Part shown: positions 1-32,000 of the stretch, piece by piece
Layout: each line of letters opens with the position of its first letter
Numbering within the stretch: position 1 is the stretch's first letter
Origin: Candidatus Saccharimonadota bacterium
Lineage (GTDB): Bacteria > Patescibacteriota > Saccharimonadia > Saccharimonadales > UBA4665
Reading direction: 5' to 3'
Assembly (NCBI GenBank): GCA_963716945.1
Contig: OY970322.1
Span: forward strand, 510,001 to 542,000
DNA length: 32,000 nt
Made by a program: the position numbers and the translations under genes
Notes under the pieces: model-generated
Databases searched by the model: none
What the model saw: only the letters and a program-made list of their open reading frames with translations
What the model was told of the DNA's origin: nothing

Positions 1-1
1 C

Positions 2-1159
2 GGCTCGGACGCGCCGTTCGGCGGCCTGCAAGTCGTACTGGTCGGCGACCTGTTCCAGCTGCCGCCCATTAGCCGCGGCACGGATGTTTTGGATTTCGTC
101 TACTTGTCGGAGGCTTGGGCCGAGCTCGACTTAAAAATCTGCTACTTGACCGAGCAGCACCGCCAGCAGGGCAATGACGCTTTGCTGGGACTCTTGGAAG
201 CTATGCGCCGCGGCGAAGTTGGCGAGGACCATGGGCTGCTGCTTCAAGACCGCCTCGAGCAGACGGCGCCGGAGTCGGCCGTGACCAGGCTTTACGCCCA
301 CAACATCGATGTTGACGCTATCAACCGGCGCCACTTGGACGTCTTGCCGGGTCCGGCCCGCCGGTTTGAAATGCGGACCAAAGGCAGCAAGGCCAAGATA
401 GAGCAGCTGGCCAAAGGCCTGCTGGCTCCCGAAATCCTCGAACTGAAAACCGGCGCCGAAGTGATGTTCGTGGCCAATAATTTCGCGGAAGGCTTCGTTA
501 ACGGCAGTCGCGGCACGGTAGTTGAATTTGACAATGATTCTCCGGTCGTCCGCCTTATGAACGGCCGCCGCATAACCGTCGAGCCCCATGGCTGGAGCTT
601 GAGCGAGGACGGCCGCATCAGAGCCGAAATTACCCAGCTGCCGCTGCGCCTGGCGTGGGCCATCACTATACATAAGAGCCAGGGCATGAGCCTCGATGCT
701 GCCGAAATCGACCTCAGCCGGGCCTTCACGCCGGGCATGGGCTACGTCGCCCTCAGCCGGGTGCGCAGCCTCGACGGCCTGTACTTGCGGGGGATTAACA
801 ATATGGCTATGGCCATGCATCCGCAAATCCACGAACTGGACGGCAAGTTGCGCCTGGCTTCTTCCCAAATAGCCGCTATCACCGAAGATGTTGCCGACGA
901 AGTAATCGTTGCCAAAGCCGGCCCGATAGTCGACGAAGCCCTATTCGTGAAGCTCAAAGACTGGCGCTACCAACGGGCCCAAGCCGATGGTGTTCCGCCC
1001 TTCATGGTGGCTCATAACGCGGCGCTCAGCGCGGTCGCCGCGGCCTTGCCGTCGACGCCGCAGCAACTCTTGGCACTGTCAGGTTTTGGCAGCCGCAAAG
1101 TCGAAGCCTATGGCCCGGACATCCTGGCCATAATCGCTGCCCACCGGCCCGGTTCTTAA
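2..1159 (+). CDS. Pif1/RecD-family (SF1B) DNA helicase, C-terminal part with HRDC-like domain; the 5' end lies outside the window
   Basis: The frame is open from base 2 (GSDAPFGGLQVVLVGDLFQLPPI, a DxxQLPP-type helicase motif) and continues in frame into the 89..1159 ORF. ITIHKSQGMSLD and GYVALSRVRS resemble late SF1 motifs. The C-terminal FVKLKDWRYQRAQADGVPPFMV...LLALSGFGSRKVEAYG looks HRDC-like. Confidence 0.8.
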   Translation, partial: GSDAPFGGLQVVLVGDLFQLPPISRGTDVLDFVYLSEAWAELDLKICYLTEQHRQQGNDALLGLLEAMRRGEVGEDHGLLLQDRLEQTAPESAVTRLYAHNIDVDAINRRHLDVLPGPARRFEMRTKGSKAKIEQLAKGLLAPEILELKTGAEVMFVANNFAEGFVNGSRGTVVEFDNDSPVVRLMNGRRITVEPHGWSLSEDGRIRAEITQLPLRLAWAITIHKSQGMSLDAAEIDLSRAFTPGMGYVALSRVRSLDGLYLRGINNMAMAMHPQIHELDGKLRLASSQIAAITEDVADEVIVAKAGPIVDEALFVKLKDWRYQRAQADGVPPFMVAHNAALSAVAAALPSTPQQLLALSGFGSRKVEAYGPDILAIIAAHRPGS

Positions 1160-1249
1160 AGATTAATTAAAAACCGCTCCAAAGATTTGACCGGTACCGG
1201 CCGCCCCTGCCATCATGCCCGCTACCTATTAATCAAGGAGGCAAAACCT

Positions 1250-1831
1250 ATGAAGAGGCTAAGGAACACTAAACATTTGGCACGGACAATAATAATGACG
1301 GCATCAATCGCTATCCTGGCCGTCGGCGTCACATTCGCCGCCCTCCAGAGCCAGCCCGACACTCTGACCGGCAACAGCGTCGAAACCGCCACGGCCGATC
1401 TGCGCCTGAGCACTGATGGTAATAATTTCTCCAATTCCCATGCCGGCTTCGATTTCAACAACCTGATACCGGGCGGCCCGGCGGTACCGGCGGCCGGCTA
1501 TTCTGTCTACCTGCAGGACTCCGGCGGCACGCCTTTGGCAGTCAAGCTGGCCGTAAGCAGCGCGCCGACCAACCCCGACAATGTCGATTTAAGCAAGGTC
1601 AGCGTCGTGCTGACGGAAGTCGGCGGCGGCACGGGCAGCCAGAACTTCAGCCTGCAGGCCCTGGTGGCCGCTTCGTCTAGCGGCGGTCTGCCTCTCAGCG
1701 GCAGCATTGACACCCACAACACCAAGCAGTATAAGCTTCAGGTTTCGATGGCCGCCGACGCCGTTAACGGTTCCGGTGCGACCCTGGGCAACATTGACTT
1801 CGTCTTCAGCGGCACGGCTCAGAGCAGCTAA
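1250..1831 (+). CDS. Secreted TasA/camelysin-like protein with a SipW-type signal peptide
   Basis: AAGGAGG at 1235-1241 precedes ATG 1250; the track ORF start at 1187 lies upstream of this RBS. The N-terminus MKRLRNTKHLARTIIMTASIAILAVGVTFAALQS resembles the SipW-dependent signal. The body is beta-rich Gly/Ser/Ala and ends IDFVFSGTAQ, as TasA-family C-termini do. Confidence 0.6.
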   Translation: MKRLRNTKHLARTIIMTASIAILAVGVTFAALQSQPDTLTGNSVETATADLRLSTDGNNFSNSHAGFDFNNLIPGGPAVPAAGYSVYLQDSGGTPLAVKLAVSSAPTNPDNVDLSKVSVVLTEVGGGTGSQNFSLQALVAASSSGGLPLSGSIDTHNTKQYKLQVSMAADAVNGSGATLGNIDFVFSGTAQSS

Positions 1832-1881
1832 AGCCCGGCCCGTGCCTATGACCGCCAACCGGGCAGTGTTAGACTGTAAAC

Positions 1882-2463
1882 ATGCCAAGCAAATCGAGCC
1901 AGCCGGATACCTATGCTTTCATCGATAGCCAGAACCTGAACCTCGGCACCCAGCGCATGGGCTGGAAGCTCGACTGGCGCAAATTCCGCCAATACTTACG
2001 CGACAAACACGGCGTTACCCGCGCCTACATGTTCATCGGTTACATGATCGAGAACGAGCAGCTATACGAATACATGCATGAACTCGGCTACCTGGTTGTG
2101 CTGAAACCGACCGTCGACGTCAGCCCGTCCCACCATGAGGGCAGCCAACCGCCCTCGGCCAAAGACAAAGCCGAAGAAACCGAAGCCAAGGACAGAGACA
2201 AGCCGACAGTCAAAGGCAACGTCGACGCCGAGCTGGTCCTGTACGCTATGAAGGAGCTGCCGAACTACAGCCAGGCCGTCATTGTCTCAGGCGACGGCGA
2301 CTTCTTCAGCCTGGCCGAATACCTGGAAGAGCAGGGCAAACTGGCCCACATCCTGACTCCGAATTGGCAGTACTCCAGCTTGCTCAAAGTCTTCGACGAC
2401 AAGATAATCCGCCTTGACCAGCTGCGCCGCCAGCTAGCTTACCACGACCGCAAAAAGAAATAA
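1882..2463 (+). CDS. NYN-domain (LabA/PIN-like) putative ribonuclease
   Basis: N-terminal YAFIDSQNLNLG and C-terminal VIVSGDGDF motifs are typical of NYN domains. It carries a charged insert (HHEGSQPPSAKDKAEETEAKDRDK). Confidence 0.7.
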   Translation: MPSKSSQPDTYAFIDSQNLNLGTQRMGWKLDWRKFRQYLRDKHGVTRAYMFIGYMIENEQLYEYMHELGYLVVLKPTVDVSPSHHEGSQPPSAKDKAEETEAKDRDKPTVKGNVDAELVLYAMKELPNYSQAVIVSGDGDFFSLAEYLEEQGKLAHILTPNWQYSSLLKVFDDKIIRLDQLRRQLAYHDRKKK

Positions 2464-2509
2464 TTCCGGCCGGAGTGGCGTATACTAAGCTTAGGACCAG
2501 GAGGACTTC

Positions 2510-3238
2510 ATGGCAGATAAGGATTGGGACTTCAAGGGCTTGAAAGCCGTTTTTTTCAACGGCACCCTGACCAAATCGCCCGAACCCAGCCACACCGAAC
2601 GGCTCATCAAAATCAGCCGCGACATCATGGACAAGCACGGCGTCCAAACCGAGTCGATCCGCACCATAGACCGCGATATCGCCGCCGGCGTCTGGCCTGA
2701 CATGCGCGAGCACGGTTATAAGACCGACGAATGGCCCGAGATCTTCAAGCTAGTCATGGAAGCTGACATTTTGGTCCTGGCCGGCCCGATCTGGCTGGGC
2801 GACAACAGCAGCGAAACCAAAAAGGTCATCGAGCGCCTTTACGCCTGCAGCAGCATCCTGAACGGGCAGGGCCAATACGCCTTCTACGGCAAAGCCGGCG
2901 GCTGTCTGATTACCGGCAATGAAGACGGCATCAAGCACTGCGCCATGAACATCCTCTATAGCCTGCAGCACCTTGGCTACACCATTCCCCCGCAAGCTGA
3001 TGCCGGCTGGATCGGCGAGGCGGGCCCCGGCGCCAGCTATGGTGATGACGACGGCCATGGCGGTCAAACCGGTTTCGACAACGATTTCACCAACCGCAAC
3101 ACGACTTTCATGACTTGGAACCTGATGCACCTGGCCAAACTGCTCAAGGCCGCCGGCGGCATCCCGGCCTACGGCAACCAGCGTTCCAAATGGGATGCCG
3201 GCGCCCGTTTCGACTTCTCCAACCCCGAATATCGTTAA
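2510..3238 (+). CDS. Flavodoxin-like fold NAD(P)H-dependent FMN reductase family protein
   Basis: AGGAGG lies a few nt upstream of the ATG. KAVFFNGTLTKSP and ADILVLAGPIWLGDNSSETKKVIERL match the flavodoxin_2/FMN-reductase pattern. Confidence 0.65.
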   Translation: MADKDWDFKGLKAVFFNGTLTKSPEPSHTERLIKISRDIMDKHGVQTESIRTIDRDIAAGVWPDMREHGYKTDEWPEIFKLVMEADILVLAGPIWLGDNSSETKKVIERLYACSSILNGQGQYAFYGKAGGCLITGNEDGIKHCAMNILYSLQHLGYTIPPQADAGWIGEAGPGASYGDDDGHGGQTGFDNDFTNRNTTFMTWNLMHLAKLLKAAGGIPAYGNQRSKWDAGARFDFSNPEYR

Positions 3239-3256
3239 CTTAGAAAGGAGCCCCCA

Positions 3257-3889
3257 ATGAAAATAACCAAATTCGTCCACGCCTGCCTGCTAGTCGAAAC
3301 GCCCGACCGCACAGCCCTCTTCGACCCCGGCACCATGAGCACGCCCCACATCGATATCGACAGCCTGACCCGGCTGGATGACATTTTCATTACTCATGAA
3401 CACGCCGACCACAAGGACATTCCTTTCATCAAGCGGCTAGTGGCTAAGTTCCCGGACGTTCGCATTACGACCACGCCCGAAGTCGTCAAGCAGCTGGCCG
3501 CCGAGGGTATTAAGGCCACCGACAAGCCATCCGACGGTATTGAGTTCTTCGACTCCCCGCACGAAAGCGTCGCCCCGCTGTTCGGCACGCCGCCGCAAGA
3601 GATCGGGATTCACTACCTAGGCCTCTTGAGCCACCCCGGCGACAGCCACAGCTTCCACGAGACCAAGGCCATCCTGGCATTGCCGGTCGCGGCCCCCTGG
3701 GGGAGTACCATCAAGGCCCTCAATCTGGCGCTGGAACTCAAGCCGCAGCACGTACTGCCGATCCATGACTGGCACTGGCGCGACGAAGCCCGGGAGCAGA
3801 CTTACGGCATGTTCGAAAAGATTCTCGGCCAGCAGGGCATCACTTTTCATAAGCTCCAAACCGGCCAGCCCATAGAAATAGACATCTGA
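3257..3889 (+). CDS. MBL-fold metallo-hydrolase
   Basis: AAAGGAG RBS. HxHxDH motif (FITHEHADH) with downstream His/Asp ligand positions (HPGDSH, PIHDWH). Confidence 0.75.
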   Translation: MKITKFVHACLLVETPDRTALFDPGTMSTPHIDIDSLTRLDDIFITHEHADHKDIPFIKRLVAKFPDVRITTTPEVVKQLAAEGIKATDKPSDGIEFFDSPHESVAPLFGTPPQEIGIHYLGLLSHPGDSHSFHETKAILALPVAAPWGSTIKALNLALELKPQHVLPIHDWHWRDEAREQTYGMFEKILGQQGITFHKLQTGQPIEIDI

Positions 3890-3924
3890 CGACATCGCCA
3901 GCCTGCATAATTCCAAACCAGAAC

Positions 3925-3953
3925 ATTGACAAAATACATAATATTTGCTACAG
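3925..3953 (+). promoter_or_regulatory. Sigma70-type promoter TTGACA-N17-TACAGT, 8 nt before ATG 3962 (leaderless geometry)
   Basis: TTGACA at 3925-3930, a 17-nt spacer, then TACAGT at 3948-3953. The ATG at 3962 sits at the expected transcription start. Confidence 0.65.
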
Positions 3954-3961
3954 TTATGTAG

Positions 3962-4258
3962 ATGTCAAATAAAACAAAAAGTCCACAAACCGCAACCGAC
4001 AAGCTAACCGAAGCTGCCAAACAAGGCGGTATCATCCTGATGGCAGCTGCTGCCACGCTCGGTATGCTTGAGCTGCCTGACCACACCCCGGCCAGGGCGG
4101 TGGTCGTACCGAACCAGCCGGCATTCGCCATGGCCGCCAGGGACATCAACGGCCAGAATCAAACCACCCAAATCCTGCGCGAACGCTACGAAGCCGCACC
4201 GCACTACGTCAGTTATAGCGAAAGCCAACGCACCCCCAGCCGTTCCGGCAAACACTAA
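3962..4258 (+). CDS. Hypothetical small membrane-anchored protein
   Basis: The ORF starts at the predicted TSS and has one hydrophobic segment (GGIILMAAAATLGML). No recognisable family. Confidence 0.45.
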   Translation: MSNKTKSPQTATDKLTEAAKQGGIILMAAAATLGMLELPDHTPARAVVVPNQPAFAMAARDINGQNQTTQILRERYEAAPHYVSYSESQRTPSRSGKH

Positions 4259-4280
4259 ACTAAAACAAAAAGGATCAAAC

Positions 4281-4661
4281 ATGTCTACATACCCAAACAG
4301 AGCAAGCCAACCCGACATACGCTTAAACGCCAGGGGGCGGCTGGTAGCGGCCGTCGGAGTCGCCGCCGTAACGGCTATCGCCGCTTTTCCATCTGTCGGT
4401 AAGAACATCGGTCAAGAGGTAGCTAGGATTTTTAGCTCCGGACCGTCAGCTGCAGATCTTAGGAAGCTGCCGACCAGGGCCGTGGCTATACCAGGCGGCG
4501 AAGGCCCGGATTACGCCATAGGCGAAGTTGACCCTCAGGCTTTCGACAACGGGGAAGTTCTGTCGGAGCTTGAAGCGATGGTCAGGGACCAGTCTCCCGG
4601 CGGTGTGCCGCAACCCAACGAAGTTGTTAAACTTCCAATTCTATCTAAATCCGGGCAGTAA
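4281..4661 (+). CDS. Hypothetical membrane-anchored protein
   Basis: Internal ATG of the 4068..4661 ORF, preceded by AAAGGA and the TAAACTAAAACAAAAA module. One TM-like segment (LVAAVGVAAVTAIAAF). Followed by a strong terminator. Confidence 0.5.
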   Translation: MSTYPNRASQPDIRLNARGRLVAAVGVAAVTAIAAFPSVGKNIGQEVARIFSSGPSAADLRKLPTRAVAIPGGEGPDYAIGEVDPQAFDNGEVLSELEAMVRDQSPGGVPQPNEVVKLPILSKSGQ

Positions 4662-4736
4662 GCTTTAGCGTCTGCTGAGTCTGAGCTTACGCTACATAGT
4701 GTGTATATTTAAAAACCTCTGGAAAAACTGTGGATA

Positions 4737-4762
4737 AGTGGTGTGCGAAACACCACTTTTTT
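4737..4762 (+). terminator. Rho-independent terminator
   Basis: AGTGGTGT-GCGAA-ACACCACT forms a perfect 8-bp stem and is followed by TTTTT. Confidence 0.75.
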
Positions 4763-4788
4763 ATATTTTTAGCTTGCTTGGGGGTGCT

Positions 4789-4818
4789 AGTGGGTAGTAC
4801 ACTCATGTCAGTGGGTAG
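4789..4818 (+). promoter_or_regulatory. Direct repeats AGTGGGTAG x2 spaced 21 bp apart; candidate MraZ operator
   Basis: Identical 9-mers at 4789-4797 and 4810-4818, ~70 bp upstream of mraZ. A further TGGGG lies at 4779-4783. The GTGGG-type core is known for MraZ binding repeats. Confidence 0.4.
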
Positions 4819-4885
4819 AAATGGAACGGCAAAATAGCGCTCCAAATCAAAAAATAAAAAACCACTAGTAGCTTAAGGGACACCA

Positions 4886-5251
4886 ATGGCCACGGTAGAC
4901 TACTTCGAACGCAAGCTTGACGACAAGCGACGGCTGACAATTCCGCCGGAGCTTCGCGCCAAATTCGCGAGCGGGGTAGTAGTTACCAGGGGCTTCGGCC
5001 GGTACCTGCATCTTTATCCCAAAGATGTCTGGGAAAACCTGGTCGAGCCGCGTCTGGCCGGCGATATCCTCGACGAGCGCATAGCCGACCTCAACGTCCA
5101 ATTCCGGATGGGGAAAGTCGACCTGCTGCCCGACGACAAGCAAGGCCGCATAACGCTCGAGCAGCATTTGCTCGACTACGCGGGCATCAACCGCGACGTC
5201 GTGGCGGTCGGTGTCGGGCGCTACTGGCGCCTGATGGCCCCGGAAGCCTGA
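4886..5251 (+). CDS. mraZ: Transcriptional regulator MraZ
   Basis: Two DxxxR-type motifs (LDDKRRLTIP and DDKQGRITL) of the duplicated SpoVT/AbrB-like MraZ fold. First gene of the dcw cluster. Confidence 0.85.
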   Translation: MATVDYFERKLDDKRRLTIPPELRAKFASGVVVTRGFGRYLHLYPKDVWENLVEPRLAGDILDERIADLNVQFRMGKVDLLPDDKQGRITLEQHLLDYAGINRDVVAVGVGRYWRLMAPEA

Positions 5252-5536
5252 GCAAGCTGCGCACCTTAACAACCTAGTACAGAATAGAAACCAACATTCG
5301 AGGTCAGCTATTCGGTAGTCAACAAGTGGAATTCGATAGTAAACCACTCTAAAAAAGCGCTTAGCACCTTTCTAAAAACACCTCCCAAAACTCCACCTCA
5401 CACATAAGTCTCTCAAACTTGGCTTCGGCGAAAAGTATTTATACATTTTGCTTAAGCCGCACAAAAACAAAAACTCCAAAAAAACAAAAAGTTGACTACT
5501 GATTAGGTGACCTTGCAAAACAAAATGTAAGTCAAG

Positions 5537-6485
5537 ATGCACCAAAACAAAAACCAAAATAAATACAAACAGCACGTTCCGGTACTACTGCGCGAAGTCT
5601 TGCGGTATCTGGATCCGAAGGCCGGGGAATCATACCTTGACCTGACGGCCGGTTACGGCGGGCACGCGGCAGCCATATTGGAGCGGACTGGAAGCCTCAC
5701 AACGGCGGTGTTGGTCGACCGCGACAGTCAAGCGGTCGAAGCACTCCGGGAGAAGTTCGCAGGCAGCGAGATAAGCATCCTGCACAGGATTTTCGGACAG
5801 CCAGCCAGGCGCTGTCGAACAGGGTCGCCGGTTTGACCTTATTTTGGCCGATTTGGGCGTATCGTCACCGCACCTTAACGAGGGCCAGCGCGGGTTTGCC
5901 ATTAATACGGATGGCCCACTGGACATGCGAATGGATCGGTCCCAGGCACTGACCGCCGCCGATGTAGTCAATGGCTATAGCGAAGCGGTCCTGGCCGACT
6001 TGCTGCGGCGTTACGGCGAAGAGCCGAAGTCAAAGCGGATTGCCCAGCTAATAGTGGCCGGGCGGCCGTTCAGCAGTACCGCCCAACTAGCCGCTGTGGT
6101 AGCCAAGGCCTGGCCGGGGTATAGCCGGGTTCATCCGGCAACGCGGACTTTCCAAGCCCTAAGAATCGCCGTCAACGACGAGCTGGAGCTGCTGGAACAA
6201 AGCCTGCCGCTCTGGATACAGCTGTTGGCGCCGGGCGGACGAATCGGCATCATCAGCTTCCATAGCCTGGAAGACCGGCTGGTGAAACAGGCCCTGCATG
6301 ACGCCGCTGGCGAGCGTTACGATGCCGAACTCAGGCTGCTGACCAAACGGCCGGTAACGGCCGGCCCCACCGAAATAGTCACTAATCCGCGCGCCCGCAG
6401 CGCCAAGCTGCGAGCCGCAGTGAAAATAAAAACGAAAGGGAACGCTTATGCCAATTCCGGTAAAAAGCAGCTCCCGCGCCTATAA
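5537..6485 (+). pseudogene. rsmH: 16S rRNA m4C1402 methyltransferase RsmH, split by an apparent single-nt frameshift near 5786-5793
   Basis: The N-terminal frame gives HVPVLLREVL...DLTAGYGGHAAAIL...VLVDRDSQA...ISILH. The reading then continues in the next frame as FSDSQPGAVEQGRRFDLILADLGVSSPHLNEGQRGFA...FHSLEDRLVK...NPRARSAKLR. The two frames overlap at 5775-5836. Confidence 0.8.
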
Positions 6486-6587
6486 GATCCACGTCAAAGT
6501 GGTCTAACAGGCAAGTAGCGGTTCCGGCCCCAGCGATGGGGCTGGAACTAGGTAAATCTCATTAAACTAAAACAAAAATAAAAACCT

Positions 6588-6935
6588 ATGACATACTCAA
6601 GTTCTTTGGCCATGAACCGCACGCGGTACCAGGGCCGAAACCAAAACTCAGTCAGCTTTCGCACCGAAACGCGGACGCTCGGCCCGGTTAGCAACACCAT
6701 CATCCTGATTGTGTTAGCTTGTTTGCTGGGTCTGCTGTATTTGACGCAGGTTACTAAGACGAATGCCTACGGTTACCAGATCAACGCCTTGCAGCAACAG
6801 CAGGCCGACCTGAAAAGCCAGCATGACAATCTGGAAGTGGCTTCCGCGCGGCTTCAATCTTTGAGCCGAGTCGGCGGCAGCGCCGTCGCCAAAAACCTCG
6901 TTTCCGTCGCTCCGTCGGCCACGGTTCAGAACTAA
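6588..6935 (+). CDS. ftsL: FtsL-like cell division protein
   Basis: Lies between rsmH and ftsI. Single TM (IILIVLACLLGLLYL) followed by a coiled-coil-like segment (QINALQQQQADLKSQHDNLE). Confidence 0.6.
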   Translation: MTYSSSLAMNRTRYQGRNQNSVSFRTETRTLGPVSNTIILIVLACLLGLLYLTQVTKTNAYGYQINALQQQQADLKSQHDNLEVASARLQSLSRVGGSAVAKNLVSVAPSATVQN

Positions 6936-7000
6936 GCGCCATGCCGGGTTGCGGCCGCTATTTCCCGATTAGGGGCGGGCGCTTTATAATATAAGAGGTC

Positions 7001-8782
7001 ATGGCTTTGCAAAACAAAAATGACACCGCCGGCTTAATCGTTAAACGAGTCCGTATTTGGTACGGACTATTGGTCCTGGTGCTGGTCATCTTCGTAATAA
7101 GACTGTTTTACGTCCAGATTATCAATTATGGTCATTACCGGGCGGCGGCGTTGAGCGACCAGCTCAAACAGTACCAGATTCCGGCTACGCGCGGCATTAT
7201 CGAAGCCCATGAAGGCGATTCGATCTTGCCGATTGTCCTTAACCAGGAGCTATATACGCTCTATGCCGACCCGGTTAATATCAAGAATGCCAATCAAGAA
7301 GCGGCCAAGCTCGTGCCTATTATCGGTGGCGACGCGGCTACTTACGCCGCCGGGATGAAAGTCAAGAATACGCGTTACTCCATCTTGGCCAAGAAGCTGA
7401 CCGGCAGCCAGCAGACTCAGATAACCAACCTTCAACTACCGGGCGTGGGTACCCAAGGGCAGGATTACCGTACCTATCCTCAGGGCAGCCTGGCGTCCCA
7501 GACACTGGGTTTCGTAGATAATAACGGCTTGGGCCAGTACGGCATTGAACAAGCACTAAATAAGGAGTTATCCGGTACGCCGGGGCAGCTCAAAGCTATA
7601 ACTGACGCCAACGGCGTGCCGCTGGCAGCCACCAAGGGCAATATCGAAACGGCGCCGAAGGACGGCGACAACATTGTCCTGACGCTTGACCTATCGATGC
7701 AAGCCCAAATGGAGAAGATTCTGCAGAAAGATTACGAATCGACCAAATCCCAAGGCTTGAGCGCCATTATCATGGACCCTAACACCGGCCAGATCAAAGC
7801 CATGGCTAATTATCCGACGTATGACCCGAGCGATTACCAAAACGTCACCAACCCGGCGCTATACCAGAATGCCGCCGTCAGCAACGCCATCGAACCCGGC
7901 TCGACCATGAAAATCATGACAACCGCTGCCGCCCTGGACCAAGGCGTCATCCAGCCCAACACCACATTCTACGATCCGGCCCACTGGATTGTCGACGGCT
8001 TCAATATTACCGACATTGAAGAGGACGGTGGCGCCCGGCAGCAGAGCATTGCCAGCGTGCTCAACCTGTCCCTAAACACCGGCGCGACCTGGATGCTGAT
8101 GCAGATGGGCGGCGGGCAGATCAACACCAAGGCCAGAGACGCGTGGTACGACTATATGACCAACCACTTCCGGCTGGGCCAGCAGACCGGTATCCAGCAG
8201 GGTTACGAAATCGCCGATCCCGTGACTAAGCCCCAAGACAATGGCGCCGGCATCGATCTTACCTACGCTGATATGTCATTCGGCCAGGCCGTCCAGATTA
8301 CCGCCGTGCAAATGGCGGCCGCCGATTCAAGCATCTTAAACGGCGGGACTTACTATCAGCCTAATCTGGTGGACGAAACTATTGATGCCAACGGCAAGGC
8401 TACCAAAGTCCAGCCCAAGGTTCTGGAAAGGAATGTCGTCTCGCCGAAAGTGAGCCAGGAAATGCAGCCGCTGATGGAGTACGTCGTGCAGCAGCACTTG
8501 GCCTCGGGCTTTTCGTACATGAACTTCAGCTCTGACTACATTGTCGGCGGCAAAACGGGTACGGCCCAGATAGCCCAGCCGGGCGGCGGTTACTACGCCG
8601 ATAAGTTCAACGGCACTTACACCGGCTTCGTCGGCGGTGACAAGCCGCAATACGTCATCGTAGTTTATAATATTCAACCGGGCGTACCCGGCTATGCCGG
8701 TACCTATGGCGGCCAGCCGGTGTTCGCGGACCTGGCGCATATGTTAATCGATAATTCCTACGTCACGCCGAAAAGCCAGTAA
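7001..8782 (+). CDS. ftsI: Class B penicillin-binding protein (FtsI/PBP2 transpeptidase)
   Basis: N-terminal TM. SxxK (STMK), SxN (SLN) and KTG (KTGT) motifs are in the expected order. Confidence 0.9.
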   Translation: MALQNKNDTAGLIVKRVRIWYGLLVLVLVIFVIRLFYVQIINYGHYRAAALSDQLKQYQIPATRGIIEAHEGDSILPIVLNQELYTLYADPVNIKNANQEAAKLVPIIGGDAATYAAGMKVKNTRYSILAKKLTGSQQTQITNLQLPGVGTQGQDYRTYPQGSLASQTLGFVDNNGLGQYGIEQALNKELSGTPGQLKAITDANGVPLAATKGNIETAPKDGDNIVLTLDLSMQAQMEKILQKDYESTKSQGLSAIIMDPNTGQIKAMANYPTYDPSDYQNVTNPALYQNAAVSNAIEPGSTMKIMTTAAALDQGVIQPNTTFYDPAHWIVDGFNITDIEEDGGARQQSIASVLNLSLNTGATWMLMQMGGGQINTKARDAWYDYMTNHFRLGQQTGIQQGYEIADPVTKPQDNGAGIDLTYADMSFGQAVQITAVQMAAADSSILNGGTYYQPNLVDETIDANGKATKVQPKVLERNVVSPKVSQEMQPLMEYVVQQHLASGFSYMNFSSDYIVGGKTGTAQIAQPGGGYYADKFNGTYTGFVGGDKPQYVIVVYNIQPGVPGYAGTYGGQPVFADLAHMLIDNSYVTPKSQ

Positions 8783-8795
8783 ACATTTCCGGAAA

Positions 8796-8804
8796 TGATA
8801 TAAT
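8796..8804 (+). promoter_or_regulatory. Possible extended -10 promoter TGaTATAAT upstream of mraY
   Basis: TG at 8796-8797 and TATAAT at 8799-8804, directly followed by AAAACAAAAA; ATG at 8823. Confidence 0.4.
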
Positions 8805-8822
8805 AAAACAAAAATCACACCT

Positions 8823-9863
8823 ATGAACAACACCTTGCACCTAGCCATCACTACCCACAACCTGACCCGAATATTGTCATTAGGTTTTTTGGGCTTCGCC
8901 CTGAGTATGCTGATTACCCCCATCTACACGACGCTGGCTTACAAGAACGAGTGGTGGAAGCGCCAGCGGACCGACGCCTGGTCCGGGGGCAAGGCTACGG
9001 TTTATGCCAAGCTTCATGCGGCTAAGCACAAACGCAATATACCGACTATGGCCGGCCTTATTTTCGTGCTGGCCATCGCTTTAGTGACACTGGTTGCTAA
9101 TCTGAACCGCGGCCAAACCTGGCTGCCGCTGGCCGGTCTCGCAGCCGCGGCCGCTATCGGCTTGGTTGATGATGCCATGAACATCCGAAGCAGCGGCGGG
9201 GTGGCCGGCATGCGGGCCCGCACCAAATTTGCCCTCTATAGCGTGGTGGTCTTAATCGGCGGCTGGTGGTTTTACGAGAAGCTGGGCGTGCGCTCCATCT
9301 ATTTGCCGGGAGTCCACCAGTGGCATATAGGCGTATTGGTAATCGCGCTGTTTTGGCTGGTCGTAATTTCAACTGCTATATCGGTTAATTTCAGCGACGG
9401 CCTAGACGGTCTGGCCGGCGGCTTGCTGACCTCGTCGTTTACGGCCTACGCCGTTATCGCCGCCGTCGAGCACAAGTTCGCCTTATCCGGTTTCTGCCTG
9501 ACGGTTGTCGGCACGCTGCTAAGCTACACCTGGTTCAACATCTATCCGGCCCGGTTTTTCATGGGCGACACGGGTTCCTTCGCGCTGGGCACGGCGCTGG
9601 GTATCATAGCTTTACAAACCGATACGATCTATCTGTTGCCGGTTATCGGCGCGGTTTACGTGGTCGAAACCGGCTCGGTAATCATTAACCGGACGTCGCG
9701 CAAGCTGCGCAACGGCAAGAAAGTTTTCTTATCTTCGCCGATCCACCACCATTTCGAGGCTATCGGCTGGCCCGAAACCAAAGTCACGATGCGTTTTTGG
9801 ATTCTAGGTCAGGTAGCCAGTGTGCTGGGCCTGATTATTTTCTTAATGAGCGGGCAGCACTAA
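8823..9863 (+). CDS. mraY: Phospho-N-acetylmuramoyl-pentapeptide transferase MraY
   Basis: VDDAMN, NFSDGLDGLAGG, FMGDTGS and PIHHHFE motifs; polytopic membrane protein. Confidence 0.95.
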   Translation: MNNTLHLAITTHNLTRILSLGFLGFALSMLITPIYTTLAYKNEWWKRQRTDAWSGGKATVYAKLHAAKHKRNIPTMAGLIFVLAIALVTLVANLNRGQTWLPLAGLAAAAAIGLVDDAMNIRSSGGVAGMRARTKFALYSVVVLIGGWWFYEKLGVRSIYLPGVHQWHIGVLVIALFWLVVISTAISVNFSDGLDGLAGGLLTSSFTAYAVIAAVEHKFALSGFCLTVVGTLLSYTWFNIYPARFFMGDTGSFALGTALGIIALQTDTIYLLPVIGAVYVVETGSVIINRTSRKLRNGKKVFLSSPIHHHFEAIGWPETKVTMRFWILGQVASVLGLIIFLMSGQH

Positions 9864-9864
9864 T

Positions 9865-11103
9865 ATGCGGCCGTCGGTAACGGGGCCAAGGCGACGTTCG
9901 CAGGTATTGTCGGCCGAATTAAATTTGGGCCGCAAGCACCGGCCCGACTATTGGCTATTGATCTGGTGCGCCGCTTTGCTGGCTATCGGCCTGGTGGTCG
10001 TTTATGCCATCAGCCCGGCTCTGAGTGCCTCCAACCACGTCAGCGGCAACTACTATGTCACGAAACAATTGCTGGCTATCGGCCTCAGCCTGGTGGCCTT
10101 TTTAATCACTGCCAGGATACCGCTTAAATGGTGGAGGCAAGCCTATAAGCCGCTGCTGTTCGCGGCCGGTCTGGCGACCTTGCTGGCCATGGTCCTGCCG
10201 GTTAACCCGTCTTATCCGGCCCACCGCTGGGTACGCTTAGGCAGCTTCTCGTTCCAGTCGGTTGAACTGGTCAAGTTCGCGATCATGGTGTGGCTGGCCG
10301 GATTTTTGGCCGAACGGATTAGGCAGGGGACTATCACGAACAGCCGGTTGACGCTTAGGCCGATTCTGGTGGCCCTCGGGATTGTCAGCGTCATCATAGT
10401 GGGCGTCCAGAGCGACCTTGGCTCGGCCGGCGTGATGATTGCCATGATGGCTACGATGGCCTACGTTGCGGGTTTGCCGCTGGGGCGGATCATACTTATC
10501 GGCAGCGGCGTGCTCTTGATGCTGGTATTGGCCGTTTATGTTACGCCTTACCGCCGAGACCGGCTCGAGAGTTTCTTGCATCCGGGTTCCAACTGCCAAA
10601 GCAGCGGTTATCAGGCCTGCCAGGCCTTGATAGCCGTCGGTTCGGGCGGGACGATCGGCCTCGGTCTGGGCAGCAGCGTTCAGGCGTACGGTTACTTGCC
10701 GGAGGCCGCCAACGACTCGATTTTTGCTATTTATGCCGAGAAATTCGGATTTGTCGGCAGCGTCATCCTGCTGGGTGTGTTCGTGGCCTTTTTCACGCGC
10801 CTGAAAAGCATTGCCGAGCGTTTGCCGGATGATTTCAGCCGTTTGCTGGTTATCGGCGTCCTAGCGTGGCTGAGCGTCCAAACGTTCATTAATGTCGGCG
10901 CCATGATCGGCCTATTGCCGCTGAAGGGCATTACCTTGCCATTTATCAGTTACGGCGGTACCAGCGTGGTATTCGCGGCCGCGGCCGTCGGGCTGGCGTT
11001 TCAGGCGTCGCAGTACGCCGCCTACAATACCCCGCGCCTGGTTGATGAAACGGCTGCCCGGCGCGGCCTGCTCGACAATACGCCGCGGAGGACCAGCTAT
11101 TGA
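9865..11103 (+). CDS. ftsW: SEDS-family lipid II flippase / peptidoglycan polymerase FtsW
   Basis: ~10 TM segments. SEDS signatures (QSDLGSA, EAANDSIFA, LPLKGITLPFISYGGTS). Starts 1 nt after the mraY stop. Confidence 0.9.
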   Translation: MRPSVTGPRRRSQVLSAELNLGRKHRPDYWLLIWCAALLAIGLVVVYAISPALSASNHVSGNYYVTKQLLAIGLSLVAFLITARIPLKWWRQAYKPLLFAAGLATLLAMVLPVNPSYPAHRWVRLGSFSFQSVELVKFAIMVWLAGFLAERIRQGTITNSRLTLRPILVALGIVSVIIVGVQSDLGSAGVMIAMMATMAYVAGLPLGRIILIGSGVLLMLVLAVYVTPYRRDRLESFLHPGSNCQSSGYQACQALIAVGSGGTIGLGLGSSVQAYGYLPEAANDSIFAIYAEKFGFVGSVILLGVFVAFFTRLKSIAERLPDDFSRLLVIGVLAWLSVQTFINVGAMIGLLPLKGITLPFISYGGTSVVFAAAAVGLAFQASQYAAYNTPRLVDETAARRGLLDNTPRRTSY

Positions 11104-12266
11104 AAACCATAGCCCTGACCGGCGCCGGTTCCGGCGGTCACATCACGCCGATCCTGGCCGTAGCCGCGGAAATTAAACGCCTGCAGCCCGGCACACGCTT
11201 GGTTTATATCGGCCAGCGCGGCGACAAACTCGGCGACATCCCGGCCCGGCACCCGGCAATTGACCGGGTTTACACCGTCAGGGCAGGCAAGTTCCGCCGC
11301 TACCACGGTGAAGGCTTTAAGCAACTGCTGGACCTCCCGACCTGGTTTAAGAATATCCGCGATTTTTTCTATGTGCTAATCGGTCTTTACCAGAGCCGGC
11401 GGCTGCTGCGGGAGCTTCGGCCGGAGGTAATTTTCATCAAGGGCGGTTTTGTAGGCGTGCCGGTCGGTTTGGCCGCTGCCAGCTTGCGTCTGCCTTATAT
11501 AACTCACGACTCCGACGCCATACCCGGTTTGGCCAACCGTATCATCGCCCATTGGGCCGCCAAACATGCCGTGGCTCTGCCGGCCGCAGCCTATGATTAC
11601 CCCGAGTCCAAGACCGTCATGACGGGTATCCCGCTGCAGGCCGATTTTGTGCCGGTAACCTCGGCGCTCAAGATTAAATACAGGGATAAATTGAAAATTT
11701 CCCATGAGTCCAAGGTACTCTTCGTCATCGGCGGCGGCCTAGGCTCAAGAACCGTCAATGAAGCCGTAGCAGCCGCCGTGCCGCACTTGTTGAGGGAATT
11801 CCCGGACCTGATAGTCATCCACGGCGCCGGCCGGGCTAACGAAAGCCAGGTCCAAGCTGTTTATGAAGCTAAATTATCGCCGGCAGAGCAGGGCAGACTG
11901 CAGGTCCGGGGCTATATCGATGACGTTTACCGCTATAGCGGGGCGGCTGACATTATTATTACCAGGGCAGGGGCGACTAATCTGGCCGAGTTCGCGCTCC
12001 AGGGCAAGGCCTGCATCGTCGTGCCGAGTCCGTTTTTGGCCGGCGGCCACCAACTCGAGAACGCCCGGTACCTGGAAGAGCAGGGGGCGGCTTTGGTTTT
12101 GAGCGAAACCGACCTGGCAGCCGATCCGAACCGGTTGGCCACCCAAGCCAGCAAGCTGCTAAAACATACGGAGCAGCAGCGTGAATTGGGCAAGCGGCTA
12201 GCCAAATTCGCCAAACCCGACGCCGCCGCCGAGCTGGCCCGTTTAATCTTGGATGAGGCATCATGA
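11100..12266 (+). CDS. murG: UDP-GlcNAc:lipid I N-acetylglucosaminyltransferase MurG
   Basis: TTG start overlapping the ftsW stop (TTGA). GAGSGGHITP G-loop, GGGLGSR, and C-terminal HQLENARYL. Confidence 0.9.
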   Translation: MKTIALTGAGSGGHITPILAVAAEIKRLQPGTRLVYIGQRGDKLGDIPARHPAIDRVYTVRAGKFRRYHGEGFKQLLDLPTWFKNIRDFFYVLIGLYQSRRLLRELRPEVIFIKGGFVGVPVGLAAASLRLPYITHDSDAIPGLANRIIAHWAAKHAVALPAAAYDYPESKTVMTGIPLQADFVPVTSALKIKYRDKLKISHESKVLFVIGGGLGSRTVNEAVAAAVPHLLREFPDLIVIHGAGRANESQVQAVYEAKLSPAEQGRLQVRGYIDDVYRYSGAADIIITRAGATNLAEFALQGKACIVVPSPFLAGGHQLENARYLEEQGAALVLSETDLAADPNRLATQASKLLKHTEQQRELGKRLAKFAKPDAAAELARLILDEAS

Positions 12267-13201
12267 GGCTACGCCGTGCCGCATCGGAACCGACCCGTCG
12301 CCAGAAGCTTCGCAGCGAAGACCTGTCCAAGCAGCCCTCGGCTTTCGCATATAGAGCCCGGCGCTCGGATGCGGAACGCGGTACCGGCCGCCAGCTTTCA
12401 GGCGTGCCTATAGGCCAGCCGGTGCCGGCTGTCCGGCATTTGGGCCGGTTCTGGTTGCAGCGGGCCGGCCTGATTATTTTGCTGTTGGCAATTCTGGCTT
12501 CGGCCGTCAACGTGCTGAGCCTTTCAACTGATGCCAAGGTGTTGCCCCTGACGACGGCGGCCAACCAAGGCCTGCTCAGGAACAAGACGGTTTATGAGGC
12601 CGCGGCCAGCCAGCAACTGGGCAGTTCGATCTGGAACCGCAACAAAATCACTATCGATACTGCCCGCCTAAGCCGCGGCTTGATGACCCAGTTTCCGGAG
12701 TTGAGCAGCGTCAGTGTCACTATTCCGCTGTTGGCCCATCGGCCGCTGGTTTATGTCGAAGCCGCCCAGCCGGCCCTGATATTATCGACCGACAACGGTG
12801 CTTTTATAATTGATACCACCGGCAAGGCGCTGGTTAGCAGCAGCAGTCCGGCCGGTCTAAACCAACCCGATTTGCCGATTATAACGGATCAAAGCGGGCT
12901 GCGCATCCAAACCAATCACCAGGCTTTGCCCACGGCTGACATAAGCTTCGTCCAGACCGTTATCACGGAACTGGCGGCCAAGCAGCTTAGCGTGTCGGCT
13001 ATGACCTTGCCGGCTGCCGCCAGCGAGCTGGACGTGCACATCAGCGGCCAGCCATATTTCGTTAAGTTTAACCTTGAGAACAATGACCCGAGAGAGCAGG
13101 CGGGGACTTTCCTGGCGACCATAAACCAGCTGCACCGCCAGAACGTCACGCCTAGCCAATATGTCGACGTTCGCGTCGACGGCCGGGCCTATTATAAGTG
13201 A
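12263..13201 (+). CDS. ftsQ: FtsQ/DivIB-like cell division protein
   Basis: ATGA overlap with murG. Basic N-terminus, one TM (LIILLLAILASAVNVL), a POTRA-like region, and an FtsQ-type C-terminus (YVDVRVDGRAYYK). Confidence 0.65.
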   Translation: MRLRRAASEPTRRQKLRSEDLSKQPSAFAYRARRSDAERGTGRQLSGVPIGQPVPAVRHLGRFWLQRAGLIILLLAILASAVNVLSLSTDAKVLPLTTAANQGLLRNKTVYEAAASQQLGSSIWNRNKITIDTARLSRGLMTQFPELSSVSVTIPLLAHRPLVYVEAAQPALILSTDNGAFIIDTTGKALVSSSSPAGLNQPDLPIITDQSGLRIQTNHQALPTADISFVQTVITELAAKQLSVSAMTLPAAASELDVHISGQPYFVKFNLENNDPREQAGTFLATINQLHRQNVTPSQYVDVRVDGRAYYK

Positions 13202-13882
13202 AGCCCCTGTTCCGCTACCCCGCTAGTTCGCTATTTGTTCAATTTATCTAAGTCCGTCCAAGCCACAAAAAACTATATAAACATACACAATAGGGCAAAA
13301 GTCAAATTTTCATAATTTAGGCGGCAGGACAGGGCAGTAAGTAATTTGCAATAAACCGGCAGAAAAGCAATAGTTTCACGGCAATACTGTGGAAAAGTCA
13401 AATAGCGTATCGCCGCCGACCGAAACACTACGCCCGAGGGAGCAGCCTTAGGGCCGCTGCAAGCCTATAGCCAGCGTTAGAAACGAAGAGTATTCTAGCG
13501 GACACGAAGTACGCATTAAAGAAACTGCACGCGGCAGGCATACCGGCCCAATACTCCCCTGCAGCAGGGGTATACGAACCCATCTATTAATCATATATTG
13601 CAGTCGCAAAATATACATTGTACGACATCATGTCTATGGCCCGATGGGCTGCTCTGCTGCCATGCCCGGCCCGATATTTTTAGCAGCACCGCCGGCTTTT
13701 AAATTTATTTATGGCTGCTGCTCTGCTACGCTCTGCCGTTCGTAAATATGCGGCCTGGCGTTAAGCCTGCTTCAGGTCGGATTAGCAAGTTCTTGTTCGT
13801 ATTTTGTATATTTATATGGCCGGCGTGAAAATCTAGATTATGCCTAGAGTCTGGCTTCCGGAATGAATTAAGTAAGCCCTGC

Positions 13883-14923
13883 TTACTCCGAGAGAGCGTA
13901 GGTGGCTTTGGCGACGCGCTTGAACTGCGGCTTACCCTGGAGGTTCAGGAGGATAGTCGTCTCTTTGACGAAGCGGCTCTTGAGGACGCGCTTGACGATT
14001 TCGTCGCGGTGCAACGGCTCGTTGGCTTCGCGCAGAACTTCGCTGATGATGTCGGCCACGGTACCCTTCTCATAGCCCCATTCTTTGAGGGCGTAGATGC
14101 CTCGACCGATGAGGACGAAGCGCTTGTCTTTGATCAGCTCATTGTGGATGGCCTGGGTGGTGACGTCCTTGCGCTTGAAGTCGCTATCTTTGATGGCGGC
14201 GGCAATCTCGTTAAAGTGCATGTGCTTGCCGTTCTCCTTGAGGATGACGTAAATCTTGTCGCGGATATTCTTCGGATTGACCATCGGCCACTTAATCAGG
14301 CCCCAGCGGCCGTTAAGGGTGGCCAGGTGCTTGGAAGTGCTGGCCAAAGCGGCTGCCTGTTTGGGGTCGGCAATGTTGGCGGCTTTGGCGATATGCTCAA
14401 TGGTCTGAGGTTCGCCGATCTGCTTGATCGTGTCGATCAGGCTGTTGACGCGGGCTTTGAGGGCCTTCTCGTCATAGACGGACTTGATACCGACGCTGTA
14501 ATAGAAGTTGTCATCTTCCTGGACGACTGATAATTCCGGCGACAGCTGGCTCAGGAAAGCTACGCGGGCCTGCTCTTCGCGGCTAGGCTTATCACTGAGG
14601 CTGGCGGTCAGCTTGCTGACGCGGGCAACCCCGCCCGACTCCTGCAATAGCTCCAGAATCCTGGCCTGGAAGTCAGCGATATGCGGCAACCCGCCCTGCT
14701 CGGCCGTGCTGCGCAAACGAGTTACGACGGCTTTTTCCAGCTGGCGCACCCGCTCCCTTGTGATGCCAAGCATTTCACCGATCTGCTCCAGGGTTTCCTT
14801 GCGGTCGAACAGGCCGAAACGGCGGGCGACGATTTCCCTTTCGCGCTCGCGCTCGATGGTGGCCAGAACGTCGTTAGCAAGTTGCTCGGTCTGGAGTTGG
14901 GTGGCAGGTGCAGGTTGCGCCAT
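13883..14923 (-). CDS. Sigma-70 region-4 HTH plus C-terminal HARE-HTH (RNAP delta-like) domain protein
   Basis: N-terminal ARRFGL...TLEQIGEMLGITRERVRQLEKAVVTRLR is a sigma region-4 HTH. C-terminal HFNEIAAAIK...IHNELIKDKRFVLIGRGIYALKEWGY resembles HARE-HTH. SD AGGAAAG and a consensus promoter lie upstream. Confidence 0.7.
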   Translation of the reverse strand: MAQPAPATQLQTEQLANDVLATIEREREREIVARRFGLFDRKETLEQIGEMLGITRERVRQLEKAVVTRLRSTAEQGGLPHIADFQARILELLQESGGVARVSKLTASLSDKPSREEQARVAFLSQLSPELSVVQEDDNFYYSVGIKSVYDEKALKARVNSLIDTIKQIGEPQTIEHIAKAANIADPKQAAALASTSKHLATLNGRWGLIKWPMVNPKNIRDKIYVILKENGKHMHFNEIAAAIKDSDFKRKDVTTQAIHNELIKDKRFVLIGRGIYALKEWGYEKGTVADIISEVLREANEPLHRDEIVKRVLKSRFVKETTILLNLQGKPQFKRVAKATYALSE

Positions 14924-14959
14924 ATGCTTACTTCTTTCCTTATCTATAAATTTAGATGT

Positions 14960-14988
14960 ATTATAAAACTTATAATTTTAAAAGTCAA
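14960..14988 (-). promoter_or_regulatory. Consensus sigma70 promoter TTGACT-N17-TATAAT
   Basis: On the minus strand, TTGACT is at 14988-14983 and TATAAT at 14965-14960 with a 17-nt spacer. It lies 36 nt upstream of ATG 14923. Confidence 0.7.
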
Positions 14989-15119
14989 TACTTTTTGGTC
15001 TTATAACGTATTGTAGCACATTCATGACAATCGTGCATACTAGATGTTGTAGAAATATTACCATGCCACGGGCTGTGCCGGCTAGCAAATAACAGTTTAA
15101 AAAGCCGGGCTCACAGGGC

Positions 15120-15210
15120 TGGCAAGGCAGTGGAAAAGCGGTCCGAGGATTGTCTAAGGAGCCCGTCAGGGCGACGAGTCCCGCAGGACCGCTTTTCCAC
15201 TGCCTTGCCA
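15120..15210. repeat. 25-bp perfect inverted repeat with a 41-nt loop, immediately downstream of topA; possible terminator without a U-tract
   Basis: 15120-15144 (TGGCAAGGCAGTGGAAAAGCGGTCC) is the exact reverse complement of 15186-15210. A second, imperfect hairpin lies at 15066-15120. Confidence 0.5.
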
Positions 15211-15228
15211 CCACATAACTGGGGCGGT

Positions 15229-17535
15229 TTATTTCTTAGTTTTCTTGGCGGTCCGCTTGCGGCCGCGGAAACCGCGCTTCTTAGCCGGCGCGGCAGCCAG
15301 AATGGCTTTCGCTTCCGCCTCTGTTAATTTCGCCGGATCCTGATCTTTCGATATACGGGCGTTCTTCTTGCCATCGGTGACGTAGGGCCCGTAAGGGCCG
15401 TTGAGGACTTTGATCCCTCCGGCAAACTCCTTAATGTTCTTGGCGGCGTCTTTGGCCAGTTTGGCTTCATATAGCTCGCGGGCTTCGGCTTCGGTGATAG
15501 TCTGCGGGTCGAGCGGTTTTATTGACACGAATGTCTTGTCAACCTGAACATACGGGCCGAACCGGCCGATATTAGCCTTGATTTCCTGGCCGTCCGCCGT
15601 CTTGCCGACCAGTCTGGGGAGTTTGAACATTTCCAGCGCCTGCTCCAAGGTTACGGTATCGATCGTGGTGTTCTTGGGCATCGGTGCAAAAGCCGGCTTC
15701 TTGGTTTCGTCGGCGACGTCACCGCGCTGCAGCATCGGTCCGTAGCGCCCGAAACGAGCCAGAATCGGTTCGCCGGACTTGGGGTCGACACCTAATTCCC
15801 GGGCCTGCGAGACCTCTTGCCGCGAAATGTCAGCCGATTGTTCTATCAGGGGGTGGAAGCTCTTGTAGAAGCCGCCTATCATTGCCTGCCAGGCCTGCTT
15901 GCCGGCTGCGATATTGTCGAAATCGGCCTCGACCCGGGCCGTGAAGTCGTAATCAACGATGCTCGGGAAATATTTGACCAGGAAATCGGTTACCACCTCG
16001 GCTATAGGGGTCGGGATGAGCTTATTACGGTCGGCACCGGTGACGGCCGTGGCCGTGTGGCTGGTTACCTTGCCCTGCTCCAGTTTGAGTTCCGTGACTT
16101 CGCGCTCGGTACCTTCAAGATCAGTTTTTTCGATGTAGCCGCGGGTTTGGATGGTCGAAATCGTCGGTGCGTAGGTGCTGGGGCGGCCGATGCCAAGCTC
16201 CTCCAGCTTTTTGACCAGCGCGGCTTCGGAGTAGCGGGCCGGCGGCCGGCTGTAGGTTTGGGTAGCGGTTATAGTCTGGGCTTCGAGTGCTTGGCCGGTT
16301 TTCAGCGGCGGCAGCAGGACATCGTCCTTGCCGCCGCCATAGACTTTCATGAAGCCGTCAAAGCGTAGTATTTCGCCTTTGGCTATGAAAACTTCCGGCT
16401 GAGTGCTGACGCTGATCTTGACTTCAGTGCGTTCCAGCTTGGCCGGGCTCATTTGGCTGGCCAAGGCCCTCTGCCAGATGAGTTGGTAGAGCTTCTTCTG
16501 CTGCTCGTCGCCGCCGGCGGTGGTTTTGCCAAAGTCGGTCGGCCGGATTGCCTCGTGGGCTTCTTGGGCGCTGGTGTTTTTCGTCTTGTATTGCCGCACC
16601 TGGTGATATTCGTTGCCGTAAGCGGCCTTGATGTGCTTCGCGGCCGCAGCTATGGCTTGGCCGGACAGAATCGTGCTGTCGGTACGCATGTAAGTTATAT
16701 GGCCGGCTTCGTAAAGGCGTTGGGCCAGTGTCATCGTCTGGCGGACACTGAAACCCAGCCGGCGGCTGGCTTCCTGCTGCAAAGTACTAGTGGTGAACGG
16801 CGCGCCGGGACTGCGGCTGCCCGGCTTCTGTTCGATGTCGCTGATGGCGTAAGTAGCGCCGATAACTTGCTCGAGCCACTTTTGGGCGGCAGCGGCGTCG
16901 GGCAGCTTGACGTTTAATTCGGCCGGTACTTCCTGGCCGTCAGCCAGAAAGACAGCCGTGACTTTGAACGAGCTGGCAGCTTCAAAACCCCGGATTTCCC
17001 TTTCGCGCTCTACGATCAGCCTAACGGCGACGGATTGGACCCGGCCGGCGCTGAGACCGGTCCGGACCTTCTTCCACAGTACGGGTGATAATTCGTAGCC
17101 GACCAGCCGGTCCAGGACCCGCCTGGCCTGTTGGGCGTCGACCAGCTTGATATCGACAGTGCGCGGCTGTTTGATGGCGGCCTCGATAGCCGGCTTGGTA
17201 ATTTCATGGAAGACGATGCGCTTGGTCGTTGCCGGATCAAGCTTAAGGGCGTGCGTCAAATGCCAAGCGATTGCCTCGCCTTCCCGGTCTTCATCGCTGG
17301 CCAGCCAGACTTCGCTGCCGGCGGCGGCTTTTTTCAGTTCGTTGACGACTTTTTTCTTGTCGGCACTAATCTCGTATTTAGGGGCGAAATCATGCTCCAA
17401 GTCGATGTTCAGGCCCTTTTTGGGCAAATCACGGATATGGCCGAAACTGCTCCGGACAACATAATCCTTGCCCAGGAATTTCTCGATGGTCTTGGCCTTG
17501 GCCGGACTCTCTACGATAACTAAATTTTTCGCCAT
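15229..17535 (-). CDS. topA: DNA topoisomerase I
   Basis: Start at MAKNLVIVESPAKAKTIEKFLG (GGAG 7 nt upstream); the track start 17574 is upstream of this. Toprim, active-site region HITYMRTDS, zinc-free C-terminal repeats (GRYGPM, GRFGPYV, GPYGPYV) and a Lys-rich tail. Confidence 0.95.
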   Translation of the reverse strand: MAKNLVIVESPAKAKTIEKFLGKDYVVRSSFGHIRDLPKKGLNIDLEHDFAPKYEISADKKKVVNELKKAAAGSEVWLASDEDREGEAIAWHLTHALKLDPATTKRIVFHEITKPAIEAAIKQPRTVDIKLVDAQQARRVLDRLVGYELSPVLWKKVRTGLSAGRVQSVAVRLIVEREREIRGFEAASSFKVTAVFLADGQEVPAELNVKLPDAAAAQKWLEQVIGATYAISDIEQKPGSRSPGAPFTTSTLQQEASRRLGFSVRQTMTLAQRLYEAGHITYMRTDSTILSGQAIAAAAKHIKAAYGNEYHQVRQYKTKNTSAQEAHEAIRPTDFGKTTAGGDEQQKKLYQLIWQRALASQMSPAKLERTEVKISVSTQPEVFIAKGEILRFDGFMKVYGGGKDDVLLPPLKTGQALEAQTITATQTYSRPPARYSEAALVKKLEELGIGRPSTYAPTISTIQTRGYIEKTDLEGTEREVTELKLEQGKVTSHTATAVTGADRNKLIPTPIAEVVTDFLVKYFPSIVDYDFTARVEADFDNIAAGKQAWQAMIGGFYKSFHPLIEQSADISRQEVSQARELGVDPKSGEPILARFGRYGPMLQRGDVADETKKPAFAPMPKNTTIDTVTLEQALEMFKLPRLVGKTADGQEIKANIGRFGPYVQVDKTFVSIKPLDPQTITEAEARELYEAKLAKDAAKNIKEFAGGIKVLNGPYGPYVTDGKKNARISKDQDPAKLTEAEAKAILAAAPAKKRGFRGRKRTAKKTKK

Positions 17536-17607
17536 AACGTACTCCATGTAAGCGCACTTAAGCTTAGAATGCAAACTATATATAAGAATAAGCCGCCGAA
17601 GCGGCCG

Positions 17608-17784
17608 CTAAAAGCCGAAATACTGGCCGGCTTTGAAGCCGCCCCAGATGCCGCCGAAGGAGCCGATAGTGCTTAGTAACAGGCTCCAGCCGCCAAACCA
17701 ATTACCGTGGTCAAGCAGGGCGGCACCCAGCCAGCCGCCGATGGTGCCGCCGATGGTGATGCCGATAAGGATTATCAGTTTCAT
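17608..17784 (-). CDS. 58-aa glycine-zipper small membrane protein (GlsB/YeaQ/YmgE-like); below the ORF-track length cut-off
   Basis: MKLIILIGITIGGTIGGWLGAALLDHGNWFGGWSLLLSTIGSFGGIWGGFKAGQYFGF. It starts 23 nt after the dprA stop. The stop overlaps a GCCGC-UUCG-GCGGC hairpin followed by a U-rich tract. Confidence 0.5.
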   Translation of the reverse strand: MKLIILIGITIGGTIGGWLGAALLDHGNWFGGWSLLLSTIGSFGGIWGGFKAGQYFGF

Positions 17785-17807
17785 ATTTCCAGTGTAACAC
17801 CCGCGGT

Positions 17808-18671
17808 CTAATATAGGGCCCAGCGGTTGGCTCCTAGGGGCCGGATTTTGCCGCCGACTTCGAGCATGGTCAGGGCCTGGTTAAATTCGCTGGCCGATAG
17901 CCGGCTGCCATCCAGCAATTGGTCGCCCCCCGTAACGCCAAGCAGCATCAGGTCTAGGACGGCTTGCTCGTGCGCGTTACGGCCTTTTACCTCGCGAACC
18001 GGCGTTTGGTGGGGCTGGACGCCTAAGGCGTGCAGGACGTCCAAGTAGGATGTGGCCGGCGCGGCACCGGCTTTGATCAGGTTGTTGGTACCGGCCGAAC
18101 CGGGGCTGAAGATACTGCCGGGTACCGCCAAGACCTCGCGGCCCTGCTGGAGGGCGAAGTTGGCGGTGTGCAGGCTGCCGCTTTTCTCGGCCGCCTCGGT
18201 TATTAGCACTGCCTGGGCCAGGCCTGACATCAGCCGGTTGCGGGCTATGAAGTTCTGCTTATAGGCACGCGTGCCGGACTCATATTCGCTGACTAAAGCT
18301 CCGCCCTGTTCCAATATGGCGTTTGCGAGCCGGCCGTTGGTGGCCGGCACTATCCTATCCAGCGGTCCCGGCAACACGGCTATGGCCGCGCCGCCGGCTT
18401 TCAGAGCAGCCCGGTGGGCCAGACAATCAACGCCTAAGGCCAGGCCGCTGACTATGACTATGCCCTGCTCCGCCAGCTCGCCGGCCAGCCGCGTGGTAGC
18501 CTGCCGGCCGTAGGCGGAAACGCTGCGGCTGCCGACAATCGCCACCCGCGGGCGTTTCATTAATCCATTTAGTGGAGCGCCGAGCTGGAATAAGGTTTGC
18601 GGCGGGCTGGGAATATCTCTTAGCACCCCTGGAAAATCGCTGGAGCTAAGCGTTAGCTTCTTGATATTCAT
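17808..18671 (-). CDS. dprA: DNA processing protein DprA (Smf)
   Basis: Rossmann-like DprA core: VAIVGSRSVSAYG, IVSGLALGVDCLAHRAAL, FIARNRLMSGL, SGSLHTANFALQQGREVLAVPG. Confidence 0.9.
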   Translation of the reverse strand: MNIKKLTLSSSDFPGVLRDIPSPPQTLFQLGAPLNGLMKRPRVAIVGSRSVSAYGRQATTRLAGELAEQGIVIVSGLALGVDCLAHRAALKAGGAAIAVLPGPLDRIVPATNGRLANAILEQGGALVSEYESGTRAYKQNFIARNRLMSGLAQAVLITEAAEKSGSLHTANFALQQGREVLAVPGSIFSPGSAGTNNLIKAGAAPATSYLDVLHALGVQPHQTPVREVKGRNAHEQAVLDLMLLGVTGGDQLLDGSRLSASEFNQALTMLEVGGKIRPLGANRWALY

Positions 18672-18690
18672 ATTAAAATGTTTTAAAGTA

Positions 18691-18719
18691 TTGACATAAT
18701 GAAATAGATTTGCTAAAAT
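18691..18719 (+). promoter_or_regulatory. Near-consensus sigma70 promoter TTGACA-N17-TAAAAT, divergent from dprA
   Basis: TTGACA at 18691-18696, a 17-nt spacer, then TAAAAT at 18714-18719. Confidence 0.7.
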
Positions 18720-18725
18720 AGCAAC

Positions 18726-19127
18726 TTATGATTCCTAAGTAATAGGAATTCGCACCTTTTACCCCCATTCTAACGCCTCTGGCGCTGAGACGTAATCTGA
18801 TTTAATCATTTTTTAATCCCAGTTAGCCGGAGCGAAATTGTTAGATTGTTTTAGAGCGCGTTAAGAAAAAGTTGTTACCCTCCACTTTATCTTTCACAGC
18901 CGGGTTCGCCTGGCACGCTCTAAAACAAACTAACCCCTTTAACTAGATTCCTTGGGTTGTTTCGACAATCCCGGTGGTCCCCGATTCAAAGCGAGCCTAA
19001 ATGGTAGCGGTTCTTCGGAACGGCTGACACGCATCATTTTTATATCTGGATGTCGATGTTTCGCCGGGGTGGGTTGAAGGGTGTAATGAGCCTCCAGCGG
19101 TGCCCACCCCCTCTGGAGGCTCTTTTT
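18726..19127 (+). ncRNA. Candidate structured non-coding RNA of unknown class (~400 nt)
   Basis: Bounded by the promoter above and an intrinsic terminator; no track ORF (>=60 aa) in any frame. Hairpins at 18731-18749, 18899-18914 (UUCG loop), 18954-18972 (UUCG loop) and 19006-19025 (UUCG loop). Long helix 18840-18858/18916-18934. 19066-19073 is perfectly complementary to 19103-19110. Confidence 0.55.
19088..19127 (+). terminator. Rho-independent terminator
   Basis: GAGCCTCCAG (19088-19097) pairs with CTGGAGGCTC (19113-19122) and is followed by TTTTT (19123-19127). There is no equivalent U-tract on the other strand. Confidence 0.75.
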
Positions 19128-19139
19128 AATTCACCGCGG

Positions 19140-19721
19140 CTAGGAGCTTTTTAAGTACCTGTTAAGCCGGCTGTCGGCTAATTCAACTAAATTAGCTAGC
19201 GGGCTATTGCTGCTCCTAAAGCGAAAATATGGTAGCCTGTGCTCCCGTCTTTGATCATCTTCCGGCCCGATACCCAGCAGTTTTAACCTGGCAACCGCGA
19301 ATTGCACCCTTTCCTTGTGTTTTAGCATGGCTGAATGATTAGACGGTGCCAAGTGCATGTTAACGTTGAAGGCACCTCCCAGTACTTGCGAGAATGTCCA
19401 CTCCGTACGCGGCCCATGGAAGTCGCTAGTGGCGACGTCAATATCCCTGTGGCCGCCCGGGACAAGGTATTTTAATTTCGTTGTATGGGCTCCCTCAATA
19501 GTGTCCCGGGACTCATCCTCGATCAAAGGAACCGGTAGCTCCGGATAATGTTCCACCGCAAAGTCACGCATATTTGACGCGCTTTGTCCTCCTACCATGA
19601 TGACCTGCGAGGCTGGATGGAGAGCAGCCAATCGCATGCCGACATCAATTCGGGCCATGGTGTCCAGATTTGGCTCGCCCACCTCATTACAGCCGCCATT
19701 AAGAATTAAAATCGCACCCAT
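19140..19721 (-). CDS. DUF218 (YdcF/SanA-like) domain protein
   Basis: ILILNGG, VIMVGGQ, IEDESRDTIEGA and VATSDFHGPRT follow the DUF218 pattern. Confidence 0.75.
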   Translation of the reverse strand: MGAILILNGGCNEVGEPNLDTMARIDVGMRLAALHPASQVIMVGGQSASNMRDFAVEHYPELPVPLIEDESRDTIEGAHTTKLKYLVPGGHRDIDVATSDFHGPRTEWTFSQVLGGAFNVNMHLAPSNHSAMLKHKERVQFAVARLKLLGIGPEDDQRREHRLPYFRFRSSNSPLANLVELADSRLNRYLKSS

Positions 19722-19778
19722 GTTGCAAGCCCTTCAAAATAAGAGTCAATTGTATACTCTAGTTTGAGTTTTGCAAAA

Positions 19779-20420
19779 CTAGACCAGGAAGCTGCGGGTA
19801 TCGTGCGGCAGTTCGGCGCCGTAGATGTACTCGCTTAGGATGGCGTTGACTTCACGGGTCAGGTTCGACAGCTGGGACTGCTCCTCATCCGCAAATTTCT
19901 GCAGGACGAAATCGGTGCTGTCGATTTTGGCCGGTTTCTTGGGGCCGACACCGATCCGGATGCGGCCATAGCCTTCCCCGATGTGCTGCGTCACGGATTT
20001 GATGCCGTTATGGCCGGCACTGCTGCCGCCGACCCGCAATCTGATCTGCCCGAAATCAATGTCCAGCTCGTCGTGAATTACGGCGATATGTTCAGGGCTG
20101 ATCTTGTAAAAATCGACTACCGCCCTCACCGCCTCGCCGCTGAGGTTCATGAAAGTCGTCGGCTTCATGGCGATGACGCGGGTTTCGCCCATACGGCCGC
20201 CGCTCATCAGGCACTTCAGGCTTTTCTTCTCCAGCCAGTCTTCCATCTCGTCGCTCCGGCTGACGAAGCTGTCAATACACAGGAAACCGACATTATGCCG
20301 CGTCAGGTCATATTGCTTGCCTGGGTTGCCGAGTCCGACCAGCAGGACGGTTTTGTTGAGGCCGACGGTATAGAACATGGTCGGGTTGCTGACTTGCGGC
20401 CGTTTCTGGAGCCAAGCCAT
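19779..20420 (-). CDS. pth: Peptidyl-tRNA hydrolase
   Basis: LLVGLGNPGKQYDLTRHNVGF, HDELD and GGSSAGHNGIKS motifs. Start chosen at MAWLQ (AAGGAAG 9 nt upstream, 1 nt after the der stop). ATG 20378 (MFYTV) is an alternative. Confidence 0.85.
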   Translation of the reverse strand: MAWLQKRPQVSNPTMFYTVGLNKTVLLVGLGNPGKQYDLTRHNVGFLCIDSFVSRSDEMEDWLEKKSLKCLMSGGRMGETRVIAMKPTTFMNLSGEAVRAVVDFYKISPEHIAVIHDELDIDFGQIRLRVGGSSAGHNGIKSVTQHIGEGYGRIRIGVGPKKPAKIDSTDFVLQKFADEEQSQLSNLTREVNAILSEYIYGAELPHDTRSFLV

Positions 20421-20421
20421 G

Positions 20422-21786
20422 CTAAGCGGCTTCCTTGCTGAAAGTCGGGCTGGCCCCATGCTTGTGGGTGGCATGTTTTTCGATAAACCAGAGCTGGACC
20501 GGCGTACCCTCGTAGCCGTAAGCCTTGCGCAGGCGGGTTTCGAGGTAACGTCGGTAACTCCAGTGGACGAAACGGGTGTGGCTGCCGAAAATTTTGAAAG
20601 CCGGCGTCGGGTTGTCGGTCTCCTGCACCATGTAATTAAGCTTCGGGCTGCGGTTCTTGAGGCCGGCCGGCGGGTGGCTGTCGACGGCTTCGCGAAGCCA
20701 TTTATTGAGTCCGCTGGTGGCGATGCGCTTGTGCCGCTGGCTGTCGATATCGAGGGCCAAGTCGAAGATCTTGGTGACGTTCTGGCCGCTGACGGAACTG
20801 GTAAAAATAAGCGGTGCCCAAGGCACGAAGTCGAAGTTAGCGGCAATCTTCGGGGCTAGGGCGTCCCGGGTAAAAGCGTCTTTGTCCTCCACGGAATCCC
20901 ATTTGCTGACGACCAGGACCAGTCCCTTGCCGGCGTCTTTGACCATGCCGGCGATTTTTTGGTCAAGCTGGACGTTTAGTTCGTTGACGTCCATCAATAC
21001 CAGGCAGACATCAGCCTCTTCGATAGCCGCTAGGGCCCGGATAACGCTGAAGCGCTCGATGCCGACGGCGATTTTGCCGGACCGCCGGATGCCGGCGGTA
21101 TCCAGCAGCTCGACTTCGCGGCCCTTGTAGCGCACTACGCTGCGGTTGACGTCGCGCGTAGTGCCGGCCCGGTCGGCGACTACGGCTTGCTGCTTCTTGC
21201 TGAGGGTGTTAAAAAGCTGCGACTTGCCGACGTTCGGCCGGCCGACAATGGCGATTCGCAAGCGGTCGTCATCGGCTTGCTCGGTGGCTTTGGGAATGAT
21301 TCCTATCAGCGTGTCCAGGAGCTGCTCAATGCCCTTCTGCTGGGTCGTGCTGGTGCGCAGGATCGGTTTGATGCCGAGACGGTCAAAACCGCTCAAATCG
21401 GCCCCCTTGGCCTTATCAAGCTTATTAATGACCAGGAAGACCGGTTTGCGGCTCTTGAGCGCCATTTTGGCTACCCGGCGGTCCTCTTCGGTGATTGGGA
21501 CGTCGGCTTCTACGACTACCCAGATGACATCGGCGCTGTCAGCGGCCTGGGTTATCTGTTCCTGGATGGTAAATTCGAATTCGTCTTCCGGGTCCTTGAT
21601 GCCGGCGGTGTCGACCAGCCAGAAATGCTGGCCCTTGTATTCGGCTTTGGCCATGATGCTGTCACGGGTCGTTCCCGCTTCGCGGGCAACAATCGTTTCA
21701 CGCCGGTCCAAGACCGAATTGAACAGGCTGGACTTGCCGACATTAGTCCGGCCGACGATCGCCACGATTGGTAATTTTTTGCTCAC
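20422..21786 (-). CDS. der: Ribosome-associated GTPase Der (EngA)
   Basis: Two tandem G domains (GRTNVGKSSLFN and GRPNVGKSQLFN, DTAG x2, NKLD/SKWD) plus a KH-like C-terminus. GTG start. Confidence 0.95.
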   Translation of the reverse strand: MSKKLPIVAIVGRTNVGKSSLFNSVLDRRETIVAREAGTTRDSIMAKAEYKGQHFWLVDTAGIKDPEDEFEFTIQEQITQAADSADVIWVVVEADVPITEEDRRVAKMALKSRKPVFLVINKLDKAKGADLSGFDRLGIKPILRTSTTQQKGIEQLLDTLIGIIPKATEQADDDRLRIAIVGRPNVGKSQLFNTLSKKQQAVVADRAGTTRDVNRSVVRYKGREVELLDTAGIRRSGKIAVGIERFSVIRALAAIEEADVCLVLMDVNELNVQLDQKIAGMVKDAGKGLVLVVSKWDSVEDKDAFTRDALAPKIAANFDFVPWAPLIFTSSVSGQNVTKIFDLALDIDSQRHKRIATSGLNKWLREAVDSHPPAGLKNRSPKLNYMVQETDNPTPAFKIFGSHTRFVHWSYRRYLETRLRKAYGYEGTPVQLWFIEKHATHKHGASPTFSKEAA

Positions 21787-21794
21787 TATGGTCT

Positions 21795-21803
21795 ATTATA
21801 ACA
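21795..21803 (-). promoter_or_regulatory. Extended -10 promoter TGtTATAAT, 8 nt before the der GTG
   Basis: The minus strand reads TGTTATAAT (21803-21795); the start codon is at 21786. Confidence 0.5.
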
Positions 21804-21858
21804 GATTAAAGGCAGCTTATGGCCGCCTCTGCGGCATGCGGGCCCTACATAAGCTTTT

Positions 21859-21867
21859 TGCTATAAT
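21859..21867 (+). promoter_or_regulatory. Extended -10 promoter TGcTATAAT for the histidine kinase gene
   Basis: TG at 21859-21860 and TATAAT at 21862-21867; ATG at 21897. Confidence 0.55.
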
Positions 21868-21896
21868 CTTGGGTGAGGCCCGCCTAAGCCAAAACC

Positions 21897-23561
21897 ATGC
21901 CAAAACCCGAAGAACTAATCCAGCCCAAGCTAGCCCATTACCTGATGGCCACCTGGTATGCCCGTTGGATTATTATAGCTATCGTCGCTGCCAGTTTTTT
22001 GTTTCTGCCGGGTATAGAGACCGGTTTGGTGGCGGCCCTGGTAGTGATCGCGACGGTTTATAACGCCTTGCTGTGGGTGGGATATAAGGCCGGGCTGGGC
22101 TTCGTCGCCAACCACGTGCTGACCATTGTGGTAGACAGTATCCTGACGATAATTCTGGCGGCTTGTACGGGCGGGGCCGGCAGCCCTTACCTGGCGATCC
22201 TGGTTTTGATTATAGTTTCCGGTTCTTACTGGTACGGTTCGGTGACAGCCGTTGTCATCGGCTTGTTGCAGCTGGGGGCCATTGGCGGCGTTGACTGGTT
22301 CCACGGCCGTCAGCTGCTGCCCAAGACATTTATCACCCAGATGGCGATATTGATGACACTGGGGGTCTATGTAGCCTGGCTTAGCCAATCCGAACGTTCG
22401 GAACGCTCCGAGCTGATAAGCCTGGGTACTAAATCCGAGAAAGAGCGCCAGCAGCTCCTGGCTTTGATCAATAATATGCGTGATGCCGTGCTAGTGGTTG
22501 ATGATAATGAAAATATAATTATATATAACGAAGCCGCGGCCGCGCTGGCCGGTAAGGACGAGCCGTTGCACGGACGTTCGGTCAATGACTCGATACGTTT
22601 CGTCGATAATGACGAACGGCCGGCCGGGTTGAAGGTGAAGCATACCGAGACCGCCTTCGAGAGAAAAGATTTGCGCCTGCGGGCGCCCGATAACAGCCTG
22701 GTCAATGTGTCGGTCAGCGTGGCCCCCTACATCGTCGGCCGGCGCAGCAGCGGCCATGTCCTGATAATCCGCGATGTCAGCCAGGACAAGACGATTGACC
22801 AAGAGCGCGAAGAATTTATCGCCGTGGCCTCACACGAGCTAAGGACGCCGCTGACTATCGCCCAGAGCGAAGTATCAACGCTGCTGACTCCGCCTTACCT
22901 GCCGGATAACCAGGAGTCCGTCAGCATGCTTAATAGCACCATGCGCAGTCTGAAGCAGCTGTCGCATATTATTAAGGACCTGACTAACCTCTCGCAGGTC
23001 GAGAGCGAGAAGCTGGAAGTTGACCTGGAGCCCCTGAAACCCGGCGAGTTGCTCCGGGAATTCCAGTCGGATTACGAAGACCAGGCTAAGGCCAAGGGCC
23101 TGGAACTGCACGTCAAGGTTGATCCGGATCTTAGTCCGGCAACCGTCCTGACCAGCCGCTACGTAGTCCGCGAGATCCTATCGGTTTTTGTAACTAATGC
23201 CATCAAGTTCACCGACAATGGTTCGGTTACGCTGTCAGCCGTCAGCCCCGATGACGGTTCCCGCGGCGTGACTTTTGTGGTTACCGACACCGGCTCCGGC
23301 ATTGCCCAGTCGGACCAGAATAAGATATTTGAAAAATTTTTTCAGTCCGAAGAATACACTACCCGCGTCCACGGCGGTACCGGCTTGGGGCTCTATATCG
23401 CCAAGCAGCTGGCGGCGAGGATTACGGCCCGCGTGTGGTTTGAAACCGAATTGGGCAAAGGCAGCAGTTTTTACATCTGGGTGCCGCCTTATAGTAAGGA
23501 TAAGAAAGACCGCAGCAAGGTCGCGGCCGCCGAAACCAAAGATTTCTTCAATACGGTCTAG
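21897..23561 (+). CDS. Membrane sensor histidine kinase (multi-TM, PAS-like, HisKA, HATPase_c)
   Basis: Several N-terminal TM segments. H-box ASHELRTPL. N/G boxes (NAIKFT, DTGSGI, GGTGLGL). Confidence 0.85.
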   Translation: MPKPEELIQPKLAHYLMATWYARWIIIAIVAASFLFLPGIETGLVAALVVIATVYNALLWVGYKAGLGFVANHVLTIVVDSILTIILAACTGGAGSPYLAILVLIIVSGSYWYGSVTAVVIGLLQLGAIGGVDWFHGRQLLPKTFITQMAILMTLGVYVAWLSQSERSERSELISLGTKSEKERQQLLALINNMRDAVLVVDDNENIIIYNEAAAALAGKDEPLHGRSVNDSIRFVDNDERPAGLKVKHTETAFERKDLRLRAPDNSLVNVSVSVAPYIVGRRSSGHVLIIRDVSQDKTIDQEREEFIAVASHELRTPLTIAQSEVSTLLTPPYLPDNQESVSMLNSTMRSLKQLSHIIKDLTNLSQVESEKLEVDLEPLKPGELLREFQSDYEDQAKAKGLELHVKVDPDLSPATVLTSRYVVREILSVFVTNAIKFTDNGSVTLSAVSPDDGSRGVTFVVTDTGSGIAQSDQNKIFEKFFQSEEYTTRVHGGTGLGLYIAKQLAARITARVWFETELGKGSSFYIWVPPYSKDKKDRSKVAAAETKDFFNTV

Positions 23562-23575
23562 CTGCCGTCCGGCTA

Positions 23576-24256
23576 CTACTGGCGCGGTCGCGGCAGCTGG
23601 GCCAGCAGGAAGATAATAAAGAAAATGGTGACGGTCAGGGCCGAAGTCGGCGTATCACTGCCTTTGTCGAAGATGTTGTTGCTGGTGGCCGCCAGACAGA
23701 CGACAATAAAAAACATGCCGCTGGCCATCAGCTTGACCTTGGCCTGGCGGGTGGTTTGAAGCGGTACCTGGCGCAAGAAAAAGTAGCCTAAGGGCATGGC
23801 GATCGTCAGGTATATAATCGATTTCAGCACCAAAACCGGGGTTTTGTCGGTGTAAACGATCAGGTACGGCGACTGGCTGACCGTGACCTTGGAGGTTAGG
23901 ACCTCCCATGTGATTGAAAGTACCGACACCGGTATCGTAAAAGCCAACAGCGTTTTTAGTCTTGCCCGGTTGCGCAGGCCGATGAACCACAATATCCAAA
24001 CCTGTACCTGCATCGACACCTGGACCAGGAAATCGGCTGAAAAATAAGTATAGCGTAAGATATGGGCGTCCTGGGTCAAGAGACCGGGGACGCCGAAAAA
24101 TACCAGGGCCGTCCCGAATGTCGTACCGAGGATGTAATACATCTGGGCCAGCAGGTTCTTGGTCCGGCGGTAACTGCGCCAGCTTTTGAAGCTGAAAGTA
24201 TAGAGCGCTACGGCGCCCACGGTCCACTCTATTGAATTAATCGGCAGGCGAATCAT
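23576..24256 (-). CDS. Hypothetical polytopic membrane protein
   Basis: ~6 hydrophobic segments. Its start overlaps the stop of the upstream pseudouridine synthase gene by 4 nt. Confidence 0.6.
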   Translation of the reverse strand: MIRLPINSIEWTVGAVALYTFSFKSWRSYRRTKNLLAQMYYILGTTFGTALVFFGVPGLLTQDAHILRYTYFSADFLVQVSMQVQVWILWFIGLRNRARLKTLLAFTIPVSVLSITWEVLTSKVTVSQSPYLIVYTDKTPVLVLKSIIYLTIAMPLGYFFLRQVPLQTTRQAKVKLMASGMFFIVVCLAATSNNIFDKGSDTPTSALTVTIFFIIFLLAQLPRPRQ

Positions 24257-24924
24257 AAGTCCTTACCTAAATCATAACAAACGCGGTATCCGCCGCTCGG
24301 CAGGCCCTCGAGGCCATATGGCCCGAAATGGTCGCGCCGGAGTTTCTCGACCGTGTAGCCAAGCGCGGCGAAACTGCGCCGGATTTGGCGGTTACGGCCC
24401 TGGCCCAGACTGACTCGCCAACGGCGGCCGCCAACGGCCTCCAACTCCAGCCGGCTGACATAGTCTTCAACTTCAACGCCCCGTTCCAACTTGGTCCGAT
24501 CGGCCGGGGCCAGCGGCTTGTCGAGACGGACTTCATAGATTTTGGTTTTGGCATATCGGGGATGTGTCAGCCGGTTGGCCAAGTCTCCATCATCAGTCAT
24601 CAATAACAAACCTGAAGATTCCTTGTCAAGCCGGCCAACCGGCTTGAGTCGCCGGTATTCCGGCGGCAGTAGTTCATAAACGGTCCGGTTACCTTGCCCG
24701 GCGCGCGAGCAGACGTAGCCCTCCGGCTTGTTAAGCATAACGGTCAGGCTGACGGGGTTAACTTTAATAGGTTTGCCGTCCAGCTCTACGGTATCGTTGG
24801 CGTCAGTGCTATCCCCGGTCGCCGCCCGGCGTTTGTTGATAGCCACCCTGCCCTCTTGAATTGCCAGGTCGGCCGCCCGGCGGCTGAGGCCGGTCGCCTG
24901 AGCCACGAATTTATTAATCCGCAT
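24253..24924 (-). CDS. RsuA/RluB-family pseudouridine synthase with S4 domain
   Basis: N-terminal S4 (MRINKFVAQATGLSRRAADLAIQEGRVAINKR) and catalytic motif GRLDKESSGLLLMTDDG. Confidence 0.85.
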   Translation of the reverse strand: MRINKFVAQATGLSRRAADLAIQEGRVAINKRRAATGDSTDANDTVELDGKPIKVNPVSLTVMLNKPEGYVCSRAGQGNRTVYELLPPEYRRLKPVGRLDKESSGLLLMTDDGDLANRLTHPRYAKTKIYEVRLDKPLAPADRTKLERGVEVEDYVSRLELEAVGGRRWRVSLGQGRNRQIRRSFAALGYTVEKLRRDHFGPYGLEGLPSGGYRVCYDLGKDL

Positions 24925-24933
24925 AGGCTGGAT

Positions 24934-26436
24934 TTATAGGGCAATACTGCCGGGGTCGGCCGGGTTGTTTGGCAAGACGGAACTGGCCGCCGGCTCGGCT
25001 TCTGCTGCGGTGGGCGTAATCGTGCTGCCGGTAGGCGGTGCCGGAGGCGTCAACGAAGGGGTGGCGACGATCTTGGGGTCCGGCGGCTGGTCGGGCTCGC
25101 CATTGACTACGATGGACATCGGTTCGGGTGTTCCGGTCACCTCTTTGGCCTTAGCTTCCTTGGCAGCTTCGATAGCCAATAAGGTGTCAAGGTCCTGTTT
25201 AGGCTCGTCGTTGAGCGGCGTAATGACTTTTTTGTGGGCAATCGTTACGGTCGATGACTTAGCCGGGTCTGCCGGTTCCGGCGGCTTAGGGGCTTCAGTC
25301 GGTTCGACTACGGTGGCGGACGCAGTTTCGTTACTGGCGGCTTCGGTCTGGCTGCCGGCCTCGGTACTGTCTATCAAGGCCTGGGCGGCGTCCACTACCA
25401 GCTTGTCGTCATTGGCCGTATCGGCGGCTGACGGCTTGTCCGCCTCGGCTTCGGCCGGAGCGTCATTATCTTCAGGCTGGCTAGCCGTCTCGGCCGATGG
25501 CGGTGTTGCCTCTTCGCTGGCACCAGCTACAAAATCTTCTATACGGCTTTCGACACCGGCTTCTTCCTGAGCTGTTGACTGGGCACTACTGTCTGATACG
25601 GCAGCTGCCGCCGTATCGGCTTCAACTTTTGTGTCAGGTTCGGATTGGGGTTGAGGTTCGGGTGTTGGCTCTGTCTGGGCTTCGGATTCGGGCGTTTCGG
25701 TGGCTGCCGGAGGGGCGGTATCGCTGCCGGTCGAGGTTGAGCTGGGCTCGTCAGGCTCGTCGGCGGCCGGGCTGGTGACCGGTATGGAAACGGCCGGCGC
25801 CGGCGGAGCCGGAGCCGGTGTTGAGGCCGGCGGATCTACGGGACTCGGGGCTGGCGGTTCCGGGGCCGGAGGGGCTGGTACGGCGGCCGGGGTAACCGGC
25901 GCAGGCGCGGGAGCGGCCGGCGTCGTGTCAGCAACCGGAACGGTTGGCGCCGGATCCGGTATGGCTGGAGCTGCCGGAGGGGCGGCCGTTTCGGTTGCAG
26001 GCGGCGTTGCCGGACTTGGTGCGGGTTGAGCCGGTGCCTGAGTCTCTTGGGTTGAGGCCGCGGCCGGGCTGTCATTAAGCAGTTCGTGGGTGACTTTGAC
26101 AATATCTTCAAGCGTGACTTGCGATTTAACGAGGTAACGGTCAGCACCGAGACTGTTGGCCCGCTGCTGGTCGTCGCTTTGGCCGAGGGCCGTTAGCATG
26201 ATGACTTTTACGGCCTTGAGCTCGTCGGTATTGCGCAGGATGTCGAGCATCTCGAAGCCGCTGATTTTGGGCATCATGATATCCGAGATGATAAGGTCGG
26301 GTTTTTCGGCCTTGGCCAGTACCAAAGCCTCTTCGCCGTCTTTGGCTGAAACTATCTGGTAGCCCTCAGCCTGTAAACGTGCTCCATATATCTCGCGCAA
26401 ATTATTGTCATCTTCGACGAGCATCAGTTTTGCCAT
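24934..26436 (-). CDS. Response regulator receiver domain fused to a ~380-aa Pro/Ala/Thr/Glu-rich low-complexity tail
   Basis: REC domain: LMLVEDD, DLIISDIMMPKISGF, IMLTA, KS. The remainder is PAPAP-type repeats with no recognisable output domain. Confidence 0.8.
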   Translation of the reverse strand: MAKLMLVEDDNNLREIYGARLQAEGYQIVSAKDGEEALVLAKAEKPDLIISDIMMPKISGFEMLDILRNTDELKAVKVIMLTALGQSDDQQRANSLGADRYLVKSQVTLEDIVKVTHELLNDSPAAASTQETQAPAQPAPSPATPPATETAAPPAAPAIPDPAPTVPVADTTPAAPAPAPVTPAAVPAPPAPEPPAPSPVDPPASTPAPAPPAPAVSIPVTSPAADEPDEPSSTSTGSDTAPPAATETPESEAQTEPTPEPQPQSEPDTKVEADTAAAAVSDSSAQSTAQEEAGVESRIEDFVAGASEEATPPSAETASQPEDNDAPAEAEADKPSAADTANDDKLVVDAAQALIDSTEAGSQTEAASNETASATVVEPTEAPKPPEPADPAKSSTVTIAHKKVITPLNDEPKQDLDTLLAIEAAKEAKAKEVTGTPEPMSIVVNGEPDQPPDPKIVATPSLTPPAPPTGSTITPTAAEAEPAASSVLPNNPADPGSIAL

Positions 26437-26487
26437 GGTAATAGCCCCTGTATAATTTTGCTTACGCTTAGGTTCGTTTTCATTGTA

Positions 26488-27762
26488 TCACGCTCCAGCC
26501 TCCGGATTAACCGTTTTCGCAGCGGCATTACCCCTATCATTTGCTTGGAACTGGCTGGCCTGCTCGGTACTCAGGCGCGGCAGGTTTATATAGAAACTGC
26601 TGCCCTTGCCCAGCTGGCTTTCAACCCAGATCCGGCCGTTATACAGCTCGATGATTTTGCGGCAGATAAAAAGGCCCAGGCCGGTGCCGCCAATCGTCCT
26701 GGTGGCTGAACTGTCGACCCTGTAAAATTTTTGGAACAGGTGGGAAACATCGTCCGGCGGGATGCCCGGGCCGGTGTCCCTGACATAGCACTGGGCGACC
26801 TTGTCGTTGCCGGTCAGCCCGATCGAGATCTTGCCTTCGGACGTGTACTTGACGGCGTTATCAAACAGGTTGGTAATAACTTCGCGCAAACGGTCGGGGT
26901 CGACCCGGACGTAGTAAAGCGGCCGGATAGTCCGTTCGCCGCCGTGGTCGCTGGTGGCGTTGATGGTGTTATTGCCGCCGGTCACGAACTCGACGAACAG
27001 GCCTTTCTTCTCGGCGACCAGCCGTAAATCGTTAGTCAACTGCTCCAGGAACTCGCCCAGCTCCAGCACGACCGGGTGGCTGGTCAGCCGCCCGTCTTCG
27101 GCCTTGGCGCTGGTCAGCAGGTCCTGGAACAGCTGGCCGAGGTGCTGGGTCGAACTGTGGGCTTTCTCGAGATAGTCGCGGGCCCGGCTGTCAATCGTCG
27201 CGACTTTGTCGTTCAGGGCTAAGGCCAGATAGCCCTCGATGGCGGCGACCGGGGTGCGCATCTCATGGCTGGCGGTACTGATGAAATCGGCCCGCTGCTG
27301 CTCCTCGGCCCGTTCCTTGCTGGCGTCGCGGAAAACGGCGACCACGGCCGTTACCCGTTTGTTGTCGTCCATTAGCGATGACAGGCTGAGGCTGATGGGG
27401 ATCTGTTTCTTGCCGCGGGTTACCAGGAAGGCGTCATTGACGCTTAAGTTCTCGCCGGCCGTGAAGATCTGCTGGAACGGGTTGTCGGCTTCGGGGTAGG
27501 CTTCGCCTTTATCGTTGACCAGCTGGATAACCGCCCTGACGTTGATGCCGGTAGCCTCGTCGGCGTTCCAGCCGCAAATATTCGCCGCGCCGGGGTTGAT
27601 AAGCTGGATCGTTTGCTGGTCATCGATCAGGATCACGCCCTCTTCGATATTATCGATAATGACTTTGAACTTCAGCGTTTCGTCGCGCAGGTCCGCCGGC
27701 AAGTGGTCGGTTTTTTGGCCGTCCGAACCCGCCGGCCGGTTGAGGAAACCGGGCAATTTCAT
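26488..27762 (-). CDS. Cytoplasmic PAS-domain sensor histidine kinase
   Basis: PAS-like N-terminus (IIDNIEEGVILID...). H-box ASHEMRTPV. NAVKYT, DTGPGI and GGTGLGL boxes. Confidence 0.85.
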   Translation of the reverse strand: MKLPGFLNRPAGSDGQKTDHLPADLRDETLKFKVIIDNIEEGVILIDDQQTIQLINPGAANICGWNADEATGINVRAVIQLVNDKGEAYPEADNPFQQIFTAGENLSVNDAFLVTRGKKQIPISLSLSSLMDDNKRVTAVVAVFRDASKERAEEQQRADFISTASHEMRTPVAAIEGYLALALNDKVATIDSRARDYLEKAHSSTQHLGQLFQDLLTSAKAEDGRLTSHPVVLELGEFLEQLTNDLRLVAEKKGLFVEFVTGGNNTINATSDHGGERTIRPLYYVRVDPDRLREVITNLFDNAVKYTSEGKISIGLTGNDKVAQCYVRDTGPGIPPDDVSHLFQKFYRVDSSATRTIGGTGLGLFICRKIIELYNGRIWVESQLGKGSSFYINLPRLSTEQASQFQANDRGNAAAKTVNPEAGA

Positions 27763-27976
27763 AGGCCGCCATACTCTGGCGGAAATGACGCCGTCAGGCC
27801 CACGCTAACGATGCTCGATTCATAGGTATGCATAAGTACTGCTTTTACTTTACAGTTTAGCAAAAATTTCTCAATCTGTTTATGCTTTTGCCAGCGGCTG
27901 GACGCTCCATAACAGATATGGTAAGATGGTGCGGCCGAGTTTTCCCCGCCCGACCGCAGCTTGATAGCTGCCATGC

Positions 27977-28051
27977 GGCCTCATCGTCTAGCGGCTAGGA
28001 CACCAGGTTCTCATCCTGGCAACCGGGGTTCGATTCCCCGTGAGGTCACCA
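27977..28051 (+). tRNA. tRNA-Glu (anticodon CUC), CCA encoded
   Basis: Manual cloverleaf. Acceptor GGCCTCA/TGAGGTC (one G-U). D arm GTCT-AGCGGCTA-GGAC. Anticodon arm CCAGG-TTCTCAT-CCTGG. Variable loop CAAC. T arm CGGGG-TTCGATT-CCCCG. Discriminator A, then CCA. Confidence 0.9.
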
Positions 28052-28160
28052 TCAGCCTGGTACAAAGGACGCCTGCTTCAATCGCACCGTCAGAGTACGT
28101 TATCGAAAGAGGGTTTTAGGCAATTTCTTAATTGGTTGCAGCCCAATCCGGACATTTAAA

Positions 28161-28191
28161 TTGGACAAGTAGCTACTCATTATTGTATAAT
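28161..28191 (+). promoter_or_regulatory. Possible promoter TTGGAC-N19-(TG)TATAAT, 9 nt before ATG 28201
   Basis: TTGGAC at 28161-28166 and TGTATAAT at 28184-28191. Confidence 0.4.
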
Positions 28192-28200
28192 ATAGAATTT

Positions 28201-28755
28201 ATGACAGATCTACAACCGGCAGGAGTTTTACCTCCTATAGAAAGCGACTTCACTGCTCAAGGCGAAGTTGTTACACCCATAGATATGGTCTATATAGCCT
28301 ATGCGAGCTTAGGCCTTGACGAACAGCTGGAAGCTTACGCTTTGGGCGAAGAGCCGGGCGACGAGTCGGTGGTCCGGGATTCACTTGTTAAATACGGTCA
28401 AGATGTCGCCGGTATTGCTACCCAAGGCGGTGATATAGACGTTGGCGTGATTCGAGAGGCGTTTGACCGGCTTTACGAAGGCATGGAGGGCGTAGCACGC
28501 AAGAAGTATGGCCCCGAAAAACCTAGGACCATAACCGAGGGTCTTTTGGTACGGTCCGGCGTTGTTTTGCCCAGATACAGACAGCAATTCAGTCATCTTG
28601 ACGACCGTTATTGGAACGAGCAGTTTATGGGACAGTACGAAGCCCAGGCAATGGTCGAAAGGCTGCCCGATGAACCGGAGCAAGACTACCTGGCACGTTA
28701 CATAGCGACTTGCCTGCACGGGTTTCCGTGGGCCTATTTCACGAATTTCATATAG
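28201..28755 (+). CDS. Hypothetical acidic protein, no recognisable family
   Basis: Internal ATG of the 28132..28755 ORF, placed just after the TATAAT. Its 3' end overlaps the convergent umuC by 8 nt. Confidence 0.55.
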   Translation: MTDLQPAGVLPPIESDFTAQGEVVTPIDMVYIAYASLGLDEQLEAYALGEEPGDESVVRDSLVKYGQDVAGIATQGGDIDVGVIREAFDRLYEGMEGVARKKYGPEKPRTITEGLLVRSGVVLPRYRQQFSHLDDRYWNEQFMGQYEAQAMVERLPDEPEQDYLARYIATCLHGFPWAYFTNFI

Positions 28756-30028
28756 GTTTGACGCGGGCGCTGGGCAGGTCGTCCCAGTCGGTGGTGTAAT
28801 GCGGGCTGCGGTGTCGGTGTTTGGGTTGCCAGGCGGCTGACAGGTCTTCGGCGGCGTAGCGGATGGTGCGGCGGCCGTAGCGGTCGTTGATGGCGTCAAA
28901 GGCCCGCAGGCGGGTTTGGCTGGCTTCTGATTCCGCCAGGTCGAGGTTATTAAACAAGTCGGTTTGGAGGCTGTGCTCGCCGACCAGGTCGTATAGCAGG
29001 ATATCGGCTTTGTGATAGTCGAGGTTCGGGTTAAAGGCCCCGGCCGCGGCTTCGACTAGCCGGCCGGTCAAGCTGCCGGTATCGGCGGTCGGCGTAGCGA
29101 AGCCGAGATGCCGGCTAAGGATTCGATAGCCCGGTTTGTGCCGATTCGTCCTGAGATAAAAAGCGGCGCTGCCGGCCAGTAAATGGTCGGCCCGCAGATG
29201 GGCCGCGGCCCGGGCGGTCAGGCTGGCGATAGCCGCTTCTATCACCGGAAACTGCCTGGTATCTTCGCCGAACATGCGGCCGTGCATGATGGTTTGGCGG
29301 ATCTTGCCGAATGGCTCAAGCTCATGGCACGGCGTACCGTTCAGCTCGGCGACCATTTGGCGGCCGTGGACGCCCATCAGCTGTCCGGCCAGCCGCGGCG
29401 GCATCCGGCTCAAATCCAAGGCACTGTGTACGCCCTCGGCCCTAAGCCGCGGGCCCAGGCGCCGGCCGACGCCCCAAATATCCTTGACGGGCGTGTTTAG
29501 AAGGTAGGCCTCACGGCTACTCCGATCGGCGCTTATCAGGTCGACGATGCCCGACGAGCCGCTGTCGCGCTTGGCGTGCTCGGAGGCCAGTTTGGACAGT
29601 GTTTTGGTCTCGGCCAGGCCGATGGAAACCGGTATCCCGACTTCCTTTAGCAGTCTTTGCCTGACCGCCCCGCCCCAAGCCTGATAATCATCTATGGCCA
29701 ATTGGCTGAGATCCAAGAAGGACTCGTCAACCGAGTAGACCTCGGTGCGCGGCGTGATAGCCGTTAATAAACGGGTAATCCGCTGGCTGATATCGCCGTA
29801 GAGCTCGAAATTGCCGCTGAACTGCACGACGCCTTCGGCCTTGAATATCGGCCGGTACTTAAAGGCCGGCGCGCCCATCGGAATGCCCAGCGCCCGGGCT
29901 TCGTTGGAGCGTGAGACCACGCAGCCGTCGTTGCTGCTGAGGACCACGACCGGGCGGCCTTCCAGGTCCGGCCGGAACAGGCGCTCGCAGCTGACGAAGA
30001 AGTTATTACAGTCGATTAAAGCGAACAT
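28748..30028 (-). CDS. umuC: Y-family translesion DNA polymerase, UmuC-like
   Basis: The N-terminus MFALIDCNNFFVSCERLFRPDLEGRPVVVLSSNDGCVVSRSNEARALGIPMG is close, from memory, to E. coli UmuC (MFALCDVNAFYASCETVFRPDLWGKPVVVLSNNDGCVIARN...). Also SVDESFLD. Confidence 0.9.
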   Translation of the reverse strand: MFALIDCNNFFVSCERLFRPDLEGRPVVVLSSNDGCVVSRSNEARALGIPMGAPAFKYRPIFKAEGVVQFSGNFELYGDISQRITRLLTAITPRTEVYSVDESFLDLSQLAIDDYQAWGGAVRQRLLKEVGIPVSIGLAETKTLSKLASEHAKRDSGSSGIVDLISADRSSREAYLLNTPVKDIWGVGRRLGPRLRAEGVHSALDLSRMPPRLAGQLMGVHGRQMVAELNGTPCHELEPFGKIRQTIMHGRMFGEDTRQFPVIEAAIASLTARAAAHLRADHLLAGSAAFYLRTNRHKPGYRILSRHLGFATPTADTGSLTGRLVEAAAGAFNPNLDYHKADILLYDLVGEHSLQTDLFNNLDLAESEASQTRLRAFDAINDRYGRRTIRYAAEDLSAAWQPKHRHRSPHYTTDWDDLPSARVKPI

Positions 30029-30385
30029 TTAAACGTATTGGTGGATAATAGCCGTTACCACGCCCCAGACCTCGTCCCTATCGCTTAGCTGCCGCTGCCG
30101 GCAAAGCGTGGAGCCGTCTTCGTGCCAAACAATTACCAGGTCGGCCGCCCGCGGCGTCCTGGCCCGGTCGATAACGGCTACATCACCGTCATAGACACCT
30201 TGGTCGCTCCAGTGGTGCCCGGCTACCCGGAATAAATACGTGCTGCTGGGATGCTTGATGAGCAGCTGGTTGAGGTCCAGGGCTAGGCGTCCGCCTTGCC
30301 CTCGCCGGTCCAGTGCCGGGTTGGGAAAGCCACTGTGCACCGACACTCCGTCGCCGTCGGCCATAGCTGAAAAACCGTCGTCCAT
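30029..30385 (-). CDS. umuD: UmuD-like S24-fold protein lacking the canonical Ser/Lys dyad
   Basis: GFPNPA...LDLNQLLIKHPSSTYLFRV...YDGDVAVID aligns with UmuD GFPSPA...IDLNQLLIQHPSATYFVKA...SDGDLLIVD. Its stop abuts the umuC ATG (TAAATG). AGGAG RBS. Confidence 0.8.
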   Translation of the reverse strand: MDDGFSAMADGDGVSVHSGFPNPALDRRGQGGRLALDLNQLLIKHPSSTYLFRVAGHHWSDQGVYDGDVAVIDRARTPRAADLVIVWHEDGSTLCRQRQLSDRDEVWGVVTAIIHQYV

Positions 30386-30404
30386 AAAGCTGTCTCCTGC
30401 TTAC

Positions 30405-30545
30405 TCATGTTTCGACCAGCGTGTATTCGTGGCCCTTGTAGATTAACCGCTTGGGGTAGCTTTCGAACCGCACCTGGTTCGAGTCATGCCGGAAACGGAC
30501 ACCGGCGATTTGAATTTCTTTTTCCTTTAGAATAGTTGCTTCCAT
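30405..30545 (-). CDS. Unannotated 46-aa ORF upstream of umuD-like
   Basis: AGGAG (30558-30554) lies 8 nt before the ATG at 30545. Product: MEATILKEKEIQIAGVRFRHDSNQVRFESYPKRLIYKGHEYTLVET. Stop TGA at 30407-30405, 19 nt before the umuD-like ATG. Too short for the ORF track. Confidence 0.5.
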   Translation of the reverse strand: MEATILKEKEIQIAGVRFRHDSNQVRFESYPKRLIYKGHEYTLVET

Positions 30546-30780
30546 GGTTCAAACTCCTGATCGTTAGTAATAAAAATAGAAACTGACAGAGGCCAGTAAA
30601 CGGGTTTCGGGTTGAAGCTTCTTAACCAGGGGCGCCGCTACCGTTCGGAGCTGGCCTCTATAGGTTGGAAACTAAAGTTTGAACTCTGGAAGAAAACAGG
30701 GACCGAAGTGTATCTTCTTATATATAAGTCTGTGAAGTAAATGCTAGGCAAGTCCCCACATGGCTAATGTTTATTATACA
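30546..30780 (-). promoter_or_regulatory. Putative promoter (TGTATAAT) plus a structured ~220-nt leader of the small-ORF/umuD/umuC operon
   Basis: TGTATAAT on the minus strand at 30780-30773. Nested inverted repeats at 30588-30596/30651-30659 and 30547-30555/30676-30684, and a U-rich tract after the inner hairpin. Confidence 0.4.
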
Positions 30781-30796
30781 CGACTGTCAACCGTGT

Positions 30797-31480
30797 TTAG
30801 TGATCGGTCAGGCCCAGGGTGTCGCGGAGAGCGGCGTCCATGGCCGAGGCCAGTTCCGGGTCCGTATCGGGGTGGTCGACGCCGTTTTTGACAGCCTTGG
30901 CCCGTTCGAGTGTCCGGCCGGCTTCATGGACCGCGACGTCTATCGATAACGGGTCGCCGGTCCGGCGTAAGGCGTCTATGGTGCTTTGGGCGATGCCGGG
31001 CGTATCTTGATAACTGTCAAAGCCCTCGGGATTAAACGGTTCAAACCCGGTGAGGGTGATTGGATTCAGGTCTTCGCCGGCGGTAAACTTTCTGATTTGA
31101 AAAGGCCGGCCGTCCCAGTAGCCGGAGTTGCCCGCCGCAACCTCTACCTTGCCGTTAAACCTTGAAAACTCAAGGTAAAAATCCCTTTCGCTCCTATAGT
31201 GAGTATTCGGGCCGGCTTGAACCCTTAACAGCTTTGACAGGAAACTCTGTTCCGGCTCCGCGCTAACCTCGGCGATCCCGGTTACCAGATCAGCGTGAAG
31301 CTCGCTAAGGTCTTGCTCGCCGATTGGCTGGTGGCCAAAAAAGCCGCTGCCTAGGGGCGCGCAGGCAATTTTTAAAGCTATCATGGTGCTGCTGAGAGCC
31401 AAGTCTTCAATATATACCAAGCCGGCTTCTCTCGCCTGCTCGTCTCGCTCTCGGGAATAAAGCTGCTCAACAGTAGACAT
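30797..31480 (-). CDS. Hypothetical protein, no recognisable family
   Basis: 227-aa ORF starting at the predicted TSS of a consensus promoter. Acidic, with no TM segments. Confidence 0.65.
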   Translation of the reverse strand: MSTVEQLYSRERDEQAREAGLVYIEDLALSSTMIALKIACAPLGSGFFGHQPIGEQDLSELHADLVTGIAEVSAEPEQSFLSKLLRVQAGPNTHYRSERDFYLEFSRFNGKVEVAAGNSGYWDGRPFQIRKFTAGEDLNPITLTGFEPFNPEGFDSYQDTPGIAQSTIDALRRTGDPLSIDVAVHEAGRTLERAKAVKNGVDHPDTDPELASAMDAALRDTLGLTDH

Positions 31481-31487
31481 TTAGAAT

Positions 31488-31516
31488 ATTATACACAATA
31501 TCCTATTAAAAGTCAA
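31488..31516 (-). promoter_or_regulatory. Consensus sigma70 promoter TTGACT-N17-TATAAT, 7 nt before ATG 31480 (leaderless)
   Basis: On the minus strand, TTGACT is at 31516-31511 and TATAAT at 31493-31488, with a 17-nt spacer. Confidence 0.7.
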
Positions 31517-31527
31517 ATATATGCAGG

Positions 31528-31944
31528 CTATTTGATGGTGTTGAGGAAGTCGACCAGTTCGTGGGGCGTCAGTTCGGCCTTGACCAGGTAGCCGTCGGCC
31601 TGCTTCTCGATGTCGGCCCGGACATCTTCGCGTTGCTCGAGATTGGTGGTGACGACGATTTTGGCCCGTATCGGCGGTACGCGGGCCGGGTCGCGCAGGA
31701 CGCGCAAGATCTCGATACCGGATACGGTCGGTATCATCAGGTCGAGCAGGATGATGTCATATTTGTCGGTTTCGGCGGCCGCCAGGGCTTCTTTACCGTC
31801 GGCTATCGTCTCGACTTCGTAGCCGCCCTTGGTCAGGGCACGGGTGTAAAGCTCGCTGATGAAGTGCTCGTCCTCGATACAGAGGACCTTGCGGCCGGCG
31901 GCCGGCGCGGCCGGGCTGATGGGGGTTGCGGAGGGCGGTTCCAT
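31528..31944 (-). CDS. Stand-alone receiver (CheY-like) response regulator
   Basis: VLCIEDE, DIILLDLMIPTVSG, VVTTN and the K of GYLVKAE. No output domain. Confidence 0.85.
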   Translation of the reverse strand: MEPPSATPISPAAPAAGRKVLCIEDEHFISELYTRALTKGGYEVETIADGKEALAAAETDKYDIILLDLMIPTVSGIEILRVLRDPARVPPIRAKIVVTTNLEQREDVRADIEKQADGYLVKAELTPHELVDFLNTIK

Positions 31945-31951
31945 GTTTATT

Positions 31952-31960
31952 ACTTTATCA
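31952..31960 (-). promoter_or_regulatory. Extended -10 promoter TGaTAAAGT, 7 nt before ATG 31944 (leaderless geometry)
   Basis: The minus strand reads TGATAAAGT (31960-31952). Confidence 0.45.
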
Positions 31961-32000
31961 TGATTAGCGGTTTTAGCGGCGGTAAAGCGAGTGGTTCTTA

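Follow-up and report, generated by a model that had tools for sequence, protein, structure and literature searches.

A putative large structured RNA gene divergent from dprA in Saccharibacteria

Background

Saccharibacteria (TM7) are ultra-small epibiotic bacteria. Their genomes measure about 1 Mb and have a coding density of about 94%; according to a TM7x transcriptome preprint (2022), Saccharibacteria lack validated small RNAs, and just two ncRNAs are annotated in a Nanosynbacter genome (PMC8830319). What, then, is encoded between dprA and the gene facing it in such a genome? A preliminary description of the window (the whole 32-kb stretch of DNA analysed, part of contig OY970322.1) had proposed that positions 18691-19127 of the + strand form an orphan unit of about 400 nt, specifying an undescribed structured ncRNA. 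The proposal would have been refuted by a match to a known Rfam family, by absence of the region or of covariation in relatives, or by a conserved small ORF. None of these three was encountered, and the proposal is supported by the analysis reported here: the locus very probably represents a genuine conserved structured ncRNA gene.

Transcription signals

All features of the preliminary description were found where it had placed them. Transcription of the region may start from a promoter on the + strand (18691-18719), consisting of a -35 box TTGACA (18691-18696), a 17-nt spacer, and a -10 box TAAAAT (18714-18719) extended by a TG (18711-18712), which scored 11/12 plus the TG and was the best of nine promoter-like sites in 3 kb (shuffles: 2.1). 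Among 115 distinct homologues, the -35 box was TTGACA in 96, TTGACT in 14, and TTGACG in five sequences; the spacer measured 17 nt in 109 and a TGn-extended -10 box occurred in 114 of them. The promoter columns were invariant in alignment A1. An intrinsic terminator was located on the same strand (19088-19127), in which GAGCCTCCAG (19088-19097) pairs with CTGGAGGCTC (19113-19122) to form a 10-bp GC stem that is followed by a U-tract (TTTTT in the DNA; 19123-19127). This stem was lengthened by the pairs 19098-19100:19110-19112, leaving an invariant 9-nt loop UGCCCACCC (19101-19109); a simple scan skipped the terminator solely because its loop exceeds 8 nt. The stem was 92-100% paired among relatives, with four compensatory pairs in the long forms of the RNA to eight in the short forms, and the loop TGCCCACCC was present in 115 of the 115 sequences. 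On the - strand of the window, the same hairpin is followed by AUUACA instead of by U's. Termination looks constitutive, as the terminator stem joins no alternative pairing.

The predicted primary transcript (18725-19127, + strand) would measure about 400 nt, its 5' end being inferred about 6-8 nt past the -10 box and its 3' end being put at the U-tract. As no expression data were available, sequence signals are the only basis for inferring the transcript, where it starts and ends, and how abundant it is. A promoter and a covarying terminator were kept together on the + strand only, so that a promoter and an intrinsic terminator of its own, on one strand and conserved along with the body of the RNA, were both present. 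This supports an independently transcribed bacterial ncRNA gene, the transcript itself remaining unobserved. As had been noted before, no + strand gene lies downstream, the neighbouring genes being convergent; in the window this neighbour is a DUF218 gene, in the place taken by pth and der in other loci.

Distribution and genomic context

The window belongs to a Saccharibacteria (TM7/CPR) genome, and the relatives retrieved with DprA were all Saccharimonadales metagenome-assembled genomes (MAGs). The same RNA, divergent from dprA, occurred in each of the 17 Saccharibacteria species genomes that could be evaluated, and a pattern scan revealed it in at least 120 metagenome contigs. Altogether, 115 distinct sequences of 253-530 nt were obtained, with identities down to about 50%. 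Similarly, a search with nhmmer retrieved the whole dprA-upstream region of about 450 nt from all evaluable loci of Saccharibacteria (about 130 loci full-length) and did not find it in the dprA loci of Roseburia and Alkalispirochaeta. The check in relatives that had been recommended was thus answered positively: the region was present, alignable from end to end even in relatives whose DprA is merely 43-69% identical, and rich in compensatory covariation. The metagenome set was fetched by a pattern containing TACCCTCCACT and CTAAYCCCTTTAAC, so that these two blocks are invariant there by construction; an independent test of their invariance comes solely from the GTDB loci fetched via DprA. A pattern scan of IMG/VR for phage-borne copies yielded five near-identical contigs, which were rejected as chance matches to the 3' pattern without further homology. 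Family size varied via expansion insertions at hairpin tips.

In nearly all loci, topA and dprA point away from the RNA on its 5' side and pth and der run towards it on its 3' side. Each locus contained a single copy, and its syntenic position was fixed. The distance from the dprA start to the -10 box of the RNA was fixed at 49-50 nt in most loci (in the window, the -35 box lies only 20 nt from the dprA ATG, and dprA lacks a Shine-Dalgarno (SD) sequence), and the pth stop codon is frequently found at 0-50 nt from the terminator. The RNA was retained in five loci where dprA is missing (L128, L129, L092, L103, and L138), as well as in L143, despite different other neighbours and upstream context.

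Secondary structure

The minimum free energy (MFE) of the + strand was -145.5 kcal/mol, versus -108.8 ± 6.2 kcal/mol for shuffled sequences (z = -5.9; none of 100 shuffles was as good); the - strand reached z = -4.5. Overall, 93-95% of the alignment cells in the proposed helices were paired, versus 25-55% in register-shifted controls, and none of 500 shuffles reached the observed covariation. For the long form, which includes the window, 95.0% of the cells were paired (34-50% in controls), with 24 compensatory pairs (0/500 shuffles). For helix P3, this was 93.3% (26-49% in controls), with 147 compensatory cells. For the 3' domain of the short forms, it was 94.3% (35-55% in slid controls), with 16 compensatory pairs compared with three to six in controls (0/500 shuffles). 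G-U outnumbered A-C combinations by 209 to 30 in the supported helices, which establishes the + strand as the RNA strand. The MAFFT alignments were not structure-aware, leaving P1, P3a, and P5' slightly out of register, which lowered their paired percentages. These compensatory changes support the predicted multi-domain fold.

In the 5' half of the RNA (all features on the + strand), the first element is P1 (18730-18750), a hairpin of 8 bp with loop AGUAA. Of 97 distinct P1 segments, which are merely 57% identical, 99% had a hairpin of 6 bp or more at this place. It is followed by J1/2 (18752-18774), a C-rich conserved single strand, GCACCUUUUACCCCCAUUCUAAC, whose 3' end is the 5' copy of CUAAC. 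J1/2 was nearly invariant in alignments A1, A3, and A5, and the comparative models leave it single-stranded. Pairing with 19066-19083 would be an alternative for it, thermodynamically strong in the window and with an A.A mismatch in the majority of relatives. P2a (18775-18839), located between the 5' CUAAC and GUUAG, is a variable and covarying insertion hairpin, the presence of which differed between relatives; in the short forms it is missing and 4 nt join CUAAC and GUUAG, and in L038 and L083 the insertion lengthens the CUAAC:GUUAG helix coaxially. P3 corresponds to the long helix recognised before, between GUUAGAUUGUUUUAGAGCG (18840-18858) and CGCUCUAAAACAAACUAAC (18916-18934), with 19 positions and one A.A mismatch. 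This helix was 99.5% paired in the long forms, and its upper part displayed compensatory changes in nine of ten pairs, with 95.6% of the cells paired. Its first five nucleotides (GUUAG) can instead pair with the 5' CUAAC (18770-18774; P2); P2 and the base of P3 are each invariant and pairable.

P3 forms a three-way junction with a conserved internal loop (R.A/U.W) and carries two arms. The P3a hairpin (18868-18888; AAAG/CUUU) displays L3 (18872-18884), an invariant loop of 13-14 nt, UACCCUCCAC, whose CCUCC matches the anti-SD core. Among the 12 full-length GTDB loci in alignment A1, which were fetched via DprA, TACCCTCCAC did not vary, nor did it in L014 and L017-L019. In Nanogingivalaceae, L3 reads ACCCCUCCUUU or UUCCUCUAC, the CCUCC core being kept in these most divergent copies. 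The P3a stem covaried between AAAG/CUUU and CUAG/CUAG, with 79% of the cells paired despite the register slips. The distal P3b (18899-18914) is the hairpin GCCGGG-UUCG-CCUGGC, the first of three UUCG-capped hairpins reported before; its length and sequence vary among relatives, L100 carrying an insertion of about 190 nt at this position. The invariant blocks L3, J1/2, and the terminator loop stand out from adjoining stems that covary.

The 3' domain contains several hairpins and is closed by P4, a long-range helix of 9 bp between CCCUUUAAC (18935-18943), which abuts P3 without any linker, and GUUGAAGGG (19073-19081). P4 was paired in 100% of the cells and underwent compensatory changes, namely CCCUUUGAC/GUCGAAGGG in L016 and CUCUUUGAC/GUCGAAGAG in L143. 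Its 3' strand is part of an invariant G-rich strand, GGGGUGGGUUGAAGGG (19066-19081), of which GGTGGGTTRAAGGG was present in 107 of the 115 sequences. Inside the domain, P5' (18946-18979) includes the UUCG-capped stem at 18954-18972; its outer stem covaried, with 67% of the cells paired owing to the register slips, and its short-form counterpart P5 was 95.5% paired, with five compensatory pairs. P6 joins GCGAG (18991-18995) to UUCGC (19060-19064) and provided the top pair by mutual information with average product correction (MI/APC), C18992:G19063; 94% of its cells were paired and compensatory changes occurred in two pairs. It encloses hairpin c (19006-19025; AGCGGUUC-UUCG-GAACGGCU), with one G.G mismatch and compensatory changes in the four pairs tested, and hairpin d (19027-19059; ACACGCAUC and GAUGUCGAUGU), with eight of nine pairs compensatory and 93.5% of the cells paired. 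The closing helix of the MFE fold of the window, between J1/2 and the 3' G-rich strand, was rejected as the conserved fold, since P4 covaries instead and an A.A mismatch interrupts the J1/2 helix in most relatives; the comparative data favour 18935-18943:19073-19081 over the MFE pairing.

A pseudoknot or alternative fold had been suggested on the basis of the complementarity between GGGGTGGG (19066-19073) and CCCACCCC (19103-19110). This complementarity exists, GGGUGGG being the candidate strand and the terminator loop its partner, and the pseudoknot remains possible, without covariation support. Four of its pairs were invariant, two positions varied uncompensated (four and six of 18 sequences mismatched), and no compensatory changes were found. 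In addition, the first GGG of GGGUGGG can also pair with a local CCC, and the outermost pair, 19066:19110, competes with the terminator stem, as G19100-C19110 covaries between G-C and A-U. If the pseudoknot forms, the C-rich terminator loop may be sequestered internally and not exposed.

Known RNA families and coding potential

The RNA quite probably belongs to no described family. At gathering thresholds, the Rfam 15 models (4227) matched the window solely at a tRNA (27977), as they matched only tRNAs in 147 kb of loci. At E ≤ 10, three junk matches to the region were obtained, with 15-18 bits versus gathering scores of 45-85, among them a Tetrahymena snoRNA and a human lncRNA; no weak match was consistent among 12 homologous loci. 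A literature search did not find a description of this RNA. The fold and context also differ from those of riboswitches and other cis-acting leaders, which belong to the 5' UTR of a gene on their own strand, as the genes downstream are convergent and the terminator stem lacks an alternative pairing.

A highly diverged RNase P RNA, tmRNA, 6S RNA, or SRP RNA that standard models miss would fit an RNA of about 250-530 nt that has a strong promoter and is conserved throughout the phylum. Class A RNase P RNA in particular shares size, long-range helices, and universality in the lineage, and its CPR versions can escape default Rfam thresholds. Indeed, such RNAs were reported missed by standard models in some CPR genomes, as 10 of 35 circular CPR genomes required lowered Rfam thresholds (Lui et al. 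2021; PMC8172020). That study nevertheless recovered class A RNase P RNA with RF00010 in its CPR genomes, a set to which two Saccharimonadia genomes belong; its supplements do not give RNase P coordinates, hence no comparison was possible with the CP023991.1 locus. The preliminary description had found none of the signatures of tmRNA, RNase P RNA, SRP RNA, or 6S RNA in the region, and motif tests for the first three on 122 sequences agreed with it. For RNase P RNA, CR-I (GGAAAGUC) was searched as GGAAAGTC (0/122) and AAAGTCC (1/122) and CR-V as ACAGAA...GGCUUA (0/122), and neither RF00010 nor RF00011 matched the window or 12 homologues at E ≤ 10. Also, no P4 of RNase P type and no P1 formed by pairing of the ends was present; instead, each end folds locally, the 5' end into a hairpin and the 3' end into the terminator hairpin, whose stem covaries. 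For tmRNA, ARAGORN was negative on the window, and the T-loop GGTTCGANTCC (0/122), a CCACCA 3' end (0/122), an acceptor stem, and a conserved ORF were lacking. For SRP RNA, the domain IV motifs GGAAG.AGC (2/122) and GGTC.GGAA (0/122) were practically absent and Rfam gave no match. For 6S RNA, RF00013 did not match, and the multi-branched fold of 253-530 nt contrasts with a rod of about 150-200 nt. As no match to any of the four was obtained even at E ≤ 10 on the window and 12 homologues, a diverged housekeeping RNA is very improbable.

Alternatively, no RNA gene might exist here: the region could be a decayed or short coding sequence, or act at the DNA level as a protein-binding site or a mobile element with inverted repeats, in view of the 19-bp inverted repeat and the short ORFs of 26-41 aa in the window, with a maximum of 41 aa on the + strand of the RNA region. 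The small-ORF check showed none to be conserved: the longest ORF shifted in frame, position, and length across 122 homologues, down to 17 aa, and indels were not multiples of three. A single copy at a fixed syntenic position does not fit such elements either, and compensatory changes with more G-U than A-C combinations make sense only at the RNA level, on one strand. This alternative is scarcely credible.

Possible functions

The RNA likely does something important, as judged from the near-perfect promoter, its constant position at one locus in lineages from soil, water, and the human mouth, and the blocks that remain invariant at about 50% identity. As to what this is, only comparative inference is available. 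The reading that we favour, with slightly better than even confidence, is that of an independent ncRNA gene of Saccharibacteria whose product would be abundant, stable, and acting in trans, as a scaffold on which three C-rich elements, namely J1/2, L3, and the terminator loop, would be exposed and available for G-rich partners. SD-like mRNA regions, which would be occluded by the anti-SD-like CCUCC loop, would be the likeliest partners; alternatively, a protein may recognise such C-rich strands. The specific mechanism of C-rich/G-rich pairing by a stable trans-acting RNA is our best guess and is itself doubtful. A duplex scan of the 32-kb window yielded no convincing trans target. The complementarity of CCUCC to SD sequences is generic. 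RsaE/RoxS and other Gram-positive sRNAs with UCCC motifs resemble the RNA in having a promoter of their own, an intrinsic terminator, and unpaired C-rich motifs in hairpin loops, a feature provided here by L3 in the covarying P3a; this is an analogy and no membership. Those sRNAs measure about 100 nt and have simple folds, in contrast with the 250-530 nt, the three-way junction, and the multi-hairpin 3' domain of the dprA-adjacent RNA, for which no Rfam match to them was found and the pairing with SD targets is putative. Known sRNAs with C-rich loops are far smaller than this scaffold and less conserved, and an RNP or other function would fit it at least equally well.

An RNP scaffold or decoy, binding, sequestering, or guiding a protein, is unlikely and would account for a large, conserved, multi-domain RNA with invariant single strands and a conserved internal loop in P3. 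It could, for example, mimic the C-rich 3' tail of 16S rRNA (CACCUCCUUUCUAA), recognised by late 30S assembly or processing factors. L3 contains CCUCC, and J1/2 (CACCUU.UACCCCC.AUUCUAA) starts and ends like the 16S 3' tail; this likeness is short and could be due to chance. Mimicry has analogues in 6S RNA, which mimics promoter DNA, and CsrB, which mimics ribosome-binding sites, two RNAs that are similar to the present one in probably being abundant, in a strong housekeeping-type promoter, in lineage-wide occurrence, and possibly in acting by mimicry or sequestration, but the rod with central bubble of 6S RNA, the repeated GGA loops of CsrB, a match to their models, and a known partner are all lacking. 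The neighbouring genes pth and der serve translation and ribosome biogenesis, but they are convergent and not co-transcribed, and no partner protein was identified. Quite unlikely is a bolder version, in which the RNA would have a housekeeping role throughout the lineage, as part of an RNP or possibly as a ribozyme, and be found in Saccharibacteria alone or perhaps in further CPR bacteria; in one form of it, a structural mimic of the 16S 3' tail or anti-SD would globally gate translation or late 30S maturation, with the invariant blocks as a two-state switch.

Local control of dprA/topA or pth, by antisense action or transcription interference in cis, would explain the close and fixed spacing of the promoter to dprA, the missing SD sequence, and the short distance from the pth stop to the terminator. 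The + strand promoter would then fire against minus-strand read-through from pth or DUF218 into dprA-topA, which is plausible since no U-rich tract follows the terminator hairpin on the minus strand of the window, or compete with a back-to-back dprA promoter. Such control is improbable, as it needs no invariant, covarying, multi-domain fold with G-U-specific pairs, and the RNA persists in the five loci without dprA and in the different context of L143. There is also a slim chance that the RNA is a conformational switch or sensor with two folds toggled by ligand, protein, or temperature, altering which strands are exposed or the read-through into the convergent genes. Each invariant block has two possible partners, and invariance is expected of blocks constrained by two pairings. 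Thus, GUUAG can pair with the 5' or 3' CUAAC, both about 100% compatible, with predicted probabilities of 0.35 and 0.59, respectively; L065 carries a compensated P2 variant, and in L075 GUUAGA is duplicated, such that both helices can form. Similarly, GUUGAAGGG can pair with CCCUUUAAC or J1/2. However, the J1/2 helix is mismatched in most relatives, L030 lacks the 5' CUAAC, no alternative pairing involves the terminator stem, and neither a ligand nor a downstream gene hints at what would be sensed.

Relation to other large bacterial RNAs

The RNA would be a new class among the few large conserved bacterial ncRNAs, the functions of which have repeatedly proved novel. It shares with the raiA motif RNA, OLE, ROOL, and GOLLD, whose functions are unknown or have begun to emerge recently, an independent transcription (inferred for the present RNA), a length of hundreds of nucleotides, a multi-domain organisation with long-range helices, many covarying hairpins, invariant loop or junction blocks, and a restriction to certain lineages. 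The raiA RNA also adjoins a competence gene (comFC). The present RNA differs from these four in its architecture, in the absence of matches to their Rfam models, and in the phylum, Saccharibacteria/CPR, in which it occurs. The family is well defined, with a fold supported by covariation and more than 100 sequences available, and some Saccharibacteria can now be cultured and manipulated genetically via natural transformation. In addition, the RNA provides a marker for the annotation of CPR genomes. The intergenic region is sometimes filled with spurious small ORFs by gene callers, as is the case in L148.

Locus and distribution

The gap between dprA (17808-18671, minus strand) and the DUF218 gene (19140-19721, minus strand), beyond which topA, pth and der are located, contained a structured RNA whose family has no earlier description in Rfam 15 or the searchable literature. 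Judged from sequence comparison, Saccharibacteria share this ncRNA family, of unknown function, and keep it at a fixed locus. When GTDB was scanned with DprA at one genome per species, nearly all matches were Saccharibacteria (TM7, Saccharimonadales) MAGs, with 41-77% protein identity. Searches of these loci with the 468-nt gap (blastn and nhmmer) located the whole region directly upstream of dprA in opposite orientation, relatives with a DprA only about 55% identical included, and the 5' and 3' parts of the RNA were detectable in still more distant ones; by nhmmer, the RNA was absent from both non-Saccharibacteria dprA loci (Roseburia and Alkalispirochaeta). In a 12-sequence alignment (A1), the promoter and several blocks were invariant, and covariation in the hairpins was obvious.

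A metagenome scan for two invariant blocks (TACCCTCCACT N24-54 CTAAYCCCTTTAAC) matched at least 120 contigs, and each locus had a single copy by profile search. From the loci recovered, 122 full-length copies (115 distinct) were extracted, reaching from the end of the -10 as far as the U-tract of the terminator; they measured 253-530 nt, with identity to the window RNA down to about 50%. The two scanned blocks are invariant by construction in the metagenome set; their invariance in the GTDB loci retrieved through DprA constitutes an independent test. In nearly all loci, topA and dprA preceded the RNA and pth and der followed it, all on the opposite strand, with the dprA start codon 49-50 nt from the -10 of the RNA. 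One contig labelled Candidatus Dormiibacterota (L001; DASRLG010000058.1) encodes a DprA 77% identical to that of the window and is probably mis-binned; because it begins inside dprA, the RNA region falls outside it. Downstream of the RNA, and on its strand, the L146 group has a small gene (L146:2030-2281, minus strand) that carries a separate TTGACA promoter and encodes a product of 83 aa, apparently a hydrophobic one.

Promoter and terminator

Both the promoter and the intrinsic terminator recognized in the preliminary description were confirmed. The promoter (18691-18719, plus strand) consists of a -35 TTGACA (18691-18696), a 17-nt spacer and a -10 TAAAAT (18714-18719) with an extended -10 TG; it scored 11/12 and ranked top among nine promoter-like sites within the 3 kb around it (2.1 expected). 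Of the 115 distinct homologues, 96 have the TTGACA hexamer, 109 a spacer of 17 nt, and 114 a TAnAAT-like -10 preceded by TGn. Sigma-70-type promoters hardly get stronger than this, and high expression of the RNA is inferred from it. The terminator (19088-19127, plus strand), with stem GAGCCTCCAG / CTGGAGGCTC followed by TTTTT, was missed by a simple scan only because its loop exceeds 8 nt.

The dprA ATG (18671, minus strand) lacks a Shine-Dalgarno sequence (window 18672-18690; A1 columns 1-30), is separated by only 20 nt from the RNA promoter's -35, and is preceded by a TAAAAC hexamer (TAAAAT in relatives) that ends 8 nt before it on the dprA strand. Together, this suggests that the dprA mRNA may be leaderless, starting from a putative back-to-back promoter that overlaps the RNA promoter.

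Known RNA families and coding potential

No Rfam 15 family matched the RNA, nor was any description of it found in the searchable literature; according to a transcriptome preprint, TM7x had no validated small RNAs. A tmRNA was ruled out, as were RNase P, SRP and 6S RNA, based on signature motifs and architecture. CPR RNase P RNAs can score under Rfam thresholds, but RF00010 still recovered RNase P RNA in all circular CPR genomes of a set that includes two Saccharimonadia genomes (Lui et al. 2021; PMC8172020); it gave no match to the present RNA, even at E<=10. Protein coding was rejected too, as no small ORF is conserved and the longest ORFs vary in frame and position (minimum 17 aa). A 47-aa ORF that gene callers annotate across the 5' part of the RNA in one homologue (L148:2810-2953, minus strand) is spurious. 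IMG/VR likewise yielded no phage-borne copy. Five near-identical IMG/VR phage contigs (L149-L153) carry GGGTTRAAGGG-N-TGCCCACCC as chance matches in unrelated sequence, with no other RNA part and no dprA, topA or pth neighbours.

Secondary structure and covariation

The plus strand folded 5.9 SD better than dinucleotide shuffles (minus strand, 4.5), and RNAalifold yielded one common core from 14 short and 24 long forms. All elements are on the plus strand. The 5' hairpin P1 (18730-18750) was present, with 6 bp or more, in 99% of 97 distinct segments despite an identity of only 57% among them. It is followed by the invariant single strand J1/2 (18752-18774; GCACCUU(U/A)UACCCCC.AUUCUAAC) and an optional insertion hairpin, P2a (18775-18839). 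Helix P3 (18840-18858 / 18916-18934) encloses two hairpins. The first, P3a (18868-18888), displays the invariant UACCCUCCAC in its 13-nt loop L3, and the distal one (18899-18914) is variable. P4 (CCCUUUAAC:GUUGAAGGG; 18935-18943 / 19073-19081) directly abuts P3 and closes a domain with P5' (18946-18979), P6 (18991-18995 / 19060-19064) and hairpins c (19006-19025) and d (19027-19059); short forms have a single hairpin (P5) and a mini-hairpin instead. Further invariant elements are the strand GGGGUGGG (19066-19073) and the terminator loop UGCCCACCC (19101-19109). All elements of the preliminary description were confirmed at the coordinates given there, the 19-position helix and the UUCG hairpins included. 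Longer members of the family arise through expansion insertions at the tips of hairpins, recalling the rRNA expansions of CPR; examples are insertions of about 190 nt in P2a (L060, ~620-1150) and in distal P3 (L100, 2726-3168).

Covariation supported this fold, and the check in relatives proposed earlier turned out positive. In the long form (24 sequences, including the window), 95.0% of cells were paired versus 34-50% in slid controls, with 24 compensatory pairs versus 5-14; in the short-form 3' domain (18 sequences, including Nanogingivalaceae), these values were 94.3% versus 35-55%, and 16 versus 3-6. P3 plus P3a (36 sequences) had 93.3% paired cells versus 26-49%, with 147 compensatory cells, nine of the ten upper P3 pairs displaying compensatory changes. 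In each case, 0/500 shuffles matched the observed covariation. P4 was invariant in most sequences, with compensated variants in L016 (CCCUUUGAC/GUCGAAGGG) and L143 (CUCUUUGAC/GUCGAAGAG). The top mutual-information pairs (115 sequences) fell in the terminator, P3, P6 and hairpin d. In the supported helices, G-U exceeded A-C cells (209:30), indicating that the functional strand is the plus strand, as for promoter and terminator.

Possible functions

The fold is conserved, strand-specific, covarying and multi-domain, with its own promoter and terminator, so that the observation is real and the structured ncRNA unit postulated initially is supported. The RNA may be rated a new class, with the reservation that structured bacterial ncRNAs with transcription of their own are familiar as genes. 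It is inferred to be stable, abundant and trans-acting. The three most conserved unpaired elements, J1/2 (UACCCCC), L3 and the terminator loop, are all C-rich, and the CCUCC core of L3 is retained even in Nanogingivalaceae. The best single guess, a tentative one, is that the RNA is a scaffold presenting C-rich strands to G-rich partners; J1/2, L3 and the terminator loop would then be offered to Shine-Dalgarno-like mRNA regions, by analogy with Gram-positive sRNAs that have C-rich loops. No specific trans target emerged when the 32-kb window was scanned for duplexes. An RNP or decoy role remains a doubtful possibility. It is unlikely that the RNA acts locally on dprA/topA or pth through antisense or promoter-interference control; the RNA was kept in loci without dprA (L128, L129, L092, L103 and L138), and in the oral Nanogingivalaceae locus L143 its neighbours are entirely different (rplJ/rplL ... 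dprA-PMT-ybaB-recR), the RNA still being divergent from dprA. A two-state switch is more improbable still.

Every invariant block has two potential partners, GUUAG being pairable with a 5' CUAAC (P2) or a 3' ACUAAY (P3 base). In favour of P2, insertions in L038 and L083 extend the CUAAC:GUUAG helix coaxially, L065 has a compensated variant, and a duplicated GUUAGA in L075 (2487-2655) allows both helices simultaneously; against it, L030 lacks the 5' CUAAC entirely. Neither GUUAG pairing covaried (predicted probabilities, 0.35 for P2 versus 0.59 for the P3 base). Similarly, the window MFE structure paired J1/2 with the 3' G-rich strand, a helix with an A.A mismatch in most relatives, whereas P4 is the helix that covaries. 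The pseudoknot proposed earlier rests on a real complementarity (GGGGTGGG/CCCACCCC) but is possible, not proven: four pairs are invariant, two positions changed without compensation and none with it, and the first G's of its strand can also pair with a local CCC.

Other features of the window

Rfam and ARAGORN identified a single RNA gene within the 32 kb, a tRNA-Glu (CTC; 27977-28051). The mechanically called 'Pth' ORF (19779-20846, minus strand; 355 aa) matched Pfam Pept_tRNA_hydro only from residue 168 and overlaps der (20422-21786, minus strand); pth itself probably starts near 20345. A GC spike at 25601-26000 (GC 0.71, GC skew +0.28), inside a 500-aa ORF (24934-26436, minus strand), corresponds to low-complexity protein sequence rich in Pro, Ala and Gly, which probably forms a linker in a secreted or surface protein.
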